A stretch of DNA of 64,000 nucleotides, taken from the IMG/VR virus record IMGVR_UViG_3300042890_001190, positions 1,951-65,950 of that record. One strand, 5' to 3'. This DNA comes from a virus. Lineage: Duplodnaviria; Caudoviricetes. The notes under the pieces were generated by a model that was not told the origin of the DNA, did no database searches, and saw only the letters and a list, made by a program, of their open reading frames with translations. The translations under genes and the position numbers were made by a program. Below, in pieces: positions 1 to 64,000 of the stretch (its first letter is position 1; every line of letters starts with the position of its first letter).

Positions 1-67
1 ACGGCATGCCATCAATACGATTGACTGGTTGCAGACCGAAGGGTGCCGAAACGGTGGGGTAAGCCAT
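1..67 (-). CDS. 5' part of capsid-module protein (MAYPTVSAPFGLQPVNRIDGMP...), truncated by window edge
   Basis: ATG at 67 with GGAG SD upstream; N-terminal PFGLxPV motif typical of the gene preceding the major capsid gene in this phage type. Confidence 0.7.
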   Translation of the reverse strand, partial: MAYPTVSAPFGLQPVNRIDGMP

Positions 68-86
68 GTTTGGACTCCAAAAAAAG

Positions 87-554
87 TTAAGTGCCTCTGC
101 CGAAAGTGACCTTCGTGCTGCGCTCTTTGAAAAGCGGCATACGCGGATCATTTTCTCGCATGTAAGCGTTATCCACTGATTGCATCTGCGACTCAGCCTG
201 TTGGGTGTAGTACGCATTCCGCTGCTCGGTGAACTCCACAGGTGTTTTGCAAAGCAACAAACCTCCAACCTCAATGCTGTCAGTAAAACGGTTTTGGCCG
301 CCACTGAACAATCGCACTTCGGGGTGATCCGATGCCTTAACGGGTTCCCATCCTTCTCGCAATTTGCCGGAAACGTTCATGGCGTCATCTTTACCAAGCG
401 TGGCAATCCGAATCCAGCGATAAGCGTAGCCCTCTTCCGGTGTCGGATCAGGCAAAAGCTGGGGTGGCGTCCATTTTTTTGGACGCTCGGCTGAGTCACG
501 CATTTGCAGAGCACGAGGCTCGCGGTTGTCAAGTTCTGTTTTAGCCATTTTCAT
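87..554 (-). CDS. conserved head-module protein
   Basis: 155-aa ORF with WTPPQLLPDP..GYAYRWIR motif; overlaps the scaffold stop; between scaffold and capsid genes. Confidence 0.75.
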   Translation of the reverse strand: MKMAKTELDNREPRALQMRDSAERPKKWTPPQLLPDPTPEEGYAYRWIRIATLGKDDAMNVSGKLREGWEPVKASDHPEVRLFSGGQNRFTDSIEVGGLLLCKTPVEFTEQRNAYYTQQAESQMQSVDNAYMRENDPRMPLFKERSTKVTFGRGT

Positions 555-1507
555 TTCCTCATTTCTGCCGCAACTGCACGGGCGTACTGCTCATTCGTCA
601 GTCCCAACCGCTTAGCGAGTTCCACCTGCGTTTTTGTCAGCACGATCTTTTTAGGCGCTGTGCTGCGTGTCGCTGGTGCAACAACATTCGATCTTTTCGG
701 AGAAGGATTAGCATCCTCCGAGGTTTCAGTTTCACTGGACTCGAACGCATCCGGAAAAACTTGTTTCATACGGGCGTCAATGCGCTCGTAGTATTCTTTC
801 GATGACGGCGTAATTCCAGATTTAGCCAGCTTGTTGTGGAACCCCAATGCAAAGCTGGTCATCTCGTCGTCACTGCCAAACCATGTGTTTTTTTCTGTCC
901 ATTCTTGAGTTTTCGCATCAAGTCTGGGCCGAACTGGTTCAGCGGTAGGTATTTGTACCTGTTTTTCTTCGGTTTGTACAGGTGCTGGCCGAAAATTGTT
1001 TACACGCTCGGCTTTCATCTTCACTACCGTCATCTCTTCTTGAGCTGCCGTTAGTGCATCTGCATCACCGCTTTCGTACGCTTCTTTGAATTTTCGCTTA
1101 GCCTGCTCCATCTCGTTGGCTACAACTTTCTTAGCCTGCTCGAGTAGGGCGCTTTGACCTTGGTGCAAGGAACCTTTGAGTTTTTTGTTCTCCTCAATGA
1201 TTTGCTGGGTAAGCTTTACAGCTTCTTCGCGCTCGCGCAAGGCAGCCTCTTTGGCTCTGCGTTCTTCGTGGTAGCCTTTTGTAAAATGTTGAATGCGCTT
1301 GCGCACACCTTCGTCATACTTAGATAGCTCTTCGTCGGTTACATCCTTAGGGGCTTCTTCCATGGGCTTTCGGCCACGGTCCTGCTCAGGAGTGTCATCA
1401 ATAATCTCAACTTCTGGTTCAGCTTCTACAACCTTGGAGCCAGCACGAGATTGTTTTTCTTCCACCTCATCGGGGAAAGTAAATTCAGTTTTGTCGAGTT
1501 CAGCCAT
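551..1507 (-). CDS. capsid scaffolding protein
   Basis: 318 aa, acidic N-terminus, coiled-coil centre, C-terminal LTKTQVELAKRLGLTNEQYA helix; SD AAGGAG; position after portal/GroES. Confidence 0.7.
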   Translation of the reverse strand: MAELDKTEFTFPDEVEEKQSRAGSKVVEAEPEVEIIDDTPEQDRGRKPMEEAPKDVTDEELSKYDEGVRKRIQHFTKGYHEERRAKEAALREREEAVKLTQQIIEENKKLKGSLHQGQSALLEQAKKVVANEMEQAKRKFKEAYESGDADALTAAQEEMTVVKMKAERVNNFRPAPVQTEEKQVQIPTAEPVRPRLDAKTQEWTEKNTWFGSDDEMTSFALGFHNKLAKSGITPSSKEYYERIDARMKQVFPDAFESSETETSEDANPSPKRSNVVAPATRSTAPKKIVLTKTQVELAKRLGLTNEQYARAVAAEMRK

Positions 1508-1516
1508 GGTGTCTCC

Positions 1517-1918
1517 TTAAACGCGCTGAATGCCGCGAGGGTCTTCGACCACAGCCTCAACAGAATCATCATTGATGATCCTCCACTCGGTTCCGTGAAT
1601 TTTCATTCGCGTTCCAGTGTTTGGGCGCACGATGATGAAATCACCTACCTTGCAGCTTGGGCCGCTAGGGAAGCGCTTCTCATCTTTAAACGCATCTGGG
1701 CCAACCTTCGCCACAAATAGTACGGATGACAGCAGTTCTTCATACTGCATTGTCTGGCTGGCCTTAAGTAGGCCGCCCTCGTACTCTTCTTTGGCTTCTG
1801 GAAGCATGCACAGAAGGTGATAAGTGGCGGGTTCTGGAATCTGTGTGGCTTTATCCTCAACAGTTTTGTTGAGTAGGCCAGACAGATCAACCGCCTGAAC
1901 ATCAAAGTTAGTCGTCAT
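1517..1918 (-). CDS. groES: GroES/Cpn10-like co-chaperonin
   Basis: VAKVGPDA..CKVGDFIIV..GTRMKIHGTEWRIINDDSVEAVV matches the Cpn10 pattern. Confidence 0.8.
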   Translation of the reverse strand: MTTNFDVQAVDLSGLLNKTVEDKATQIPEPATYHLLCMLPEAKEEYEGGLLKASQTMQYEELLSSVLFVAKVGPDAFKDEKRFPSGPSCKVGDFIIVRPNTGTRMKIHGTEWRIINDDSVEAVVEDPRGIQRV

Positions 1919-2105
1919 TGTCGTCTTTCAGTTTACGCACGAGGTCGCCAATTTCACGCTGTGCGGTCTGGAGACCTCGGATGACCCCGCACAACTCCCG
2001 GTATTGGGCGTAGTCTTTCGACTGTCCCGCTACCAAAGCCTCTGAATGACTTTTGACATACTCCTCAATTTTCTTGTTGAGAAGTTCCAAGATTTTATTG
2101 TCCAT
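1908..2105 (-). CDS. small conserved head-module protein
   Basis: 65 aa with DYAQYRELCGVIRGL motif, directly after portal. Confidence 0.7.
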   Translation of the reverse strand: MDNKILELLNKKIEEYVKSHSEALVAGQSKDYAQYRELCGVIRGLQTAQREIGDLVRKLKDDNDD

Positions 2106-2107
2106 TT

Positions 2108-4690
2108 TTAGTTCCCCGACGGTTTAGCAGTCGGTTTTGGTTGTTGAAAAGCACGTTCGGCATGGTTCAGTTTTTGCGCGTGAATTTGACCGCCGTGCGC
2201 CATTTTTTGCTGGACTTGGGCTTGCTGCATTGCGGCTTGCTGCTGGCCTTGAGCTTGCTGCTGTTGGGCCTGAGCTTGCGCCTGCTGCAAGGCCTGCTGC
2301 TTTGCTGCCATCTCCATGGCGTGGGCCTCTTGCATTTGGGAAATTTCCATCTGCATTCTTTGCGCGGCCATCATTGGGTCTTGCCCGGATTTCTGAGCGG
2401 CCTCTTGAGCCTTAAGGCCAAGCTCTTCTGCGCGAATTTGCAGGTCGCCTTGGGCTTTCAGTTTCTTGATTTCCACTTCTTGCATCTTGATCTGCAACTC
2501 TTGCTGCTGCATCTGAATCAATGGGTCTTGCGCCTGCTGTTGGGCCTGTTGTTGAGCAACCTGACCCTTGCTTTGCGCCAGCACTTGCTGAGATGCTTGA
2601 GCCACAAGACGGGACAACTGCACCTCAACATCCTCTGGCAAGTCTTCATCAGGCTTGGGCATAGGTACGCCCAACTGCTCTTCAACCTTCTTGCGGTAGG
2701 AAAATGCCAAGTGCTCTGAGACGTGAGCCATGATCTCGGCTTGCATCTTTTGGGCTTGTGGGTTTTGCCCAATCTGCGCCGCCATCAACGGGTCTTGCAT
2801 CAAAGCCATATGAACTGCGATGTGTGCGTCATGGTCTTGGTAAATAAACGCCTTGGTGGGCTTTCCGTTTAAGAAGGCCATGTTCTCGCTCACCGGATCG
2901 CGTGGCTTCATGTCGTCTTCAATCGGAACAAGCTTGTCTGCGTTGCGCACACCCAACACTTCAATCATCTGACGGTGCAACTGCGGCAGGTCATAAATTT
3001 GCGGCGCACTTTGCGACAACTGGATCACAGCTTGGTACTGCATGATCCTTTGGGCCATGGTCGAGCTGTTGGGGTCCGACACTGGAATAACTTCCACCAT
3101 GTCGTAGTCTTCCCGCTTAGCCATGCGGTCGCCGCCTTGTGGCTCGTACTCATACTCACTTGGGGTGTTGTCCCGGATGATCTCTTTGAGGAGCTTAAAC
3201 TCCTGTTTCATCGAATAGTGGACACGCGCTTGGACGGCGCTCATGGTTTTGAGCTGTCTCTCAAGCAAAGCCAGAGTCGTGCCGACAGGAGAGTTGGCAC
3301 TCATGTCGCTGATGTTCATGTCAGCAATAGAACCAAGGCGTCTGCCTTCTTCTGTGATGCGCTCCAACAACGCAGCCAGAACTTGGCTTGGCTCCTTATA
3401 TGGCAGCGGCATGATGTTGTCGCGCACTGTGCCACCGGGCACATCCACATCTCGCCACTCACCCGGGGCGATTGGAGTGTCGTCTCCCTTGATCCTCAAG
3501 CCACGAGACTTTAAGCCGCCGGGTAGGTTGGACAGGGTTCCTGCATCCACCAACTGGCGGATCAGGGATGTGCCTGCACGAGCATAGCCGCCGATCAGGT
3601 GGATGTAGCCAAAGCCATACGCACCGAATCCGGGCACGTAGTCATATTGAACAAAATGCTGGCGCTTGAGTTTCTTGGGGTCTTTCTCGTTCCAGTTGCG
3701 GTACACCGACAGAACTTTGTTTGTACCCTTGTCGATGGTGACGATGTAAGGAAGAGCAATCTCATCCTCGTCCTCATATCCGGGCATGTCGTAGTCCACT
3801 TGAATCTCAAGGAACTGGTAACGCTCATCATCTGTTACTGAGTAGCCCTGCTCTTCGGCTTTCTTTTTTTCCACGTCGTTGTGGATCATGACGGGCTCAC
3901 CCAGCTCTACATCACGGTAGAAGCCTGCGACCTGAAGCTTGCGAACATCGTTCTTGGTCTTGCGCATCACATGGGTCACTCGTTCTGCTGAGCGAGCACC
4001 AGAGGAGCCATAGGGAATAACGATGTCCTCTGCAGGACAGAAGATAGACACTTGACGGCCAAGGTTGGGATCGAAGTAAACCTTCTTGAAGGCAGAACCT
4101 GCCAGACCCAAATTGAACAGCATGCGCTCATGCTCTGGGCGGTACTCGGGCATCCCGTCAACCAACTGGAAGTTCATGTCGGCACGAACACGTTCAGCCG
4201 CGTCTTCCTTCATCTTGTCGATTGCACCAATGATCTGCGTCTTGACTGGCCCTTGAGCGGGGAATGTCTCGATGATGGTCTCGGACTGGAACCTCACTGC
4301 GGCTTCAGTCAAGAGTGTGGAGAAAACTCCGCAGGCACCAGTCCAAGGCTCGGTGCGCTCTTCATACTTCATGCCAAGAACCTCAAGGCCCCTGACATAC
4401 ATCTCTACCCAGTCCTTGCGAGAAGCGATGTCGGACTCAACCTCGCCAACCAAGTCAGAGCCAAGCTTTTCTAGCTCACCCTCGTCCATGAATTCAGCCA
4501 AGTTGGCATCAAAATCAGGCTCATCGTCTTCTGGCATCAGATCAATGGCAATGCCATCAATCCCAATTTCAAGACCTTCCGGGTCTTCAATCATGATCTC
4601 AACCGCAGGGGTGTCGTCCTGCACAATGTCTGAGAAATCAAGACCCTCTGGGGCCTGTGCGAGGGATGAAACCATGCTGCTCGTTGCCAT
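2108..4690 (-). CDS. portal protein
   Basis: 860 aa immediately downstream of TerL; GSAFKKVYFD, GFGYIHLIGG, Q-rich C-terminal coiled coil (P22-like portal). Confidence 0.85.
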   Translation of the reverse strand: MATSSMVSSLAQAPEGLDFSDIVQDDTPAVEIMIEDPEGLEIGIDGIAIDLMPEDDEPDFDANLAEFMDEGELEKLGSDLVGEVESDIASRKDWVEMYVRGLEVLGMKYEERTEPWTGACGVFSTLLTEAAVRFQSETIIETFPAQGPVKTQIIGAIDKMKEDAAERVRADMNFQLVDGMPEYRPEHERMLFNLGLAGSAFKKVYFDPNLGRQVSIFCPAEDIVIPYGSSGARSAERVTHVMRKTKNDVRKLQVAGFYRDVELGEPVMIHNDVEKKKAEEQGYSVTDDERYQFLEIQVDYDMPGYEDEDEIALPYIVTIDKGTNKVLSVYRNWNEKDPKKLKRQHFVQYDYVPGFGAYGFGYIHLIGGYARAGTSLIRQLVDAGTLSNLPGGLKSRGLRIKGDDTPIAPGEWRDVDVPGGTVRDNIMPLPYKEPSQVLAALLERITEEGRRLGSIADMNISDMSANSPVGTTLALLERQLKTMSAVQARVHYSMKQEFKLLKEIIRDNTPSEYEYEPQGGDRMAKREDYDMVEVIPVSDPNSSTMAQRIMQYQAVIQLSQSAPQIYDLPQLHRQMIEVLGVRNADKLVPIEDDMKPRDPVSENMAFLNGKPTKAFIYQDHDAHIAVHMALMQDPLMAAQIGQNPQAQKMQAEIMAHVSEHLAFSYRKKVEEQLGVPMPKPDEDLPEDVEVQLSRLVAQASQQVLAQSKGQVAQQQAQQQAQDPLIQMQQQELQIKMQEVEIKKLKAQGDLQIRAEELGLKAQEAAQKSGQDPMMAAQRMQMEISQMQEAHAMEMAAKQQALQQAQAQAQQQQAQGQQQAAMQQAQVQQKMAHGGQIHAQKLNHAERAFQQPKPTAKPSGN

Positions 4691-4698
4691 ATTTGATC

Positions 4699-6213
4699 CT
4701 AATAGAATGCGGCTCTACGCCGAAAGGACAAAGGTTCGTCCTGCTCGTCGGATTCTAGTCTCAAGAACCCGCCTTGTCGAAATCTGGTGATAGCCATAAC
4801 AGCCGTGTCAGCCAAGTCATCGTGGGCCGCGTTAGGGAAAGCCGCCATCTGATCAATCACTTCTCTGGCCCATCTGGTATCCGGTGCCCACACCTTGCCA
4901 GCTTGGAAAATAGCAGACACCGTATTCATCCGGGCGATCTTGTCGTTAGACTGCTGACGTGTACCCCGACTTGGGGTGTACCCCCGGATAAAAATGTCGG
5001 CCTGCTGGTTCAACTCTTGGATCAATGAAGCACCTGCAGCCTTGGCTTCAATGATGCAGTCATCCGGCTCCCACTCTAAATAGTGAGCCCGAGCTTTTTC
5101 CTTGAGCTCAGGAAACTCCATCCGTTTTTGAAAGGCATCAAGCAAGATTATGTTCGCGTTGTTCGGGTCCTCATCCATATAGAACACACCCCAAGTGGTA
5201 CAGGCCGAAAAGTCGGACCGTTCGTTTTTTGTAAACGCCGTGTCCCATGCTTGGATGATGAACTCACACCTCGGCGGATCATCCCTCTCCCAGATTTTCC
5301 ACCAGTCGCGCTTAACAATAGCCCCCTCTTCACCGGTAGGCTGCTGCTGGTACTGCGCATTCCACTTGGCCGGAGCCAATTCTTCCTTAAGTGCCTCAAG
5401 GAGTTCAAGGGACCAGAACTCAGGCCATAAGGGATTACCAGAGGGAAGAATGGCCGGGAACTCAATCACCCTCCACTCGTCCGTCTTGTTTCTCTCGCCC
5501 GCTTCCTTCAAGACTCTCCCAATGAGGTCGTTCTCACTCCAGCGGGTCGCAATAATGATGATCGCCCCATTAGGCTGAAGTCGCTGACGCGGGCCAGAGG
5601 TGTACCACTCATACGCCTTGTCATATATAGAAGGGTCATGCGCCGCTAAAGTCGCCTCTCCTTCAGTATGAGGATCGTCAATGATGACCAAATCCGCTCC
5701 ACGGCCAGTCATCGTTCCACCTACACCAATGGCAAAGTATTCCCCCACCTCATTTACAGCCCACCGGCCAGCCGACTTCGAGTCCTGCCGAATGTTCGTG
5801 CTCGGAAACACCTCGTGGTACTGCTCACTCATCACCAAGTTCCTGACCTTACGTCCGAAACCAACAGCCAGTTCGCCAGTGTTCGACGCCTGCATCACCT
5901 TCTTGTCAGGAAATTTCCCTAGAAACCAAGCCGGCAACATATAAGAACCAAACTCAGACTTCGTGTGCCGTGGCGGCATAGAAATTGCTAGGCGCTTTAA
6001 CTTTCCCGAGGCTATATCCTCAAACGCTTTAGCCACAACCGCATGATGCCGCCCATGGATAAACCCCGGCCACATCTTCCGGACAAAAGCCATAAATGAC
6101 GCTTGGCACTTCTCCCTCTCCACCGCAGCCTTGTACTCAGCCACCTGCTCCATCAGCTTCTCCTGCTCATGAATCGGCAACTGCGCTATCAACGCCTCCA
6201 AGTTCTCGTTCAC
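4699..6213 (-). CDS. terL: terminase large subunit
   Basis: Walker A-like MPPRHTKSE, Walker B IIDDPH, RNase H-like nuclease QAWDTA..HDDLAD; GTG start overlapping upstream TGA. Confidence 0.93.
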   Translation of the reverse strand: MNENLEALIAQLPIHEQEKLMEQVAEYKAAVEREKCQASFMAFVRKMWPGFIHGRHHAVVAKAFEDIASGKLKRLAISMPPRHTKSEFGSYMLPAWFLGKFPDKKVMQASNTGELAVGFGRKVRNLVMSEQYHEVFPSTNIRQDSKSAGRWAVNEVGEYFAIGVGGTMTGRGADLVIIDDPHTEGEATLAAHDPSIYDKAYEWYTSGPRQRLQPNGAIIIIATRWSENDLIGRVLKEAGERNKTDEWRVIEFPAILPSGNPLWPEFWSLELLEALKEELAPAKWNAQYQQQPTGEEGAIVKRDWWKIWERDDPPRCEFIIQAWDTAFTKNERSDFSACTTWGVFYMDEDPNNANIILLDAFQKRMEFPELKEKARAHYLEWEPDDCIIEAKAAGASLIQELNQQADIFIRGYTPSRGTRQQSNDKIARMNTVSAIFQAGKVWAPDTRWAREVIDQMAAFPNAAHDDLADTAVMAITRFRQGGFLRLESDEQDEPLSFRRRAAFY

Positions 6214-6494
6214 TCAAGCTCCTTCAAGTTCTTGTAATTCACCCAAGCCGGACGTATCGTCCTTCCCACCCCATCCATCTTCTTCACAACCCCCAACTTC
6301 ACCAACCTCTCAACAATCTTCACCGTACTCCCCATCCCCATCTTCCCCCTCACATACGCTATATCCCGTATGGTCGGCGAAAACCCATACTTCTTCCACC
6401 ACTCATCAATCACCATAAACACTTCCTTCTGCGCCGGACTCATACCCATCTCCATACACTCATCCCTCGTAGGATCGCTACGCCGAATTTTCAT
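6210..6494 (-). CDS. LexA-type winged-helix DNA-binding protein (no peptidase domain)
   Basis: MSPAQKEVFMVIDEWWKKYGFSPTIRDIA..VERLVKLGVVKKMDGVGRTIR parallels the LexA N-terminal domain; start placed at ATG 6494 (start uncertain). Confidence 0.7.
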   Translation of the reverse strand: MKIRRSDPTRDECMEMGMSPAQKEVFMVIDEWWKKYGFSPTIRDIAYVRGKMGMGSTVKIVERLVKLGVVKKMDGVGRTIRPAWVNYKNLKELE

Positions 6495-6518
6495 GTCCCT
6501 GTGGATAACTTTTTTTAC

Positions 6519-6551
6519 GCAACCTCCACGAATAGGTTGCCGCGTTGTTTT
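6519..6551. promoter_or_regulatory. palindromic motif GCAACC-N10-GGTTGC, copy 1 of 3
   Basis: gcaacctccacgaataggttgccg is the exact reverse complement of 17432-17455; related copy at 27292. Confidence 0.7.
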
Positions 6552-6642
6552 CGTAATCATCTGGACATTCCAACTAGAACTATTTATCTCATCACGTTTT
6601 TTGCAGGACTGCCTATTTTTTAAGCAATATACCCCCCGTGGG

Positions 6643-7407
6643 TCATGTTTCCAACGATGACGGGGGGGTCTCCTCAGGAGAGGGGGGTGGGGTCTCGCTG
6701 GCAGGATTTTCGGAGTCGATAGGGGATTGTTCGTGTGGAATAGCAGATTGTCCGTGTGGAATAGTATGTATATATGGCAGGGACTCCTCGCTGGCATTCG
6801 GGGTGGTGGCGGGTGGGTGGGTGTCGCTGCCGGCCAATTCTCGCATCAGGTCATCCGCCTGCGCGTCTATGACGTGAGCATCGGTGGCGCTGGCATTGCT
6901 CAGTGCTTTGAGCTGAGCCATGATCGAGGCGCGTGCATCCTCAGAGCTTGTGATGGTGCGCACTTCCTTCCGTTCGGTGAAGGCCGCGACTTCTGTAACG
7001 GTGCCAAGGACCTTCGCAGCCGCCGTGATTTGACCGGGTTTTGACTCAGGGTCAGTGATCACGCCGACAAGGGATTGAATGACCAAAGCACGCAAGGCCG
7101 AGGGGGTTTGATATTCCTGAGCCTTAATCGCCAGTTGCAGCGCTTCGATTTCCGCTTTTATTCTTTCATCCCCCTTCAGCCTTGATGCGTTATCCCCGTG
7201 GGTTTTGGGTTTGCCCTTAGGACTGTAGGCTTTGCGGTATGCGCCTGCGCCCGTTGAGCCCTTCGCCACTTCAAGAGCAAAGGCGCGTTGTTTCGGTGTT
7301 AGCTCCCTTGAAACGCTCTTACCCAAGATATGAGAGACGGGAACAGAACTGAGCCCTTCGGTTATCTGAGCCCGGGTTAACTTGGCTGGGTTGTTAGATG
7401 TCTTCAT
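6643..7407 (-). CDS. terS: terminase small subunit
   Basis: LTPKQRAFALEVAKGSTGAGAYRKAY..ASRL HTH typical of TerS; upstream of terL; acidic/Pro-rich tail. Confidence 0.75.
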   Translation of the reverse strand: MKTSNNPAKLTRAQITEGLSSVPVSHILGKSVSRELTPKQRAFALEVAKGSTGAGAYRKAYSPKGKPKTHGDNASRLKGDERIKAEIEALQLAIKAQEYQTPSALRALVIQSLVGVITDPESKPGQITAAAKVLGTVTEVAAFTERKEVRTITSSEDARASIMAQLKALSNASATDAHVIDAQADDLMRELAGSDTHPPATTPNASEESLPYIHTIPHGQSAIPHEQSPIDSENPASETPPPSPEETPPSSLET

Positions 7408-7663
7408 GTGTGCGATTGTAGGAGAACAGCACGAGAGCCGCTACCGCTTCGCTTTAAACAAGCCCGCGACCACCTGAGCACCACCGACAGCGCCACCCGG
7501 TCAACTTACCCGGCAGCAGGCAAGCACCACCGACACGGCAGGCATCAGCGCACCGCCTGCACTGTCTCACCCTATGACAGCCCCAGAGCCGCACCGCTTC
7601 GCTGATAGGGAAAACCAATCGAAACCCGAAACGCCATAAAAACAAATCATTGGATTTAGGGGC

Positions 7664-7680
7664 TTGACAAGTGATACATT
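7664..7680 (+). promoter_or_regulatory. putative early promoter elements
   Basis: TTGACA (7664) and extended -10-like TGATACATT (7672) in the AT-rich divergent gap; their spacing is non-canonical. Confidence 0.35.
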
Positions 7681-7728
7681 TATTACCTCACAGCAACCAC
7701 GTTAACCTAACAGACAGGAGCAGACAAG

Positions 7729-7950
7729 ATGACACAAGCCGAAACAATCGCAGCCATGCAGCAATGGTGCATGGACAACTACAACAAGGGAGCTGACACC
7801 ATGGTCGAGTGCTGGACAGAATCAGATTATGAAGAGCTGTTCGCGTTTGAAGGCAAGGCCAAGACCGCCAAACAAGCATGGGCAACCCTTCGCGCAATCG
7901 TTGACGTATACGCCGACAGGCAAGCCGATTCCCGCAATTCAGTTTTTTAA
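7729..7950 (+). CDS. early hypothetical protein
   Basis: 73 aa, SD CAGGAG. Confidence 0.75.
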   Translation: MTQAETIAAMQQWCMDNYNKGADTMVECWTESDYEELFAFEGKAKTAKQAWATLRAIVDVYADRQADSRNSVF

Positions 7951-7968
7951 CCCACAGGAGCCCGCACC

Positions 7969-8199
7969 ATGCAATCACTACCCACAGCATTGACCACAGC
8001 CCAACTAGAGGGCATTTTGTCTGCACTGGCAGCACTTCCCAGCGCCACAGTAAACCGCCACCCCGACATCATCACAGTGACAGCCACCCGCAAGAAAACG
8101 GGCGAGACCGTTAAGGTTTTAAGCGCAGCCACCACAGACGGCCAGCAATGGCACGTTATGACAGTGCCGGGAATCATTACAACCACATTCACCAACTAA
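7969..8199 (+). CDS. early hypothetical protein
   Basis: 76 aa, RBS CAGGAGCCCGCACCATG. Confidence 0.7.
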   Translation: MQSLPTALTTAQLEGILSALAALPSATVNRHPDIITVTATRKKTGETVKVLSAATTDGQQWHVMTVPGIITTTFTN

Positions 8200-8242
8200 C
8201 CAACCCGCCCGCCTAACCAGCGGGCACCAACTGGAGCCCACC

Positions 8243-8545
8243 ATGAAAACCAGCATCACCAAATCACGCGCCGGACATTACACCGTAACCATTCATGAGA
8301 ACGGATGGCCCGTATTTTCCAAGCGCCTGATTGACAACATCCACGCAGCGCGCGCAATAGCCGCCGAATTCATCGCGGCACAGGAGAGCGGAACCGACGA
8401 AGAAACCAAGACACCAGACGCCCGAGTTATCCAGCTCACACCAGAGCAGGCCGAAGAACTAACCCGCGCCATGCAATGGCCCGAAGACTTGGAACGATTC
8501 GACCGCATCGCCAAGCCCACCAACCTGACCGAAATCAAAATTTAA
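8243..8545 (+). CDS. early hypothetical protein
   Basis: 100 aa, RBS TGGAGCCCACCATG. Confidence 0.7.
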   Translation: MKTSITKSRAGHYTVTIHENGWPVFSKRLIDNIHAARAIAAEFIAAQESGTDEETKTPDARVIQLTPEQAEELTRAMQWPEDLERFDRIAKPTNLTEIKI

Positions 8546-8559
8546 AGGAGCCCAGCATC

Positions 8560-8757
8560 ATGAACAACGAAACAATCGCCCGCCAACTTCGCTGCAATCT
8601 ATTTGCAGAGCGGACCACCATAGAGGACGCAACCGCCTATGCCTACAACCTGATTCACACCCTCAGACCACAGGACCGCATAACAGCCCTCACAGCGCTG
8701 CACGTACTTGCCAACACCATCGCCAACACCATCGCAGCACAGGAGCCCACAACATGA
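8560..8757 (+). CDS. early hypothetical protein
   Basis: ATG 8560 after AAGGAGCCCAGCATC; ATGA overlap with next gene. Confidence 0.7.
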   Translation: MNNETIARQLRCNLFAERTTIEDATAYAYNLIHTLRPQDRITALTALHVLANTIANTIAAQEPTT

Positions 8758-8948
8758 CCACAGCCGACACCCTACGCACCATAGCCGCCCGCCTTATCGG
8801 TTACCAGACCCAAGGCCACGGATTCGACAAGGTACACCACAGCCTGACCTTAAAAAATGCCCTTCAATGGGCTCACTGCTATGACCGCGCCACCGTGACC
8901 AGACGCGGGCAGTTTATCGCCAGCACCACCACCAAGGCCCAACGATGA
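8754..8948 (+). CDS. early hypothetical protein
   Basis: 64 aa, RBS CAGGAGCCCACAAC, ATGA overlaps on both sides. Confidence 0.65.
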   Translation: MTTADTLRTIAARLIGYQTQGHGFDKVHHSLTLKNALQWAHCYDRATVTRRGQFIASTTTKAQR

Positions 8949-9160
8949 AACGCTACACACCCGACACCATACCCGACAGCGCCGCCTATATCGGCAGCAC
9001 AGAGGGCCCGGACCGCATAAGCACCCAAGTGCTCGACTTGATCGACGAAACGACCGCCCCGGCCTACATACAAGACCCAGACGGCACACGGCATTTTTTT
9101 GAACTATGCCCGCAGGATTTCCAGCCCCGCGCCTACAGCAACGAAGCCAGCTTTTTATAA
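8945..9160 (+). CDS. early hypothetical protein
   Basis: 71 aa, ATGA-coupled. Confidence 0.6.
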   Translation: MKRYTPDTIPDSAAYIGSTEGPDRISTQVLDLIDETTAPAYIQDPDGTRHFFELCPQDFQPRAYSNEASFL

Positions 9161-9179
9161 CCCACAGGAGAAACACACC

Positions 9180-9572
9180 ATGAAACCCCAAGACCTTCAA
9201 ACACTCGCAGCCGCAGCCTTGATGCCCGCAGGTTTTCGCCACCACGACAGCGGAGAGCCAGCCGAGCCCGCAGCAGTCACCGCAGCCGCAGCAATCGCCG
9301 CCAAAGTAGACGAGCTGGGCCAGCTTCACGCGACCATGGCCGACATAAAACGCAAGGCCGACCGTATCCGCACAGAACTAGAAAACGCCGGGTTATCAGA
9401 CATAGAAGGCCAACTCTACCGGGTGAACTTTGCACAATGCGCGGGCAAGAGCTTGACCGACTGGCAAGCAATCGCCCAGCGCCTGAAAGCCAGCGCCCAA
9501 CTGATACGCGCATACACCAAGACGGGCGAAGCCAGCACCCGCATGACCGTAAAAGCACGCCAGACACACTAA
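9180..9572 (+). CDS. early hypothetical protein (coiled-coil)
   Basis: ATG 9180 after CAGGAGAAACACACC; VDELGQL..IEGQLYRV..TDWQAIA pattern. Confidence 0.75.
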   Translation: MKPQDLQTLAAAALMPAGFRHHDSGEPAEPAAVTAAAAIAAKVDELGQLHATMADIKRKADRIRTELENAGLSDIEGQLYRVNFAQCAGKSLTDWQAIAQRLKASAQLIRAYTKTGEASTRMTVKARQTH

Positions 9573-9584
9573 GGAGCCGACACC

Positions 9585-9941
9585 ATGACACCATTAACCG
9601 CCGCCCAACAAACCCGCATTGTGAACAACGTCACAGCAGCATGCAGGGACATAACCAAGCTCAATAAAACAGGATACGACTTTCTTTATTTAGCTTCCGG
9701 GTTTATCGCCCACTACAACATCGACGGGTTTAAAGCCCACTACAGCGAACCCGGCAGCCTTCAGGCCGACATAGAAGCCAACGCACGCGCCAACCAATGG
9801 CACAACTTCCGCAAGGGTGAACGAGACGCGGATTATTACCACAGCAAGCGCGACACCTACAACGCCATCCTTGGCAGGTTTTGCGCCGCCCAGTATTTCC
9901 GCGACCACGTAATTTTCGTACGAGTTGGAGACCCAGCATGA
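9585..9941 (+). CDS. early hypothetical protein
   Basis: 118 aa, SD AAGGAG; YDFLYLASGFIAHYNIDGF motif. Confidence 0.75.
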   Translation: MTPLTAAQQTRIVNNVTAACRDITKLNKTGYDFLYLASGFIAHYNIDGFKAHYSEPGSLQADIEANARANQWHNFRKGERDADYYHSKRDTYNAILGRFCAAQYFRDHVIFVRVGDPA

Positions 9942-10135
9942 CCCGCCAGCCCTTCACCATGAACCCCGCTTTACCGCACCCCGACAGCGACAGCGACCCC
10001 GCACCAATGCCACTAGACGAAGCAATAGCCTTCGCCCTTCGCATGCTAAAGGACCCGACCGCCACCCAATGGCAGCGCCAAAAAGCCGCCGACGAACTGC
10101 AATATTCATTCGACACACAGGAGCCCACCGCATGA
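9938..10135 (+). CDS. early hypothetical protein
   Basis: ATGA-coupled on both sides, SD GGAG. Confidence 0.65.
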   Translation: MTRQPFTMNPALPHPDSDSDPAPMPLDEAIAFALRMLKDPTATQWQRQKAADELQYSFDTQEPTA

Positions 10136-10809
10136 AATACCATTTTATTCAGAGCAGCACCAACCGGAAAACCGGCCCGATACCACAGACCTACACCAGC
10201 CGCGAGAGCTGCCCGCCCTCATGCTCACATTACCGCAGCTCATGTTATGCGGAGGATTTTTACACCCGCCTGACATGGGACAAAGTACCAGCACGCGGCA
10301 CCGACTTGGAGGGTTTGATTAAAGCAATCAACAGATTACCCAAGGGTCAATTATGGCGCCACAATGTAGCCGGGGACTTGCCCGGAGACGGGGAAACAAT
10401 CGACGCCTACGCACTGGGGCAGATAGTCAAAGCCAACAGAGGCCGCGCCGGGTTTACCTACACCCACAAGCACAGCCCGGACGCTATCACATGGGCAGGC
10501 CACGCGACCCGCTGGGGCTTTACCGTGAACTTAAGCGCCGACGATGTAGCGCAGGCCGACCAGCTCGCCGCCCATGGTCTCCCCGTGGTTGTTGTTGTCC
10601 CCATGGACACACCAAAGCACAGCCAGACGCCCGAAGGCCGCGCCGTTTTAGTTTGCCCCGCTCAAACAACCGATTACATGACTTGCGCGTTATGCGCACT
10701 ATGCCAACGGGCAGACCGCCGCCAGATCATAGGCTTTAGAGCACACGGCACCAAAGCAAAGCAGGCCGACCGTATCGCACGCCGGGTTATCCCAATCGCT
10801 GCAATCTGA
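10132..10809 (+). CDS. Cys-rich protein, possibly Fe-S/radical-SAM-like (Gp88-like)
   Basis: SNRKTG-like N-terminus, CPPSCSHYRSSCYA, RHNVAGDL, FTYTH, VNLSAD, CPAQ..TCALCALC. Confidence 0.7.
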   Translation: MKYHFIQSSTNRKTGPIPQTYTSRESCPPSCSHYRSSCYAEDFYTRLTWDKVPARGTDLEGLIKAINRLPKGQLWRHNVAGDLPGDGETIDAYALGQIVKANRGRAGFTYTHKHSPDAITWAGHATRWGFTVNLSADDVAQADQLAAHGLPVVVVVPMDTPKHSQTPEGRAVLVCPAQTTDYMTCALCALCQRADRRQIIGFRAHGTKAKQADRIARRVIPIAAI

Positions 10810-10876
10810 CAGCGCCAGCGCCAGCCCTTCGCAGAGGGTTGTCGCGGGGATTGTCCCGACCACAAGAGAAACCAAC

Positions 10877-11074
10877 ATGAACCCAGAAAACCCCGATGAA
10901 TTGAAATGCACCAACGCCGAACCGGGCACCTACAGCCACGAGTGCGGTAAGCCCGCCCAATGGACGGCAGCCAAACCCAACGGATACACCAGCGCATTTT
11001 GTACCCGATGCAAGCACGAAGGCACCGAGGCCCGCGCCTATACCAATTGGACGGCATACGGAGACACCCAATGA
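10877..11074 (+). CDS. small Zn-binding hypothetical protein
   Basis: 65 aa, C..HEC..CxxC. Confidence 0.6.
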   Translation: MNPENPDELKCTNAEPGTYSHECGKPAQWTAAKPNGYTSAFCTRCKHEGTEARAYTNWTAYGDTQ

Positions 11075-11253
11075 AAAACCCCGAAGCCCAATACATCAAC
11101 GCGGGCGCACGCTATGAACACGCCCGGACCCCCGGACAGGTAGCCGCAGCCAGCCAGATAATCCGCACCCTACTGGAGGCCGAAAAGCCGAACGACCAGA
11201 CCGAAGGCCGCAGGCTAATCGAGCAAGGCAGGCAAGAGGCCCGGAGAGCATGA
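11071..11253 (+). CDS. early hypothetical protein
   Basis: ATG 11071 with GGAG SD, ATGA overlaps. Confidence 0.65.
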   Translation: MKNPEAQYINAGARYEHARTPGQVAAASQIIRTLLEAEKPNDQTEGRRLIEQGRQEARRA

Positions 11254-11378
11254 CGCCCCAGCCATGGCCGTTTCCACCGCCCGGAGGCCCGACACCATGG
11301 ACCCCGGAGCAGGTGCGCGACTACCAGCGCCAGCAGGAGGAGCGAGCCCGACAGGACGCGCCGCCGGCCCCGTGGTGA
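11250..11378 (+). CDS. 42-aa Pro/Trp-rich peptide (MTPQPWPFPPPGGPTPWTPEQ...APPAPW)
   Basis: not in ORF track; ATGA overlap with upstream stop, SD GGAG; translated by hand. Confidence 0.6.
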   Translation: MTPQPWPFPPPGGPTPWTPEQVRDYQRQQEERARQDAPPAPW

Positions 11379-11449
11379 CCCCCGGCGGGGTTAATTGCGA
11401 GAGAGCTGCCTGCCGCGAACCCCCCGCCCATTTTTTGATTGCGAGACAA

Positions 11450-11629
11450 ATGCCAAACCAAAACCACCCACTGACACGCGCCTACATGCTGGGCGCACGA
11501 GCCACCAGCCACGCATCCATGAGTGAGGCTATGCGCCTTATCCATGCTTGCGAGAGAGCTGCCGACCGACTAACCATTGACCAGTGCAAACTGGCCGCTG
11601 AAATACTTATTGAGAGGAAGATGCCGTGA
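11450..11629 (+). CDS. hypothetical protein
   Basis: ATG 11450; GTGA overlap with next gene. Confidence 0.55.
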   Translation: MPNQNHPLTRAYMLGARATSHASMSEAMRLIHACERAADRLTIDQCKLAAEILIERKMP

Positions 11630-11814
11630 AAACCTACCGTTTGACCATCGAAAGAACCGTGCGCTTTCAGCTTGATCTCGAGGCAGATGACCGCCTTGAC
11701 GCCCTCAGAAAAGTCACTGAAATGGCATTGGACTATGATGATCGAGACCTAAAGGAAACCCGTGTCATCTCTGTCCAAGAACCCACAATCCCTGTTCAGC
11801 ATCCATTTGATTGA
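11626..11814 (+). CDS. hypothetical protein
   Basis: 62 aa, GTG start with GAGG SD; MKTYRLTI..LEADD..DA pattern. Confidence 0.65.
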   Translation: MKTYRLTIERTVRFQLDLEADDRLDALRKVTEMALDYDDRDLKETRVISVQEPTIPVQHPFD

Positions 11815-11977
11815 GGGACCTGATGGCCGTGTGTCTGCCCTAGCGGAGTGGGTGGGCCACGGTCCAAACGTGCTCGACATTGGTTTCGAGATCATGCAGA
11901 AGTTGGAGCTGGCAGCCCGAGCGCACCCCGAGCGCCTAGTTGTCCAGCCCCTGACGCATTGCGTCAACTACCAGTAA
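11762..11977 (+). CDS. hypothetical protein
   Basis: 71 aa, GTG start with AAGGA SD; last gene before terminator. Confidence 0.5.
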   Translation: MSSLSKNPQSLFSIHLIEGPDGRVSALAEWVGHGPNVLDIGFEIMQKLELAARAHPERLVVQPLTHCVNYQ

Positions 11978-11990
11978 TTGCGAGAGAGGT

Positions 11991-12015
11991 GGCCCGTCTT
12001 GTGCGGGCTTTTTTT
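11991..12015 (+). terminator. rho-independent terminator of the early cluster
   Basis: GCCCG-N7-CGGGC followed by a T run at a convergent junction. Confidence 0.7.
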
Positions 12016-12018
12016 CGT

Positions 12019-12837
12019 CTACCGAATCACCTTGCCGAGTGACTGCGAGAACTTAAACAGCCCGTCACGCTGGTGAACGTCATTGGCATCCATGCCCACC
12101 GCGTCTGGCATCCAATACGGCCAGCCGATCTCCTTGGCTGTGCGCTCGCCCGTGACTGAGGCATCGTTGTCAGCCACCACAAAACCACTGGGCAGGGTAG
12201 CTGCGACCTTCTTCATGTTGCCTGCGCTGAAGCACGTATACAGGGTATAGCGCCGCTTGAGTGCCTTCATTGCTGCACGTATCGACAGCGCTGTGGCGTA
12301 GCCCTCGCACAGAATGTTCGGCCCCTTGTTGTCGAAGCAGAAGTAAGCGCCAGACGTGCGCTGACCGAACAAGAACTTCTTCTCACCGTCCTCCCTGATG
12401 ATCTGGCAGCCGACAAGGTGATGGCCTACGCGCATAGGGATGACAAGCAGCAGGCCGTCATCAGTCTTCCACACGTTGGCTTGCTCTTCCTTGAAGCCTT
12501 TGCGCTCAAGGTACGGGTGAAAGCCGATCTGGCACTGGTTCAAGATGGACGCGGCCTTGCGAGCGGCCTCTTGCTGCTTCTCGCGAATGTCACGCGCAGC
12601 AGCCTCGACAGCCTTGCGTGCCTTGTTGGGGTCGATCACAGCGTCACTGTCCGAATGCCAGACGCTGATCTCCGTCTCGGTGGCGTGGTTTTGCACGTAA
12701 GCATGGTCACCCATGAACTTCACAGCGCCGTTGCGGTGGTGACGCTTGTCCTCTGTGGGGTAGCGCTTCCACACGCCGATGGGCGGCTCACGGTCGATGA
12801 TCACGCCATGCAGGCGGCAGAAGTCAAGGAAGTGCAT
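12019..12837 (-). CDS. TOPRIM-domain primase (TraC/P4-like)
   Basis: HPYLERKG, LVIPMR, LCEGYATALSI, VVADND, MDANDVH. Confidence 0.85.
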   Translation of the reverse strand: MHFLDFCRLHGVIIDREPPIGVWKRYPTEDKRHHRNGAVKFMGDHAYVQNHATETEISVWHSDSDAVIDPNKARKAVEAAARDIREKQQEAARKAASILNQCQIGFHPYLERKGFKEEQANVWKTDDGLLLVIPMRVGHHLVGCQIIREDGEKKFLFGQRTSGAYFCFDNKGPNILCEGYATALSIRAAMKALKRRYTLYTCFSAGNMKKVAATLPSGFVVADNDASVTGERTAKEIGWPYWMPDAVGMDANDVHQRDGLFKFSQSLGKVIR

Positions 12838-12864
12838 CTGGTGTCCTCCACTTGCAGTTGTGGC

Positions 12865-13404
12865 TCATGCCTGCTCCTTTGCTTTATCGGTGTCTTGGCT
12901 TTTCAGTTGCTGCTCAACCCAGTCGCGCATGATTTTCCATCGGCGATAGGGCGCTCTGTCGTCATGTATGCATATGGTTTTCTGGTGTCTACCGTAATCA
13001 GGATATCCGCGCCGCATCGGGCCGCAAATTTCCACTTCCACGTACTTGTAGTCAACACCACCATTCCACTCGTCGTTCAGCCACATGATCTCTTGCACAA
13101 GCGGGGCAGCCACGCCAAAGCGCTCGGCCACCAGTTTCTCGTCACATCCACTGTCTTCATTCCCGAGATCATCCATCTTGGTGCCACGCGCCGCGCCCAG
13201 AACGCCGAGAGTGCAATACTCCCCGCTTTCCGTTGCGAAGCTGTTGGGGTAAAGCCTCTTGTCTGGCATGGCATCCAATGCGCCAAGCAGCTCACGCAAC
13301 ATGGCCTGACCCCGCTTGCCGCGAATGGAGCTGGCAACCCTGCCTCGCCACATGATATGACCCCAGTTGTCATCAATCTCGTCCGAGTATCCGCTGCGGC
13401 TCAT
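12865..13404 (-). CDS. conserved phage hypothetical protein
   Basis: 179 aa MSRSGYSD..WRGRVASSIRGKRGQAML; ATGA-coupled. Confidence 0.7.
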   Translation of the reverse strand: MSRSGYSDEIDDNWGHIMWRGRVASSIRGKRGQAMLRELLGALDAMPDKRLYPNSFATESGEYCTLGVLGAARGTKMDDLGNEDSGCDEKLVAERFGVAAPLVQEIMWLNDEWNGGVDYKYVEVEICGPMRRGYPDYGRHQKTICIHDDRAPYRRWKIMRDWVEQQLKSQDTDKAKEQA

Positions 13405-13658
13405 GACGCCTCCTTTGCTCTGGTGATGGCGGCATCAATCAACTCCATGTAGAAACTATCAAACACCTCATGCCCACTCAAAACGTGCAAGTGACAGGTA
13501 TCAAGACGCTTTTTTATTTGCTGCAAAGCATCCAAAAGCTTGTCAGCGCCATTGCTCCATGCGATCTTGCACATGCGCTTGCAGTGCTCCTCGCCATCCT
13601 CACCGGGCAGGGGTGGGGTGCTGCCCTCAAGATGCCACCATGTTTCAAAGTCGTTCAT
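13401..13658 (-). CDS. hypothetical protein
   Basis: 85 aa, overlaps both neighbours. Confidence 0.6.
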   Translation of the reverse strand: MNDFETWWHLEGSTPPLPGEDGEEHCKRMCKIAWSNGADKLLDALQQIKKRLDTCHLHVLSGHEVFDSFYMELIDAAITRAKEAS

Positions 13659-14397
13659 TTCTTGCCTTCAATTGTTTTGTTGCAGATATTTTTGCTTTGG
13701 TTTCTTCCGAGCAGGGAACGCCCTTGTTGTGAGGAACGTAACCAGCCCTTGCAATACTCATCTTCTTTTTTGTGGCATCGGAATGTCTGTTGTTGCCGTT
13801 TTTAACTCGCGTCTCCCACGCCTGCTCATAGTGAGGCAAAACATCCCGCCACTCGTCCGATGCCAGCTTAAATCTGACGCCCAACTTGCCTTGTCTTTGG
13901 CTTTCAACCAAGAACTTGATGCCGGATGGTCTGATCCCAAACTCCTTGGCGGCAGCGGAAAAGCTTTCGTACCTTTTCCCGTTGCTGCAATCAACCTGAA
14001 CCCTTCTTGGCGCGACAACGCGGGTTGCAATTTCGCTTCTGCTTTTCTTCCATGATGCAGACTGGTGTACAGCGTTAAGCTTCTCTCTGGTTTCCGGGTT
14101 GCACCACACGTTGCCAACGTAATTGGTGGTGTTGAGCGATGCCTTCATTTCGCTTATGTACTTTTGCTCCAACTTCTCAAGCAAATCAATTGAGCACTCG
14201 CAAATAATTTCAAATCGAAGCTCTCCAGCGTGCTTGTTCCACGCCGCCTGAAGTCTTGCGGAGTGGTGCGAGCCACGTCGAAGGTTGCGCCTATGCTCGG
14301 ACCACCTTCTGTAAATGTTGTTGCTGCTCCCGATGTACTTATTGCCTCTCGGGGTTGAGATCAAATAAATTCCACTAATGACTTTTTTGTACGGCAT
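13645..14397 (-). CDS. GIY-YIG homing endonuclease with NUMOD3-like repeats
   Basis: SGIYLI..KYIGSS.NI.RRW.EH; C-terminal HSDATKKKMS and SEETKAKIS. Confidence 0.88.
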   Translation of the reverse strand: MPYKKVISGIYLISTPRGNKYIGSSNNIYRRWSEHRRNLRRGSHHSARLQAAWNKHAGELRFEIICECSIDLLEKLEQKYISEMKASLNTTNYVGNVWCNPETREKLNAVHQSASWKKSRSEIATRVVAPRRVQVDCSNGKRYESFSAAAKEFGIRPSGIKFLVESQRQGKLGVRFKLASDEWRDVLPHYEQAWETRVKNGNNRHSDATKKKMSIARAGYVPHNKGVPCSEETKAKISATKQLKARNERL

Positions 14398-14399
14398 GG

Positions 14400-15872
14400 C
14401 TACTTCTTTCCTTGTCCCTTCAAGTACCTAATGAGGGCGGCTTTTATGGCCTTCTCAAAGGCAATGTCGGGAGTTTTTACAGAATCGACCAAACCTTTTG
14501 GCCATACACCGAATTTATCACGGTAAGTGGCAAGCGCTCGGGAGTTTGACCAGCCCCCGTACTTTATTTTGTACTGGCACATTGACCACCAGTCTTGCTT
14601 GCTTTCCCGAGAGGCCGCTGCTTTGAGCTCCTCCATTTCTCCCGGCACAGACTCGACCATGCTGCGCTTCTCGCGGGTGTAGCCGCAGTGGATGCAGGTG
14701 TCCGAGCCGCCAGCCCACAGGTGACCGCACTTGGGGCACTTGGCCGCTTCCTTTTCCTTGTCGGTCTTTTCCTTCTTGGCCTTCTCGCGAGCGTCATCCA
14801 GCTCGTGCACACCGTTGCTGTAAATCTCTTCCCAGTCCTCTTGAAAACGGATGTAATTCCCGCTGTGGCACAACCACACCGCGAACTCTTTGTCCGGGTA
14901 GCCGCGCATCACGCGCCCCATCTGCTGAACGTGAGAGGACAGCGACTTGCTGAATGGCCGAGCGCTCACGCCGATCATCACGTCAGGCACGTCAAAGCCT
15001 TTGGTCAAGATGTCCGTGGCAATCAGGCCATGAATCTCTGTGTCGGGCTTGCTGAAGTCTTCGATGACATCGCGCTTGAATTCATCATCGTCTTTGTAGG
15101 AGATGCTGATGAAGTTATAGCCCTGCTCTGCGAACTTCTTTGATAGGTCAGCGCCGTGCTCCACGCCAGAGCAGAAGATGATGGTCTTGCGGGGGCGACC
15201 AAATATCTCGTGCGTCTTCTTGATCCACTCAGACACAATGTCGCCAGTGATCTGCATGCCGCGCTTCGTTGACTCCGCCTGACTCCACTCGCCGGCCACC
15301 TTCTTGGCACCAGTCATGTCGATCTCTTTGGCGACGAACACACGCAACGGGCACAGCACTTTCTGGTCCACCAACTCCTTGGTTGTGACCGTGCTGACAA
15401 CGCTCTCGTACACATTGCCCAAGCCCTTGGTGAAGGGTGATGCACTCAGGCCAATGACCTTGATGTCAGGGTTGTTCTTGATGAACTCGATGGTCTGCTT
15501 GCGCATGGCGTGCGCTTCGTCAACGATCATCAGCGTCAAGCCCGGAAAGGAGCCGCGCTTCTCGAGCGTCTGGGCTGAGCACACTTGGATGTTCTCGTAT
15601 GGCCTGTAACGCCAGTGGCCTGACTGCAGCACGCCGTGCTCGATCTTGTACTTCTCAAGGCGCTGGCTTGTCTGATCGCACAAGATGATGCGGTCCAAAA
15701 TCATGGCTGCACGATTCCCTTTCTTGTGGGTTGCATCCAGTAGCGCAATTGCCATCTCAGTCTTGCCAGCTCCCGTGGGCGCATACAGCATCTGTGCCTT
15801 ATATCCCGCAGCAAAGCCGCGCCTCAAACCATCCAGCGACCCGGACTGGTACTCTCGTAATTCCAAACTCAT
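14400..15872 (-). CDS. SF2 DEAH-box helicase with C-terminal Zn ribbon
   Basis: LREYQ, APTGAGKT, IVDEAH, GLSASP, QQMGRVMR, CPKC..CIHC; ATG 15872 with GGAG SD. Confidence 0.9.
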   Translation of the reverse strand: MSLELREYQSGSLDGLRRGFAAGYKAQMLYAPTGAGKTEMAIALLDATHKKGNRAAMILDRIILCDQTSQRLEKYKIEHGVLQSGHWRYRPYENIQVCSAQTLEKRGSFPGLTLMIVDEAHAMRKQTIEFIKNNPDIKVIGLSASPFTKGLGNVYESVVSTVTTKELVDQKVLCPLRVFVAKEIDMTGAKKVAGEWSQAESTKRGMQITGDIVSEWIKKTHEIFGRPRKTIIFCSGVEHGADLSKKFAEQGYNFISISYKDDDEFKRDVIEDFSKPDTEIHGLIATDILTKGFDVPDVMIGVSARPFSKSLSSHVQQMGRVMRGYPDKEFAVWLCHSGNYIRFQEDWEEIYSNGVHELDDAREKAKKEKTDKEKEAAKCPKCGHLWAGGSDTCIHCGYTREKRSMVESVPGEMEELKAAASRESKQDWWSMCQYKIKYGGWSNSRALATYRDKFGVWPKGLVDSVKTPDIAFEKAIKAALIRYLKGQGKK

Positions 15873-15886
15873 TTGTTTCTCCAACT

Positions 15887-15915
15887 GCCAGCACACATGC
15901 CCGCTGGCTTGGGCA
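15887..15915 (-). promoter_or_regulatory. predicted H-type RNA pseudoknot upstream of the helicase RBS
   Basis: minus strand TGCCC-AA-GCCAGC-GGGCA-TGTGT-GCTGGC: two interlocked perfect stems (5 and 6 bp). Confidence 0.6.
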
Positions 15916-15919
15916 ATGA

Positions 15920-16738
15920 TCACTCAGCCTTCTTGAGTTGACGTTGCAACATTTTGATTTGGGACTTCATTTGATTGTTCTCTGACTGGTACTGATCACG
16001 GCTTTGCTTGACCGCGTTCAGCTCAATCTTGGTGATGCGCAGCTCCTCACGCAGCTCGTCAATCAGGCTTGTAGCCGCTTGCTTTTCTTCTGGTGAGGCA
16101 TCCATGGCTACAACTGCCACACGGGCCTTCAGCTCTTCATTCTCGGCCAGCAACATGTCGATGGCTTCTTGGTTCTGATCATCCTGCGGTGGCGTGATCT
16201 CAGGACCTTTGAGTTCCGGCTCTTTCGGTGCGCGGCCCGCAGCCTTCTTCTTCTCCATCACCTTACCGCTTGGTGTTTTGTACTTCACCGTATCGCCCGT
16301 GTCTTTGCCAACGCCCTTGCGCAGCTCAGATACAAACGATGGGGACACATGGCAGTGCTTGGCGATCTGGCCGTTAGCCATGCCCTCCCACTCAAAGTCA
16401 TCCAGCAGCGTCATCACTGCCTTGCGCTTGTCTGCATGGGTGCGGCGCATGCCGTGGTCGGTGTTCACGCCTGTCGAATGGAATACGGCGTCCCTCAGTG
16501 TGCCCTGAACCACGCTACACAGGATGGATACCTTCTCTGCACGCTTGTGGGCCAGCAGTCGGTGATAGCCGTCCGTCAGGTAGTAGTTGATGCCATCAAA
16601 ATAAACCAGCACAGGAGGAAAGTCAGCGCCAGCAGCAATTGCATCTGCATACTCCGATACCGTCTCCTCATTGATCTCTGTTCTCGACTGCAGGCGCTCG
16701 TCCATCACAAGAGCGCCGATGTTCATGACTTTGTTCAT
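15920..16738 (-). CDS. ParB/Srx-like N-terminal domain protein with HTH and coiled coil
   Basis: FPPVLVY..YYLTDGYHRLLA; ANGQIAKHCHVSPSFVSELR; start at ATG 16738. Confidence 0.8.
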   Translation of the reverse strand: MNKVMNIGALVMDERLQSRTEINEETVSEYADAIAAGADFPPVLVYFDGINYYLTDGYHRLLAHKRAEKVSILCSVVQGTLRDAVFHSTGVNTDHGMRRTHADKRKAVMTLLDDFEWEGMANGQIAKHCHVSPSFVSELRKGVGKDTGDTVKYKTPSGKVMEKKKAAGRAPKEPELKGPEITPPQDDQNQEAIDMLLAENEELKARVAVVAMDASPEEKQAATSLIDELREELRITKIELNAVKQSRDQYQSENNQMKSQIKMLQRQLKKAE

Positions 16739-16884
16739 TTGCTTTCCTTCATAGTCCACCCCAAAAGAAACCAACGCCAGTAGGTCTGGATGTTGATGTT
16801 GTCGTACTTCTCGCCATCCCAACCGGGGGCTCTTTTGCCCTTGGTTAAAAGGATCGCTTCAAACTGCTTTCGCGCTTCGTGCAT
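16735..16884 (-). CDS. 49-aa hypothetical protein (MHEARKQFEAIL...YWRWFLLGWTMKESK)
   Basis: not in ORF track; SD AGGAGG, ATGA overlap with parB-like start. Confidence 0.65.
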   Translation of the reverse strand: MHEARKQFEAILLTKGKRAPGWDGEKYDNINIQTYWRWFLLGWTMKESK

Positions 16885-16894
16885 GTTGCACCTC

Positions 16895-17353
16895 CTATAA
16901 AAAATTGATCTTTGATGACTTGCTGCGGATCATGTCCGTCACCCGCTTGATGTGCTTTTCGTACACGCTGCGAGCCACCGAGGTCCTCTGCAATTCGTGC
17001 CACTCAATGATTTCTTGAAAGCTCTGAAGGCCAAGTGCCGTAGAGCCCATCCTTCCGAGGCGCTTGAACCGCTCATGCGCGTCCAGCAGGTGCATCTCAG
17101 CGATCTTGCAATGCACCATGACCTCGGGTCCAATGTCCGCAGCAGCCATGCTCTCAGCTAGGCAAACCACTGCGTTGATGTTGTTCCAGTCTTGCTTGGT
17201 AGCAGAGCCATTCCTAAATGCCTCCATGCTGCCGTTCTCTTTCTTGCGCAGGATGTCTAGGCTCTCCTCGTCCGTAATGGATGCCCCCACCATGGCGTGC
17301 GTGATCGGATTGATGCCCGTGTCCCATATTTTTCGTCGTGTTTGTTTGCGCAT
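16895..17353 (-). CDS. conserved phage hypothetical protein (likely leaderless mRNA)
   Basis: MRKQTRRK..FRNGSATKQDW; -10 TATGAT ends 6 nt before ATG, no SD. Confidence 0.7.
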   Translation of the reverse strand: MRKQTRRKIWDTGINPITHAMVGASITDEESLDILRKKENGSMEAFRNGSATKQDWNNINAVVCLAESMAAADIGPEVMVHCKIAEMHLLDAHERFKRLGRMGSTALGLQSFQEIIEWHELQRTSVARSVYEKHIKRVTDMIRSKSSKINFL

Positions 17354-17359
17354 GGCCTG

Positions 17360-17388
17360 ATCATACACACTTCTGCATTTCTTTGCAA
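17360..17388 (-). promoter_or_regulatory. sigma70 promoter of the replication operon
   Basis: TTGCAA-17 nt-TATGAT. Confidence 0.7.
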
Positions 17389-17395
17389 TAAACTG

Positions 17396-17424
17396 TTGCA
17401 AATTATTTTAAACTGCACTAAACT
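17396..17424 (+). promoter_or_regulatory. sigma70 promoter of the mosaic ORF array
   Basis: TTGCAA-17 nt-TAAACT, back-to-back with the minus-strand promoter. Confidence 0.7.
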
Positions 17425-17431
17425 GTAGCCT

Positions 17432-17458
17432 CGGCAACCTATTCGTGGAGGTTGCCGC
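17432..17458. promoter_or_regulatory. palindromic motif GCAACC-N10-GGTTGC, copy 2 of 3
   Basis: cggcaacctattcgtggaggttgccgc at the predicted transcription start. Confidence 0.7.
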
Positions 17459-17473
17459 AACACAGGAGGGGGT

Positions 17474-17569
17474 ATGACCAACTGCAAACAGCATATGTGG
17501 GAGCCTGTTGAGGGCCAACCTTTGTACAAGTGCGCCCGATGCGGTGCTTTTCTGAGGATCATCAAATGA
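17474..17569 (+). CDS. 31-aa Zn-ribbon peptide (MTNCKQHMWEP..YKCARCG)
   Basis: not in ORF track; SD AGGAGG; ATGA overlap; paralog at 20467. Confidence 0.6.
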   Translation: MTNCKQHMWEPVEGQPLYKCARCGAFLRIIK

Positions 17570-18048
17570 CCCCAAAACAAGAAGAAGCGTTGCGAGATTA
17601 CTTGCGTGAAACTGTCGTGCCGTTAATCGAAGATGTGCTGACCAAGAAACTGGGGCAAGCCCTGACGTTTGCAAAAAAAGAACTGGCAGAGCAGCCAGCA
17701 CAGCAGGACAGTACGTGCAGCAACGCACTACGCGCTCAGGGCAAAGCATACCCCCGCACCTGCAAGAAATGTGGGCTTGGGCCTTGCATTGAGTTGGCAC
17801 AGCAAGCCCTCGACAAGAAGGCAGAGAACGCCAGAGAGTTGGGGCTGGACTATGAGCCAGTGCAAGACAGCGGCATTGTTACCGCTGGTGGCTTTGACCC
17901 GCGCACACAGCGCACATGGGTTGGGTTGACGGATGAGGAGAGGGACGCAATGATCGGCGTAACCGACTTATCTGGCACGTACTACTACGATGATCTGTAC
18001 GCAGTTATTTTGCTTGCCGAGGGCAAACTCAAGGAGAAGAACAAATGA
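17566..18048 (+). CDS. mosaic hypothetical protein ending WVGLTDEE..EGKLKEKNK
   Basis: ATGA-coupled; shares DNA modules with the next gene. Confidence 0.7.
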   Translation: MTPKQEEALRDYLRETVVPLIEDVLTKKLGQALTFAKKELAEQPAQQDSTCSNALRAQGKAYPRTCKKCGLGPCIELAQQALDKKAENARELGLDYEPVQDSGIVTAGGFDPRTQRTWVGLTDEERDAMIGVTDLSGTYYYDDLYAVILLAEGKLKEKNK

Positions 18049-18589
18049 AAGAAGAATGGCTATTTCCGAACGCAGTTGTTCCGGTAGACGTTGAAACGAC
18101 AGCCGCGCTGGTGGCTGAGATACACAGGCTGATTGACGTTGTGGGTGGCTTGGTATTGAAGCAAGCCCTTGCAGCACCTGACTGCAAAGAAACTGGCGTG
18201 TGTATCCAAACTGGCTTGGCTTGTTTTGGTCAGTCAGCACAGCCAGCACCTGTGCAGGCGACAATGAAGTTGGAGTCAAGTGGCCCGGGATATGGCCCCG
18301 CGCCCAAACAGAAACTAAGCGTCAGGCATGTTTCCCTCATTGATGAGGGTAAGACCTCAGCACAGCCAGCACCTGTGCAGGAGAACGCAATGATTTACAA
18401 AACCTTTGAGCAGTGGAAGAGTGGCAACGTGCTGGAGCATGGCGTTCCCCGCACCGAGCATTACAGCGAAGACCAATTCGATCTGGTTGAGATGGGCTGG
18501 AACTATGGCTACGATGCTGGCCGCGCAGTGGAGCAAGCCCTCGACAAGAAGGCAGAAAACGCCAGAGAGTTGGGGCTGGACTATGAGCC
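17801..18589 (+). repeat. 58-bp direct repeat (17801-17858 / 18532-18589) and 25-bp direct repeat (18234-18258 / 18357-18381)
   Basis: 57/58 identical, encodes QALDKKAENARELGLDYEP; 25/25 identical, encodes SAQPAPVQ. Confidence 0.9.
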
Positions 18590-18806
18590 TGTATGGGATA
18601 ACTTGCCATCCAATAAAGATGTTGAAGACGCTATGCAGATGAAACGGCTGAATCAACTTGCCACCCCACCCGCAGCACAGCGGCAATGGGTTGGTCTGAC
18701 GCATGAGGAGATTGAAAAAGCTTGTGTTCCGCTTGGTGCGGCAATGCTGTCTTTTACAGAAGTCGCCCGAGCCATCGAAGCCAAACTCAAGGAGAAGAAC
18801 ACATGA
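18045..18806 (+). CDS. mosaic hypothetical protein ending WVGLTHEE..AIEAKLKEKNT
   Basis: 253 aa, internal repeats, ATGA-coupled. Confidence 0.75.
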   Translation: MKEEWLFPNAVVPVDVETTAALVAEIHRLIDVVGGLVLKQALAAPDCKETGVCIQTGLACFGQSAQPAPVQATMKLESSGPGYGPAPKQKLSVRHVSLIDEGKTSAQPAPVQENAMIYKTFEQWKSGNVLEHGVPRTEHYSEDQFDLVEMGWNYGYDAGRAVEQALDKKAENARELGLDYEPVWDNLPSNKDVEDAMQMKRLNQLATPPAAQRQWVGLTHEEIEKACVPLGAAMLSFTEVARAIEAKLKEKNT

Positions 18807-19045
18807 CAACAATGCATAAGATTTCTTGGAACACTTTTCTTGCGTCAATGCAGGAAATCGGATATCGCAATTACATTGAAACCGACTTGGACAACTACGC
18901 CAATGTTATGCGAACAGTAAATACGCCAAAAAGCCGTAGACCAAAGGAGCTTGCTGGCAAAGAGTTCACGACCCAGTTGTTCACAGCAGTCGGATCAAAG
19001 GTTGGCGACATTCGATACCTTGTTTGTATTGAGAGGACAGCATGA
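18803..19045 (+). CDS. hypothetical protein
   Basis: ATG 18803 after AAGGAG; ATGA overlaps. Confidence 0.65.
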   Translation: MTTMHKISWNTFLASMQEIGYRNYIETDLDNYANVMRTVNTPKSRRPKELAGKEFTTQLFTAVGSKVGDIRYLVCIERTA

Positions 19046-19284
19046 GAGACACGATAGAACTATGCAAAACAGTTGGTTTTCCGTTGATGGTCTTTGAGGG
19101 AGTGCCATACGTTTCGCCTGAACTTGAGCGCCTTGTTGCCCTTGTCCGTGCTGATGAGCGTGACAAATGGATGGAGCGTGCCCACACCATGATTCTTGGG
19201 GAACGAGAGGCGTGTGCAAAGGTGTGTGAGGAGCGCGGCTGGCATGTGACTGCCGCCGCCATCCGAGCAAGATCGAAGGATTAA
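19042..19284 (+). CDS. hypothetical protein with EREACAKVCE..AAAIRAR motif
   Basis: 80 aa, ATGA-coupled. Confidence 0.7.
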   Translation: MRDTIELCKTVGFPLMVFEGVPYVSPELERLVALVRADERDKWMERAHTMILGEREACAKVCEERGWHVTAAAIRARSKD

Positions 19285-19286
19285 AA

Positions 19287-19763
19287 ATGATTACACAAGC
19301 GGAATTGAAAAACTTGTTTGACTACGTTGATGGGCAGCTTGTTGCAAAAACAAACGCCAATAAACGAAAAGCTGGCGATGTTTTGGGTGCTGCAAACGAC
19401 AAGGGCTATTTGATAGGTCGTGTCAATCAACGTCTGTACAGAGTTCACCGCTTGGTGTTTTTGTATTTTCATGGATTCATGCCGACTCAAGTTGACCATA
19501 TTGACGGCAACAGGCAGAACAACCGTATTGAAAACTTGCGAAAAGCAACGTCAGCACAGAACAATCAAAACAGAATGGCAACTGGAGCCAGCAAGATCAA
19601 AGGTGTTGTATGGCACAAGCAGTCAAAGAAATGGGTGGCATCTATCTGCATCAACAGAAAAAGCGTGCATCTTGGTTCTTTTGAAAAGATTGAAGATGCG
19701 GCGCAAGTTGCTACAGATGCTCGTAAAAAACTACACGGCGAGTTCGCAAGGGGGAACACATGA
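19287..19763 (+). CDS. HNH homing endonuclease with AP2-like domain
   Basis: YRVHRLVF..VDHIDGNRQNNRIENLR; KGVVWHKQSKKWVASI..HLGSF. Confidence 0.9.
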   Translation: MITQAELKNLFDYVDGQLVAKTNANKRKAGDVLGAANDKGYLIGRVNQRLYRVHRLVFLYFHGFMPTQVDHIDGNRQNNRIENLRKATSAQNNQNRMATGASKIKGVVWHKQSKKWVASICINRKSVHLGSFEKIEDAAQVATDARKKLHGEFARGNT

Positions 19764-20470
19764 CCACCCAACTTATTCGTTCCTCCATGAAATTGATGGC
19801 TGACGCTGGAGTCGATATTGTTGACATGAAATGGTTTGACATGACTGGCGCAGTTGGAGATAAGCAAAGAGCCAACCTTGATCCGGTGATGACGCATAGA
19901 CCACCGTTCAACAAATGTTTTGTTGCGTGGCAGGGCAAGACAAGCCACCACCCAAGCTACGAGGTTTTGATGCTGGTGGCGGGAGAAGACCCAGACGAGG
20001 GTATTTCTGTGTCCATGTGGAAAGGCCCATCTGGAACACGTTTGCACCCCATCCCTGCAATGTTTTACTTCATTGAAGGTGACCAGATTCGATATGGTTC
20101 CGTCAACGAAGATGAACCCGTAGACAAAGAGCTTGCTGAGTTGATGTTGGCGCAACTTGGAGCGTGGTACGGGGCTATGGATAGTCGCATGGAGGCATAC
20201 ACCCCATCGGTGCGCGACACGTTCACCAACCGCCGCAAGATTCAGCAAGGGAAATTGCCAACCTACGACTGGACAACGGTCTGGATTGAGCCAGCAAAAC
20301 CTCGATCAGAGGGTAAGGGGGGTACACACGCATCACCTCGCTTGCATGACCGCCGTGGTCATTTGCGGAGGCTTGCAAGTGGTAAGAATGTCTGGGTGAA
20401 GTCTTGCAAGGTGGGAGATGCCAGCAAAGGTGCGATATTTCACGACTACGCTATCAAGGAGAACACATGA
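19760..20470 (+). CDS. conserved phage protein with HASPRLHDRRGHLR motif
   Basis: 236 aa, ATGA-coupled on both sides. Confidence 0.75.
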   Translation: MTTQLIRSSMKLMADAGVDIVDMKWFDMTGAVGDKQRANLDPVMTHRPPFNKCFVAWQGKTSHHPSYEVLMLVAGEDPDEGISVSMWKGPSGTRLHPIPAMFYFIEGDQIRYGSVNEDEPVDKELAELMLAQLGAWYGAMDSRMEAYTPSVRDTFTNRRKIQQGKLPTYDWTTVWIEPAKPRSEGKGGTHASPRLHDRRGHLRRLASGKNVWVKSCKVGDASKGAIFHDYAIKENT

Positions 20471-20556
20471 CCTGTAAACACCGCTGGATACCCGGCGACA
20501 ACCAAGACCGACCCGCATACCGTTGCACCCGCTGTGGTGATTGGAGATTTGTATGA
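20467..20556 (+). CDS. 29-aa Zn-ribbon peptide (MTCKHRWIPG..YRCTRCG)
   Basis: not in ORF track; ATGA overlaps; paralog of 17474..17569. Confidence 0.6.
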   Translation: MTCKHRWIPGDNQDRPAYRCTRCGDWRFV

Positions 20557-20678
20557 CCGATTTTGTAGAGTTTATTTGGATGTGGGCCGTGGGCATGATA
20601 TTGCTGGTAACGCTGCCCATCTGGTTTATCCCGTACACCGCTTATAGGGCTTGGAAATTTTTTAAGGAAAGCACATGA
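20553..20678 (+). CDS. 41-aa single-pass membrane peptide
   Basis: not in ORF track; MTDFVEFIWMWAVGMILLVTLPIWFIPY..; ATGA overlaps. Confidence 0.55.
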   Translation: MTDFVEFIWMWAVGMILLVTLPIWFIPYTAYRAWKFFKEST

Positions 20679-20863
20679 AAAAAGACTCCAAAGCATGGGC
20701 CATCAAGCTCAGAGGCCGTAACTTCTACTTGTCCAGCACTGGGTATCCGTGGACATTCATGACCAAGAAAGAGGCCGAGAGCTTCGCCCGAAACGTGGCG
20801 CGGCACTACGGCACAACAGCTCAACCAATCCGCGTCAGAGTACGCATAGAGGAGCAATCATGA
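20675..20863 (+). CDS. hypothetical protein
   Basis: 62 aa, SD AAGGA. Confidence 0.65.
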   Translation: MKKDSKAWAIKLRGRNFYLSSTGYPWTFMTKKEAESFARNVARHYGTTAQPIRVRVRIEEQS

Positions 20864-21051
20864 TCAACGTATACCCAACCCGCATCGAGGCCGCAGACGA
20901 GGACGGCAACATCCTGTTCGCGCTTCAAATGGAAGATGCCCACTGCTGCACCATTGAGATCAAGAACCCACTGGTACTGAGCAATGGCAACCTAGAGCAA
21001 GTGCTGACCGCCGTGCGCCGTGGCGTGCAGATGCTTGGACTGGAGGACTGA
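20860..21051 (+). CDS. hypothetical protein
   Basis: ATG 20860 after GAGGAG. Confidence 0.65.
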   Translation: MINVYPTRIEAADEDGNILFALQMEDAHCCTIEIKNPLVLSNGNLEQVLTAVRRGVQMLGLED

Positions 21052-21068
21052 GCCGCTACGCTCCGGGA

Positions 21069-21093
21069 AGCCCGCCACCGTGCGGGTTTTTTT
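21069..21093 (+). terminator. rho-independent terminator
   Basis: GCCCGC-CACCGT-GCGGGT plus T run at a convergent junction. Confidence 0.7.
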
Positions 21094-21448
21094 ACGCCAG
21101 CATCTCACCCATTGCTGCTTGAGCCAAGGCGTCTGTGTGCTCGCAATCCTCCCATGGCGGAGTGGTGCAGTTGCACAGTGGCACGAAAACAGCAGGGCCG
21201 GTAATGACAGGCTTTGGGGCATGAACTTTGGGTTGGCTTTTCGGCTTCAATTGCTTTGATGGCTTTACCCTCTTGCCGCCATACCAATCCTTGACGTCCT
21301 GACCCATCCAGAGGGCGAAGGCACGTATGTCCAAAGGGTCAATGACGTACCAAGTTTTCCGGGCCGCATCCCAGCGAGCACCTTTGCTTTTTGCCAAGTC
21401 CTTTTGGCTGAACGGAACGTGCAAATCAACTCTCATTTCCATCTCCAA
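21092..21448 (-). CDS. DUF5710-like protein
   Basis: LHVPFSQKDLAKSKGARWDAARKTWY motif; start uncertain (TTG 21448 or nearby ATG). Confidence 0.7.
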   Translation of the reverse strand: MEMEMRVDLHVPFSQKDLAKSKGARWDAARKTWYVIDPLDIRAFALWMGQDVKDWYGGKRVKPSKQLKPKSQPKVHAPKPVITGPAVFVPLCNCTTPPWEDCEHTDALAQAAMGEMLA

Positions 21449-21449
21449 A

Positions 21450-22048
21450 TTTTTGGACGAGTTTCCACTTACCCATGTATCCTGCCTGCCCTCCCCGTGT
21501 TCACTGGGGCGAGGGTTAGGGGCTACGTGAACCCTTTATCGACCTGACTTGCCCTGTTCGTTGCCTGCCTAAGCAGTTCCTACTGTGAGCTATCGGAGCC
21601 TAGTCCGCCTGCCTTCTGGCTTAGCGTTACAGAGAGGATGATGGCCCTCTGTACGTGCATCACAGATCGCTCTGTGAACCCAGACGTTTCCATTGCTGGA
21701 AATATGGATTTTCCCCTTGCGGGGAGGTCGTTTATTCCGTTCGCTCTCGCTACTTGGACACTCGGTTTAAAGTGGGGTTGGCCTTTTCAGTGTTCCCTTC
21801 GCTACCGCCATGGGGGACTGGTCTGGAGTGGGTGCCGGAGATTTCTGCCGCATAAGCTAACGCGCCCTGACGGGTGGGCGGCACAAATGCAAAAAGCTCT
21901 TTAGTCGGGGATCGAGCTTTAGGCTTGGTTGCCGCCAATCCGCAGTGCTGTAACACGTACGAATAGCATTGACGAAGCCCGAGCACCCACTAAAGAGCTT
22001 TCGGATGTCGCTTTACAGAGCTAAGCCGGGTTACCAATCCGACTATGG
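21450..22048 (-). ncRNA. putative ~600-nt structured RNA
   Basis: no credible CDS; own promoter; three perfect GNRA hairpins on the minus strand; 13-bp long-range stem 21893-21905/21989-22001. Confidence 0.55.
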
Positions 22049-22052
22049 CGTC

Positions 22053-22082
22053 AGTATATCAAAGACGTTGGTGGACGTGCAA
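22053..22082 (-). promoter_or_regulatory. sigma70 promoter of the structured RNA
   Basis: TTGCAC-18 nt-TATACT with TG extended -10. Confidence 0.65.
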
Positions 22083-22084
22083 GC

Positions 22085-22110
22085 AAAAAAACCCCACGTC
22101 TGAGGTGGGG
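22085..22110 (-). terminator. rho-independent terminator
   Basis: CCCCAC-CTCAGAC-GTGGGG-T7. Confidence 0.8.
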
Positions 22111-22144
22111 TAAATTCACTCAAGGAGAAACACCATGAAACACG
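22085..22144 (-). ncRNA. putative ~60-nt anti-RBS small RNA
   Basis: bounded by promoter 22150-22178 and terminator; contains GUUUCAUGGUGUUUCUCCUUGAGU (anti-AUG plus anti-SD). Confidence 0.55.
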
Positions 22145-22149
22145 CCTGT

Positions 22150-22178
22150 AGTTTAGCCGCAGGTGCGCAGCAGTGCAA
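22150..22178 (-). promoter_or_regulatory. sigma70 promoter inside the 3' end of the VRR-NUC gene
   Basis: TTGCAC-17 nt-TAAACT; the -10 overlaps the stop codon. Confidence 0.6.
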
Positions 22179-22437
22179 CGGCCTCTTCTACGCTGTTCAC
22201 GATGTACAGGTCTGATCCCGGCCACTCGTCGTGGAACTTCTGCTCCGCGTCCGTCAGCCGGCGTGCCGATGGCGACTTAGCCCCGTCCTTCACCTCAATC
22301 AGCAGGGTCTCCCCACGGTAGCTCACCAGCAGGTCAAACAGCCCCTCGTCGTTGATCTGCTTGACGTAAGCACCCTCGGCACGCATGGCTGCCACGATCT
22401 CTTTTTCGTTGTCGTCTCTGCGAGCTGCTCGTCTCAT
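22153..22437 (-). CDS. VRR-NUC / PD-(D/E)XK nuclease (resolvase-like)
   Basis: RRAARRDDNEKEIV..GLFDLLV..LIEVKDG..LTDAEQKFHDEW. Confidence 0.8.
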   Translation of the reverse strand: MRRAARRDDNEKEIVAAMRAEGAYVKQINDEGLFDLLVSYRGETLLIEVKDGAKSPSARRLTDAEQKFHDEWPGSDLYIVNSVEEAVALLRTCG

Positions 22438-22482
22438 AGGGTTTGTCCTGAGAAAAATATATTGCATTCATCGTAACAGATG

Positions 22483-22511
22483 TTGTGTTGTTGGCTTATA
22501 CCTGATACATT
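22483..22511 (+). promoter_or_regulatory. putative promoter of the recombination operon
   Basis: TTGTGT-17 nt-TACATT with TG extension; same TGATACATT as at 7672. Confidence 0.5.
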
Positions 22512-22541
22512 AAAGGCTCACTCACCACACAGGAGCAGGGA

Positions 22542-22793
22542 ATGACACCAGAAGAAGAGCACAAGGAAGGGATGGAGACTCTTTACCGGGCAGTGCATAT
22601 CGCCAACAAGTTTGGCCCACTGATCGTTGAAGACGCAGACAAACTTGGCGGCACAGCAGCCACGGCGGCAGCCATCATGCTGTCCACGTTCACAAGCGCC
22701 ATGGGCATGACCTTGCACGATGCTATGGGCCTGTTCATGGCGGTGCATAAGCAGACCATGGCAATGGAGCGCGAAGATGAAGCTGACCAATAA
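22542..22793 (+). CDS. hypothetical protein
   Basis: 83 aa, SD CAGGAG. Confidence 0.65.
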   Translation: MTPEEEHKEGMETLYRAVHIANKFGPLIVEDADKLGGTAATAAAIMLSTFTSAMGMTLHDAMGLFMAVHKQTMAMEREDEADQ

Positions 22794-23685
22794 CTTCGGC
22801 ATGCCTGAGACGATCCTCAACGTGATCGCACGGCCACAGTACAGCAAGGGCAAAGCCAACATGTCTGTGACGGAGCTGCTCAACAGTCCACGGATTGTCC
22901 AGCTCAAGCGCAAGCATTGGAATGACCTGACAGAGGACGCAGCCGACATGGTGTGGTCCATCTTCGGCACGGCCATTCACAACATCTTGGAGCACGGCAA
23001 GGGCGACAACCACATCGTTGAAGAGCGTATTCACATTGAACTGGACGGCATGCACATCAGCGGCGCTATTGACCTGCAAGAGGTGGAGCCAGACGGCATC
23101 ATCGTGTCGGACTACAAGACCGTCGGCGCGTGGTCGGTGCTTAACGAGAAGCAGGACTGGCACAACCAACTCAACAGCTACGCCTACCTTGTTGAAGCGG
23201 CCAAGAAGCTGCCCGTGATCAAGTTGCAGATCGTGGCTATCGTGCGCGACTGGAGCCGCCGTGACGCAGCAACACGCGAGGGATACCCCAAGGCACCCAT
23301 CGTGGTGATTGACATCCCTCTGTGGTCGTTTGAAGAGCGCGAAGCCTACGTCCGCAGCCGCATCTCTTTGCATGGCGACGCACTTTTTGAGATGGAGACT
23401 GACGGCGAGATGCCTGAATGCACGCCCGAGGAGTGTTGGGAAAAGCCAACAATGTACGCCCTGAAGAAGGATGGCAACGTCCGGGCCAAGAGCGTACACG
23501 AAACAAGCGAGGCAGCAGACACGGCTCTGGCTGCCGCAACAGAAAAAGCCAAGAAGGGCGAGAAGTTCCTGATCGAAGTTCGTGAGGGGAACCGCACTCG
23601 CTGTTCTAGCTTTTGCCAAGTGGCTGGCATGTGCAGCCAATATCAAAAGTATCTTTCTACCAAGCCAACTCAAGGAGAAATCTAA
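22777..23685 (+). CDS. PD-(D/E)XK exonuclease (Cas4/RecB-like)
   Basis: GTAIHNILE, EERI, ISGAIDL, VSDYKT, QLNSYA, C-terminal RCSSFCQV..C. Confidence 0.82.
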   Translation: MKLTNNFGMPETILNVIARPQYSKGKANMSVTELLNSPRIVQLKRKHWNDLTEDAADMVWSIFGTAIHNILEHGKGDNHIVEERIHIELDGMHISGAIDLQEVEPDGIIVSDYKTVGAWSVLNEKQDWHNQLNSYAYLVEAAKKLPVIKLQIVAIVRDWSRRDAATREGYPKAPIVVIDIPLWSFEEREAYVRSRISLHGDALFEMETDGEMPECTPEECWEKPTMYALKKDGNVRAKSVHETSEAADTALAAATEKAKKGEKFLIEVREGNRTRCSSFCQVAGMCSQYQKYLSTKPTQGEI

Positions 23686-23888
23686 TGGCAACTCGCATCT
23701 ATATCGTTACCGGCCCCACAGGCACGCGCCTCATCAAAGCTGCAGCCCCATCGCAAGCTATCACCCATGTAGCCAAATCCGCATTCGACGCAAGAGTCGC
23801 ATCGCAAGATGATCTGGTCCAAGCATTGAGCAACGGCGTCAAGGTGGAAACCTACGGCGATACAACTCAGTCTGAACTCGACATATAA
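23685..23888 (+). CDS. hypothetical protein
   Basis: TAATG overlap, SD AAGGAG. Confidence 0.7.
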   Translation: MATRIYIVTGPTGTRLIKAAAPSQAITHVAKSAFDARVASQDDLVQALSNGVKVETYGDTTQSELDI

Positions 23889-23900
23889 CGGGAGCACCCT

Positions 23901-24050
23901 ATGGGCTGGATCATTGGCTTAACCTGCCTCGCGGCTTGGTTCAATCACATCTTCACTTGCTTCAGTGAGGGCCTATGGGGGTTTCTCATTGCTGGAGCTC
24001 TCATGTTCCCAATCGGCATCATCCACGGCGTATGGCTGTGGTTCAACTAA
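23901..24050 (+). CDS. 49-aa membrane protein
   Basis: not in ORF track; MGWIIGLTCLAAWFNHIFTCFSEGLWGFLIAGALMFPIGIIHGVWLWFN; SD GGAG. Confidence 0.7.
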   Translation: MGWIIGLTCLAAWFNHIFTCFSEGLWGFLIAGALMFPIGIIHGVWLWFN

Positions 24051-24059
24051 GGACTCATC

Positions 24060-24209
24060 ATGAAAAAAGTAATCATCGCAATCGCACTGGCCGCAGCAGC
24101 AACAGCAACTTGGGCTGCTTGCACCACACACACAATCATGTCCAACGGAAGGATCGTCACATGCACGACCTGCTGTTATGGATCGAACTGCACTACCAAC
24201 TGTTTTTAA
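24060..24209 (+). CDS. 49-aa secreted Cys-rich peptide
   Basis: not in ORF track; MKKVIIAIALAAAATATWA-ACTTHTIMSNGRIVTCTTCCYGSNCTTNCF; SD AAGGA. Confidence 0.75.
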   Translation: MKKVIIAIALAAAATATWAACTTHTIMSNGRIVTCTTCCYGSNCTTNCF

Positions 24210-24218
24210 GGACTCATC

Positions 24219-24443
24219 ATGTTTATTTCAAAGGCAGAAAAAGAGGAAATCCAAATCAAAATCCGAGGACTTGAGGCGCGGATCAGGGATTTGGAGATCG
24301 AAGCCAATCGGACAAAAAACAAAGTATCAAACAAGCGTGCCGTTATCTTCAGAACAGACGACGCACCTTGGGGCTTCAAGAAAGACGGCAACCCACGCAA
24401 GCGCCCCGGTCGCCCACTGCAAGCCATGGAGATATCAGCATGA
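24219..24443 (+). CDS. coiled-coil protein with AT-hook-like RKRPGRP
   Basis: 74 aa, APWGFKKDGNPRKRPGRP. Confidence 0.7.
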   Translation: MFISKAEKEEIQIKIRGLEARIRDLEIEANRTKNKVSNKRAVIFRTDDAPWGFKKDGNPRKRPGRPLQAMEISA

Positions 24444-24637
24444 AGGTCAAAGACTTCTTCCAGACATTTGACGTTGACCCAATCAGCGCCAGTCCTTTTC
24501 ACGGACCAATCACGCCAGAGTTGATTGAATTCATCCAAACGCGCAACGAAGAAAAGCGCAAGGCATCCATTGAGTTCCTTGGTAACAAGTGGCTCCTTCA
24601 TCCGGACAACAGAGAGCAAAGAAAGGTATTCCAATGA
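24440..24637 (+). CDS. hypothetical protein
   Basis: ATGA overlaps on both sides. Confidence 0.65.
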   Translation: MKVKDFFQTFDVDPISASPFHGPITPELIEFIQTRNEEKRKASIEFLGNKWLLHPDNREQRKVFQ

Positions 24638-25317
24638 AAGAAATCGCATCAGCATTGGTCAAAGCTCAGAAAGAGTTTGGCCCAGCACTCAAGACCAACA
24701 CCAACCCGGCATTTCGCAGCAAATATGCGGACCTGTCTGCCTGCGTTGAGGCGGTCATTGACGCGCTAAATAACAACGACATCTTCATGATGCAGCCAAC
24801 TCACGAATGCGACAACGGCGTGATTGTGGAGACTGTTTTTATCCACTCCTCTGGTGAGCAGATCAGCAGCGGCAAACTGCACGTCCCGGCCACCAAGCAT
24901 GATGCGCAGGGCTACGGCAGCGCACTGACTTACGCACGCAGGTACAGCCTCATGACGGCCTGTGGCATCGCCCCCGAGGATGATGACGGTAACAGCGCAG
25001 TCAAACCCAAGGCAGCGCCAGCAAAGCCAGCCGCTACGCCACCAGCCAAGGCACCCACGAAGGTCGAAGGCAAGGACACCGAGTGGCAACTGAAGGTTGT
25101 AGCTAAGCCAGAAGGCGATCACGGCGAGTGGTCACAGTTGATCATTGATGCAACCATGCTGCAACTTGAGCAAGCCAAGACAGAAGAGCAAGTCATGAAC
25201 ATCTTCAAGACCAACCGCAACATTTACGACGAGGTGAAGAGTGGCTCACCCACTGCCTACGACGTACTGATGTCGGAATTCAAAACAGCACGCGCTAAAC
25301 ACAAGGAGGCAGCATGA
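24634..25317 (+). CDS. erf: ERF-family single-strand annealing protein
   Basis: NPAFRSKYADL..QGYGSALTYARRYSL..GIAPEDDDGN. Confidence 0.9.
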   Translation: MKEIASALVKAQKEFGPALKTNTNPAFRSKYADLSACVEAVIDALNNNDIFMMQPTHECDNGVIVETVFIHSSGEQISSGKLHVPATKHDAQGYGSALTYARRYSLMTACGIAPEDDDGNSAVKPKAAPAKPAATPPAKAPTKVEGKDTEWQLKVVAKPEGDHGEWSQLIIDATMLQLEQAKTEEQVMNIFKTNRNIYDEVKSGSPTAYDVLMSEFKTARAKHKEAA

Positions 25318-25700
25318 ACTCGATCACCATAGCCGGGACGCTCGGCAAAGACGCAGAAGTTAAATACTTAGCCAACGGAGATGCAATCTGCAACTTCTCT
25401 GTTGCTGACTCTCAAGGTCGCGAGAAACCAACCATGTGGTGGAACTGCGGCCTGTACGGTAAGCGTGCAGAGTCCCTATCTCAGTACCTCGTCAAAGGCC
25501 AAGCCGTCACGGTGACTGGCTCTGTGTCTGAACGCGAATGGACCAGCAAAGATGGAGAAAAGCGCAAGTCCATGGATGTGCGCGTGAACGACGTTGCGCT
25601 GCAAGGTGGACGCAAGGATGCAGAGCCGCAGGAAGAACGCCGCCAAGCACCAAAGCCAGCACCGGTACTCTTTGAAGACGACAGCGATCTGCCCTTCTGA
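25314..25700 (+). CDS. ssb: single-stranded DNA-binding protein
   Basis: OB-fold pattern GTLGKDAE..NFSVA..YLVKGQAVTVTG; acidic DDSDLPF tail. Confidence 0.92.
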   Translation: MNSITIAGTLGKDAEVKYLANGDAICNFSVADSQGREKPTMWWNCGLYGKRAESLSQYLVKGQAVTVTGSVSEREWTSKDGEKRKSMDVRVNDVALQGGRKDAEPQEERRQAPKPAPVLFEDDSDLPF

Positions 25701-25702
25701 TC

Positions 25703-26128
25703 ATGGCCGTTAAGACGCTCCAATTTGAAGCCGTCAAGATCGCTATGAAGCAGGACAAGACCGGGATAATCCTGACCTTAAACATTCACCCTGACGATTT
25801 GCCCATCGACTTGATGCGCGACTTCGTTGGGGCAAGGTATCAGGTGGTCATGGTGAGATTGAACGACGAGAACAAACCAATGAGCAGGGACACGGAATAC
25901 AGCCGTGATCCTGTTCGCACCGCAGGCATCCTGTGCCGCGATAAACAGTTTGCGCAGTACCTTCACAACAAAGAGGAAATCTTTGAAATGAAAGAGGCTG
26001 ACGTGATCGAATGGCTCAAGGGAGAGCTGGACATTGAGTCCCGCACTGAGCTTAAAGAAGATCAACAAAAGGCCAAGAGATTCTGGGCCATCAACGAGGA
26101 ATTCCAATCATGGAAGCAAAGCGCTTGA
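25703..26128 (+). CDS. conserved phage hypothetical protein
   Basis: 141 aa, AGILCRDKQF..IESRTEL. Confidence 0.7.
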   Translation: MAVKTLQFEAVKIAMKQDKTGIILTLNIHPDDLPIDLMRDFVGARYQVVMVRLNDENKPMSRDTEYSRDPVRTAGILCRDKQFAQYLHNKEEIFEMKEADVIEWLKGELDIESRTELKEDQQKAKRFWAINEEFQSWKQSA

Positions 26129-26430
26129 TCCCGTACTCTGTACACCTGCCAGAGGATGTGTATAACAAGCTCAAGGAGGCCGCAGGAAACCGCAAGGCAT
26201 CAGCCCTTGTGCGTGACGCCATCACCTTGATTGTCGAGGGCGACGACGAGTTCAATGGCGGCTACAACAAGGGTGTGCGTGACTGCATCAGGTTAATTCA
26301 ACAGAACGAGTTGTGCAAGGCCATCGGCTACTACGAGGACACTCTGGCAAAGATTTTGTCAGACCAAATTGAAGAGCTGATCGTCAACCAAAACGTGAAG
26401 GGGCGCGGCAATGGCAAGAAAAAAAGCTGA
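26110..26430 (+). CDS. ribbon-helix-helix DNA-binding protein
   Basis: PYSVHLPEDVYNKLKEAA..ASALVRDAI. Confidence 0.6.
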   Translation: MEAKRLIPYSVHLPEDVYNKLKEAAGNRKASALVRDAITLIVEGDDEFNGGYNKGVRDCIRLIQQNELCKAIGYYEDTLAKILSDQIEELIVNQNVKGRGNGKKKS

Positions 26431-26635
26431 AGGCTTAGCGGCCATCGTAGCCAAGCAAGACCCTGTGTCGATCCAAGACCTGACCATGCAGGACTTCTTT
26501 GCAGCGTTCGCGTTGCAGGGCTTGCTGGCCTACTACGGCGACCGCTCTGTTGTTGAGAGCGATGACGGTATCACCAGCATCCATGCGGCGGCATTTGACC
26601 ACGCAGACGAGATGCTTCAAAGGAGAGTTGCATGA
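26411..26635 (+). CDS. hypothetical protein
   Basis: LTMQDFFAAFALQGLLA..ADEML motif. Confidence 0.7.
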   Translation: MARKKAEGLAAIVAKQDPVSIQDLTMQDFFAAFALQGLLAYYGDRSVVESDDGITSIHAAAFDHADEMLQRRVA

Positions 26636-26979
26636 TCGAACTAGATGACTGGGCAGCGCACATGATGCGTGCAGAGATTCAACTCAAAGCCATTGAGCAC
26701 GGTCTACTCCACAAGGACTACACCGACATCCAAGCTCGAGCCAAATCAGCAAAACACTCCATCGACAAGATGCTTGCATGGGTGGCCCGCCAAGGCTCAA
26801 GCAAGGGCGTAGACATTGTAGAAATCCTTCAGAGCAACGTGGTAGCCCTGCCTGACACAAGCCATACCAAGAGCCTTCTGATTGCCTCCATTCAGGAGAT
26901 CGAGCAACTAAGGGGCGAGCGACAGTTCTGGCTCAAGTCTGGCTTCCATATTGGCAAGTCAGATGCAGTCAAAAAATAA
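26632..26979 (+). CDS. hypothetical protein
   Basis: 115 aa, SD AAGGAG, ATGA-coupled. Confidence 0.65.
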   Translation: MIELDDWAAHMMRAEIQLKAIEHGLLHKDYTDIQARAKSAKHSIDKMLAWVARQGSSKGVDIVEILQSNVVALPDTSHTKSLLIASIQEIEQLRGERQFWLKSGFHIGKSDAVKK

Positions 26980-27238
26980 GAAAGCCCCCACCGTTTTAGA
27001 GCGGGAGCACATCACACGGATCAAGGAAATGGACTGCGTGGTGTGTGGGGCATCAGGGCCAAGCGAGTGCCATGAGATCGAGCAGGGCCAGTGGTTCACA
27101 TCCATGCCCCTCTGCCCGGACTGCCACAGGGGTAGCCAAAACGGAATCCATGGGCAGAAAAGGATGTGGGCCATCCACAAGCTGGACGAGTTATCCGCCC
27201 TGAATAAAACTTACGAAACCATCTTTAAAAACCTGTAA
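26963..27238 (+). CDS. Zn-binding HNH-like protein (Ref/DUF968-like)
   Basis: CVVCG..ECHEI..PLCPDCH..GIHG. Confidence 0.7.
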   Translation: MQSKNKKAPTVLEREHITRIKEMDCVVCGASGPSECHEIEQGQWFTSMPLCPDCHRGSQNGIHGQKRMWAIHKLDELSALNKTYETIFKNL

Positions 27239-27280
27239 CTAAAATACAGCACGCCCTGATTTCAATCAAAAATGAATACT

Positions 27281-27322
27281 AAAACAACGAAGCAACCAAC
27301 TCGTGGAGGTTGCCGCGTGTTT
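27281..27322. promoter_or_regulatory. palindromic motif GCAACC-N10-GGTTGC, copy 3 of 3 (possibly also a terminator)
   Basis: aaaacaacgaagcaaccaactcgtggaggttgccgcgtgtttt between convergent operons. Confidence 0.65.
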
Positions 27323-27344
27323 TCAGTAAGTCGCATTTTGTAAC

Positions 27345-30300
27345 TTAGTTACGATCTTCCATCGCCTTGACCCGTTCATTGAGCACTTGCATCCTGCGGG
27401 TGATCAGCTTTTCGACGGCTTGGATTGACTCTTTAGGAGCATCGCGCTCGAGCAGTGCCTTGCGGCGCTTGCGTAACTCCTGAACATCCTTGAAGGTCTT
27501 GTTGGCTAGAGGTAACAAGCGGGCTTCTGGATTCTCTTTAAGAAAGTCCCCAAGCGGCTCCTTGCGCTCCCTGCGGCCCGTGACCACGTTGTTCAACTCG
27601 TTCAGTTCCTTCATGTTCTTGTAGAACTTGTTGGACTCTGCTGCTGCGCTTTTCGTCTCGCCTACAAATCGGCCATACAGGGGTATCTTGTAAGGCGGCA
27701 GGTCCTCACCAGTGATGGTCTTGTCGATGGTGGTTGTGAGCTTCACGAGCTCCCGGCCCACACCGCCAGTTGCTTGGCCGATCAGGTATTCGATCTGCTC
27801 TGGCGTAGGACTGATGACGCCCTGCCGATCCTTGTCACCACCACTGGCGGCGTTCAAGAACTCAGCCAAGGCCGTGGTCAGGAAGTTGGCACCCTCTCGA
27901 GCCCGCGAATAGCCCGGCGTTGGGTTTAGGGAGAACATATCCTCCTTGGAGATCGGCTTGCCTGTGAAGTCCTTGTTCTCACCAAGCGCAACCAACGGGT
28001 CAAGGATAGTTGGAGTAATGGTCTGCACCGACCAGCCAGCGTTACCCACTGGGTTGAAGGCATCAAGGAACAAGCCAGTCAAATCCGTGACGCGGCGAGC
28101 CGTATCGTCAAAGCCAGACATGGCCCACTCAGTCAAGATGCGCGAGATGCCCGGTATGACGTGAAATCCTAGAGGCATCGGGAAGGCCACGTAATTGCCA
28201 TTGCCAGTTGGGATCAGGATGTTTTTGGACCGGATGAACTCTGGAGGCTCCTCGTCATCGAACCCAGCGGCAGCCAAAAGCAAAGCCTGCATGGAGCCAA
28301 GCAGCAGACCGCCGGCCATGATCTTCTTGCCCATCGGCCCCTTGAGGGTTTCTACCATACGTGCAGAACCCTGCATGGAAGCGTTGAAGAACGCATACAG
28401 TGCGCCCATCTGCGTGGCTACATCACCCTTGCGGTTGAAGTTCACAGTCAGGTTTTTTGCCAAGGACGCGGCCTTCTGCTTGGCCTCGCTGTCGCTGAAG
28501 CCATCCTTCTTAAACTTCTCTTTGGCAACCTTGTAAGCCGACAGACGGACGGCATTCTCAAGCGAGTCGTTGTAGTCGCTGAGCCAGTCAAAGACAGCGC
28601 GAGCACCAGCCTTAGCCTTGCCCTCGGTGATCTTCTCCATCTCGTTCAGCAGGGCCTCTGTGCGGTCCTGCGTGCGGCTAAAGTTATCCCTGAAGCCCGT
28701 CTGTCCACCTTCGCTTTGAAACTCCTTCCAGAGCTTCGCCATGTCGCTGTCAACCGTCTCGCCCTTGCGGCGCTTTCTCAGGCTGGAGTAGATCGCTCCC
28801 ATTGAAGGAATGACCAATTTAGCAATTTCCTTTTGCTGACCAGCCAGCTCCGTAGTGGAGAGCTGAAGAGCGCCAGCCTGAATGTCGCGCAAAAAGTTGT
28901 ACGGTCCGAAGATCGGGTTGTACTGCGTGTTGACCGAGGCCATCCAGCGGGTGACCTTTGCGATCATTCCCAAAGTGGTGCCAAGGTCCTGTGCGTCAAG
29001 GTTCTTCAGCGCCGTAGCAGCGCGTGCAGAGCGAGGGTCTTTGGGGTTGAAGAGGACGTACCGCTTCTCGCCGTTGACGCGAGTAGACAAGACGAAATCG
29101 TTCTCGCGCAGCTTGGTGTTTACCCTGCTGATGACCTCGTTTTTCTTCGGGTCCAGCACGCGCTGCTTTGGCTCCTTCATTAAGAACTTAACTGCGTCCT
29201 CATCCAACCCCATGGCGCGAAGCTCGTCAATTGCATCCTCTGGAATCTTCTCGGCATCAGGGTTGATAGCCATCCAGAAGTCTGGGTTCGGAGCCTCCAA
29301 GGCAAGGCCGTACACAGCCTGTGCAACGCGGTTCTTTTCCGTCAGGGCAATGGCGTTGTTGCGAGCGGCGATCACGTTACCGATGATGTCCACCACGTTG
29401 CGTTTCGAGCCCATGGCGGAGCGGCTAAAGTCACGGCGAACGTCAAAGCCCCGGCCAGTTCCAAAGCTGCCAAAGTTGTAGTCGAAGTCCATCTCTTCGC
29501 GCATCAGTGGAACGTAGTTAGGGAATGCTTTTTCCCAGCCCTCAACGGTCTCGGCCTTTTCGTAGCCAGTGTCCACCAGTAGTTTGCGCGTGCCCTTGGT
29601 GATGCCATCTACGCGCTTGGCTAACTCTTCGTACTTGGCCTTAGTGTCGGCGTCCAAATCAGCAAGGTACTTGCGTGCAGCCTCTGTGGTGACGCTAGAG
29701 CCGCCGTCTTGCATCTCAGGACGATTGGGATTGCGCTTGGCAACGAGCTTGTTGTAGTCCTCTGCATGGCGGTTAAGCAGGTACTTCTCCAACGCGCCAA
29801 TAGTCACATCTTTCTTCTGCATGTCCTGCAAAAGAGGAAGCCACTCGTTATCTTGGAACAGCTTGGAAGCCTCAACCGTGCGACCGTGGTACAGCTCCTC
29901 TTGCAGGTACGGGTTCCACTTAGTTGCAATCTCTTTGCCTGTGCTCTTGACGGCTTCTATGACGCGCTTAATGTCGATGTTCTTGTCGAGCAGCTTGTAG
30001 ATCAAGCCGTCTTGCAGCTCCATCTTTGGATCGGTCGTGATAGACCAAGTGCCAAGCACGGGCTCGCCAAAGATGTTCTGGTGGGCAGGGTTGACCTGCA
30101 TGGCATTGATGTCAGCAGACCTGCCACCCAAAGAGTCTTGACGAATAACGGAAAAAAGTTCGCCAACATCTGAGGTGTATGTTGTCTTCACGTTGCGCGG
30201 ATCGTCAAGTCGGGCATAGGAGAAAACAAAGGCATCCTCGTCATCTGTGGCGTCCGGCTCTTCCTCTTTGCTGACGCCGAAATACTCGCCATCGACGTTG

Positions 30301-33300
30301 GCGATGTAGTCCCAGTCTTGCCACAGGCTGAATGAGTTACTGTCGGTGACGCGCTTAAGCTTGTCGTTAGGCTTCTTCAGTAGCTTCCTTGCTTCATACA
30401 GGTTGTATGCCTCTGGCCCACCGGGGAAGTCGCCAATCTCCGTGTTGTCACGCACGTCCTCATCCATTGCGGCAATGGCGTCGGCGTCCTTGTAAATCTG
30501 GCTTTTGTTTTTGGCAGTTACTTCTCCAGCACCTCGATCTGCGAGTTGCGCAGCTCTGCCGACAGTAGCGCGTTCTGTGCCAGCTTCGGGTTGAACTGCT
30601 GCACCTTCAACAGATCTTGCGGGCTGAATTTTGATTCCAAAAGTGCTTCTCTTTGTTGTGCCTGTTGCTCTTGCTTCTTGCGATCCATCTTGAATCCTTT
30701 CGATAATGGATTGAATTTGTGAGTATGCCTCTGGCGCGTTAGTTTGTAAATCAACGGGCGACACAAAATAGTAGGCAAACGCCTGAGCGAAAGACTCCTC
30801 CTTGGGTCGCACTCTTCCTCTAAACTGCGGAGCAAACGGATACGCCATTGGGTGCTGAAGCTTGTTTGCGCTATTGGTGTACCAACCTTGCAGCTCTGCA
30901 TGAGCCTTGGCCCAGCTTGCTTTCTCGGACGGCTTTCCGCCAGCCGTGTCCACCGCATGAGCAAGTTCATGGATTAAGGTTTGCAGCTTTTCCGCTTTTG
31001 ATGAATCTTTCCATTTTTTGGCGATCATCAGTGAGCCGCCTGACGACATAACCGCAACTACATCCATGCGAGTTGAGCCGGCAGCAGTTACGTTACCAAG
31101 CACCAACGGGGGCATGCCAAGATCAAGAGCGTCAGACGCGAGCCCAACAATTTCTTTTACCTGAGCAGAGGTGAGGTCTGCTGGCTTTAAGAGTTGAGTC
31201 TTGTTGGCGGACCGCGCTCTAAAAGGAAGGATGGGGAATCTAAGCTTTAACGCAAAATTCTCCATAGCCTCTTTGCGCTCTTGCTCTGGGCTGATTGCAA
31301 CAACCTTTGGCTCTGGCGTCGGCTCTGGCTCAGGTTGATTGAAGATGTCGCCAGTCGTATCCTGACGACCTTCTTCGCGGGTCAACTCAAACTGCCCAGC
31401 ACCAGCCTCAGACTCTTTGCGAATCTGCTCGCGCTCATCAAGCTCTGGGGCTTTTGCCTTGCGCTCTTCTTCCTCAGCCACTTGATCTTTGGTCGGGCTC
31501 TCGAGCTTCAGGCGCTCCTCTTCCAAGCGCTTGCGCTCCTCCAGTAGACGAGCCTCACGCTCGTTTAGCTGCTCTTCTCGATCAAGCTGGGCTTTGCGTT
31601 TCTCGAAGTCGGAATCTGCCTTTTCCGCTTCGCGCTGTTCAGGAGTTCTATCCGCTTCTGGGGCGGCAGGCTCCTGAGTAGCTTGATCAAGCTCTCTTTG
31701 TTCATCGGCGGCATATTGAAGCTCCTTGTTAATTTCATCATCAGACAGTAAATCTTGAATCTGACGCTCAATCGACTCAATATCATTTTCAACTTGCTGG
31801 ATGGCAAGCTCTGTTTCGTAGGTGTAGGGCTGGTTATTGCGCAGCTTATCGCGGACGTATTCCGCCGACTCGCTGTTCACATAGTCGGGGCTATCCGGGC
31901 GCATCTTCACAGGCAAAAAGATGTCCAGCTTTCCGCTATCAACCATGTCTTCCATGGATGCACCGAGCTGACCTTTTGGTGCCTTCAAATTTAGGAATGG
32001 GTTCTTGCCAACTTGGCGAGCGCGGCCACCCAACTCAGACAATTCTGCGTCTCTAAGCGTGCCTCGTAGCACCTGCGAAAGACTGGTTCCGGATGTTCTC
32101 TTTTCAAGCTTGTCTCGCTCGGCAATAGCAAGCGCTTGGTCCTGCGTCAGCTTTTCAACCTCAGCCTCAACCTCGGGAATCATGGGCTGGGGCTGACCCT
32201 CCAACCTTCCAAAACCTTTGAGCTCTTTACCCGTGAGTGGATCAACAGGTGGTGCTTCGCGAGCCTGCAGTTCTCCAAGCTCCATGTTGCCAACAACCAC
32301 GTTGCGGCTTTCGACAGGAGGCAGTTCAGCTTGACCAAACACACTGGTCTTTGTGGCCTCTGCGTCAGCTTCACGATTTCTCTTCAGGGTCTCGGCCTCG
32401 GAACGCAAGCGCTCAATGTCGCGCCTGAGCACTTCATCAATTTGCTCTTTAATCCTGCCCAGCAGCTTTTTGTTTTCGGGCGTCTGAGGCTCTTGAAGCA
32501 AGCGCTGTCTTTCTTGCTCAAGAACGGCGTAATCGTCACGCTGAGGAGCCACGCCAGAAGGTCCGGCGGCTTCACGCCCACCAGAAACTGGTTCCGCTAA
32601 TGGTTCTTCGCGCACACCAATCTGGTCATCCGGCTTTGTCCCAGAAATGGATGGTGGCTTAACGTATGGCTCAGGTGTCGGCTCTTGCACGGAGCTTGGT
32701 GTGGGCGCAAGTGGAGTGCTTGGTGCGACCGGAGGTTTCTTGGCCTCCTCTTCGGCGATGCGTTTTGTTTCAGCCTCTTCGCCAAGAATCCGCTCCGCCT
32801 CGCCGCGAGCTTGCCTTCGTAGACCAGCTTCGGTTCCGCCAGTCACAGCACCAAGGCCAGCGCCAGCAAGAGCTTCCAAAGTGCCTGAGCTTGCAACTCC
32901 ACGCATGGTGGGTACATCAAAGCCCTCACGCTGCAGAGCGATGTTCTTTGCCACTTGCTCTTGTGAGCCCTGCAAAAGCTCAGGCACCGATTCGGTAACG
33001 GCAGTTCTTGCTGCACCCTCGGCCACTTCTCGCGTAGCGCCCTTGGCGGTTTCCTTGCCGGCAGCCTTGGTCAAGATGCGCCGCGCAGCACTCTCCACAC
33101 CGAACCTGCCGCCTACCGCGCCAAGGCCAGCGCCCAGCAGAATCTGGTCCAAGTTTTTGCCGCCATATTCCTGCGCCTGAATGGCGGCCTGCTCCGCCTT
33201 GGCCTCGTCAATGCCAGCCTCGCGCAGTGCAGCTTTGGTTTCTTCGTAGATGCCGCCCTTAATGGAGCCAGCACCCATGCCAGCACCAATGCCCACGCCA

Positions 33301-33758
33301 GCGGCTTTCAAGCCTAAAGCGCCAGCGCCTAGCACCTTGGCACCCAAGATGCCCAAAACAGCGGGTGCGGCAGTACCAAAGCCTTGCGCCAGCAGGTCAA
33401 CGGGAGCAACAGAGAACGCCTTAAAGCCAGCCTTAACCTGATCCATCATGCCCTTGTCTTCTGCGTCTTTGAGGATGCGGGAAACCTCTTTCTCGTCGTT
33501 CTTCGACTGAGCAGACATCAAACTTGACAGGTAACCTTCAGCACCCTTGAGGGCCTCGGATGCACCAGTGCCAGCACCAAACGCATCGGCAATCATCCTC
33601 ACACCAGTTACAGCGCCGCGACCGACACTCAATGGAACGTCAGCAACTTGACGCAGGAAGCCGGACTCTTCCTTTGGTGCAACTGGCTTTGCATCGAACT
33701 GATCAAAGAAGTTACCCGATTCGGGAGCCGTGTCAAACTGGTCGAAGAAATTTGCCAT
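27345..33758 (-). CDS. large ejection/polyvalent protein (LPD38-like C-terminus, internal HExxH domain)
   Basis: 2137 aa; Gly/Ala-rich membrane-like N-terminus; LIHELAH..EESFA; C-terminal NLTVNFNRKG..FFNASMQG..ENKDFTGKPI. Confidence 0.75.
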   Translation of the reverse strand: MANFFDQFDTAPESGNFFDQFDAKPVAPKEESGFLRQVADVPLSVGRGAVTGVRMIADAFGAGTGASEALKGAEGYLSSLMSAQSKNDEKEVSRILKDAEDKGMMDQVKAGFKAFSVAPVDLLAQGFGTAAPAVLGILGAKVLGAGALGLKAAGVGIGAGMGAGSIKGGIYEETKAALREAGIDEAKAEQAAIQAQEYGGKNLDQILLGAGLGAVGGRFGVESAARRILTKAAGKETAKGATREVAEGAARTAVTESVPELLQGSQEQVAKNIALQREGFDVPTMRGVASSGTLEALAGAGLGAVTGGTEAGLRRQARGEAERILGEEAETKRIAEEEAKKPPVAPSTPLAPTPSSVQEPTPEPYVKPPSISGTKPDDQIGVREEPLAEPVSGGREAAGPSGVAPQRDDYAVLEQERQRLLQEPQTPENKKLLGRIKEQIDEVLRRDIERLRSEAETLKRNREADAEATKTSVFGQAELPPVESRNVVVGNMELGELQAREAPPVDPLTGKELKGFGRLEGQPQPMIPEVEAEVEKLTQDQALAIAERDKLEKRTSGTSLSQVLRGTLRDAELSELGGRARQVGKNPFLNLKAPKGQLGASMEDMVDSGKLDIFLPVKMRPDSPDYVNSESAEYVRDKLRNNQPYTYETELAIQQVENDIESIERQIQDLLSDDEINKELQYAADEQRELDQATQEPAAPEADRTPEQREAEKADSDFEKRKAQLDREEQLNEREARLLEERKRLEEERLKLESPTKDQVAEEEERKAKAPELDEREQIRKESEAGAGQFELTREEGRQDTTGDIFNQPEPEPTPEPKVVAISPEQERKEAMENFALKLRFPILPFRARSANKTQLLKPADLTSAQVKEIVGLASDALDLGMPPLVLGNVTAAGSTRMDVVAVMSSGGSLMIAKKWKDSSKAEKLQTLIHELAHAVDTAGGKPSEKASWAKAHAELQGWYTNSANKLQHPMAYPFAPQFRGRVRPKEESFAQAFAYYFVSPVDLQTNAPEAYSQIQSIIERIQDGSQEARATGTTKRSTFGIKIQPARSVEGAAVQPEAGTERATVGRAAQLADRGAGEVTAKNKSQIYKDADAIAAMDEDVRDNTEIGDFPGGPEAYNLYEARKLLKKPNDKLKRVTDSNSFSLWQDWDYIANVDGEYFGVSKEEEPDATDDEDAFVFSYARLDDPRNVKTTYTSDVGELFSVIRQDSLGGRSADINAMQVNPAHQNIFGEPVLGTWSITTDPKMELQDGLIYKLLDKNIDIKRVIEAVKSTGKEIATKWNPYLQEELYHGRTVEASKLFQDNEWLPLLQDMQKKDVTIGALEKYLLNRHAEDYNKLVAKRNPNRPEMQDGGSSVTTEAARKYLADLDADTKAKYEELAKRVDGITKGTRKLLVDTGYEKAETVEGWEKAFPNYVPLMREEMDFDYNFGSFGTGRGFDVRRDFSRSAMGSKRNVVDIIGNVIAARNNAIALTEKNRVAQAVYGLALEAPNPDFWMAINPDAEKIPEDAIDELRAMGLDEDAVKFLMKEPKQRVLDPKKNEVISRVNTKLRENDFVLSTRVNGEKRYVLFNPKDPRSARAATALKNLDAQDLGTTLGMIAKVTRWMASVNTQYNPIFGPYNFLRDIQAGALQLSTTELAGQQKEIAKLVIPSMGAIYSSLRKRRKGETVDSDMAKLWKEFQSEGGQTGFRDNFSRTQDRTEALLNEMEKITEGKAKAGARAVFDWLSDYNDSLENAVRLSAYKVAKEKFKKDGFSDSEAKQKAASLAKNLTVNFNRKGDVATQMGALYAFFNASMQGSARMVETLKGPMGKKIMAGGLLLGSMQALLLAAAGFDDEEPPEFIRSKNILIPTGNGNYVAFPMPLGFHVIPGISRILTEWAMSGFDDTARRVTDLTGLFLDAFNPVGNAGWSVQTITPTILDPLVALGENKDFTGKPISKEDMFSLNPTPGYSRAREGANFLTTALAEFLNAASGGDKDRQGVISPTPEQIEYLIGQATGGVGRELVKLTTTIDKTITGEDLPPYKIPLYGRFVGETKSAAAESNKFYKNMKELNELNNVVTGRRERKEPLGDFLKENPEARLLPLANKTFKDVQELRKRRKALLERDAPKESIQAVEKLITRRMQVLNERVKAMEDRN

Positions 33759-33764
33759 GGTCGA

Positions 33765-35555
33765 TTACTTTTGCAGGTATTGAGCGGCGGCACCCTTGCC
33801 GTACTTCTGGTCGAATTGTGCAGCAAGTCCGGGGTTTTTCCTAAGCGCATCAATTGCAGCAGCAGGCGCACCACCGGTGGGGGCGGCACCAGCCTCCCCA
33901 ATAGCCCGCTCAATGATCAGTTTTGACAATCTGTCGCGCTGAGCCTGCAAGGTTCCAAACTCAGGAGCCTTTGGGTCCATGAACTCAAGTCGGGAGTCGA
34001 TGTCTTTTACGGCGTCACGCAGCTTTCTTGTCTGAGCGTTATCCGCGCCGACGCCAGCAGTTCCGGAGCCACCCTTAATCTTGGACATGCGCTCCAAATA
34101 AGCGTCAGCCTCGGCTTGTTGACCCTTGGCAAGCATTGCCCTGTAGTTGGATTCAATGCGCTCGGCCTCACTTGGGCGATTGGCTGTTGCCGCCTGCAAC
34201 TTGGCGATCTGCAGTTGGGTTAAGCGTCCCTCCTCAGCCGTTTTGGCGGTAATGTCCTGACCGCGCATCTGACCAAGAGTCTGACTGCGCTCACGATTTG
34301 CGGCAGCCACGCTCTTCTGGTCTTCGCCAAACAAAGTGCTGCCAGATTTGTAGCGCTCTTTACCGACAGCAAGGTTTTCTTTGTTGATGGCATTGATGGC
34401 ATTCAGCATCTCGCGCTGGCTTGCCATATCCATGTCGTAAGTCTCCCGGCCAGCACGCTCACCTGCGGCACTAGCCCCGCCGTAGCCCTGACCAAAGCCG
34501 CGCAACGTAGCGCCAAGCTCTTCCATGGGCCGACCGGCAGCCTGCTTAGCTTGACGTTGTTTCATCAGGGCCAGCAAGCCACGCTCTTCCTCGCCAAACT
34601 TCTTGTCCAAGCCGTACTGGGATGCGAACTTCCCCTCTTGCGCCATGGCGTCTTCTGGAGTCATGGCTTTGGCTTTTTCGCGAACAGCTTCCAGCGACAA
34701 CTTTGCCACTTCGTCTTGCGGCGTCATAGCGGCAGCAGCACCGGGCAGTCCGGGTTGAGGCGCTGGTGCAGCGGCCACCGGGAGGCGAGGTGCAGCGGGA
34801 GGGGCTGATGGCGCTGCCTTGGCTCCCATTTGCTGAGCAGCACCGGGCAAGCCAGCGGGCATGCGCGGATCAGCAAACTTTGGGGCAGTCATTGGGCCAA
34901 CGCGCTTCATGGTTTCCGCAGTGGCATTGGGGTTAGCCATCCGCGCTGCTCGCTCCGGTGCAATTTCCCGACTTTGGCTCAGCATACGTTGACGCTCACG
35001 TTGTGCAAATTCCTCTTGGTCCGCGCCCTCGGATTCACGCATTTTTTTTGCATACACCTGAACATCGGGACTAAATTGAGTGCGCTTACCCTCGCCCATC
35101 TCAATAGACTCTTGCTTGTACTTTTCCTCAACGCTGCCGCCTTCAGCAAAAGCGATGATGCCGCCACCAGCGTACTCAAACATATCGCCGCGCATAGGGA
35201 TGGAGGCTAAGCCGCCACCAGCCATCATTGCTTCGGGCTGCTGCTCTGGCTGCGGAACACCAGCAGGTGTCGGCATTGGGCCGCGAGGCTGTGCTTGCTG
35301 CTGAGCAACTTGCTGCTGCTGCATCTGCTGAAGAGCCATCAAGCCAGCCTTCTGCTCGACCTGCTCCTTGATGCTGGGCTGAGGAGCTTGCTGACCGCCC
35401 TGCGCAGTAGCCATCTGCTTTTGCGACAGCTCGCGGCGCTGCAACTCACCCAGCGCCAAGTAAGGAGGCACCTCGGGGTTCATGCCGTTGGCGTACTGTT
35501 GCACCACCTGCATGGGCAGGTCTTTAAGGCGTTCGTTGATCTGTACGAGGTTCAT
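33765..35555 (-). CDS. internal virion / ejection protein
   Basis: 596 aa, helical Q/A-rich, several phi-AxGG motifs. Confidence 0.65.
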   Translation of the reverse strand: MNLVQINERLKDLPMQVVQQYANGMNPEVPPYLALGELQRRELSQKQMATAQGGQQAPQPSIKEQVEQKAGLMALQQMQQQQVAQQQAQPRGPMPTPAGVPQPEQQPEAMMAGGGLASIPMRGDMFEYAGGGIIAFAEGGSVEEKYKQESIEMGEGKRTQFSPDVQVYAKKMRESEGADQEEFAQRERQRMLSQSREIAPERAARMANPNATAETMKRVGPMTAPKFADPRMPAGLPGAAQQMGAKAAPSAPPAAPRLPVAAAPAPQPGLPGAAAAMTPQDEVAKLSLEAVREKAKAMTPEDAMAQEGKFASQYGLDKKFGEEERGLLALMKQRQAKQAAGRPMEELGATLRGFGQGYGGASAAGERAGRETYDMDMASQREMLNAINAINKENLAVGKERYKSGSTLFGEDQKSVAAANRERSQTLGQMRGQDITAKTAEEGRLTQLQIAKLQAATANRPSEAERIESNYRAMLAKGQQAEADAYLERMSKIKGGSGTAGVGADNAQTRKLRDAVKDIDSRLEFMDPKAPEFGTLQAQRDRLSKLIIERAIGEAGAAPTGGAPAAAIDALRKNPGLAAQFDQKYGKGAAAQYLQK

Positions 35556-35564
35556 CTTGCTTCC

Positions 35565-37493
35565 TTATGTGGGTGCTGTCTGGCCGAGGTTTGCCAGTTT
35601 GTCGTATAGCTTTTGCAAGTCCGCAAGCCCCGATCCAATCCTGCCCAACTCCGTGGTGTTGCTTGTGGTCGCAGTCGTTGTGACCGGGATGCCTTGCAGC
35701 AAGTCTTTTTGGTACTGGGGCATCTTGTAAGCAAAGTCACGCTGCTCTTCAAACTGCGCCTTGTCGGCGGCCATGCCTTCGGAGGTAATGCCGCGCTGGA
35801 CAGCACCCAGACCGGACAACTGGTCAATGCTCTTCATGCCAAAGTTGGCTCCGAATTGACGCGAAGACTCTTCGTCGCCACGATCTTTCGCATACTGTTG
35901 TTGAGCCAAGTCATAGGCAGTCTTGTACCCCGTGCCGAGCACGCCAGCCTGCTTGTCCAGCAGGTTGCGACGACCCTCAGACTCCATAATGGCCTGACGA
36001 CTGCCGCCGAATGCACCAGCTTTGGTCAAGCGACCGGCGTCTTCCAATCTGGCAATCTGAGACTGGCGGTTCAGCTCTTTGAGTTGCGGATCAAGTGAAG
36101 CCTGCAGGTACGGGTTCATGTACTGTTGAGCCATCTGCGGGGTAAACGTGTTGGTGAACTGACCCGGCTGGTAACCAGCTTGCGCCATCTCGCTACCGCC
36201 AGCAAACGCTTGCTGCTGAAGGTCTGACGCGCCAGCGGTAAGGGGGCCTTGGTAGGCTTGATACGGAGCATTGGCTAGTGCCGCGCCTTGAGCAAGGTAG
36301 TTGGTGACGTACTCGCCAGCCCAAGGGGATAACTGAGATGACGCCGAGGTACCGTATGGGATGACCCCACTGCCAGCTCCACCAGCACCACCGGCGGCAC
36401 CGCCGGCTGCGCCAGCGCCACCTGCAACAAGGTTGCCAGTGTTGAACTTCTGCACCGCGCCACCGCCAGCGTAAGCAGCAGCCAAGCCGCCCATGGTGAA
36501 CTCGTCAGGGTTGATCTCCTTGCCCTGCTCGGTCGTGCCGGTGCGTGCCTTGCGGATTCGATTCATCATCTCATAGAGCTTTTGAGCGCCAGCATCAGAG
36601 TTACCGTTGCCCAAATGAGATACCACGTCAGCCGGAATGACAAACTCTCCGTGACTGAGCGCAGCAGGTTGTTCACCATCAATGCTACTTGGAATTTTGT
36701 CAGCCATTCCATCTGTTTCTCCTTGCAGGTAACGCCCTGCGTCAGCAATACCACCTGCCGCCATCGGAATGCCGCCTTGCTCGGTAAGTTTGGCCGGGAT
36801 TTGCGGCAAGCCCGCACCAGTCGTTTCCGTATTGGATACGGGTTGAGGGTTGTATGCCATTTTCATCTTTCCCGCCCATGGGTTGGCTGCTGGTGTCGGC
36901 GTAGTTCTTGCGGCAGCTTGTAGGCCGGAGGCTTGTGCCGTGGATGCGGCCTTTGCCGCAGACATAGCGTCCGCATCCCCTTGGGGTACATACTGAGTGT
37001 CGGTGAAATACTGACGGCCAGTGGAGCCGGGGACGCGATTGGGATCGTTGTACTGAACCTGCTCGCGCACAGCATCGAGCTTGGGGATTGGCTTGTTGTA
37101 GCCGCCAGTCTGAACCTCATTGCCGCCTGTCAGCATTTTTAAGGCTACTGCAGCGGTGCCTAAGCCAGCCAAATTAACTGATCCGCTGCTTGGGTCAAAC
37201 AAGTATTTCTTTAAAAACGCGCCAGCTTTATCACCTAAAGTTGACTTGGCCAAGTTTGCTAGTGCGTTTAGCTGGTTTGAGTCGGTAATGGTGTTGAGCT
37301 TTCCAAGCTCCTCTGGGGTCAGGTTTCCGTAACCAGACCAATCCACGGCGGAGTCGTCATACGCCACCGACCCTAAGTTCAATCCAGAATCGTCAAATGC
37401 GTTTTGAGTCATGTAATTCATGAACTCTTGATCGCCAGCCGACACATCGTAATCCCGCGCACCAACCGTATCTTGTTCGTCTTCGTATGACAT
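35565..37493 (-). CDS. internal virion / ejection protein
   Basis: 642 aa; MAAGG..GETDGMADKIP..LSHGEFVIPADVV domain; YMNPY..GAFGGSRQ motif. Confidence 0.7.
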   Translation of the reverse strand: MSYEDEQDTVGARDYDVSAGDQEFMNYMTQNAFDDSGLNLGSVAYDDSAVDWSGYGNLTPEELGKLNTITDSNQLNALANLAKSTLGDKAGAFLKKYLFDPSSGSVNLAGLGTAAVALKMLTGGNEVQTGGYNKPIPKLDAVREQVQYNDPNRVPGSTGRQYFTDTQYVPQGDADAMSAAKAASTAQASGLQAAARTTPTPAANPWAGKMKMAYNPQPVSNTETTGAGLPQIPAKLTEQGGIPMAAGGIADAGRYLQGETDGMADKIPSSIDGEQPAALSHGEFVIPADVVSHLGNGNSDAGAQKLYEMMNRIRKARTGTTEQGKEINPDEFTMGGLAAAYAGGGAVQKFNTGNLVAGGAGAAGGAAGGAGGAGSGVIPYGTSASSQLSPWAGEYVTNYLAQGAALANAPYQAYQGPLTAGASDLQQQAFAGGSEMAQAGYQPGQFTNTFTPQMAQQYMNPYLQASLDPQLKELNRQSQIARLEDAGRLTKAGAFGGSRQAIMESEGRRNLLDKQAGVLGTGYKTAYDLAQQQYAKDRGDEESSRQFGANFGMKSIDQLSGLGAVQRGITSEGMAADKAQFEEQRDFAYKMPQYQKDLLQGIPVTTTATTSNTTELGRIGSGLADLQKLYDKLANLGQTAPT

Positions 37494-37504
37494 CTTGATT
37501 TCCT

Positions 37505-40500
37505 TTAGCGTAAGAGGTCTAGTAGTTCATCCACCGATAAATCCCCCGCCAGTAGGTCGTCAATGTACCCACCTGATGCGATTTTAGTCGTTGGCTGCTG
37601 ATTTTGCTGTGGTTTTTTGCTCTGGAATCCGCTGAAGAATCCAGTGTTGAGTGGGCTGGACAGGTCAAAGCCAGCACTGGATTCGACCAACTGCACAGGC
37701 TGCGGAGCCATCCCCGCCCTTTGCATGGACTCAAGCTGCTGCATGATATCTTGGGTACTTATCTGAGCGCGATTTGTGGTGGCTTGAATGTTGGCCTGAC
37801 GGTCGCGTTCTGCGGCAGCCCTCTGATCCGCCACCCGTTGAGCGGCAGTTTGTTCAGCCAACGCAGCGGCTTGCTTTTGCGCCGCAGTCTGAAACTGAGA
37901 GAACATATTGCCAAAATTGACGCCTTGCTGCTCAATCTGTGCGCCTAATTCTGTTCCTTGTTCGCCAATCAGGGCTCGCAACTCTTCTTCGGTATAACCA
38001 AGTTGTTCCAGTAACTCGTCTTTTGTAGTCCCAAGATCATCGGCTAAATCGGCAACACTGTCCTGAACACCACCCAACTGCTCGCCAAAGGCTTCTCCCT
38101 GACCCTCAATCAACGCACGCAGCTCATCTTCGGTGTAACCAAGCCGCTCGAGTAGGTTGGTTTCAGTCTCCCCCAACTGCTCGCCAAACTCCGTGCCTTG
38201 AGCGCCAATTAAGTCTCTTAGCTCCTCCTCGGTGTAGCCAAGCTGTTCAAGCAAGTCGTCTTTGGTTGTTCCCAGTTCCGCAGCCAAGTCAGCTACATCA
38301 TCCCGCACACCACCCAACTGCTCACCAAACTCAACACCCTGCGCTTCGATCTCAGCGCTCAGCTCACTCTCCGTCTTGCCAAGTTGCTCCAACAACGCCT
38401 CTTTGGTCGTGCCAAGCTCGGACGCCACAGACTCTACGGCAGAAGTGATGGCCTCATCACGGCCCAATCCAGCAGCCTCTGCGGCAGCGATGGCATCATT
38501 GAGACGAGTCTCAGCACCTGTAAGCTGTTCCTCAGCCTCAGTCCTTGCGATCTCAATTGCCTCAGCAAGGTTGGTTCCTTGCGCCTCCAAAGCATCGACA
38601 GTCACCTTCTGCGCATCAGTCAGAGCGTTGTACTGCTCTTGCATCTGGGTCTCAAGACTTGAGATGCCGGTAGCAAATTCAGCACGAAGGTTTTCTTCTG
38701 TAGTGCCCAACTGCGCAAGCAAGTCAGCCTGATCAACACCCATCTTTTCAGATAGGCTGTTTAAACCAGCTTGCAATACTGCATCACCCTCAAGTCCGAT
38801 ATCTTTTGCTGCTTGAATTTCTTCGGATAAATCAGCTTGAAGTTTCTCAAATGACGATTGAGTAGCCAAGTCACCTACTGCCGCATCAATCGCAGTGGCT
38901 ACCTCGTCAATGGTTAAGCCCGGATTGGCCTCCATGTAATCTTCAAAGGCGTTTGTTACGTCAGCTTTTGACAAGCCGGGGTTGGCCTCCATGTAGGAAT
39001 CTATGGCATTCTCTACGTCTGTCGGAGTTGCTCCAGTTGGCGCTTTGGCTACCTCTTCGCTAACAATTTCCCGCACTTGATCGGCGGTCAAGTTTGGTAT
39101 TGTGGCAACAGCATCCGAAACAATCTCTTGCACATCCTCCGCAGTCAAGCTTGGGTTGTTTTTAAGAGCGTCATCAACAATTGTCCTTACCTCTTCGGAC
39201 GTGATGTTGGCTGTTGGCAGTGTTGCTGTGCCGTCGGCGGGTAATGTTGTATCGGTTTTGATGGGTAGTGTTGCTGTGGCGTCGGAAGGAATGATGTCTC
39301 CGGGCGCAAGAGTGCCATCAGTGTTGTCCACCACGTTTACATTGCCATTGCCGTCAACAACGAGAGCTGTTTCCGTGTCGGGGTCAACTGACACAACTTC
39401 CCCGCCCGTTGCTGGAGGTGTTGTACCGGTGGTCGTTGTGGTATCGGTCGGTTTGACTGCCGGAAGTTCTTCAGCAAGCGGAATGGTGTTTGTAAGCGGT
39501 TGTGACCCGCTCATAATTTCTTCAAGCGTAGGAGTTCCCAGTAGACCAAATGGGTCTTCGGTGGCTTCTTGCTCCGGGCCAACGGATTGGCCGGGCAACC
39601 TTGGTCCAACAAAGGGCTGCTCAGCAGTATCTTCCGCACGATCCCACGGGCTGGCAGGCGGGTTGCTTGCGCTAACCGACTCCATTGAATCCCCAGACAT
39701 GCCGCCGTACTCGTAGGATACTGCGCCAGTTTCAGCGTCTTTAATTACCTCGTATTTGAAAACCTGAGTTGGGTCATTGGGATTGACGCGCTCAACTTGA
39801 TACCTTGGCTCACCATCTGCTCCAAATTCAAGACCAACCACTTTTTCATTGGCGGACGTTTTTACCCAGTCTGGCGCAGTATTGGCAGCGGTTGTTTCCG
39901 AGGTAACATTTTTTAATGAGTCCAGCGTGCTTTCTGTTTTTTCATCAGTTTCGGTTGGACGGTATATGCCGGTGCCGCCATCAGAGGTGACATAGTTTGG
40001 GTCGTATGTAAAACCTTGAAACTCACCTTGGTAGTTGCTCCCCGCCAGTTGAGTTCCTGACGGCAAATTAACTTTGTCATCTTCTAATCCAGCATCAGTC
40101 AACTGCTGCACTACGTCGCCCTGTGGGGTAGTTTCATCCACAACACGGTTTGAAATACCCGGAGTACCCGCATATTCTTCGGGAGTAATCTTGGGGCCGT
40201 AGGCTAACTTGGCCGCCTGTTGCGTAGCGTAATCAGCCCAGCCAGCGTCTTTTGCCGCCTTGTTGTCTTTCTCTACTTTGATCTGCGTGTTTGCAGCAGA
40301 GATTGCCGAGTTAATCAAAACTTGATCAAGCGGCTTGCCAGAAATAACGCCCTTTATTGCGGTCTTTGCTGCCGCCTGCTCTGCCTTTGAGAGATCGTCA
40401 AAACCATCTATGCCTTTTGCCATGAAGTCCACAGCACCCGACACACCGCCGGAGACGGCCCCGGACAGTAGCGCATCTGAGATATCTTGCCCAGTCAGTA

Positions 40501-41821
40501 TTGCTTTTGTTGCCGATGTAGCAGCGGTTTGAAATGATCTAGTTAAAACGCCAGATGAATCAATTCCGTTTAGGTACGAAGCGCCATCTTTCATAAAATC
40601 TGCGCCGGGAATGTTTGAGACCGCCAAGCTGATGGCGGCACCCTTAATGGCGTCCTCTAAGTCCCCCCCGCTCAAAACTTGAATTGCCATTTGAGCGGCA
40701 ATTTGCTGCGGAATGGACAGCCCCCCAGTGGCAACCGCTATGGCGATCTGACCAACAGGGCCAAGGTCTTGCATGAGGTTGGCTAAGTCGTTGCTCGACG
40801 CATAACTTGTATAGAAGATGGGCATGCCATCCGGCGTGAACTGCACGCGGTAGCCCGTGTTTCCTTTGCCCGCAAACGTGCCGCCCCAAGCGTTACCTGT
40901 TTGACGCTCGCTATATGTGTTGGGTACGGACTGATTTGTAAGTTTGTTGCCGTAAACAGATTGACCGGTTGCCGTAATTGGGACGCCATTGTCAAACTCA
41001 ACTTTTGCTAGATCAACTGGAGTGAATTGCCCACCATCCATGTAGCCGTACTGCGTTTGAACATTTTCTTTGCCGCCGGGAACTGGCACCTCTGTTCCAG
41101 CCTTTCTATCGCTGGGGCCTAACGTATAAGCCCAAGTTCCATCTTGCGTCTGATACGCGGGGCGACCACTGTATGAGTGGTAAGTATCTAGCTGTTCATA
41201 TTGCGGGATTTGACCAAACTGACGGATATCGGTGATACCAATACTTGTCAAAATACGCGCCATATCCTCCGCGTTGGCTTGCGCGGAGCCATGCCCCTGA
41301 CCAGACCACTTTGAGGTAATTCCTTGCCCTAAAATTTGCTGAACAATCCGGTCTTTATCGGCTTGTGTGGTTTCCTTGCTTGGGCCTTTATAGGATGTTT
41401 TTGAACGGAGTATTTTTTCCCGGGGAAGAGGGGCATCCCCTGTGTTGGGGCCTCCGGGCGATCCATCGGCAGAGGGTCCATCGGCGGCGGTTGAGCTGTC
41501 GCCTGTGCCGCCATCCCCGCTATTGCCCTCCCCGCCAGCAGCGTTGCCACCACCGGGAGCGCCAGCGCCAGCACCAGCAGAACTACCGTCGCCCGTGCCA
41601 GCCGCTCCGGGTCCAGCATCACCTCCAGCGGCAGAGGAGGCAGCACCCGTGCCGCCATCTCCACCATCACCACTGGCAGCAGAACCACCATCGCCCCCGG
41701 CGGCAGCACCGCCATCACCGCCCGCAGCGCCCCCTCCATCAAAGTAGACGGTAGGCCAATTGACATCTGGAGACGCCACCAAACCAGCAGCCATTAACCG
41801 GCTAATAATATCGTTGTTCAT
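37505..41821 (-). CDS. large internal virion protein with Gly-rich N-terminus and acidic helical repeats
   Basis: 1438 aa; YFDGGGAAGGDGG..; repeats LGTTKDDLLEQLGYTEEELR; ends IASGGYIDDLL; ATGA-coupled to the QueC-like gene. Confidence 0.7.
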   Translation of the reverse strand: MNNDIISRLMAAGLVASPDVNWPTVYFDGGGAAGGDGGAAAGGDGGSAASGDGGDGGTGAASSAAGGDAGPGAAGTGDGSSAGAGAGAPGGGNAAGGEGNSGDGGTGDSSTAADGPSADGSPGGPNTGDAPLPREKILRSKTSYKGPSKETTQADKDRIVQQILGQGITSKWSGQGHGSAQANAEDMARILTSIGITDIRQFGQIPQYEQLDTYHSYSGRPAYQTQDGTWAYTLGPSDRKAGTEVPVPGGKENVQTQYGYMDGGQFTPVDLAKVEFDNGVPITATGQSVYGNKLTNQSVPNTYSERQTGNAWGGTFAGKGNTGYRVQFTPDGMPIFYTSYASSNDLANLMQDLGPVGQIAIAVATGGLSIPQQIAAQMAIQVLSGGDLEDAIKGAAISLAVSNIPGADFMKDGASYLNGIDSSGVLTRSFQTAATSATKAILTGQDISDALLSGAVSGGVSGAVDFMAKGIDGFDDLSKAEQAAAKTAIKGVISGKPLDQVLINSAISAANTQIKVEKDNKAAKDAGWADYATQQAAKLAYGPKITPEEYAGTPGISNRVVDETTPQGDVVQQLTDAGLEDDKVNLPSGTQLAGSNYQGEFQGFTYDPNYVTSDGGTGIYRPTETDEKTESTLDSLKNVTSETTAANTAPDWVKTSANEKVVGLEFGADGEPRYQVERVNPNDPTQVFKYEVIKDAETGAVSYEYGGMSGDSMESVSASNPPASPWDRAEDTAEQPFVGPRLPGQSVGPEQEATEDPFGLLGTPTLEEIMSGSQPLTNTIPLAEELPAVKPTDTTTTTGTTPPATGGEVVSVDPDTETALVVDGNGNVNVVDNTDGTLAPGDIIPSDATATLPIKTDTTLPADGTATLPTANITSEEVRTIVDDALKNNPSLTAEDVQEIVSDAVATIPNLTADQVREIVSEEVAKAPTGATPTDVENAIDSYMEANPGLSKADVTNAFEDYMEANPGLTIDEVATAIDAAVGDLATQSSFEKLQADLSEEIQAAKDIGLEGDAVLQAGLNSLSEKMGVDQADLLAQLGTTEENLRAEFATGISSLETQMQEQYNALTDAQKVTVDALEAQGTNLAEAIEIARTEAEEQLTGAETRLNDAIAAAEAAGLGRDEAITSAVESVASELGTTKEALLEQLGKTESELSAEIEAQGVEFGEQLGGVRDDVADLAAELGTTKDDLLEQLGYTEEELRDLIGAQGTEFGEQLGETETNLLERLGYTEDELRALIEGQGEAFGEQLGGVQDSVADLADDLGTTKDELLEQLGYTEEELRALIGEQGTELGAQIEQQGVNFGNMFSQFQTAAQKQAAALAEQTAAQRVADQRAAAERDRQANIQATTNRAQISTQDIMQQLESMQRAGMAPQPVQLVESSAGFDLSSPLNTGFFSGFQSKKPQQNQQPTTKIASGGYIDDLLAGDLSVDELLDLLR

Positions 41822-42462
41822 TTCAGTGGTATCCCCGCATCAATGCGCTCTTTACACTTAAAGCACGTACCGCAAACGCCGCCAAAACAGGTCAAAACAA
41901 GCGGCTTAACATCGTCAGGAATGATTTCCCACTGTTGAGCTTTGGTCAAGTGCGACAGTGGAGTCCGCAACCGGTTGTCCCCAGTCATAACTCCCATAAA
42001 TGTTTCCATTTGCCCCCTCATTTGAGGGTTAACGGCTGTAGTGTCCTCGTTGTTCAGACCGTAATACAGGTTTTTAATCTGCGGGTTGTACACAGTCAGC
42101 ATGCCAAGAAAGAACGAGATATACCAACGCTGAAACGAATACTTGTACTCTGGCGTTTCGTTACGGATGGTCCCCAAGTTGGTCATCTGGAGGTCTATCT
42201 CCATCATGGGGACATCCATCTTTTCGGCAATCAACCGAGCGTTAATCCGCTGAGTTGCAAGCCACACCTCAATCGGGCCATACGGCGGCTCCGGCAACGA
42301 TAGCGCAAAGTTAAACGCCACAAACTTCTCACCAGTCCTCTTGAGGTGCGCCATCAACGCAGTAGACTCAACGCCCCCTGAAAAAGCAAGAATTCCCGTG
42401 TAGTCATCCAAGGGAATTGTGGCAACTTCAGGCGGGAGTGGAAAGTAATTCATCTTTGTCAT
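41818..42462 (-). CDS. QueC-like PP-loop ATP pyrophosphatase
   Basis: ILAFSGGVEST PP-loop, PLSHLTKAQ, C-terminal TC..CGTCFKCKER Zn site. Confidence 0.75.
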   Translation of the reverse strand: MTKMNYFPLPPEVATIPLDDYTGILAFSGGVESTALMAHLKRTGEKFVAFNFALSLPEPPYGPIEVWLATQRINARLIAEKMDVPMMEIDLQMTNLGTIRNETPEYKYSFQRWYISFFLGMLTVYNPQIKNLYYGLNNEDTTAVNPQMRGQMETFMGVMTGDNRLRTPLSHLTKAQQWEIIPDDVKPLVLTCFGGVCGTCFKCKERIDAGIPLK

Positions 42463-42480
42463 TTTGATCTAAGCGATGGC

Positions 42481-42810
42481 TTAGCCAACTTTCCAGTTAG
42501 TGCCATCTGAATATACAGGCACGGCCACCGCTCCGCCACCAACCACAGTAGCACCAAATGTGGGGGTCAGTGCGTCGGATACGAATGCTCTTGCACCCAA
42601 GCCAGAGGTTACTGCGCTGGGCAAAGTCGCCACAGTGTAGGGAGACTCCACCCTCAATTGCCCAACGATCTTGTCGAGTTGATTGAAGTACAGACGGAGG
42701 ATGTTGTTCAACTGGTCAAGGTAGCGAGCCTCGTACACCAGCGGCGCGTTGGGCAGGCGTGGTGCTACCACTTGGCTCAGTTGTCTTTCGGACGTAACAA
42801 GACCCGTCAT
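42481..42810 (-). CDS. small tail-associated protein
   Basis: APRLPNAPLVY..LNNILRLYFNQLD; YTVATLPSA..VYSDGTNWKVG. Confidence 0.7.
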   Translation of the reverse strand: MTGLVTSERQLSQVVAPRLPNAPLVYEARYLDQLNNILRLYFNQLDKIVGQLRVESPYTVATLPSAVTSGLGARAFVSDALTPTFGATVVGGGAVAVPVYSDGTNWKVG

Positions 42811-42812
42811 GA

Positions 42813-44915
42813 TTACCTCCGTCCATCGGTGCGAAGTTCAATACGTGGACTTCCCAACTGCCACTGAGTACCCAGTTGAGTTGATGCAATTTTCATAGCC
42901 ATCTGACGCGCCCTGACCCGAATGTTGACCTGCCCATTGTACGTATCGAGATCAATCGGGTAACTCTGGGTTGCGGTGATCGTGGCCTCGGCATTCGTGT
43001 TTACACCACCCACGGACTTGGGGTTGTTGTACCCTGATCCTGAGTTCTTGAGCGGCAGCAACTGCATGGTGAGACTTGGAGTTGTCCCGTCCGTGGACCC
43101 GTTAAAGGTCAAGTCGGGGAGCATGCGCCACGAAAACGCCATGTTGTTGCCGTCGTCAATATCAAACTGTGCGCTGGTAATGGACGCAGAAATCCCCACG
43201 GGATCGGCTAAGGTTCCGTCATCCACGCCGTTTTCATGAGTCACCAAGTTGTTGACGTAAGTGGCTGCGATTGGGTAGTTACGCAACCCACTGTCAATCC
43301 ATGCGGTTCGCTCCAACGACCCGTAGTACCAAACGCCTTCGCCGTTATTTTCTGTGTAGTTGTACACCACATATCTGTCAACCACGTTGGAATTTTCTGA
43401 ACAGTAGAAGAACCAAACTTCGTTGAAGCCTTCATTTGTTCCTGAGAAAATTTGATCCGCTTGAGTCAGGTTTATGTCGCTGTAGATGTACCGACGCAGG
43501 TCACACCGCAGGGTTGAGATACGACCGTCGTATTTGTAGAACTTGTCCACGCCCATCCAGTACGTTACACCCGATGCTACCGCTGCCGCATTGGGGCTGA
43601 TAATGGATATGTTGTCGCCTTGCAACTGTGTGCCCCACACAATCGGAGCGCCAAGGTACTGCAAGGAATACAAGGCTGAATCTGTCCAGACCAAAATTTC
43701 TTGGCGGCTCTGCAGAGCTGTGACAATCTCAGAGCCATGGGATAGCGTGACGCTACCCGCCTGCGTTGTAGCGCTTGGGACCCAATCCAGAGCATTCTCT
43801 TGGTCCGACCACCGGATCAACATTGGGTTGAACACCGAGCTGAGATAGTCGTTTGTGCCAAAGCAAATCACGAACCTGCTGACATCTGAAACAAGAAAGT
43901 AATTTTGGCTCACCGGGGCAGAAAGAGACCCGCCCATCAATGTAAGGTCTATGCCCCGAGGCGAAATGCTTTGAGTCCCCGACTGAGTGCCAGTAGTGGT
44001 GATCAGAGCCCCAGTAGGTGTGGCCGACAGATTAAAAGTGGTTAGCGATACAAATCGTGTGTAATATATTGTTCCCGGCGTAAGGCCCGTGGGTAGATTC
44101 CCGGTAGTCTGGAGTGTGATCGCAGTCAAATCCGGCAGGTTTAGTGAGGTGCTCACCAGCGCAGGTGAAGCGATAGATATGGTTACCGTTGGAGCAACAT
44201 AACCAATGCTGGCATCCCAATAATAGATCGGACCCCCACGCGGCCCGTACAGCAAGTCTTCCCCAAAGTTGCCTTGGCTCCACAGACGAAGGGGGTCTGA
44301 AGATGACTCGCTGTCACCCCATACGCCCGAACTCCATGCGCCAGAACCCCAGCCGGTTTGCGGGGCAACAATGGCCGGACCCGGTGCAATCTGATACACG
44401 GCACTTACAGTGCCGCCCCCGGTTGCGGCAGTGGCGGGTGAAGCTATTGTGATGCTGTAGGACGTAGTGCTGATCAGATTGATCTGATACTCACCACTAA
44501 TGATCTGGCCTCCCACTGCGGTAGCGCCAGAGAAGGTTACGTATCCGCCATCAATATAACCACCCAAAGCATCAGTCACCGCTACTGTGGTTGTGCCGTC
44601 TGTGGTGAAGGGGTTGGTCAGCGTGCGTGCTACGCTGATTGGGGTGATGTCGTAATAAGCCCCGCCGTTCTCAATGTAAAATTTTACGTTGGTGCCCACC
44701 CCCATCAGGTTTTGGTAACCAAGGGTGGCCCAATTCCATAGTGATCTGCAAACACCCGCAAACGTGTTGGCAGAAAGACGCACCCAGCCGCCAATCTTCT
44801 CGGGAGTTCCTTGACGGAAACGCACTTTGTCGGACTCGTACCATCCGTTCTCGTTGGTGTACCGAGTGTTCTCGCGGTTGATCCCGGGCTTGAAGACAAT
44901 CTTTTTTAGCGGCAT
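42813..44915 (-). CDS. tail nozzle / tubular protein B (P22 gp10-like)
   Basis: 700 aa beta-rich; KPGINRE..VRFRQG.PEKIGGW, LIRWSDQEN, ends RTDGRR. Confidence 0.75.
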   Translation of the reverse strand: MPLKKIVFKPGINRENTRYTNENGWYESDKVRFRQGTPEKIGGWVRLSANTFAGVCRSLWNWATLGYQNLMGVGTNVKFYIENGGAYYDITPISVARTLTNPFTTDGTTTVAVTDALGGYIDGGYVTFSGATAVGGQIISGEYQINLISTTSYSITIASPATAATGGGTVSAVYQIAPGPAIVAPQTGWGSGAWSSGVWGDSESSSDPLRLWSQGNFGEDLLYGPRGGPIYYWDASIGYVAPTVTISIASPALVSTSLNLPDLTAITLQTTGNLPTGLTPGTIYYTRFVSLTTFNLSATPTGALITTTGTQSGTQSISPRGIDLTLMGGSLSAPVSQNYFLVSDVSRFVICFGTNDYLSSVFNPMLIRWSDQENALDWVPSATTQAGSVTLSHGSEIVTALQSRQEILVWTDSALYSLQYLGAPIVWGTQLQGDNISIISPNAAAVASGVTYWMGVDKFYKYDGRISTLRCDLRRYIYSDINLTQADQIFSGTNEGFNEVWFFYCSENSNVVDRYVVYNYTENNGEGVWYYGSLERTAWIDSGLRNYPIAATYVNNLVTHENGVDDGTLADPVGISASITSAQFDIDDGNNMAFSWRMLPDLTFNGSTDGTTPSLTMQLLPLKNSGSGYNNPKSVGGVNTNAEATITATQSYPIDLDTYNGQVNIRVRARQMAMKIASTQLGTQWQLGSPRIELRTDGRR

Positions 44916-44949
44916 GAAGGGTTACCTCAGTTTCACGGCATTTTCGCAC

Positions 44950-45453
44950 TTAACTCAGGAACAGCGCAATCTCTGCTTTGCGGCGGCGCACCAGTCCCGG
45001 CAACACCTTGCCTCCAGCTTTTGACCAAGACATAAACGCTTCTGCTGCGCCTTCCCAGTCCTCTCGCAAAATTTTCTGGCGGATGGTGCTGCGCTGGAAG
45101 TTGCCCGAGCCTACATTGAAGGCCAGAGCGACGCAAGCGTCAAACTTGCACTGATGGCCAGCCAGATTGGGAGCAAGTCGAAGAACACTGCGTTCAAAAG
45201 AAACGAGGTCATCTTTGAAAATCTCAACCAGTTCCTCTTTCGACCAGACCCGGCTGTCCTCGGGTTTGAGTTGGTAGTCATCACGGATCATCCCGGTGTA
45301 TGTTCCTGTACGCACGTTGGGCAGGCGCAACTGATCGCCGTACATGGCGTGGCCCCACCCAACAGTCCAGATTTTTGCACTGCATTTGTAGGGCTTGTTT
45401 CGGTAGCCCTCAAATTCGTGCATCAAGTGGATGCCTTTGTCTGAAGTTTTCAC
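44950..45453 (-). CDS. endolysin, GH24 lysozyme
   Basis: FEG..PYKC..WTVGWGH, FDACVALAFNVG, GGKVLPGLVRRRKAE. Confidence 0.9.
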   Translation of the reverse strand: MKTSDKGIHLMHEFEGYRNKPYKCSAKIWTVGWGHAMYGDQLRLPNVRTGTYTGMIRDDYQLKPEDSRVWSKEELVEIFKDDLVSFERSVLRLAPNLAGHQCKFDACVALAFNVGSGNFQRSTIRQKILREDWEGAAEAFMSWSKAGGKVLPGLVRRRKAEIALFLS

Positions 45454-45977
45454 TTCTTGCTCCAGCCGCGTGACCCGAACCAGAAGCCGATCACGCCACC
45501 AAGCATCGCCATCTCATCGGCGCTGAACAGCAGGTCGGCATACTTCACAACATCGTCAATGCTGGTAATCAGGTCAGGATGGTTCCACAAGTAGACCGCC
45601 ATGAAAGCGTTGATGGCACACAGCTCAAACACAAAGATGTATGTCACCGTAGGGCGCACAGTGCCCACGTAGTTAGCCACCCATGTGGACGCCTTAGCCA
45701 GCACTGCCTTGTCGTGCTCTTGAGCGCCTTGCACCATGCCAGCTTCGGCCTCGGCCATCTGCGCTTGGGTCTGCATGGCGACCTGTTCAGTGCGGATTTC
45801 CTCGATCTTGGCCTGCGCTGCAAAACCAGCAGCGGCCATTTGCAACTCACGTTCGGTCTGCATCTGCGCCAGTGCCAGTTCGTGCTTTTGGTCAGCCTTG
45901 TTCTGGAAGTACTCCAGCAGCTTTGGCAGGCCGGAGATCAACAGACCCCCAAGAGTTGAGAATAGTGAAAGCATCAA
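45450..45977 (-). CDS. holin-like membrane protein
   Basis: N-terminal and C-terminal TM segments, VRPTVTY, IGFWFGSR; adjacent to lysozyme. Confidence 0.7.
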   Translation of the reverse strand: MMLSLFSTLGGLLISGLPKLLEYFQNKADQKHELALAQMQTERELQMAAAGFAAQAKIEEIRTEQVAMQTQAQMAEAEAGMVQGAQEHDKAVLAKASTWVANYVGTVRPTVTYIFVFELCAINAFMAVYLWNHPDLITSIDDVVKYADLLFSADEMAMLGGVIGFWFGSRGWSKK

Positions 45978-46582
45978 TTACCCCTTTTGGTTAGCATGGC
46001 GCTGGCAATCTCCAGCATGAATTTTACTTGCTCAATGTCTTTTGGCGGTTCTGTCCAGCCGACAGTGACTTGCCCAACAAAACGATGCGAGTCAGGTGGA
46101 ACGCTGACCCGGCAGGTAAACGTCACACCCTTCTCCAAGTACCACAGGCCCACCTCAGACTGAGCATAGCGGTAGTCCCCGCAGGGAATCTCGTTGGTCA
46201 TCAGCTTGACCACATCAGAGTTGTTGGCAGCGTTCTGGCTGAACAGCCCCACATCAATGTCTTCAATCGTCTTGTCGCGCCCGTCCTTGGTATAGGCTTT
46301 GTATAGCACCCGGCTGTTGAACAGCGGGTTAACCTTAAACACAGCCACCACGGTTGCACCTGTCTTTTTGAGCAGCATGGAACTGGCATCATCGGCCCTT
46401 GCAGCGTTGATCTCCGGCAGCTTCTTTGATTCCTTGTAAGCGTCAAACATGAAGGTCTGGTTCTGCCAAAGGAAGTACCCGGCAAAGGCCACAACGCCCA
46501 TGATGAGGATGGCAAACAGCTTGAACGGGCTGTCTACATAGGTCAGCACCTTGTCAATGATGGACTCAGGTTTTTGACTCAT
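45974..46582 (-). CDS. membrane-anchored protein of the lysis region (possible antiholin/GAF-like)
   Basis: 202 aa, one N-terminal TM then soluble domain. Confidence 0.55.
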   Translation of the reverse strand: MSQKPESIIDKVLTYVDSPFKLFAILIMGVVAFAGYFLWQNQTFMFDAYKESKKLPEINAARADDASSMLLKKTGATVVAVFKVNPLFNSRVLYKAYTKDGRDKTIEDIDVGLFSQNAANNSDVVKLMTNEIPCGDYRYAQSEVGLWYLEKGVTFTCRVSVPPDSHRFVGQVTVGWTEPPKDIEQVKFMLEIASAMLTKRGN

Positions 46583-47025
46583 CGCAGGTGCTTCATGTAA
46601 AGAACGATGCCGCCTACTAGAAGGCCAGCAAGGACGATTACTCCCAATCCGATGGCTATGTACTCAACCATGTCTTCAAGCTGTTGCTGCCGCCTCTTTG
46701 CTTCTCTGGCAGCTTCTTCCTTGGCCTCCCTGCGCCTACGGGCAGCGGCGGCTTGGAACTTCTGCCAGTCTTGCCACATGCCGGGTCTACCTTCGTAGAC
46801 CATGCGCTCACGCAACTCAACTTCTTGAGCGTTCAGTTGCTCCAGCGCCATGAATTCTTCTATGTCGCTGCCGCCCCCCTTTTTGGTGGCAGATTCCTGA
46901 ATCTTGGCTTTGTTGTCGAAGTAATCAAATACCCGCGAGCCGAGCGCAGACAGCTCCTTGCCGTTAGCTAGAGCGCCTTTTATTACTGCAAAGGCCGCGT
47001 TCGCGGCGGCAAGTTCCGCCAACAT
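46579..47025 (-). CDS. conserved membrane protein
   Basis: 148 aa, coiled coil and C-terminal TM. Confidence 0.65.
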   Translation of the reverse strand: MLAELAAANAAFAVIKGALANGKELSALGSRVFDYFDNKAKIQESATKKGGGSDIEEFMALEQLNAQEVELRERMVYEGRPGMWQDWQKFQAAAARRRREAKEEAAREAKRRQQQLEDMVEYIAIGLGVIVLAGLLVGGIVLYMKHLR

Positions 47026-47037
47026 AATGCTTGCCGT

Positions 47038-48684
47038 TCAAATAAACGCAAAGAAGTTGCCCAGTGACGGTCTAAAAACCCAGCCAGTGTTGTTGCCACC
47101 GTCAATACAGCCGTTGGTATCAAACGCCTGAAAGATGGCCCCGCCGGAAGCGTTGGAGTAGGCAATCCTTGCGTTGACGGCGTTTACAACACCCGAAGAT
47201 TTGATTACAGACCACGGCAGTGGGGTAGTGCCATACAGGTCATAAGCACGGAAATCCACAATGTCACTTGCAGACGCACCAGCCAGAGTAAATGTTCCAT
47301 TCACCGTTATGGTGGAGCCATTGCTGACAAGCAGACCTCCATCACCACCACCCAAGACCGTTGTGATTGATAAGTTTGTCGTAAGAAGGTTGGTTGTTAC
47401 CTGTGACGCGCCAGTGCCAGAGATATTCAAGTTTGGAACCAAAATACCGTTTGTGTTTAAAACTGCCGAGTTAATGTTGACCGTATAAGTACCCGTTACG
47501 GATGCGCCTGAAGATATACTAAAATTTATGACGGGATTAAATACCGTGCTGGATAATGAAGCTCCTGTTAACAGAAAGACAGTCCATGCGTACACCGCAC
47601 CCGATCCGACTGATGCCGCACCAGTATAAAAATCCCCAATCGGGTTTGCCAAAGTGCCAAAGTTGCCAGCAATTGAAATCGTGTCTGTGCCTGCTGCAAC
47701 CGTATTCCTCAGCCCAATGTTTATCCATTGGGACGTTCCGGGCACGCTCAGAGCACGAGATACATTTGGGCTTCCAGCTCTTTTGGTAATTTTAATGTAA
47801 TTAAAACTTAAAGAGCCATCGTCAGATGTTACAGTTGAATTTCCGACAATAGAAAATACGCCAAATAAATCTGTATTTGTTGCTATACGTAATTCTGCAT
47901 TTGTAATTGTAATGTTGCGAAGTAGTGGTCCGGTTACATCCAAATTAGTTATTCCTCCAGTGACATTAAAATCAATCTGCTTGGCGGTGTTTGTGCTTAA
48001 AGTTTGAGACTGTATGTAATTTATACTGGCATTTGGTGTAAGCGTCAGCGTCGTGTTAACAATGCTATCGTTTGCCCCTCCCCAGTTATCTAAAAAAGCA
48101 GTACTAGGCATTACCGCTGGGGGTGCAACGTTAATTGCCAAAGGGTAAGATGCCGACCCCAAAACTTTAGCGGACGTAGAGTTTATTAACTCAAAACTCT
48201 CACAGTTAATTGAATATGTTCCAGACGGCACAAGCCCAACCTGCACTCGTACAAGTGGTGATGTGATATTTGAGTTCAGTGTAATTGTGGTTGGCAACCC
48301 AAGCACGTCAAAAATTTGTAAAAACGAAATGGCTGCTATGCTGTTAAATACAAGGCCTGATGCTGTTGACGGGTTAAGCCGCAAATCAACATTAAACCCA
48401 ACGGGTCCGGGGTCCGCTAAAAGCTGGAACGAACCATATACCCTAAGCACGCCACCAACAAAAGTTACTGGCGCAACATTTGTTGTTGAAAACGATTTGC
48501 AAATTGCAGATGAAACAGTTATTGTTGATATTGGTGATCCCGGCCCCGAGTTAATATCAAACACCACATCATCTGCGGATGTTGGAACGCCAGCACCCCC
48601 TGCCCCGCCCGACGTTGCAGACCAGTTGGTTGTGGCTGAAGCATCCCAAGTGCCGCTGCCACCTACCCAGTAGTACGTTGCCAT
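47038..48684 (-). CDS. beta-rich tail fibre / receptor-binding protein
   Basis: MATYYWVGGSGTWDAS..PTSADDVVFD N-terminus, GGNNTGWVF C-terminus, low-GC centre. Confidence 0.7.
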   Translation of the reverse strand: MATYYWVGGSGTWDASATTNWSATSGGAGGAGVPTSADDVVFDINSGPGSPISTITVSSAICKSFSTTNVAPVTFVGGVLRVYGSFQLLADPGPVGFNVDLRLNPSTASGLVFNSIAAISFLQIFDVLGLPTTITLNSNITSPLVRVQVGLVPSGTYSINCESFELINSTSAKVLGSASYPLAINVAPPAVMPSTAFLDNWGGANDSIVNTTLTLTPNASINYIQSQTLSTNTAKQIDFNVTGGITNLDVTGPLLRNITITNAELRIATNTDLFGVFSIVGNSTVTSDDGSLSFNYIKITKRAGSPNVSRALSVPGTSQWINIGLRNTVAAGTDTISIAGNFGTLANPIGDFYTGAASVGSGAVYAWTVFLLTGASLSSTVFNPVINFSISSGASVTGTYTVNINSAVLNTNGILVPNLNISGTGASQVTTNLLTTNLSITTVLGGGDGGLLVSNGSTITVNGTFTLAGASASDIVDFRAYDLYGTTPLPWSVIKSSGVVNAVNARIAYSNASGGAIFQAFDTNGCIDGGNNTGWVFRPSLGNFFAFI

Positions 48685-48693
48685 GTCAATTCC

Positions 48694-49683
48694 TTAAAAA
48701 CCGAAGTTCTTGGCAAGGACCTGCCACTTGGTGGTGGTGCTGTTGTAGATGAAACCGAGGTAGTCCGTCTTGCTTGCGCCAGAGGTCGTAAGCGGCAAAG
48801 GAAGGTCTGCTGACCCTTGGTAGATGGCGTTCCAAGCAAAGGTCTGCACCGCAGTGCTGGACATGCGGATTACCAGCCCTTGGCCGTTTACAGCAGAGCC
48901 AGAGGGTGCGTTCATGGTCAAGGTGCCTATGGCCTGCGTGTTGGCCTGCGTCACGATGTCGGAGGTATCCGCATCTGGCGTGATGGATGTTCCGTCTGCT
49001 ACCGCAACCACTCGCTTGACAACTTCCTTGTTGGTCAAGACCTGTGTGCCGGTCAATGTGGCAACTGTTGAGTCAATCGCAACAGTAACTCCAGACGACC
49101 CGTTGTAACTTGTGCCACTCAGGCCGGAACCAATTGTTAAGGCGGGCAAGTTTGAGCCCAACGCCGTTCCGGAGATTGTGCTGTTTGTCAGAGAGGCATT
49201 GCCAATGTTTGTCAGCGTGTTGCTTGATCCGCTGATTGTCTTATTGGTCAGGGTTTGCGTTCCCGTCAGGGTTGCGGCGTCTGCGTCAATCTTTACAAAA
49301 TCCACGCCATTCCACGCAACAAGATACGCATTCCCGCTTGGCACTGTGACGCCCGTGGTGGGGCCAGCCCCGCGAATCACAATGCTCTGGGTGCTGGTGG
49401 TTTTGTTGATGACCACGTAGGTCTTGCTCAGCGCTGGGGCAGTGATATTACGGGTAACAGTCCCGCCAGCCGTCCAGAGTATGACGGCCTGACGCGCCTG
49501 ATTGGCGGCAAGCGTAGTTGCGGTGAGGGTGATGTCGGCATCTGCGGAGATTGTGGTTGTACCCGCAACCGCTGAATCCACAAGCGAGGTGATGGAGTTG
49601 TTGACCGTATCCCCCCAAGTACCCGATAGCTCACCTTGTACCGGTAGCGCCAACCCTAAAAGTGATGTTGCTGCTGTTGTCAT
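48694..49683 (-). CDS. tail fibre-associated protein
   Basis: GELSGTWGDTVN N-terminus, TLTGTQTLTNKT repeats. Confidence 0.75.
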   Translation of the reverse strand: MTTAATSLLGLALPVQGELSGTWGDTVNNSITSLVDSAVAGTTTISADADITLTATTLAANQARQAVILWTAGGTVTRNITAPALSKTYVVINKTTSTQSIVIRGAGPTTGVTVPSGNAYLVAWNGVDFVKIDADAATLTGTQTLTNKTISGSSNTLTNIGNASLTNSTISGTALGSNLPALTIGSGLSGTSYNGSSGVTVAIDSTVATLTGTQVLTNKEVVKRVVAVADGTSITPDADTSDIVTQANTQAIGTLTMNAPSGSAVNGQGLVIRMSSTAVQTFAWNAIYQGSADLPLPLTTSGASKTDYLGFIYNSTTTKWQVLAKNFGF

Positions 49684-49692
49684 GATGCACCT

Positions 49693-50079
49693 CTACTGAG
49701 AATTATTGATGGGGGTCCACAGGGGATTCTGTGTATCGTTTATGTTTACCCAGTTTGCAACCTGCACGTCAACAATTTTAATCCAGCCAAAAACTTCAAA
49801 GCCATCTGCCATTCGCAAATTTTCTTCTATGACGATTTGAAAGGCTGCAGTAACAGTGTTGGCATCCGCGCTGTTTAAACCCTCAGTAACCTGAACAAAA
49901 ACCCCTTGGCTAACCGTTGGGGTATCGGCGCTGCTCAGGTCTTCCGTCACCGACAGAAGAATATCACTGTTGGTAAAATTTAAGTCAGCCGCACCAAAGT
50001 TTTCTGCAAGCGACAGAAAAATGTTTGCCTTTGCCAGTGAAGCAAAAGGCGCTTCTGCAAAACTTGAGGTGCCAAACAT
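49693..50079 (-). CDS. virion structural protein
   Basis: MFGTSSFAEAPFASL N-terminus, W-repeat C-terminus. Confidence 0.7.
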   Translation of the reverse strand: MFGTSSFAEAPFASLAKANIFLSLAENFGAADLNFTNSDILLSVTEDLSSADTPTVSQGVFVQVTEGLNSADANTVTAAFQIVIEENLRMADGFEVFGWIKIVDVQVANWVNINDTQNPLWTPINNSQ

Positions 50080-50095
50080 AACTTTTACCCAAACA

Positions 50096-50245
50096 TTACT
50101 GCTCAGCCTGTTCAGGTGGTTTAACTTGCAATGCTGCTTGCTCTTGAATCTTGACGATCAAAGGCCACACGCCAGACTTGGCTGGCATCTCACCCAAGAC
50201 CTGCAAGATGAATTGCACTTCGTTTGGTTCAAGGTTCAAGTTCAT
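50096..50245 (-). CDS. small protein after the fibre chaperones
   Basis: ATG 50245 with ATGA overlap; ILQVLGEMPAKSGVWPLIVKIQEQA. Confidence 0.65.
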   Translation of the reverse strand: MNLNLEPNEVQFILQVLGEMPAKSGVWPLIVKIQEQAALQVKPPEQAEQ

Positions 50246-50568
50246 GCTGCGCTCCAAGGAAGTGGTGTATTTTGTGGGCTGACAGGTGGGTTTGCCATCG
50301 AATCCAGTTGGCCCTGCACACAGGCTTGTGCGCTCTCGATCTGGTTGGCGGGAATCCACGCAACGACTTGAGTTTCAGTCAGCGATTCGTAAGGGATGAA
50401 TGCGCCCTCTTGGTCAGCAGAACTGAACTGCGTGTTGCCGCCGATGGAGGCGGTGTTGTCGCCGTCCACCCCGGTTACCTGCCAAAGAGCATTAACGACG
50501 TACCCCGGATCGGGAGTGTCGAGCGTGTACATAGAAGTGATGGTTGTGGTAAAGGTGGTCATGTTCAA
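50242..50568 (-). CDS. tail fibre assembly-type protein
   Basis: FIPYESLTETQVVAWI..PLPW. Confidence 0.7.
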   Translation of the reverse strand: MNMTTFTTTITSMYTLDTPDPGYVVNALWQVTGVDGDNTASIGGNTQFSSADQEGAFIPYESLTETQVVAWIPANQIESAQACVQGQLDSMANPPVSPQNTPLPWSAA

Positions 50569-50822
50569 ACTCCGGGAGTTGGTGGGTTAGGGTCATACGG
50601 CTGTGGAGATGGCTGGCTCCAAGCGTAATTGGCGATGTTGAGGTAGTAAGCCTCAGCAAGCACCTCTGGCGCACGAGGGTCATTTGGGGCAAGAATATCC
50701 CGCGAGTACGTTGACGAGATAACAGCACCATCTTTCAAAACATCCGTTGTTTTTCGGACGGCTATGCACCCGTCTGATTGGATGTTGAATTGCGAAATGT
50801 AAGTTACTTCCGAAAAAGCCAT
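50565..50822 (-). CDS. tail fibre-associated small protein
   Basis: 85 aa, VRKTTDVLKDGAVISSTYSR; directly follows the fibre gene. Confidence 0.7.
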   Translation of the reverse strand: MAFSEVTYISQFNIQSDGCIAVRKTTDVLKDGAVISSTYSRDILAPNDPRAPEVLAEAYYLNIANYAWSQPSPQPYDPNPPTPGV

Positions 50823-50834
50823 GATGGTTTCCTT

Positions 50835-53800
50835 TTAATCCAAAGTTGTGTAGACAAGAGTGCCAAAAATATACGACGTGTCGTTGAAATTAGAGTGGTC
50901 AATCGCTGAAGTTGCCGACGAACCGTTTGTACAAATTGTGGCTGCGTAAGCATTGTTTTGCCCCACTACCGTTACACCATAATTTGAAGCGGGCAAGCTC
51001 ATTACGCCGTAACCAGCAATTGATGTTGCATCAGCGTAAGACAGGGACTCAACTCTGAACGGCAAGTTTGTCAAGTATGCAGTGCCCGTGCTTGAACCTT
51101 TGTTGGTTATAGCAAATCCGTACCGAATGGTCACGACCTTACCGATTTTGACGTAAGTACCAGCGCCGTAATCGTAGGTGATGCCTGTACCACTTCCTGT
51201 GTTTGACCCAAAGTTTAGGTAGTTGGTAAACGTCCCCTCCTCATAGTCATCCAGCGTGTTGGCGTTTGCTGATGCGGATTGAGTGGCGGGGAAGGTGATG
51301 CCTGAAACCTTGTCTAATTGAATGCTTGTTCCGTTGGTTGTAAGGTTGCCGACATTAGTCCCGTTAACTGAAAACTGTATAAAAGTGCTGCTTGTGTAAC
51401 CAGAAACTTTTGCTAAATAGATGTTGTTATCAACAGAATTTTGAACAACAAAATTGCCTACAGAACCACTTAATTGAAGCCCAATTTTTGCATCCGAACC
51501 AATGCCGTTCATTGTGCTTTTCGTGCCCACCAAGAAGTTATCAGAAGCATCAAACACACCCCGTGGATTCCCAGCCCCATCAGACAGCACGATGTAGTTG
51601 TTGGCAGTGCGGATGTCGAGGCCACCTTGGTTGCCGTCGTATGCGCCAAGAATGGTGTTGCGTGAGCCTGTTGTTACTTGCGCTCCAGCAGAGCCAGCAG
51701 CGCCAGTGCCAACAAAAGTATTTGAATTTCCAGTCGTGTTGTACCCCGTTTGGATGCCAACAAAAGTGTTGTATGTCCCCGTTGTAAGGACAAATCCAGC
51801 CTGATAACCAAGCGCAGTGTTGTAGTTGCCTGTGGTGCTGGCCGGAAGCGCAAAAGACCCAAGCGCCGTATTGCCAAGGCCAGTTGTGGCAAGTCGCAAT
51901 GCAGATTTGCCAACTGCTGTGTTGTCAGTACCAGTAGTCGCCGTAACAAGCGCAATTGAACCAATCGCGGTGTTATTGCCGCCAGTTGTAAGATTTTGCC
52001 CCGCAGAATCGCCCATTGCGGTGTTCTCAACTGCGGTGGTTGTTTCTTTAAGTGCGCGGTATCCGACTGCGGTGTTGTAACTGCCTGTGTTGGAATATAA
52101 AGCCTGATAGCCAACACCGACATTTTCTGTACCAGTGACGTTGCTGTAAACCGCCTGATAACCCACAGCAGTGTTGTTAGAGGCTGTGGTGTTTGCCGCA
52201 AGTGCCTGCACTCCCACGGCAGTGTTGCTCGAGCCTGTTGTGTTTGCCCAAAGCGACAGTTCGCCAATGGCCGAGTTCAAAGTGCCAGTTGTGTTGGTGT
52301 AAAGCGCTCTGTACCCAAAAGCAGAGTTGTCTCCTGTTGTTGTACTGTACCCCGCCTCAGTCCCGACAAAGGTTTGATAAAAACCAGTCTGGTTGCTATA
52401 CCCTGCCTGATAACCCACAGCAGTGTTGTTGTTGGCTGTGGTGTTGCTCCACAAGGCTTGGCGACCAATTGCCGTGTTGTACGAAGAGGTTGTGGTGTTG
52501 TACAGCGCCTGCTCACCAATCGCTGTGTTGTCAACACCAGTGGTCAGCGCCTGCGCAGTTCCGTTGCCCATCGCGGTGTTGTTATTTGCGGTCGTTACCG
52601 CTTGAAGGGCGTATCGGCCAACCGCCGTATTCTGAGTTCCGGTGGTGTTTGCTTGCAGCGAATAAATACCAACCGCAGTGTTGTAACTACCAGTTGTGTT
52701 CACCCTAAGTGCAGAACGCCCCAATGCGGTATTCTCAAAACCAGTAGTGTTTGAGTACAGCGCCTCACGACCAACAGCAACAAGATCATATCCGGTAGTG
52801 TTGCTGTATCCCGCCTGATAACCTACAGCGGTATTGTTGGAGGCTGTGGTGTTGGAGCGAAGCGCTTGCTGACCAAAGGCGGTGTTGTAACTTCCAGATG
52901 TATTGAGATACAAGGCCGCATTGCCCATTGCTGAATTGCTAGCCCCGGTGGTGTTAGTGTAGAGGCTACTGATACCTAATGCGGAGTTATCTGCGCCAGT
53001 CGTGTTGGCGTACAGGGACTGATAACCTACAGCAGTGTTATTTGACCCTGTAGTGTTAGCAAAAAATGCGCCCCCACCAACAGCTACGTTGCTTGCTCCT
53101 GTAGTGTTTGAGTTGCCAGCAAAACCACCTATAAAAGTCAGGTCTTGACCAGTTGTAGTCAAGTATCCCGCACGATAACCAATAAAGGTATCCGCAAAAT
53201 TAGGGCTTGTTGCGGTGTGCGTGTAAGCGGCTTGATAGCCAAATGCAGTAATACCTGTCCCAGTTGTTGTGCTATACCCCGCCTGATAACCAACAGCAGT
53301 GTTGTTGGAAGCGGTGGTGTTAAACACCAAGGCTTGATTACCAATTGCAGTGTTATTTGAGCCTGTGGTGTTGGAGTAAAGAGCGCCCCGGCCAATAGCT
53401 GTCAGGGTTGTGCCAGTTGTATTGGCGTATGCGGCGTAGAACCCGACCGCAGTGTTATCGTTGGCGGTGGTGTTATTTACCAGTGCCTCCGTGCCAATCG
53501 CTGTGTTGTAGTTGCCTGTGGTGTTGTAGTACAGCGCAGACTGCCCGATAGCCGTGTTTTTTGTGCCAGTTGTGTTGGTGTAAGCGGCGGTGTACCCGAC
53601 AGCGGTGTTGTAGGCGGCGGTGGTGTTATTGCGGAGGGCTTCTGAACCAACCCCTACGTTGGCGATGCCAGTTGTGTTGGCGTATAAAGCAGAGCCTCCA
53701 AGTGCGGAGTTGTTTGTGCCCGTTGTATTTTCATGAAGAGAAAAAGCACCAATAGCAGTTAAGCTGGCCCCGGTTGTGTTGCTATACCCAGCCTGATAGC

Positions 53801-56453
53801 CAGCGGCTGTGTTGTAGTTTGCTGTGGTGTTGAGCGCCAAAGCGCCCTCACCGAACGCAGAGTTGTACGAACCCGTGGTGTTGAACTCCATCGGGGCGTA
53901 AGTGACATACGAGTTGCCCACCGCAGTGTTGGCAATGCCTGTGGTGTTGGCATACCCAGACTTCCAGCCAATGGCTGTGATGCTTCCGCTGGTGTTGCTG
54001 AAGGCCGTTTGGTAGCCAAGCGCCACAACCCGGCCTGTGGTGTTGAGGTAACCAGACTGAAAGCCGACAGCGGTGTTGGCAGAAGACGTGGTGTTGGCGT
54101 TAAGAGACTGGTAGCCAACGGCAGTGTTTGAACCGCCCGTGGTGTTGTTCGCCATTGAGAACACACCAAACGAGGAATTGGACTCGCCAGTAGTTGTTGC
54201 GCCAAGCGATACGGAGCCAAATGCAGCGTTGCCACCCCCGGTTGTTGCAACCTCAAGAGCTTGACGCCCAAAGGCGTTGTTTTCTGTCGCTGTAGTGCTT
54301 GTAGCCGATGCGCGATACCCGACTGCGGTGTTGTAGGAAGCCGTGGTGTTGGATAAAAGTGCCTGCATACCCACGGCAGTGTTGTAGCTGCCAGTGGTGT
54401 TAGCAAAAAGTGCCCCCTGCCCAACAGCAGAGTTCCGAGTGCCTCCGGCGTTTGAAAACAAGGACGACATGCCAAATGCGGCGTTGTTGTCTCCGGTGTT
54501 CAAATTGAGAGCACCGTTTCCCATTGCTGTGTTGTTTGAGGCTGTTGTAGCCGTGTATCCAGCGCCTTGACCAACATACGAGTTGTTTGTGCCTGTCGTA
54601 TTGCTGTACCCCGCCTGATAACCCACAGCAGTGTTGTTGCTGGCGGTGGTGTTGGCTTGCAATGAACCCGCACCCACAGCGACGTTATTTGCGCCTGTGG
54701 TGTTGAACCGTAACGCAGCCGCCCCAACGCCGTCGTACCCTCCGATTGCCGTATTGTTAGAGCCAGTTGTCGTAGCGTAGAGTGCGCCTTGGCCAATACC
54801 GATATTACCCACGCCTGTGGCAATGGAATAGCCAGCACCAGACCCAACGCCGATGTTGGTTCCACCCCCCGTGGTATTGTTGGAGTACAAGGCATCTGCG
54901 CCAATTGCTACATGACCACCTGCTGTGGTGTTGCTATATAAAGCCCCACGACCAACCGCCGTGCTTGATGCACCAGTAGTATTGCTAAACCCTGCCTGAT
55001 AACCAACAGCAGTGTTGTTGGAGGCTGTGGTGTTGGCGTAGAGGGATAGGCTACCGAACGAAGTGTTGTTAGCGCCAGTTGTGTTGGCTTGCAACGCCCC
55101 ATTGCCTACTGCGTTATTGTCAGTCCCGGTCGTGTTTGACCGAAGTGGGCCGTAGACAGAAATTTCATCTTGAGAGCCAATGGCAATATTGCGATACCCG
55201 GTTGTATTTGCAACCAAGGCGTTTCTGCCAATAGCGATATTGGCGTAGCCTGTCGTATTTGACGGAAGCGAGTTATATCCAACGGCCGTATTGGAGTTGC
55301 CCGTAGTGTTTGCGTAACCAGCAGAGTAGCCAACCGCTGTGTTAAAAAATCCGGTAGTGTTGAGGACTAAGGCACTATTACCCACCGCTGTGTTGGTAGC
55401 CACAGCACCTGCACCACGGCCTACGGTGAGGCCGTTGACTAAGACATCTTGTGTTGCGGTAATAACGCCGGAAGAATTAATGGTAAACGGGATTGTACCT
55501 CCCGTTACATCCAAAATGCTGAAGTTGGAGTTGTTTGCTCCCGGCAGGCCTCCAACCAATTCCCAAGTGCGACCACCAGAGCCGCCGTTCTCAAGGCGCA
55601 GTCTGACGTTTGATTGATCGTTGCCGTTTAACCGTGCAGTAGCTGCGCCCCCTCCTACTGTGTTCACATCCAACTTATAAGCTGGCGAACTCGTCCCAAC
55701 ACCAAAATTTGTCCCATCAAACGTCAGCGCAGACCCAGTGGTCAGGACTTTGGAGCCGTTGAGGTAGGCCACTCCGTTGGCTGTGCCCCCGGAGAAAGTG
55801 CCCGTGCCGGAGAAGGACAAATCCGTAAATGCCCCCGTGTTGGGCGTTGTAGCCCCTACAGTGCCGTTGATGTTGATGGAGGCTGTGCCTGTCAGGTTAG
55901 TTACCACACCGGAGGCTGGAGTGCCCAAAGCCGGAGTGACCAGCGTGGGGCTATTGGCAAACACCAAAGCACCTGTGCCTGTTTCGTCTGTTACCGCCGA
56001 GGCAAGGTTGGCAGAGCTTGGAGTGGCTAAGAAGGTGGCAACACCAGAGCCCAAGCCCGAGATGCCTGTAGCAACTGGCAAGCCTGTAGCGTTGGTCAAA
56101 GTGGCGCTGACGGGCGTTCCCAGCGCAGAGGCGTTGCCGCTTGCATCAAGATTGACCGACCGGCCCGACGGGTAGGTCACAAAAACATTGACCACACCGG
56201 AAAACGTCACAGCGCTGCCAGTGTTGCTGGATGCGTAGACTGTGGTTCGAGTTAGTGTTGGACCCGTTGTTGAGTACGTGCCAAGACCAACTTCCCAATT
56301 GCCCCCGTTATCGGTAGCCGAATAGTAGGTGGTGTTGGTGTCGCCAATGGTGGCAAACGTCTGAAAACCAGCCACCGCACCCGTAAGCGTAAAACTTACA
56401 GTAGTGTTTGCTGTGGCCGTTTCTTGAACACGGTTTGAGAGGACTAAAGGCAT
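50835..56453 (-). CDS. giant tail fibre/adhesin with 14-aa beta-roll repeats
   Basis: 1872 aa; N-terminal RVQETAT..WEVGLGTY; tandem NTTGxxNTAVGxxAL; C-terminal ANTLDDYEEGTF..YVKIGKVV domain. Confidence 0.85.
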   Translation of the reverse strand: MPLVLSNRVQETATANTTVSFTLTGAVAGFQTFATIGDTNTTYYSATDNGGNWEVGLGTYSTTGPTLTRTTVYASSNTGSAVTFSGVVNVFVTYPSGRSVNLDASGNASALGTPVSATLTNATGLPVATGISGLGSGVATFLATPSSANLASAVTDETGTGALVFANSPTLVTPALGTPASGVVTNLTGTASININGTVGATTPNTGAFTDLSFSGTGTFSGGTANGVAYLNGSKVLTTGSALTFDGTNFGVGTSSPAYKLDVNTVGGGAATARLNGNDQSNVRLRLENGGSGGRTWELVGGLPGANNSNFSILDVTGGTIPFTINSSGVITATQDVLVNGLTVGRGAGAVATNTAVGNSALVLNTTGFFNTAVGYSAGYANTTGNSNTAVGYNSLPSNTTGYANIAIGRNALVANTTGYRNIAIGSQDEISVYGPLRSNTTGTDNNAVGNGALQANTTGANNTSFGSLSLYANTTASNNTAVGYQAGFSNTTGASSTAVGRGALYSNTTAGGHVAIGADALYSNNTTGGGTNIGVGSGAGYSIATGVGNIGIGQGALYATTTGSNNTAIGGYDGVGAAALRFNTTGANNVAVGAGSLQANTTASNNTAVGYQAGYSNTTGTNNSYVGQGAGYTATTASNNTAMGNGALNLNTGDNNAAFGMSSLFSNAGGTRNSAVGQGALFANTTGSYNTAVGMQALLSNTTASYNTAVGYRASATSTTATENNAFGRQALEVATTGGGNAAFGSVSLGATTTGESNSSFGVFSMANNTTGGSNTAVGYQSLNANTTSSANTAVGFQSGYLNTTGRVVALGYQTAFSNTSGSITAIGWKSGYANTTGIANTAVGNSYVTYAPMEFNTTGSYNSAFGEGALALNTTANYNTAAGYQAGYSNTTGASLTAIGAFSLHENTTGTNNSALGGSALYANTTGIANVGVGSEALRNNTTAAYNTAVGYTAAYTNTTGTKNTAIGQSALYYNTTGNYNTAIGTEALVNNTTANDNTAVGFYAAYANTTGTTLTAIGRGALYSNTTGSNNTAIGNQALVFNTTASNNTAVGYQAGYSTTTGTGITAFGYQAAYTHTATSPNFADTFIGYRAGYLTTTGQDLTFIGGFAGNSNTTGASNVAVGGGAFFANTTGSNNTAVGYQSLYANTTGADNSALGISSLYTNTTGASNSAMGNAALYLNTSGSYNTAFGQQALRSNTTASNNTAVGYQAGYSNTTGYDLVAVGREALYSNTTGFENTALGRSALRVNTTGSYNTAVGIYSLQANTTGTQNTAVGRYALQAVTTANNNTAMGNGTAQALTTGVDNTAIGEQALYNTTTSSYNTAIGRQALWSNTTANNNTAVGYQAGYSNQTGFYQTFVGTEAGYSTTTGDNSAFGYRALYTNTTGTLNSAIGELSLWANTTGSSNTAVGVQALAANTTASNNTAVGYQAVYSNVTGTENVGVGYQALYSNTGSYNTAVGYRALKETTTAVENTAMGDSAGQNLTTGGNNTAIGSIALVTATTGTDNTAVGKSALRLATTGLGNTALGSFALPASTTGNYNTALGYQAGFVLTTGTYNTFVGIQTGYNTTGNSNTFVGTGAAGSAGAQVTTGSRNTILGAYDGNQGGLDIRTANNYIVLSDGAGNPRGVFDASDNFLVGTKSTMNGIGSDAKIGLQLSGSVGNFVVQNSVDNNIYLAKVSGYTSSTFIQFSVNGTNVGNLTTNGTSIQLDKVSGITFPATQSASANANTLDDYEEGTFTNYLNFGSNTGSGTGITYDYGAGTYVKIGKVVTIRYGFAITNKGSSTGTAYLTNLPFRVESLSYADATSIAGYGVMSLPASNYGVTVVGQNNAYAATICTNGSSATSAIDHSNFNDTSYIFGTLVYTTLD
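51650..55400 (-). repeat. coding tandem 42-bp (14-aa) repeat array
   Basis: near-identical gcctgataacc(c/a/t)acagc(a/g)gt(g/a)ttgtt units near 52153, 52404, 52813, 53281, 54613, 54994. Confidence 0.85.
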
Positions 56454-56465
56454 TGACGCCCCCTT

Positions 56466-57068
56466 TTAAGAAGTTGCGGTCGTGCTGTAAGTAACAGAAA
56501 CGGTATCGCCTGCAGTAGTGACTCGGGCCGTTGCAAATGAGCCTGCACTGTATAGCGTGCCTGCGGTGCTGCTTTGCGTATTGACCGCGCCAGAACCCGT
56601 AACCAAGAAGCAGCCACCCACCGTGCCGCCTGCGCCCGTGATGGTGTAGGTGATGGATGTGGCGGTCTTGGTGGTCACGTTGGTGGGCGTGGTGCCTGTA
56701 GATGTGGCAGACGAGAAAGACGCCGTGCCGCGCACAGCAGAGCCGCCAACTGTGTAATTTACAAACTCAGTCCAGCCCGCATGGGTGACCATAGTGTCCG
56801 CAGCGGCAAAAGTACCGGTGCCAGAGATCAATCCAAGGAATGGGCCAACAGTGGTGTACGCAGCGCCCGACAGTAACGTGTCCAGCATTAACTGCTTGCC
56901 CACGGCGTTGACCAAATTTGGGAAAGAGTCTTCCCACTTAACGTTGCCCTCAGCATCACGGCACACCACATGATAGCGCCCTTCCATACCCACGGACTCA
57001 TTGCCAGCGGCCTTGCACTGCAAGGTAACTTCCGCATGATCGCCAAAATTAGAAAATTCGTTTGTCAT
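56466..57068 (-). CDS. virion structural protein
   Basis: GRYHVVCRDAEGNVKWED..NLVNAVGKQLMLD; GDTVSVTY. Confidence 0.75.
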   Translation of the reverse strand: MTNEFSNFGDHAEVTLQCKAAGNESVGMEGRYHVVCRDAEGNVKWEDSFPNLVNAVGKQLMLDTLLSGAAYTTVGPFLGLISGTGTFAAADTMVTHAGWTEFVNYTVGGSAVRGTASFSSATSTGTTPTNVTTKTATSITYTITGAGGTVGGCFLVTGSGAVNTQSSTAGTLYSAGSFATARVTTAGDTVSVTYSTTATS

Positions 57069-57078
57069 GAGCTACCCC

Positions 57079-57492
57079 TTAATTTGAAGAGCGAATTAAT
57101 GCGGATGTCGCTGTATTGGAAGGCATGGTAATAAGGAATGTAGTCGCGGAAGTTTTGTCTGCGCCAAAATCCAAAACTGCAACTGACTTGTTGCCCTTAG
57201 ACGCATTGTAAATTAGAGCGCATCGTGCAGTTAAGCTTGAAGTCCAACTCGTATTCGCCCAGTTAACATAAGCCGTGTAGCCCGAAGTGCCCAGTGCAGC
57301 CCCAGTAAGCGTGTTGCCGCCCGCCGTATATCCGGATGCCACAACTTCGTTGGAGGAACTGTAAATTGTCGTGTCCTCGTTTAAATCTGCAGCAGATGTG
57401 TACAGCGCAATTTTGATTGTGTCGGTGAGCAGGTTGTGGACTGCTTGATACAGCTCCGCTTTAAACGATGTAGTTTGGGTTTGAACAATCAT
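57079..57492 (-). CDS. virion structural protein
   Basis: TSFKAEL..IKIALYT..GYTAGG..VLDFGADK. Confidence 0.8.
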   Translation of the reverse strand: MIVQTQTTSFKAELYQAVHNLLTDTIKIALYTSAADLNEDTTIYSSSNEVVASGYTAGGNTLTGAALGTSGYTAYVNWANTSWTSSLTARCALIYNASKGNKSVAVLDFGADKTSATTFLITMPSNTATSALIRSSN

Positions 57493-58139
57493 GAAACGGG
57501 TATCCTAACTTGACCATCGCGGTAAGCATCCATGCGCTGCTTGCCATCACCCAGATTTTTAAGCAAAGCAACAGACTGAAGATACATCTCTTGGTACAGC
57601 TTAACCATGTCAGGCTCGCCCTTCATAAAGCGAATGGCTTCAACCAAAGCGCCGTTGAGCAACGTCGAGTCAAAGTTATCGCCAAGCCAAGTTTGACCAG
57701 CCGTCACAATGGACACGGGGTAGTAGTAGTAATGCAACTCAACCGCGTAGCTTGCGCTTGGCGTTGGGCCAACAATAAAACTCAGTTCGTTTACATCGTT
57801 TGATTGCGGTCCAAAAATAGCATAGTGCTTTGGAAGCCCCGTTGCGGACGCATTTGGATATGCTTGACGGATGAAGTTCACATCCTTGTTTAGCAAGTAC
57901 GTATAGTTGCCCGATGCGTCAATAACAGCCACCGAGTAAGTGGACAAAAAATCATCCGGCGCTTGCAGGTACTTGTTGCCAGAGGTCAGTGAGCCAGTCA
58001 CGTTTTTCCGCAGGTTTGCAAGCTGCACTGTGTTGTAGATACGCTGTTCTGCCTGCTTTGCAAACAGAGCGTACTCATCCTCTGTGAAAGAGTTTTCACA
58101 GATGTCCGCAATGTTTTGCTTCAGTTCAACGTAGTTCAT
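57489..58139 (-). CDS. head-tail adaptor / tubular protein A-like
   Basis: MNYVELKQNI..QAEQRIYN..GPTP..LLNGALVEA. Confidence 0.7.
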   Translation of the reverse strand: MNYVELKQNIADICENSFTEDEYALFAKQAEQRIYNTVQLANLRKNVTGSLTSGNKYLQAPDDFLSTYSVAVIDASGNYTYLLNKDVNFIRQAYPNASATGLPKHYAIFGPQSNDVNELSFIVGPTPSASYAVELHYYYYPVSIVTAGQTWLGDNFDSTLLNGALVEAIRFMKGEPDMVKLYQEMYLQSVALLKNLGDGKQRMDAYRDGQVRIPVS

Positions 58140-58142
58140 GTC

Positions 58143-58409
58143 TTATGCCATTGGCCCACGGGCAATCGTCCCTTTTGTGGCGCAGCCATTGCCACGGGTT
58201 TTAATGCCGCTGGTTTTGGTGCCCATGCCATCAGGCTTATTGCTGATGCCGCCCACGCTCATGCAGACAGTATCCGCATTGCTTTGGTTTGGCTCTTTGC
58301 CGGGGTTGCTGGAGGCCTTAACGACCCTGCCACTCATGGTGTGAGGTTTGGCGTAGACGCTGGCATTACCAACTTCCTTACCCATCATTTTCTTGCTGAA
58401 GGTAGCCAT
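58143..58409 (-). CDS. small basic virion-module protein
   Basis: ATG 58409 after AAAGGA; ends KTRGNGCATKGTIARGPMA. Confidence 0.7.
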   Translation of the reverse strand: MATFSKKMMGKEVGNASVYAKPHTMSGRVVKASSNPGKEPNQSNADTVCMSVGGISNKPDGMGTKTSGIKTRGNGCATKGTIARGPMA

Positions 58410-58419
58410 GTTTTTTCCT

Positions 58420-58809
58420 TTACGTAACCGATACCGTAACTGTACCAACAAATGTCGTTGCCACCAAGTAATTCGGCGTCAACGGTGCATCAAAAAACCT
58501 TGATCCACCAACAGGGTTCCAGCCCCACTGGATGTCCCTAGAGCCGCCAGACAGATTGCCTTCTTCATTCAATCCGGACGTTATGTAGGTCGTGTCTTTG
58601 CGCGGGTTTCTGAGTGCCTGCGGGTCATCCACCGGGAATGTTCCAAGCATCAACTGCGGCTGGTCTGGGTCCCAGCACTCCGGGCACACCAACAGCTCGT
58701 ACCTGCGCTGCTTAATGACCTCTGTTCTGAGTAGCTTGAGTTTGTATTGCTGACCACAGCGGTCGCACATGGCAATCGCTTTGTGACCCGCTGCAAAACG
58801 GTTTGACAT
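58420..58809 (-). CDS. Zn-finger virion-module protein
   Basis: CDRCG..VCPECWDPDQPQL. Confidence 0.75.
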   Translation of the reverse strand: MSNRFAAGHKAIAMCDRCGQQYKLKLLRTEVIKQRRYELLVCPECWDPDQPQLMLGTFPVDDPQALRNPRKDTTYITSGLNEEGNLSGGSRDIQWGWNPVGGSRFFDAPLTPNYLVATTFVGTVTVSVT

Positions 58810-59513
58810 CAGTAGCCACCGTTTCCTATGCTGGCAGCGCGTGGAACAAATCTAACTGCCGCCTTCTCTCTGTCTTCGGAGGAGGCCAAATCCCAAGCTT
58901 CGTCATACTGAGCCTTGAGCACCTGAAGACGTTCCATTCCGCCGGGAATTTTCAGTGCAAGGTGGTAAGCCAAGCCAGCAGTCATTGCCTCGTAGAAACG
59001 GAATGGCATGTCCATGGTGTTGACGCCAGTGCCAGTGTCTTGCATGCGGCGCAAGCGCCAGTACACAAACACGTAAGGCTGCGAGTTGTCGGGGATTGGG
59101 TAAACCGTAATTCGCGGCGCATCAGTTAGCCGCTCAATCCAAACCTGTATGGGGCGAGCTTGCGCCAGCTTGTTGGGGATCGTGGCGTATGTGGAGACGC
59201 TGATGCGGGTGATGGTCAAGTCAGCTTGCGTAGAAGCGCTTCCTGCGCCCGTGCGAATGACGTGCTCCAGAAGGTCCACGGTGTCAGCGGGAAGGTTATA
59301 CGTTGCTTGGCCGGGGACTAAATTGATGGAGCCCTGCTCGTATGTGAACATGTTCAAGCCACGGTTGGCCCACTGGGAGAACATCAGGTTCATAGACCGA
59401 CTGGCTGTGCGTAGGTCATAGCCGGTGCGCAACTCACCACCAGCGCGTTCAAACGCCTCCTCAACGATTTCCGTTAAATCCATCGAAAAAGATGCTGTTC
59501 CAGATGTCGTCAT
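58809..59513 (-). CDS. head-completion / adaptor protein
   Basis: MTTSGT..IVEEAFERAG..GYDLRTA.RS.NL..WANRGLN. Confidence 0.7.
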   Translation of the reverse strand: MTTSGTASFSMDLTEIVEEAFERAGGELRTGYDLRTASRSMNLMFSQWANRGLNMFTYEQGSINLVPGQATYNLPADTVDLLEHVIRTGAGSASTQADLTITRISVSTYATIPNKLAQARPIQVWIERLTDAPRITVYPIPDNSQPYVFVYWRLRRMQDTGTGVNTMDMPFRFYEAMTAGLAYHLALKIPGGMERLQVLKAQYDEAWDLASSEDREKAAVRFVPRAASIGNGGY

Positions 59514-60124
59514 GCGGCCTCCACCAATAAGCCCGCCGTACGGGTTCCTTTGCGCTTGGCAAAGGATACCGCAGAAATGGACACGCCCAACGCGTCTGCG
59601 GCGGCTAGAGTTGTCTCAAAAACACGGCCATCGGACAAGCGAACTTTTTTACCGCCACCCATTTTCTTTGGGGCCATGTACGCATCAACCAACCCAACCT
59701 CTAGTATGCGGCGCTTCCCAACAGGCTTATTAATTCTGGCAATCAACTGCGCCGCCTCTACGCGAGCGCTTTTTTCCACTTGCGACAAAACTCCGCGAGT
59801 GGGATTGCTTGCCATGTTTTCAGCGGTTGGAAGTGCCGCAGCAGCAACCGCATTTTTAACCAAGCAAAGCCTTGAAAAAACATGCAAAGCTTCGACGCAC
59901 TCCGCATTGAATACCGACCATGTGTAGATTTGTCTGCCTGTTTTGGTGATCTGCTGGCCGTCCGACATGCTCCCGCCAAACCTTGCAAGCAAAGCTGCCA
60001 CGGGCGCTCGGTCGCACATTGAAACTTTAACGTGAACAGACACATACCCGGCTTTTGCAAGGTGCATAGAAACACACCCCTCTCCATCAAAGAGGCCTGC
60101 TAAGTATTCATCTGATGTTGCCAT
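59510..60124 (-). CDS. LAGLIDADG homing endonuclease (single motif) with C-terminal HTH
   Basis: EYLAGLFDGEGCV; FETTLAAADALGVSISAVS. Confidence 0.85.
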   Translation of the reverse strand: MATSDEYLAGLFDGEGCVSMHLAKAGYVSVHVKVSMCDRAPVAALLARFGGSMSDGQQITKTGRQIYTWSVFNAECVEALHVFSRLCLVKNAVAAAALPTAENMASNPTRGVLSQVEKSARVEAAQLIARINKPVGKRRILEVGLVDAYMAPKKMGGGKKVRLSDGRVFETTLAAADALGVSISAVSFAKRKGTRTAGLLVEAA

Positions 60125-60127
60125 GGT

Positions 60128-60376
60128 TTACTTCTTCGCAGTCTTGGCTGATTGCACAAACGCATTTGCAGTTGGTGCGCCAGCGCTGCCAACCTTGCGC
60201 ATTTTCTCACCAGAGCCAGCGGCAATCCGCTTTTTCTTTGCGTTGATGTTGGCATACAACCCAACTGGTCCGCCTTCAGCGTACTGCGTGAAGTCAGTGT
60301 CGTCCCGGCGAGCTTTACGTTTGCCGGAAGGCATCTTAGATGGGAGGATGTCTCCCATGCCGCGACTGGCTCTCAT
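60128..60376 (-). CDS. small basic protein, two halves joined at YAEGG
   Basis: MRASRGMGDI.. and GLYANINAKKKRIAAGSGEKMRK.. Confidence 0.75.
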   Translation of the reverse strand: MRASRGMGDILPSKMPSGKRKARRDDTDFTQYAEGGPVGLYANINAKKKRIAAGSGEKMRKVGSAGAPTANAFVQSAKTAKK

Positions 60377-60377
60377 A

Positions 60378-60617
60378 TCAGCAAGCCTTGCCGCCGTGGG
60401 CCATCTTGACCATCGAGCCTTTAGTATGGCCCTTAGTCACGCAGCCGTCAGCTCGGGTCACGCCGCCGCCCTTCTTGTACCCTTTTTGGCCGCGTACTGC
60501 GTCCCGTGGGTCTTCAGATGGGGCCATCTTAGATGCCTTGTTGTAGGCTTTGTCTTCGGCTTCGGCAGCCTTCTTGTCCGCCATCATCTGACGGGCTTCT
60601 TTTTCTGCTGGGCTCAT
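60378..60617 (-). CDS. small basic protein
   Basis: YKKGG, RADGCVTKGHTKG, MAHGGKAC. Confidence 0.75.
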   Translation of the reverse strand: MSPAEKEARQMMADKKAAEAEDKAYNKASKMAPSEDPRDAVRGQKGYKKGGGVTRADGCVTKGHTKGSMVKMAHGGKAC

Positions 60618-60626
60618 ATCAACTCC

Positions 60627-61121
60627 TTAGCAGGCTTTGCCGCCGCGTGCCATTTTTACCATTGTGCCCTTGGTTTTACCCTTGGACGCAATACCGTCTT
60701 TGCTTGGAGCAGCGGTACGCACTGCGCCCATCTTGGTTGTGCCAACAGAGCCTCCAGCCTTCAGGCCGGCGTGAGCCTTAGAAGCGGGCATTGCAGCGTG
60801 TTTGCCAACTGCCTTGTTAATCATGGACTTGTCCATTTTTACATCCTTATGGGCCATACCGCCTTTAGCCATTTTGCCTTGGCCGTCAGCCGCAAAAGTT
60901 GGAACCTTTTTGCCATCTTTCATGGTCATCGGCATGCCACCAGAGGCGTAGCCCTTTTTCATCATACTGTTCATATCGCCACCTTTAGAAAATTTGCGGC
61001 CCTTGTCCGCGTTGGAGAAATCTTTGCCCACGGATTGTGGGACGCCTGCTTTCTTTGCAAACTCCGGGCTGTTAGCCACCGCCGCCATAAAATTATGTTG
61101 TTTCTTGCTAACTGATGGCAC
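60627..61121 (-). CDS. basic Lys/Met-rich protein with five phi-xxGG motifs
   Basis: MPSVSKKQHNFMAAVA..; ends KDGIASKGKTKGTMVKMARGGKAC. Confidence 0.75.
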   Translation of the reverse strand: MPSVSKKQHNFMAAVANSPEFAKKAGVPQSVGKDFSNADKGRKFSKGGDMNSMMKKGYASGGMPMTMKDGKKVPTFAADGQGKMAKGGMAHKDVKMDKSMINKAVGKHAAMPASKAHAGLKAGGSVGTTKMGAVRTAAPSKDGIASKGKTKGTMVKMARGGKAC

Positions 61122-61356
61122 TGCGATGCTCCTTCATAAAGTCATCAATCTTGCTCTCAAGCCGGTCTAGCCGCGCCAGAACACGATTAATATCGCCATG
61201 CACATCTGCCTTAGTCACATACTTCTCAGCATTTTCTTCGCGGGTCTTACTCAACAAGATGCTCAGGCGCTTTACTTCATCGTGAGACACCTTTACCCAA
61301 AACAACAACGCCGCTGACGCAAACGACAACAGTACATTCCAAGCCATAAGTTCCAT
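61108..61356 (-). CDS. membrane-anchored coiled-coil protein
   Basis: N-terminal TM; LLSKTREE..YVTK..LDRLESKID. Confidence 0.65.
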   Translation of the reverse strand: MELMAWNVLLSFASAALLFWVKVSHDEVKRLSILLSKTREENAEKYVTKADVHGDINRVLARLDRLESKIDDFMKEHRSAIS

Positions 61357-61357
61357 A

Positions 61358-61801
61358 TCAGCACTTCCATCGCGCCAGTGACGCGGCTTGATTTGCAGTT
61401 GTTCCAAGTCTGTTGAGCTCCCCAGACTGGATCAAGGGGTGTAATTGACCGTGTTCAACAAAATGCAACACACGAAGATTCTCTACGCGATTATCACCGT
61501 GAACACCGTTTCTGTGATCAACCTGATCGCCTTTTTGAAGAGGTTTAATGAAGGCGTCTGCAACCAGTCTGTGAACTAAAAACGCCTTGCAACGCTCAGT
61601 TCTTAGTCCGCCGTTCCGGAATCGAACTTCAATGTAGGGCCTTGTCCTGCCATTGGCCTTTTTTGGGGTCAGAGCCATAATTTTTTCAGGCATAGGGACA
61701 TCTGCTCCAGCTCTTCCACGGCGGACTCTGGCAAGTGACTTTACTCGCCCCATGTTGCTCACTTGGTAGCGTCCTTCGTAGTTACGAATGTCGGCCCACA
61801 T
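61358..61801 (-). CDS. NUMOD4-HNH homing endonuclease
   Basis: WADIRNYEGRYQVSNMGRVKS; VHRLVADAFI..VDHRNG..DNRVENL. Confidence 0.88.
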   Translation of the reverse strand: MWADIRNYEGRYQVSNMGRVKSLARVRRGRAGADVPMPEKIMALTPKKANGRTRPYIEVRFRNGGLRTERCKAFLVHRLVADAFIKPLQKGDQVDHRNGVHGDNRVENLRVLHFVEHGQLHPLIQSGELNRLGTTANQAASLARWKC

Positions 61802-61802
61802 T

Positions 61803-62045
61803 TCAACATTTCCATCGTTGCATTGATGCTCTTGCACGGCTACCCTTTTCAGACTTTTCTGCGATAGGTGCCATTCTAGCGCAGAACGAGTCCTTACGCT
61901 TGCCACCCTGCGGTTGCGGGGCTTTGAGGTTGCTGCCGGTAGCTTTGTTGTAAACAGCACGGCCTTTAGCCGTTAACCCAGCTCCCTTGGAGGCAGGCAA
62001 CTTTTCACCACGACCAATTGCAAGGGATGGGGTTTTCTTAGCCAT
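61803..62045 (-). CDS. small basic virion-module protein
   Basis: GAGLTAKGRA..GSNLKAP..RKDSFCARM..RWKC. Confidence 0.8.
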   Translation of the reverse strand: MAKKTPSLAIGRGEKLPASKGAGLTAKGRAVYNKATGSNLKAPQPQGGKRKDSFCARMAPIAEKSEKGSRARASMQRWKC

Positions 62046-62787
62046 TGACGACTTTCAGTTTGGGAGTGCAGTGCTGCTCGATCAGCGGCATCAACACAGC
62101 TTCTTTGAAGCTGCGGTGGTATTCCTGAGAGCCAACATGCGGCAGGGTGATCTCTGGGTCAATAAAGACCGTAAAACCGTCTGCGCGTGCGCGCTTGCAG
62201 AACGTGTAGTCCTCGCCAACGTACTGCCCATTGGTCAACTCAAAGTCAAACAGGGCGCTCTCGTTGCGGTTGTACACGTCATTGAGGTACGTCCACTCGG
62301 GGTGGCCTGCAACCATCTTCTCCAGCACATGGCGCTGGATCATCATGAAGCCTGTAGCCACGTTCTCAACCCGCAACATGCCGTGCTGGTCGAACTCAAG
62401 CGTGTTGGCTTCGTCGATGTAGATGTCCAAGAAGAACTTGCGATCCTCTGACCTGCGGGTGTACATCCCGGCTGTGATGTCCTTGCCGGTACTCAGCGCC
62501 AGAAGGCGAAGCACAGACTCTGCGTCCACCACAATGTCGGCATCGACAAACAGGAAGTCCGTGCAGTCCGACTCCAAGAAGTTGGCGACCAGAATGTTTC
62601 TGGCCTTAGTGATAAGGGAGCAGCCCGACAGATGCGACAGTTGCACTTGGACACCAAACTGCGAAGCCTTGACCACTAAATCGGCTAAGGCAAACGAAGT
62701 TTTGATGTTCAACTTGCCGTCGTAGGCAGGGATCGCAATCATCAGTTTGCGACCTGCAACATCCATGGGGCGTGTCTCTTCAGCCAT
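62038..62787 (-). CDS. GT-A fold glycosyltransferase
   Basis: IAIPAY, SLITKARN, FLFVDAD (DxD), ATGFMMI, GEDYTFC, LPHVG. Confidence 0.8.
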   Translation of the reverse strand: MAEETRPMDVAGRKLMIAIPAYDGKLNIKTSFALADLVVKASQFGVQVQLSHLSGCSLITKARNILVANFLESDCTDFLFVDADIVVDAESVLRLLALSTGKDITAGMYTRRSEDRKFFLDIYIDEANTLEFDQHGMLRVENVATGFMMIQRHVLEKMVAGHPEWTYLNDVYNRNESALFDFELTNGQYVGEDYTFCKRARADGFTVFIDPEITLPHVGSQEYHRSFKEAVLMPLIEQHCTPKLKVVNG

Positions 62788-63259
62788 AAAAAATTGTGCA
62801 GTGAATGTTTGCGCCCAAGAACACGCGAATGCCTTGGTCCGCCACAATGCCCTGACCGGGAATCACCATCGTAAACGCCGTAGCGTTTGAGGCATCAGCC
62901 TGAAGCAGCATCTTGTTGTACACCGTCACGCTACCGCTTGCTGCATCGCTATCTGCCACAGTTACCGTGAAGACGTTGGCGTTTGTCACAGTTACTTGGT
63001 AAGGGTTGTCGGTCAAGTCCCAATCCAAGTACACCCACTGACCCGTAGACAAACCGTGGGCTGTTGCGGTCACTGTTGCCGTGGTTGTGGCGCGTGTGTA
63101 TGTACCGGAAATCGAGGTGTTTTCAACAAAAGCTGAATAACCCGTCGCACCAGAAAATGGGAAGATAGTCGCACCCTTCAAACGAGTGCGAGACGGAACC
63201 ATCAGCCCCGAAACCGCCGCGTGTTGCGATTTAACATCCGATTGCATCGTCATAATCAA
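62780..63259 (-). CDS. virion structural protein
   Basis: MQSDVKS..IPGQGI..TIFYG; SD AGGAG. Confidence 0.75.
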   Translation of the reverse strand: MIMTMQSDVKSQHAAVSGLMVPSRTRLKGATIFPFSGATGYSAFVENTSISGTYTRATTTATVTATAHGLSTGQWVYLDWDLTDNPYQVTVTNANVFTVTVADSDAASGSVTVYNKMLLQADASNATAFTMVIPGQGIVADQGIRVFLGANIHCTIFYG

Positions 63260-63267
63260 TCTCCTGT

Positions 63268-63289
63268 AAAACAGGGGCCGAAGCCCCTA
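63268..63289 (-). terminator. rho-independent terminator
   Basis: AGGGGC-TTCG-GCCCCT-GTTTT. Confidence 0.7.
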
Positions 63290-63296
63290 AGATCAA

Positions 63297-63830
63297 TTAA
63301 GCGTCAGCGAATGGTGTGGCAACAACGCCAGAGGCCAGCAAGACGCCAGTGACCATGTACTTGTTAGCCGCCAAAACAGTCACAGTGATGGTGGAGCCAG
63401 CAATACCGCCAGTGGTTGAGCCGTCCAAGTTGATGACATCGTTGGTTGCGCCGGGAGCAAAAGCCGTTACTGCGCCAGAGCTGTCGGTGTCAACCATGAT
63501 CATGGAGCCAACAAATTTGTCAGTGCCGTTGGTCTTGATAGCCACGGCAGTGGCAGCAGTCTCAATGACAAACGTGTAGCTTGTACCCACGTTGTTAGAG
63601 GTGCTTGGGTCTTGGCCGGGGCCAGATGTCACAGGGTTGGCTGTGGCATTGATAGTAGGCAACGTAATGACCAGCGTAGCGTCATTGGTACGAATGGTCT
63701 TGCCAGCGTACGAAGCCACATCCAGAGTAACGGTATTGGTGCCGTTAGCCAGATTGACAATAGAAGCAGGGCCTTGGGTGATGAAGCCAGCCAACGAACG
63801 GACTGGGCCTTGGAAAGTAGTCAGAGCCAT
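63297..63830 (-). CDS. capsid decoration / structural protein
   Basis: MALTTFQGPVRS..LDGSTTGG..ATPFADA; first gene after the capsid gene. Confidence 0.75.
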   Translation of the reverse strand: MALTTFQGPVRSLAGFITQGPASIVNLANGTNTVTLDVASYAGKTIRTNDATLVITLPTINATANPVTSGPGQDPSTSNNVGTSYTFVIETAATAVAIKTNGTDKFVGSMIMVDTDSSGAVTAFAPGATNDVINLDGSTTGGIAGSTITVTVLAANKYMVTGVLLASGVVATPFADA

Positions 63831-63836
63831 GATGAT

Positions 63837-63912
63837 TCCTCACATGCGAGTTGAGGCGTCCTGTCTGCATGTTGTCGGCCCGGAGCCGTCAGGAACGCCG
63901 GATAGTCCGGGT
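63837..63912 (-). ncRNA. structured RNA element downstream of the capsid gene (candidate Mu-gpT-DE-type motif)
   Basis: P1 GGCGTTCCTG/CAGGACGCC, inner hairpin CGGC/GCCG, pseudoknot ACATGC/GCATGT abutting SD GAGGA. Confidence 0.6.
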
Positions 63913-63929
63913 TTAAACAAATATACAGC

Positions 63930-63960
63930 AAAAGAAAAGGCCCCACAAGGGGGCCTTCTC
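63930..63960 (-). terminator. rho-independent terminator after the major capsid gene
   Basis: AAGGCCCC-CTTGT-GGGGCCTT-TTCTTTT. Confidence 0.8.
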
Positions 63961-63976
63961 AAATAATCCCGAAGGA

Positions 63977-64000
63977 TTAAGCGCCGGGAGAACCGAACGC
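63977..64000 (-). CDS. 3' end of the major capsid protein (..AFGSPGA*)
   Basis: C-terminal FGSPGA typical of this capsid family, followed by a strong terminator. Confidence 0.6.
   Translation of the reverse strand, partial: AFGSPGA

What the first reader, a model, noticed from the sequence alone, without database searches (positions are those of the whole stretch)
21450..22082. Promoter-driven ~600-nt structured non-coding RNA rich in GNRA tetraloops
Seen: the largest gene-free stretch in a densely packed genome, with its own promoter (TTGCAC-18-TATACT, extended -10). Three adjacent perfect hairpins carry GNRA loops only on the promoter strand: TCCCC-GCAA-GGGGA (21712-21725), TTTCCA-GCAA-TGGAAA (21687-21702), TCACAGA-GCGA-TCTGTGA (21660-21677). 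Further stems: TACAGAG/CTCTGTA (21628-21653), a GC stem at 21489-21515, a 13-bp long-range stem (21893/21989), and CGGATTGG twice near the 5' end, loosely like c4/CI antisense-RNA leaders. It runs into a DUF5710 gene. Inference: an undescribed large phage ncRNA; since no initiator protein is evident, a primer/origin RNA role is possible, as is a ribozyme or scaffold.
Basis: partly seen in the sequence, partly recalled or inferred. Interest (0 to 1): 0.82.

Follow-up and report, generated by a model that had tools for sequence, protein, structure and literature searches.

The report
Two tandem structured phage RNA genes
The largest gene-free gap of this lake-phage genome holds two separate, conserved folded RNAs of unknown function, one locked by two loop-to-loop pairings, and neither matches any catalogued RNA family.

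Summary
Every hairpin, the 13-bp long-range stem and the TTGCAC-18-TGnTATACT promoter are at the stated coordinates on the minus strand. The reading as one ~600-nt RNA is only partly right.

The gap holds two independent RNA modules:
- **Module A (about 22046-21891).** A ~155-nt RNA that starts at a conserved sigma70-type promoter and ends in a long helix plus a U-run. A relaxed pattern finds it in 86 viral contigs. 29 of its 56 pairs show compensatory changes, and two loop-loop (kissing) pairings both covary.
- **Module B+C (about 21884-21465).** A ~420-nt RNA carrying the GNRA-capped hairpins. It belongs to a second family found in about 40 viral contigs, and 34 of 37 unique copies lack module A upstream.

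Neither module matches Rfam 15 and neither has a conserved reading frame. Both are better conserved than the flanking genes (100% and 97.7% identity, against 89-92%). Short lake metatranscriptome contigs lie inside the gap, and one bridges the A/B junction.

In related phages the same slot holds other RNAs, including Betaproteobacteria-1 and a tRNA-like RNA. Function is unknown. I read the gap as a modular phage ncRNA island. I found no support for a primer/origin role, and the c4/CI resemblance failed its tests.

The parts
22153..22467 (-). Upstream 104-aa gene.
   Evidence: ORF. It has no Pfam family. A 95-aa homologue matches PHROG endonuclease and resolvase families. 109 related stretches were found in viral contigs.
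22091..22111 (-). Intrinsic terminator of the upstream gene: ACCCCAC...GTGGGGT followed by T7.
   Evidence: Terminator scan. It is conserved in relatives.
22053..22082 (-). Sigma70-type promoter: -35 TTGCAC, 18-nt spacer, extended -10 TGaTATACT.
   Evidence: Coordinates. It is conserved, with functional variants such as TATAAT and TACAAT, ahead of module A in other contigs. The same promoter (35 of 37 nt) drives a different small RNA in L010.
21889..22046 (-). Module A RNA, about 155 nt. Helices: P1 22044-22024 (loop AUUGGUAAC 22038-22030); P1b 22021-22010 (loop CUGUAA); P2 22001-21989 with 21905-21893; P3 21982-21975 with 21919-21912; P4 21967-21934 (loop UUACAG 21953-21948); P5 21933-21922 (loop AACCAA). 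U-run at 21895-21891. Kissing pair K1 joins the P1b loop to the P4 loop. Kissing pair K2 joins UUGGU 22037-22033 to ACCAA 21929-21925.
   Evidence: The covariance model R1 hits 21866-22048(-) at 128.5 bits. Pair counts are, the loop-loop test and the K2 covariation. Coordinates.
21465..21884 (-). Module B+C RNA, about 420 nt. Conserved 5' head 21871-21854. Hairpin with a CAGAAAUCU loop inside 21853-21820. Conserved core CCAAGUAGCGAGAGCGAACGGAAUAAAC 21757-21730. GNRA hairpins at 21725-21712, 21702-21687 and 21677-21660. Stem 21653-21628. CCGAUAG 21596-21585. GAUAAAGG 21540-21533. GC stem 21515-21489. Conserved tail CAUGGGUAAGUGG 21477-21465.
   Evidence: Family found. Coordinates.
21092..21448 (-). 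Downstream DUF5710 gene. The likely start is the ATG at 21436, preceded by GGAG.
   Evidence: Pfam DUF5710, E = 2.1e-15. This gene follows the RNA only in the two near-identical relatives L005 and L006, plus one distant case, among 80 loci.

Best explanation
The gap is a phage ncRNA island made of two separate RNA genes in tandem on the minus strand.

**Transcription (inferred).** After the terminator of the upstream gene, a host-type (sigma70) promoter starts transcription near 22046.

**Module A (fold shown by covariation).** The first ~155 nt fold into a multi-helix junction (P3, P4, P5) closed by a 13-bp helix, P2. Two 5' hairpins (P1, P1b) lock it by pairing loop-to-loop with P5 and P4. 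P2 is followed directly by a U-run.

**Termination and read-through (inferred).** I infer that most transcripts end at the U-run as a compact, stable small RNA. A fraction reads through into the second RNA, which has no promoter of its own. That RNA is a ~420-nt ornate molecule with GNRA-capped hairpins whose 5' and 3' ends pair. Read-through would then continue into the DUF5710 gene.

**Modularity (shown).** The two RNAs are independent, exchangeable modules. Related phages combine module A with other RNAs, and combine B+C with other promoter-proximal small RNAs.

**Function (inferred, weakly).** Both most likely act as folded, trans-acting RNAs that are recognised by shape, for example by binding a protein or assembling with themselves. 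They are unlikely to be antisense regulators or leaders of one gene. Their place in a hypervariable accessory slot of the replication/recombination module, sometimes beside tRNA genes, suggests a host-takeover or counter-defence role. That role is a guess.
For: **Module A**
- The strict pattern hits 79 viral contigs and the relaxed pattern hits 86.
- 62 unique copies were aligned. 93.5% of cells pair, against 25-50% when partners are slid. 29 of 56 pairs change on both sides. The covariation score is 0.326, against at most 0.081 slid. 0 of 500 shuffles reach it.
- K1: 55 of 62 copies have at least 6 nt of perfect complementarity between the P1b and P4 loops, using many different sequences. Only 188 of 2000 mismatched pairs of copies reach that.
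- K2: all 5 copies with P5 loop AGCCAA have P1 loop GUGGC, a U-A to C-G change.
- Forward covariance-model scores are 118-186 bits. Antisense scores at the same loci are at most 29 bits.
- Invariant G-U pairs in P3 exist only on this strand.
- Promoter-like sites occur in 40 of 65 copies, against 2 of 65 shuffled. A U-run of at least 4 follows in 67 of 67.

**Module B+C**
- The core pattern hits 39 viral contigs. 34 of 37 unique copies have no module A within 420 nt upstream.
- On 25 sequences, 94.7% of cells pair, against 33-49% slid. 25 of 94 pairs change on both sides. The covariation score is 0.186, against at most 0.068 slid.

**Both modules**
- No frame is open in more than 19 of 62 module A copies. 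No frame is open in any of 25 B+C copies, in any of the six frames.
- Identity between the window and L006 is 160/160 for module A and 418/428 for B+C. The flanking genes are 88.9% and 91.6% identical.
- There is no Rfam match in the window or in typical copies.
- Three metatranscriptome runs from two studies hold short contigs only inside 21524-21983. One contig (21739-21983) bridges the U-run.
- Variants in those contigs are compensatory: 21664+21673, 21665+21672, and a paired 1-nt deletion at 21716+21721. GNRA loops are kept (GCGA to GUGA, GCAA to GUAA). 21676 and 21673 give G-U only on the minus strand.
- The downstream slot is modular. Betaproteobacteria-1 RNA follows module A in L085, L092, L150, L097 and L095, and a tRNA-like RNA follows it in L088.
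- Downstream genes differ between loci.
Against: - No transcript ends were mapped. The contigs from RNA libraries can contain DNA, have depth of about 3, and come from relatives.
- The window's -35 matches only 3 of 6, and the scanner did not call the promoter.
- If the P2/U-run terminator is efficient, B+C would be poorly expressed. Read-through is inferred from one bridging contig and from the absence of a second promoter.
- The B+C alignment is dominated by close relatives. Its structure was derived from the same alignment, which inflates agreement.
- Two variants at the base of the 21653-21628 stem (21628 T>G, 21629 A>G) break pairs on the minus strand.
- 7 of 62 module A copies do not reach a perfect 6-nt K1 pairing, and L143 has none.
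- Covariation cannot tell whether the loop-loop pairs form within one molecule or between molecules.
- No result bears on the proposed biological role.
- Pieces of these RNAs may already be among the unnamed candidates of Fremin et al. 2023 (PMC10690425).
Confidence: 0.72

Rival explanations
1. One functional ~600-nt RNA. Modules A and B+C would be domains of a single molecule that works only as a whole.
For: - B+C has no promoter of its own.
- Only about 10 nt separate the U-run from the B+C head.
- One RNA-library contig spans the junction.
- In most B+C loci some promoter-proximal small RNA lies upstream.
Against: - 34 of 37 unique B+C copies lack module A.
- Module A is followed by other RNAs or directly by a gene in other contigs.
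- Module A ends in a helix plus U-run in 67 of 67 copies.
- Each module closes on itself through its own terminal helix.
Confidence: 0.1
2. Module A is a riboswitch-like attenuator. Its junction would bind a ligand or factor, and the binding would stabilise P2. Because P2 doubles as the terminator stem, this would set how much transcription continues into B+C and the downstream genes.
For: - The closing helix of a conserved, tertiary-locked junction is immediately followed by a U-run in 67 of 67 copies.
- The junction strands are nearly invariant.
- The downstream RNAs lack promoters.
Against: - No conserved alternative (antiterminator) pairing was seen.
- Downstream cargo is heterogeneous, so it gives no hint of a ligand.
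- Other small-RNA classes with unrelated folds occupy the same position.
- No known aptamer model matches.
Confidence: 0.12
3. It is an origin or primer RNA. The promoter-driven transcript would prime or activate phage DNA replication, as ColE1 RNA II or T4 R-loop origins do.
For: - Module A lies in the replication/recombination module, among helicase, Toprim primase, exonuclease and resolvase genes.
- In about 19 loci it directly follows the primase-like gene.
Against: - There are no iterons and no AT-rich unwinding element.
- GC skew shows no turn here.
- Elaborate, covarying tertiary contacts and interchangeable unrelated RNA modules are not expected of a mere primer.
- The position varies among genomes and is sometimes beside the terminase gene.
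Confidence: 0.06
4. B+C is a cis-acting 5' leader that regulates the DUF5710 gene.
For: The RNA runs into the gene without a terminator. The Shine-Dalgarno sequence lies about 20 nt after the conserved tail.
Against: - DUF5710 follows the upstream gene in only 3 of 80 related loci.
- Other B+C copies are followed by unrelated or convergent genes.
Confidence: 0.03

Closest known systems
GOLLD and ROOL large ornate RNAs of phages and prophages
   Same: - Both kinds are phage-borne, promoter-driven, non-coding and highly structured, with function unknown.
- Both are often near tRNA genes. Here tRNAs lie just upstream in L176, L187 and L162.
- Both have covarying loop-loop pairs. In GOLLD and ROOL, loop-loop pairs first found by covariation proved to be bridges between molecules (passages read in bioRxiv 10.1101/2024.12.08.627333).
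   Different: - No match to their Rfam models.
- These RNAs are much smaller, about 155 and 310-420 nt.
- The sequence and helices are different.
- Two modules sit in tandem, and the first ends in a terminator-like helix.
Betaproteobacteria-1 RNA (Rfam RF02932)
   Same: It occupies the same slot, directly after the module A U-run, in L085 (101 bits) and in L092, L150, L097 and L095. It is also an orphan RNA of unknown function.
   Different: The window has no match to it. Its fold of three hairpins differs from B+C.
Terminator-ended bacterial and phage small RNAs
   Same: Module A has its own sigma70 promoter, a length of 130-180 nt, and a 3' helix followed by a U-run.
   Different: - The 3' helix closes an ~87-nt multi-helix junction rather than a short loop.
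- The fold is locked by two kissing pairs.
- No conserved single-stranded seed stands out.
P1/P7 c4 and P4 CI antisense RNAs
   Same: They are short phage RNAs with repeated recognition sequences.
   Different: - No covariance-model match.
- The first CGGAUUGG is the P1 loop, which pairs with the P5 loop.
- The second copy is not conserved in relatives.
Unnamed candidate structured RNAs from IMG/VR (Fremin, Bhatt and Kyrpides 2023, PMC10690425)
   Same: They come from the same data source and were found by the same kind of evidence, covariation in phage intergenic regions. I read the abstract and section 2.1.
   Different: Those candidates are 29-151 nt long (mean 67) and are named only in supplements that I could not open. 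Overlap is possible but unverified. Neither a full module A architecture with its kissing pairs nor the tandem island appears in the text I read.

Membership tests
Any Rfam 15 family (4227 models, including C4 antisense, GOLLD, ROOL, introns, ribozymes and riboswitches) | A covariance-model match at or near the family's gathering score | tested here: not met
   - Window 20500-23000 at E up to 10: only chance matches of 25 bits or less.
- Whole window at gathering score: 0 matches.
- Typical module A and B+C copies: none.
Betaproteobacteria-1 RNA (RF02932) | A match of at least 49.4 bits to the family model | tested here: not met
   There is none in the window. The feature is met in the related locus L085 at 101.2 bits, just after module A.
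tRNA / tmRNA | A cloverleaf or tmRNA detected by ARAGORN or the Rfam tRNA model | tested here: not met
   ARAGORN finds 0 genes in the window. The Rfam tRNA model gives no hit in the window.
c4 / CI-type antisense RNA | Two or more conserved repeats of the recognition sequence that pair with target sites | tested here: not met
   The second CGGATTGG is replaced in L012, L044, L011 and L009. The first is the P1 loop, which pairs inside the fold.
Intrinsic (Rho-independent) terminator | A G+C-rich stem followed at once by a U-run | tested here: met
   P2 is 13 bp in the window and is followed by UUUUU. A U-run of at least 4 is present in 67 of 67 copies.
Intrinsic (Rho-independent) terminator | A short hairpin loop of 3-8 nt | tested here: not met
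   P2 encloses about 87 nt that hold P3, P4 and P5. Whether it terminates was not testable here.
Riboswitch | A conserved aptamer upstream of a consistent class of genes, with an alternative expression-platform pairing | tested here: not met
   Downstream content varies between other RNAs, HNH endonuclease, 2OG-Fe(II) oxygenase and others. No conserved alternative pairing was seen.
Protein-coding gene | A reading frame kept open across homologues | tested here: not met
   The best frame is open in 19 of 62 module A copies. For B+C, 0 of 25 copies are open in any of the six frames.
Module A family (defined here) | P1, P1b, P2-P5, the two kissing pairs, a promoter before and a U-run after | tested here: met
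   The window copy scores 128.5 bits against R1. Its K1 pair is CUGUAA/UUACAG. Its K2 pair is UUGGU/ACCAA.
Module B+C family (defined here) | A GUCAGRGCGCGUUAGCU head, a CCNAGUAG...CGAACNGNAUANAC core, and CCGAUAG, GAUAAAG and GGGUAAG blocks linked by covarying long-range helices | tested here: met
   All blocks are present in the window. nhmmer gives a full-length match with L105, L145 and L010.

The most novel reading that the evidence does not exclude
Module A, and perhaps B+C, may be a self-assembling RNA. On this reading its two covarying loop-loop pairs (P1b with P4, P1 with P5) are partly or wholly bridges between molecules. Copies of a ~155-nt phage RNA would then build a defined RNA-only oligomer or cage, a small-scale counterpart of the ROOL and GOLLD nanocages. 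The phage would make it in bulk from a strong early promoter to trap or scaffold a host component.
Probability: 0.12. Interest if true: 0.9.

Novelty: new variant of a known kind. Interest (0 to 1): 0.72.

Why it matters
Orphan structured RNAs of phages such as GOLLD, ROOL and manA have recently proved to have unexpected architectures, yet few families are known. This gap gives two more.

Both have strong comparative support. One has a compact junction whose closing helix doubles as a terminator and which carries two covarying kissing pairs. Both sit in a modular ncRNA island where unrelated RNA modules, including the orphan Rfam family Betaproteobacteria-1, are swapped behind the same kind of promoter.

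That context links an orphan Rfam family to lytic lake phages. It also suggests that these phages carry interchangeable RNA cargo much as they carry tRNA or accessory-gene islands. Finally, it offers short, well-defined RNAs for structural and termination assays.

Tried and rejected
**Searches that found nothing or little**
- blastn of the gap against GenBank phages: no match.
- blastn of a typical module A against GenBank phages: no match.
- blastn of a typical B+C against GenBank phages: one uncultured record, head only.
- The strict module A pattern in 185,579 prokaryote genomes: 0 hits.
- The B+C core pattern in the same genomes: 1 hit. It lies in a 50,573-bp contig of a Sterolibacterium MAG. 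That contig has the same length as viral contig L200, so it is probably a binned phage contig and only a weak host hint.
- The window-type B+C core in viral contigs and in metagenome contigs: only the two near-identical relatives and one identical contig. Hairpins 2-4 therefore could not be tested on a deep alignment.
- Exonuclease protein search in cultured phages: only distant relatives, so no cultured system with this locus was found.

**Analyses that were uninformative**
- Rfam at permissive E-values and at gathering score on the whole window: nothing for either module.
- ARAGORN: no tRNA or tmRNA in the window.
- GC skew and direct repeats: no sign of an origin.

**Sequencing runs**
- In the RNA runs, no contig covers 21984-22047 or the flanking genes. 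This is not evidence of absence.
- Run X2 is probably DNA.

**Literature**
- Searches for 'Betaproteobacteria-1', for GOLLD/ROOL/phage, for HTVC023P, and for structured RNA/kissing loop/bacteriophage (listings only unless stated otherwise) gave no description of these RNAs.

**Tools and rows left out**
- Five B+C copies with a different 5' head (L167, L171, L187, L198, L199) were left out of alignment A4, so 25 of 30 unique copies were used.
- Alignment A5 from the model search mixes antisense matches and was not used for counts.

Full report
**The locus**

The window is positions 1951-65950 of a 65,950-bp IMG/VR virus record rated complete. The gap 21449-22152 lies between two minus-strand genes. 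Upstream is a 104-aa gene at 22467-22153 with no Pfam family. Downstream is a DUF5710 gene.

Reading the minus strand gives this order:
- the terminator of the upstream gene, 22111-22091 plus T7;
- TTGCAC (22082-22077), an 18-nt spacer, TG and TATACT (22058-22053);
- about 600 nt of non-coding sequence, up to the GGAG and the ATG at 21436.

By my ORF map the gap is the largest in the window, 704 nt against 450 for the next. The 600 nt fold better than shuffles on the minus strand (z = -2.32) and not on the plus strand (z = -0.92).

**The gap is a mosaic**

Using the upstream protein, I fetched 80 related loci from viral contigs. blastn and nhmmer of the gap against them gave a mosaic:
- Two contigs share the whole gap at 97% identity.
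- Some others share only the first ~170 nt after the promoter.
- Others share only a ~60-nt block after that.
- One shares only the distal part.

DUF5710 follows the upstream gene in only 3 of the 80 loci. This led me to treat the gap as modules.

**Module A (about 22046-21889)**

*Distribution and ends.*
- A pattern built from two conserved blocks hits 79 viral contigs. A relaxed version hits 86.
- The strict pattern hits none of 185,579 prokaryote genomes. A typical copy hits none of 50,697 GenBank phage records.
- Each copy is preceded by a sigma70-like promoter. 40 of 65 score at least 9 of 12, against 2 of 65 shuffled, and 38 have a perfect TATAAT.
- Each copy is followed by a U-run of at least 4, in 67 of 67.

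*Fold.* The 62 unique copies align as follows:
- hairpin P1, with an invariant UGGUA in its loop;
- a small hairpin P1b;
- a long helix P2 that closes a junction of P3, P4 and P5;
- the U-run.

*Support for the helices.* On this alignment 93.5% of cells pair, against 25-50% when partners are slid by 1-3 columns. 29 of 56 pairs change on both sides. The covariation score is 0.326, against at most 0.081 slid. No shuffle of 500 reaches any of these measures.

*Two loop-loop pairings.*
- The six loop bases of P1b are perfectly complementary to the P4 loop over at least 6 nt in 55 of 62 copies, with many different sequences. Only 188 of 2000 mismatched copy pairs reach that. All six pairs covary.
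- The P1 loop UUGGU is complementary to the P5 loop ACCAA. Both are invariant under the strict pattern. The relaxed pattern brought five copies with P5 loop AGCCAA, and all five have GUGGC in P1, a U-A to C-G exchange.

*Strand.* A covariance model scores forward copies at 118-186 bits and their antisense at 29 bits or less. The window copy scores 128.5 bits at 21866-22048. Invariant G-U pairs in P3 exist only on this strand.

**Module B+C (about 21884-21465)**

*Distribution.* Iterated nhmmer found full-length relatives in L105, L145 and L010, and the 5' head alone in many other loci. A core pattern hits 39 viral contigs. 34 of 37 unique copies have no module A within 420 nt upstream. This is therefore a separate family.

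*Structure.* I aligned 25 of the 30 unique copies, leaving out five that carry a different head. The RNAalifold structure has 94 pairs. 94.7% of cells pair, against 33-49% slid. 25 pairs change on both sides. The covariation score is 0.186, against at most 0.068 slid. Two caveats apply: many rows are close relatives, and the structure comes from the same alignment.

- The first hairpin (21725-21712) is a conserved helix of the family, with four covarying pairs. It is capped in most members by GAAA, GCAA or GUAA.
- The next two GNRA hairpins and the 21653-21628 stem lie in a variable insert specific to the window type.

*Variants in sequencing-run contigs.*
- 21664 A>G with 21673 T>C, and 21665 G>A with 21672 C>T, are compensatory.
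- One-base deletions at 21716 and 21721 together remove one pair.
- The loop changes keep GNRA (GCGA to GUGA, GCAA to GUAA).
- 21676 G>A, and 21673 T>C when it occurs alone, give G-U only on the minus strand.
- Against the model, 21628 T>G and 21629 A>G break the two basal pairs of the 21653-21628 stem.

**Not coding, not in Rfam, under selection**
- No frame is open in more than 19 of 62 module A copies. None is open in any of 25 B+C copies.
- Rfam 15 gives nothing for either module, in the window or in typical copies.
- ARAGORN finds no tRNA or tmRNA in the window.
- Between the window and L006, module A is 160/160 identical and B+C 418/428. The two flanking genes are 88.9% and 91.6% identical, and the region beyond them 83.1%.

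**Expression**

One search for runs gave four holders with small shares. When laid, three metatranscriptome runs from two studies hold short contigs (166-246 nt, depth about 3, 89-97% alike) that lie only within 21524-21983. One covers 21739-21983 and so bridges the U-run. The tool warns that RNA libraries can hold DNA, so this is only a weak hint. It points to transcription, and to read-through from module A into B+C.

**Context**

*Around module A.* The neighbours are replication and recombination genes:
- an SF2 helicase;
- a Toprim primase-like gene that ends at the module A promoter in about 19 loci;
- a PD-(D/E)XK exonuclease;
- the small endonuclease-like gene;
- a RuvC-like resolvase and a ParB-like protein;
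- an HNH endonuclease and a 2OG-Fe(II) oxygenase;
- sometimes the large terminase.

*Downstream of module A.* The content varies:
- Betaproteobacteria-1 RNA (RF02932, 101 bits in L085) follows in five loci.
- A long non-coding stretch with a tRNA-like domain follows in L088. ARAGORN calls nothing there.
- Two other RNA types share only the B head.
- In some loci a gene follows at once.

*Upstream of typical B+C copies.* Other promoter-plus-small-RNA-plus-U-run classes lie there, followed by a further conserved element. tRNA genes are sometimes just upstream. In L010 the window's own promoter (35 of 37 nt) drives one of those other small RNAs.

*The phage.* The nearest cultured relatives by large terminase are Phage DSL-LC04 (55.8%) and HTVC023P-type pelagiphages (about 48%). 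None has these RNAs.

**Interpretation**

*Shown:* there are two conserved, structured, non-coding elements on the promoter strand. They have independent distributions and sit in a slot where RNA modules are exchanged.

*Inferred:*
- Host RNA polymerase starts near 22046.
- P2 plus the U-run ends most transcripts.
- Read-through supplies B+C, which has no promoter of its own and begins about 10 nt after the U-run.

*Guessed:* both RNAs act in trans through their shape, in host takeover or counter-defence. This guess rests only on the hypervariable accessory context and on the parallel with GOLLD and ROOL.

The passages I read in bioRxiv 10.1101/2024.12.08.627333 say two relevant things. GOLLD and ROOL lie in phages near tRNA islands. 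Kissing loops first found by covariation turned out to be bridges between molecules in RNA-only cages. The same could hold for module A, and covariation cannot tell the two cases apart.

I found no support for an origin or primer role. The c4/CI resemblance failed its tests. A dedicated DUF5710 leader is contradicted by the context data.

**Novelty**

Neither module is in Rfam 15. My four literature searches found no description of them.

Noticed in passing
L085:1481-1598 (-); also L092, L150, L097, L095: The orphan Rfam family Betaproteobacteria-1 RNA (RF02932, 101 bits in L085) sits directly after the module A U-run in five viral contigs. This links that family to lytic lake phages.
   Followed up: partly
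L088:3000-3520 (-): After module A comes a non-coding stretch of about 400 nt. It holds a tRNA-like domain with an acceptor-like stem and a GGGTTCGATTCCC T-arm (Rfam tRNA 33.7 bits over 116 nt). ARAGORN calls no tRNA or tmRNA there.
   Followed up: partly
L163 (=L002) 4480-4600, L187, L167, L195; L165, L192, L197, L199 (=L010), L166, L176: At least two further classes of promoter-proximal small RNA, each ending in a long stem plus U-run, take the place of module A upstream of B+C. A conserved ~100-nt element (GAGACUGGG...CCCAGUCUC) lies between them and B+C. None has an Rfam match.
   Followed up: partly
L163/L164/L162 and L161/L128, about 280-345 nt after the shared head: Two other long non-coding elements share only the ~50-nt 5' head of the window's B+C (GUCAGGGCGCGUUAGCUUAUGCGGCAGAAAUCUCCGGCACCCA). 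They end in UUUUUUGA and otherwise differ from each other and from B+C.
   Followed up: partly
window:21514-21535: Nine of the ten differences between the window's B+C and its 97.7%-identical relative L005/L006 are packed into one ~20-nt patch. The other ~400 nt are almost invariant.
   Followed up: no
window:27345-33758 (-): A 2137-aa protein matches only the C-terminal ~900 residues of PHROG families whose profiles are about 2,800-3,900 residues long and carry no annotated function.
   Followed up: no
L210 (MAG contig, 50,573 bp) and L200 (viral contig, 50,573 bp): The only prokaryote-genome hit of the B+C core is a contig of a Sterolibacterium sp. MAG. It has exactly the length of an IMG/VR viral contig that holds the same motif. 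It is probably a phage contig binned with a betaproteobacterial genome.
   Followed up: no
window:19287-19763 (+): An HNH_3 + AP2 homing-endonuclease-like gene lies about 1.7 kb from the RNA island. HNH endonuclease genes also follow the RNA slot in 15 related loci.
   Followed up: no

Follow-up and report, generated by a model that had tools for sequence, protein, structure and literature searches.

DapZ and MicL are sRNAs of the 3′UTR type, i.e. their promoter lies inside the upstream open reading frame (ORF), their terminator is shared with the mRNA, and their seed targets translation-initiation regions. Both are enterobacterial host RNAs that depend on Hfq and have defined regulons. Among phages and prophages, P22 sar, P1/P7 c4, lambda OOP, and DicF of the Qin prophage are terminator-bearing RNAs of 50–80 nt that occlude a ribosome binding site (RBS); sar, c4, and OOP each have a defined target in cis or in the neighborhood. 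Very little is known of regulatory RNAs in lytic phages that have not been cultured. As a further class for comparison, we took the 'double-hairpin' or toxic small RNAs of Burkholderia (Rfam family RF02278; ncS03, ncS05, ncS27, and ncS62) and the NmsRs of Neisseria. The RF02278 type is described as short RNAs with two hairpins and unpaired CU-rich stretches that are reverse complements of RBSs (PMC5688073), and over-expression of such RNAs slows growth (PMC5688073, PMC4603805).

The stretch of DNA analyzed here (the window) comprises 64,000 of the 65,950 bases of IMG/VR virus record IMGVR_UViG_3300042890_001190, which CheckV rates as complete. The region is present in DNA from lake-water metagenomes; the 24 sequencing runs listed for it come from such metagenomes and from a coded organism, and none of them is an RNA run. 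The large terminase was closest to that of Phage DSL-LC04 (55.8% identity), followed by that of Pelagibacter phage HTVC027P (48.8%). Searching the GenBank phages with positions 21400–22600 by blastn, in near as well as distant modes, returned no match, and Rfam reported nothing over the whole window at the gathering threshold.

We regard an independently transcribed phage small RNA that would occlude translation-initiation regions as the best explanation of the element described below, with a probability of roughly 0.55. The evidence for the gene itself is stronger than that for how it would act. Judging from its relatives, the element is far more than a chance arrangement, and its sequence would place it in a new family of a known kind, namely CU-rich anti-RBS sRNAs whose promoter sits within the ORF upstream of them. 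A literature search on phage-encoded anti-Shine-Dalgarno (SD) small RNAs, which was not exhaustive, yielded no description of this family. The promoter, the seed, and the terminator of the candidate are each backed by comparison over dozens of lake-water phage contigs. If expressed, it would mean that phages commonly carry anti-RBS RNAs, and it would offer a compact, testable handle on how translation is timed or biased.

The element behind the endonuclease gene

The element is located in a short minus-strand island, which is flanked by two plus-strand gene blocks and also contains an endonuclease gene. The nuclease ORF spans 22153–22467 on the minus strand, with a probable true start (MRRAARRD) at 22437 that is kept in nuclease relatives, giving a gene of 94 aa (22437–22153). 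Its product matched the PHROG family phrog_93 ('endonuclease', E = 1.1 × 10−5). No Pfam family was matched at E ≤ 0.01, so the more specific name VRR-NUC stays a label of the original prediction. Relatives of the protein were found in 46 records of GenBank phages, all below 48% identity. Only three distant relatives (41–53% identity) turned up in bacterial genomes, which therefore give no clue to the host.

The promoter, the anti-RBS stretch, and the terminator were all found where they had been predicted, on the minus strand between 22178 and 22084. A −35-like hexamer, TTGCAC (22173–22178), lies in the last nuclease codons and is separated by a 17-nt spacer from the −10 hexamer TAAACT (22150–22155), whose TAA terminates the nuclease reading frame. 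This putative sigma-70-type promoter would thus have its −10 element laid over the stop codon. The stretch downstream of TAAACT reads GUGUUUCAUGGUGUUUCUCCUUGAGUG, and transcription would begin a few bases downstream of the −10 element, probably near 22143/22144. The predicted single-stranded 5′ body (22112–22144, minus strand) contains an anti-AUG CAU (22136–22134) and an anti-SD core, UUUCUCCUU; the 5′ stretch of the element is complementary to ACTCAAGGAGAAACACCATGAAAC, i.e. to an SD sequence, a spacer, and AUG AAA. The body would be largely unstructured, and in this phage the complement of spacer, AUG, and AAA surrounds its pyrimidine-rich CUCC core. It is followed by an intrinsic terminator detected by terminator scan (22084–22111, minus strand), with the stem ACCCCAC/GUGGGGU (22111–22091), a 7-nt loop, and a U7 tail. 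From the nuclease stop (22153) to the next promoter this is the sole terminator-like site, and it is common to the nuclease mRNA and the element. The RNA, of about 60 nt, would accordingly share its 3′ end with that mRNA.

Taken by itself, the window promoter is weak (3/6 and 4/6 matches, 7/12 in total). A sigma-70 scan called nothing across 20500–23500, the element promoter included. The fold of the 62-nt RNA was no more stable than that of shuffled sequences (z = −0.74; 46 of 200 shuffles were equal or better). With a weak promoter and an ordinary fold, the case for more than chance depends on conservation in relatives and not on the window alone. In a blastn search against GenBank phages, the 62-nt RNA gave only partial, RBS-like matches that covered at most 50% of the query at E ≥ 0.04.

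These properties also bear on a reading in which the element is only the 3′UTR and terminator of the nuclease mRNA, without a promoter of its own. Its CU-rich stretch would then act in cis, e.g. by pairing with the nuclease RBS, by affecting mRNA stability, or through processing into a 3′UTR-derived RNA. The terminator necessarily ends the nuclease mRNA, and the scan left the window promoter uncalled, as this reading would have it. We nevertheless consider it rather unlikely, mainly on the evidence from relatives and from pairing given below.

Directly past the terminator, a second minus-strand promoter was noted, TTGCAC-18-TATACT, with a TGA before the −10 hexamer (extended −10-like). The element had been proposed to share its −35 with this downstream unit. 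The hexamer TTGCAC does occur again at 22078–22073, but as part of a separate promoter, so that only the recurrence of the hexamer stands. This second promoter is followed by a stretch of about 600 nt without a convincing ORF (within 21450–22078, minus strand), which ends at the start (21436) of a DUF5710 gene (21436–21092, minus strand). The ORF-free stretch was 98% identical in two relatives and 71–81% identical over about 180–250 nt in others. It had no Rfam match and may represent a long leader or else a structured RNA of large size. Within it, a terminator-like hairpin was observed on the plus strand (21707–21729), which would halt read-through from the plus-strand block at 17.5–21 kb ahead of the small-RNA gene.

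Promoter, core, and terminator in related loci

Conservation in relatives had been proposed as a check of the original prediction. When IMG/VR was searched with the nuclease protein, 109 relatives were obtained, and 80 loci were retained for analysis. The element was present downstream of the nuclease stop in 42 of these and absent in 38, mostly more distant relatives in which another gene directly follows the nuclease. Together with the window, the 42 loci gave 43 sequences, corresponding to 34 unique variants with protein identities down to 54%. The variants fall into several subgroups that differ in nearly everything but the promoter, the CU-rich core, and the terminator.

In 33 of the 34 variants, a TAnnnT hexamer overlaps the stop codon as a −10 element; in the remaining one, a TATAAT is shifted by 2 nt. 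Six such hexamers were seen (TAAACT, TAAGAT, TAGCAT, TAGTAT, TAGAAT, and TAATAT), i.e. positions 3–5 varied while T6 was constant. A −35-like hexamer with 3–6 of 6 matches stood exactly 17 nt from the −10 in all 34 variants, and the promoters scored 7–10 of 12, e.g. TTGACA-17-TAAGAT, TGGACA-17-TAGCAT, and TTGAAG-17-TAATAT. In diverged subgroups the −35-like hexamers included TTGACA, TGGACA, TTTACA, and TTGAAG. Part of this −35 conservation may be driven by the protein, as the hexamer lies within the coding sequence for a conserved C-terminal helix. As background, TAA and TAG trinucleotides in the same loci displayed the stop-overlapping promoter layout at a rate of 0.039, and it occurred in 2 of 29 relatives without the element (the 38 minus 9 duplicates). 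The stop codon was TAA or TAG in all 34 variants and never TGA, compared with TGA in 18 of the 29 relatives without the element. One extra relative, recovered by pattern search, has a TGA stop, yet carries TTGACA-18-GACAAT.

A passive 3′UTR leaves unexplained both the TAnnnT hexamer over the stop codon with its 17-nt spacing (34/34) and the avoidance of TGA. Judged by comparison only, all 34 variants have a predicted promoter within the upstream ORF or at its end, as DapZ and MicL do. The element resembles these two RNAs in this predicted promoter position, in the terminator held in common with the mRNA, and in a seed that would address translation-initiation regions. It differs from them in that its −10 precisely overlaps the stop codon. 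The −10 hexamer over a stop codon could serve as a search rule for further hidden RNA genes.

The CU-rich core was similarly persistent. CUCC was located 5′ of the terminator in 30 of the 34 variants and in the terminator loop in two, and was lost in two (L025 and L034). It appeared mostly as UUCUCCU, at times as ACCUCCUU or ACUCCUU. An intrinsic terminator follows in every variant, and its six pairs were kept in all 15 aligned group-A sequences. For the subgroup of the window (15 close variants), the consensus fold consisted of the terminator hairpin alone, with the 5′ 30 nt open. One subgroup of six variants showed three hairpins and two CU stretches, with a CU stretch between hairpins. Hairpin 2 of this subgroup was rebuilt from three unrelated stem sequences (compensating replacements), and the loop of hairpin 1 bears a second CCUCC. 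The accessibility of CUCC was moderate, with a mean unpaired probability of 0.62 versus 0.53 for the body. It reached at least 0.5 in 18 of 30 variants and was 0.47 in the window.

Among Rfam families, the best match was RF02278 (25.3 bits, E = 0.015, 22084–22130 on the minus strand). This score lies below the gathering score of 50, so the element is not a member. The match was driven by UCUCCU and the terminator, and none was seen in the loci of 12 relatives at E ≤ 0.5. As the CU-rich stretches of the RF02278 family are described as anti-RBS, the mode of action predicted for the window element would be the same. Most phage variants have a single hairpin and the known family has two; moreover, the element is phage-borne and tied to the stop codon of a gene, whereas the family is chromosomal, with 3–5 copies per Burkholderia genome.

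A real RBS on the opposite strand, or the relic of one, would also appear as a complement of a consensus RBS. On the plus strand, the sequence is ACTCAAGGAGAA, followed by 6 nt and ATG AAA (ATG at 22136, 26 codons). Possibly, this is a genuine RBS with a small ORF for a type I toxin or a leader peptide, and the minus-strand RNA would be a cis-antisense or a by-product. Over 12 bases, ACTCAAGGAGAA matches three genuine gene starts exactly, and an ATG or GTG was found at SD spacing on the plus strand in 23 of the 34 variants. In the other 11 variants no ATG, GTG, or TTG stood at SD spacing, and CUCC was kept although the start was gone (the pattern missed one further start, in L038, which was spotted by eye). 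The distance from the plus-strand start to the nuclease stop was 21, 22, 23, 24, 25, 27, 39, 42, or 46 nt, and hence the ORF passes over the antisense of the nuclease gene in each of the three frames. The peptides, with lengths from 7 to at least 26 aa, were unrelated among variants. Furthermore, the scan of 20500–23500 found no plus-strand promoter-like site, and the plus-strand RBS would stand directly behind the terminator hairpin. We therefore consider a functional small ORF very unlikely. The original prediction had named a conserved, translated ORF at this ATG as the finding that would overturn it, and the comparison speaks against such an ORF. A type I toxin–antitoxin pair, or a cis-antisense RNA to a small ORF, was accordingly rejected, as no conserved opposite-strand ORF was found among the 34 variants.

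Predicted pairing with translation starts

Most likely, the small RNA would pair with the SD and start-codon regions of mRNAs and thereby block 30S binding. Exact copies of the 12-mer ACTCAAGGAGAA exist only on the plus strand, at 18027, 18785, 23668, and 22118, where the copy at 22118 is that of the element. These four matches compare with 0.22 expected, and none of 100 shuffles reached four. The copies at 18027, 18785, and 23668, which had been listed as RBS matches in the original prediction and hold as such, stand at gene starts, where the 12-mer reaches 5′ beyond the SD. It may represent a strong RBS cassette that was duplicated, or a regulatory site that the three starts share. A duplex scan also recovered the match proposed at 20454 and the one at the scaffold RBS (near 1524). 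The site at 9166–9186 is likewise real, with 19 paired bases around a 2-nt bulge in place of the 11 + 12 nt claimed.

For an overview of possible targets, 76 genes were called heuristically and duplex energies of the 32-nt seed were computed against their −25 to +12 regions. As a control, we used 300 versions of the seed with shuffled flanks around UCUCCU. The mean of the real seed was reached by none of the 300 versions, its top five by two, and its single best site by 14. All five best predicted sites belong to plus-strand genes (9180, 9585, 19760, 18045, and 23685), and the best sites correspond to rightward genes of the replication and recombination region. The nuclease initiation region ranked 9th of 76. 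Across the 34 variants, the seeds displayed a preference of −1.13 kcal/mol for their own locus after two-way normalization, which was reached by 1 of 5000 permutations. Here, initiation regions in the own 6-kb locus were compared with those of other loci, and sites overlapping the element were left out. This small preference could reflect shared base composition.

Pairing with the nuclease RBS, one of the cis roles considered for a mere 3′UTR, can be judged by the same measure. The seed prefers its own nuclease initiation region by −1.0 kcal/mol, which lends weak support (124 of 5000 permutations reached this value), and the rank of that region points in the same direction. However, the pairing is itself weak, with a mean of −17 versus −25 to −30 at the best sites.

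Covariation of individual targets with the RNA was not observed. The initiation region of the 23685 gene did not covary in 14 loci, and the 13-nt match at 23668 was kept only in the closest relatives. Likewise, no covariation was seen for the initiation region of the 9180 gene, where ACACCAUGAAAC was kept in four relatives whatever their RNA. The CUCC core is the only universal part of the seed, and the specific flanking matches are not universal. The original view of a self-contained sRNA antisense to an RBS thus stands in two respects, as the promoter–seed–terminator unit is kept in relatives and the seed outperforms shuffled flanks, and is qualified in a third, as no specific target covaries. 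No specific target is supported, and the RNA looks like an antisense of the generic strong initiation region of its phage. The flanks evolve fast between phages, from which it would follow that each RNA fits the general look of its own phage's initiation regions rather than one fixed target. In this it would differ from sar, c4, OOP, and DicF with their defined targets, as the opposite-strand ORF of the element is not conserved and no fixed trans target covaries. A multi-target translational repressor, whether it was to shut off early/middle genes or host mRNAs for MK-proteins as originally proposed, is plausible but unproven, and host mRNAs are possible targets.

The universality of the pyrimidine core alone, together with the absence of a covarying target, would also suit a CU-rich stretch that is not a pairing seed. 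It might bind a protein (Hfq, ribosomal protein S1, or an RNA-binding protein of the phage), or it might titrate a factor by mimicking the 3′ tail of 16S rRNA. In some variants the stretch is ACCUCCUU or UCCUCCUU, which we take to resemble that tail, and the terminator hairpin is unusually well kept, loop included. Against this, complementarity to initiation regions is not confined to the core but is increased by the flanks, and many variants also bear an AUG complement at SD-like spacing. We judge a protein site or tail mimic to be improbable, and occlusion of translation-initiation regions by pairing stays the preferred mechanism.

The terminator hairpin elsewhere and the RNA-gene island

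The terminator hairpin CCCCACCUNAGACGUGGGG was found exactly in 101 IMG/VR stretches and 22 genome contigs. A T-rich tail followed it in 58 of 64 unique viral and 15 of 21 genomic contexts examined. CTCC was located at most 60 nt upstream in 32 of the 64 unique viral contexts, versus 6 of 64 for the reverse-complement control GGAG; in contexts not linked to the nuclease, the counts were 20 of 52 for CTCC and 6 of 52 for GGAG. The 19-nt hairpin CCCCACCTNAGACGTGGGG, with its loop included, was exact in 101 viral stretches (L085–L204, IMG/VR) and 22 genome contigs (L107–L128) of very different taxa. It stood mostly before a T-run, behind protein genes as well as behind small-RNA-like units.

Away from the nuclease gene, the identical terminator hairpin is joined to a good promoter and a CU-rich stretch in at least five further unit types (L131, L145, L147, L158, L163, L169, L179, and L201; L132, L137, L157, L174, and L177; L185 and L193; L091 and L095; and L099). 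One of them shows UUUUCCUCCUUCG in the hairpin loop behind TGTGTATAAT, and another has UUCUCC twice. One unit, preceded by TTGCGA-17-TATAGT, sits in the gap between two convergent genes. Another has a perfect TATAAT as its −10, laid over the TAA that ends an unrelated 984-aa ORF, a layout as in the window. Such units have promoters of their own well away from the end of any upstream gene, which is again at odds with the element being only the 3′UTR of the nuclease mRNA.

A much broader proposal can be put forward tentatively. The element might belong to an as yet undescribed superfamily of small RNAs in uncultured phages, characterized by a terminator hairpin that hardly varies, a stretch mimicking the 16S rRNA 3′ tail (UCUCCU, CCUCCUU), and a position at the head of RNA-gene islands, in some cases directly upstream of an initiator-like tRNA-Met. 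Its members would be general SD maskers without a single target, which would reprogram translation initiation by host shut-off or by a switch between classes of phage genes. We consider this unlikely as it stands.

The downstream surroundings of the small RNA were also inspected in the related loci. In many relatives, and not in the window, a conserved, stem-closed RNA-like module lies between the small RNA and the next promoter (L011:3386–3640, L018:1040–1300, L085:12560–12660, and the same position in many other loci). It starts with ..CCA(A/T)CACGCATGGGGA.. and ends with ..TCCCCAG(C/T)CGTG(A/T)TGG.., and gave no match with Rfam or ARAGORN. One copy contains an internal, T-arm-like GGTTCAAATCC. 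A scan of 18 loci showed tRNA genes behind the small RNA, and on its strand, in three of them (L038:2726–3122, L085:12761–13072, and L014:3686–3764), which makes the locus an RNA-gene island. tRNA-Met always came first, and two of the three tRNA-Met genes begin with CGCGG and show a mismatched top pair in the acceptor stem, a trait of initiator tRNAs.
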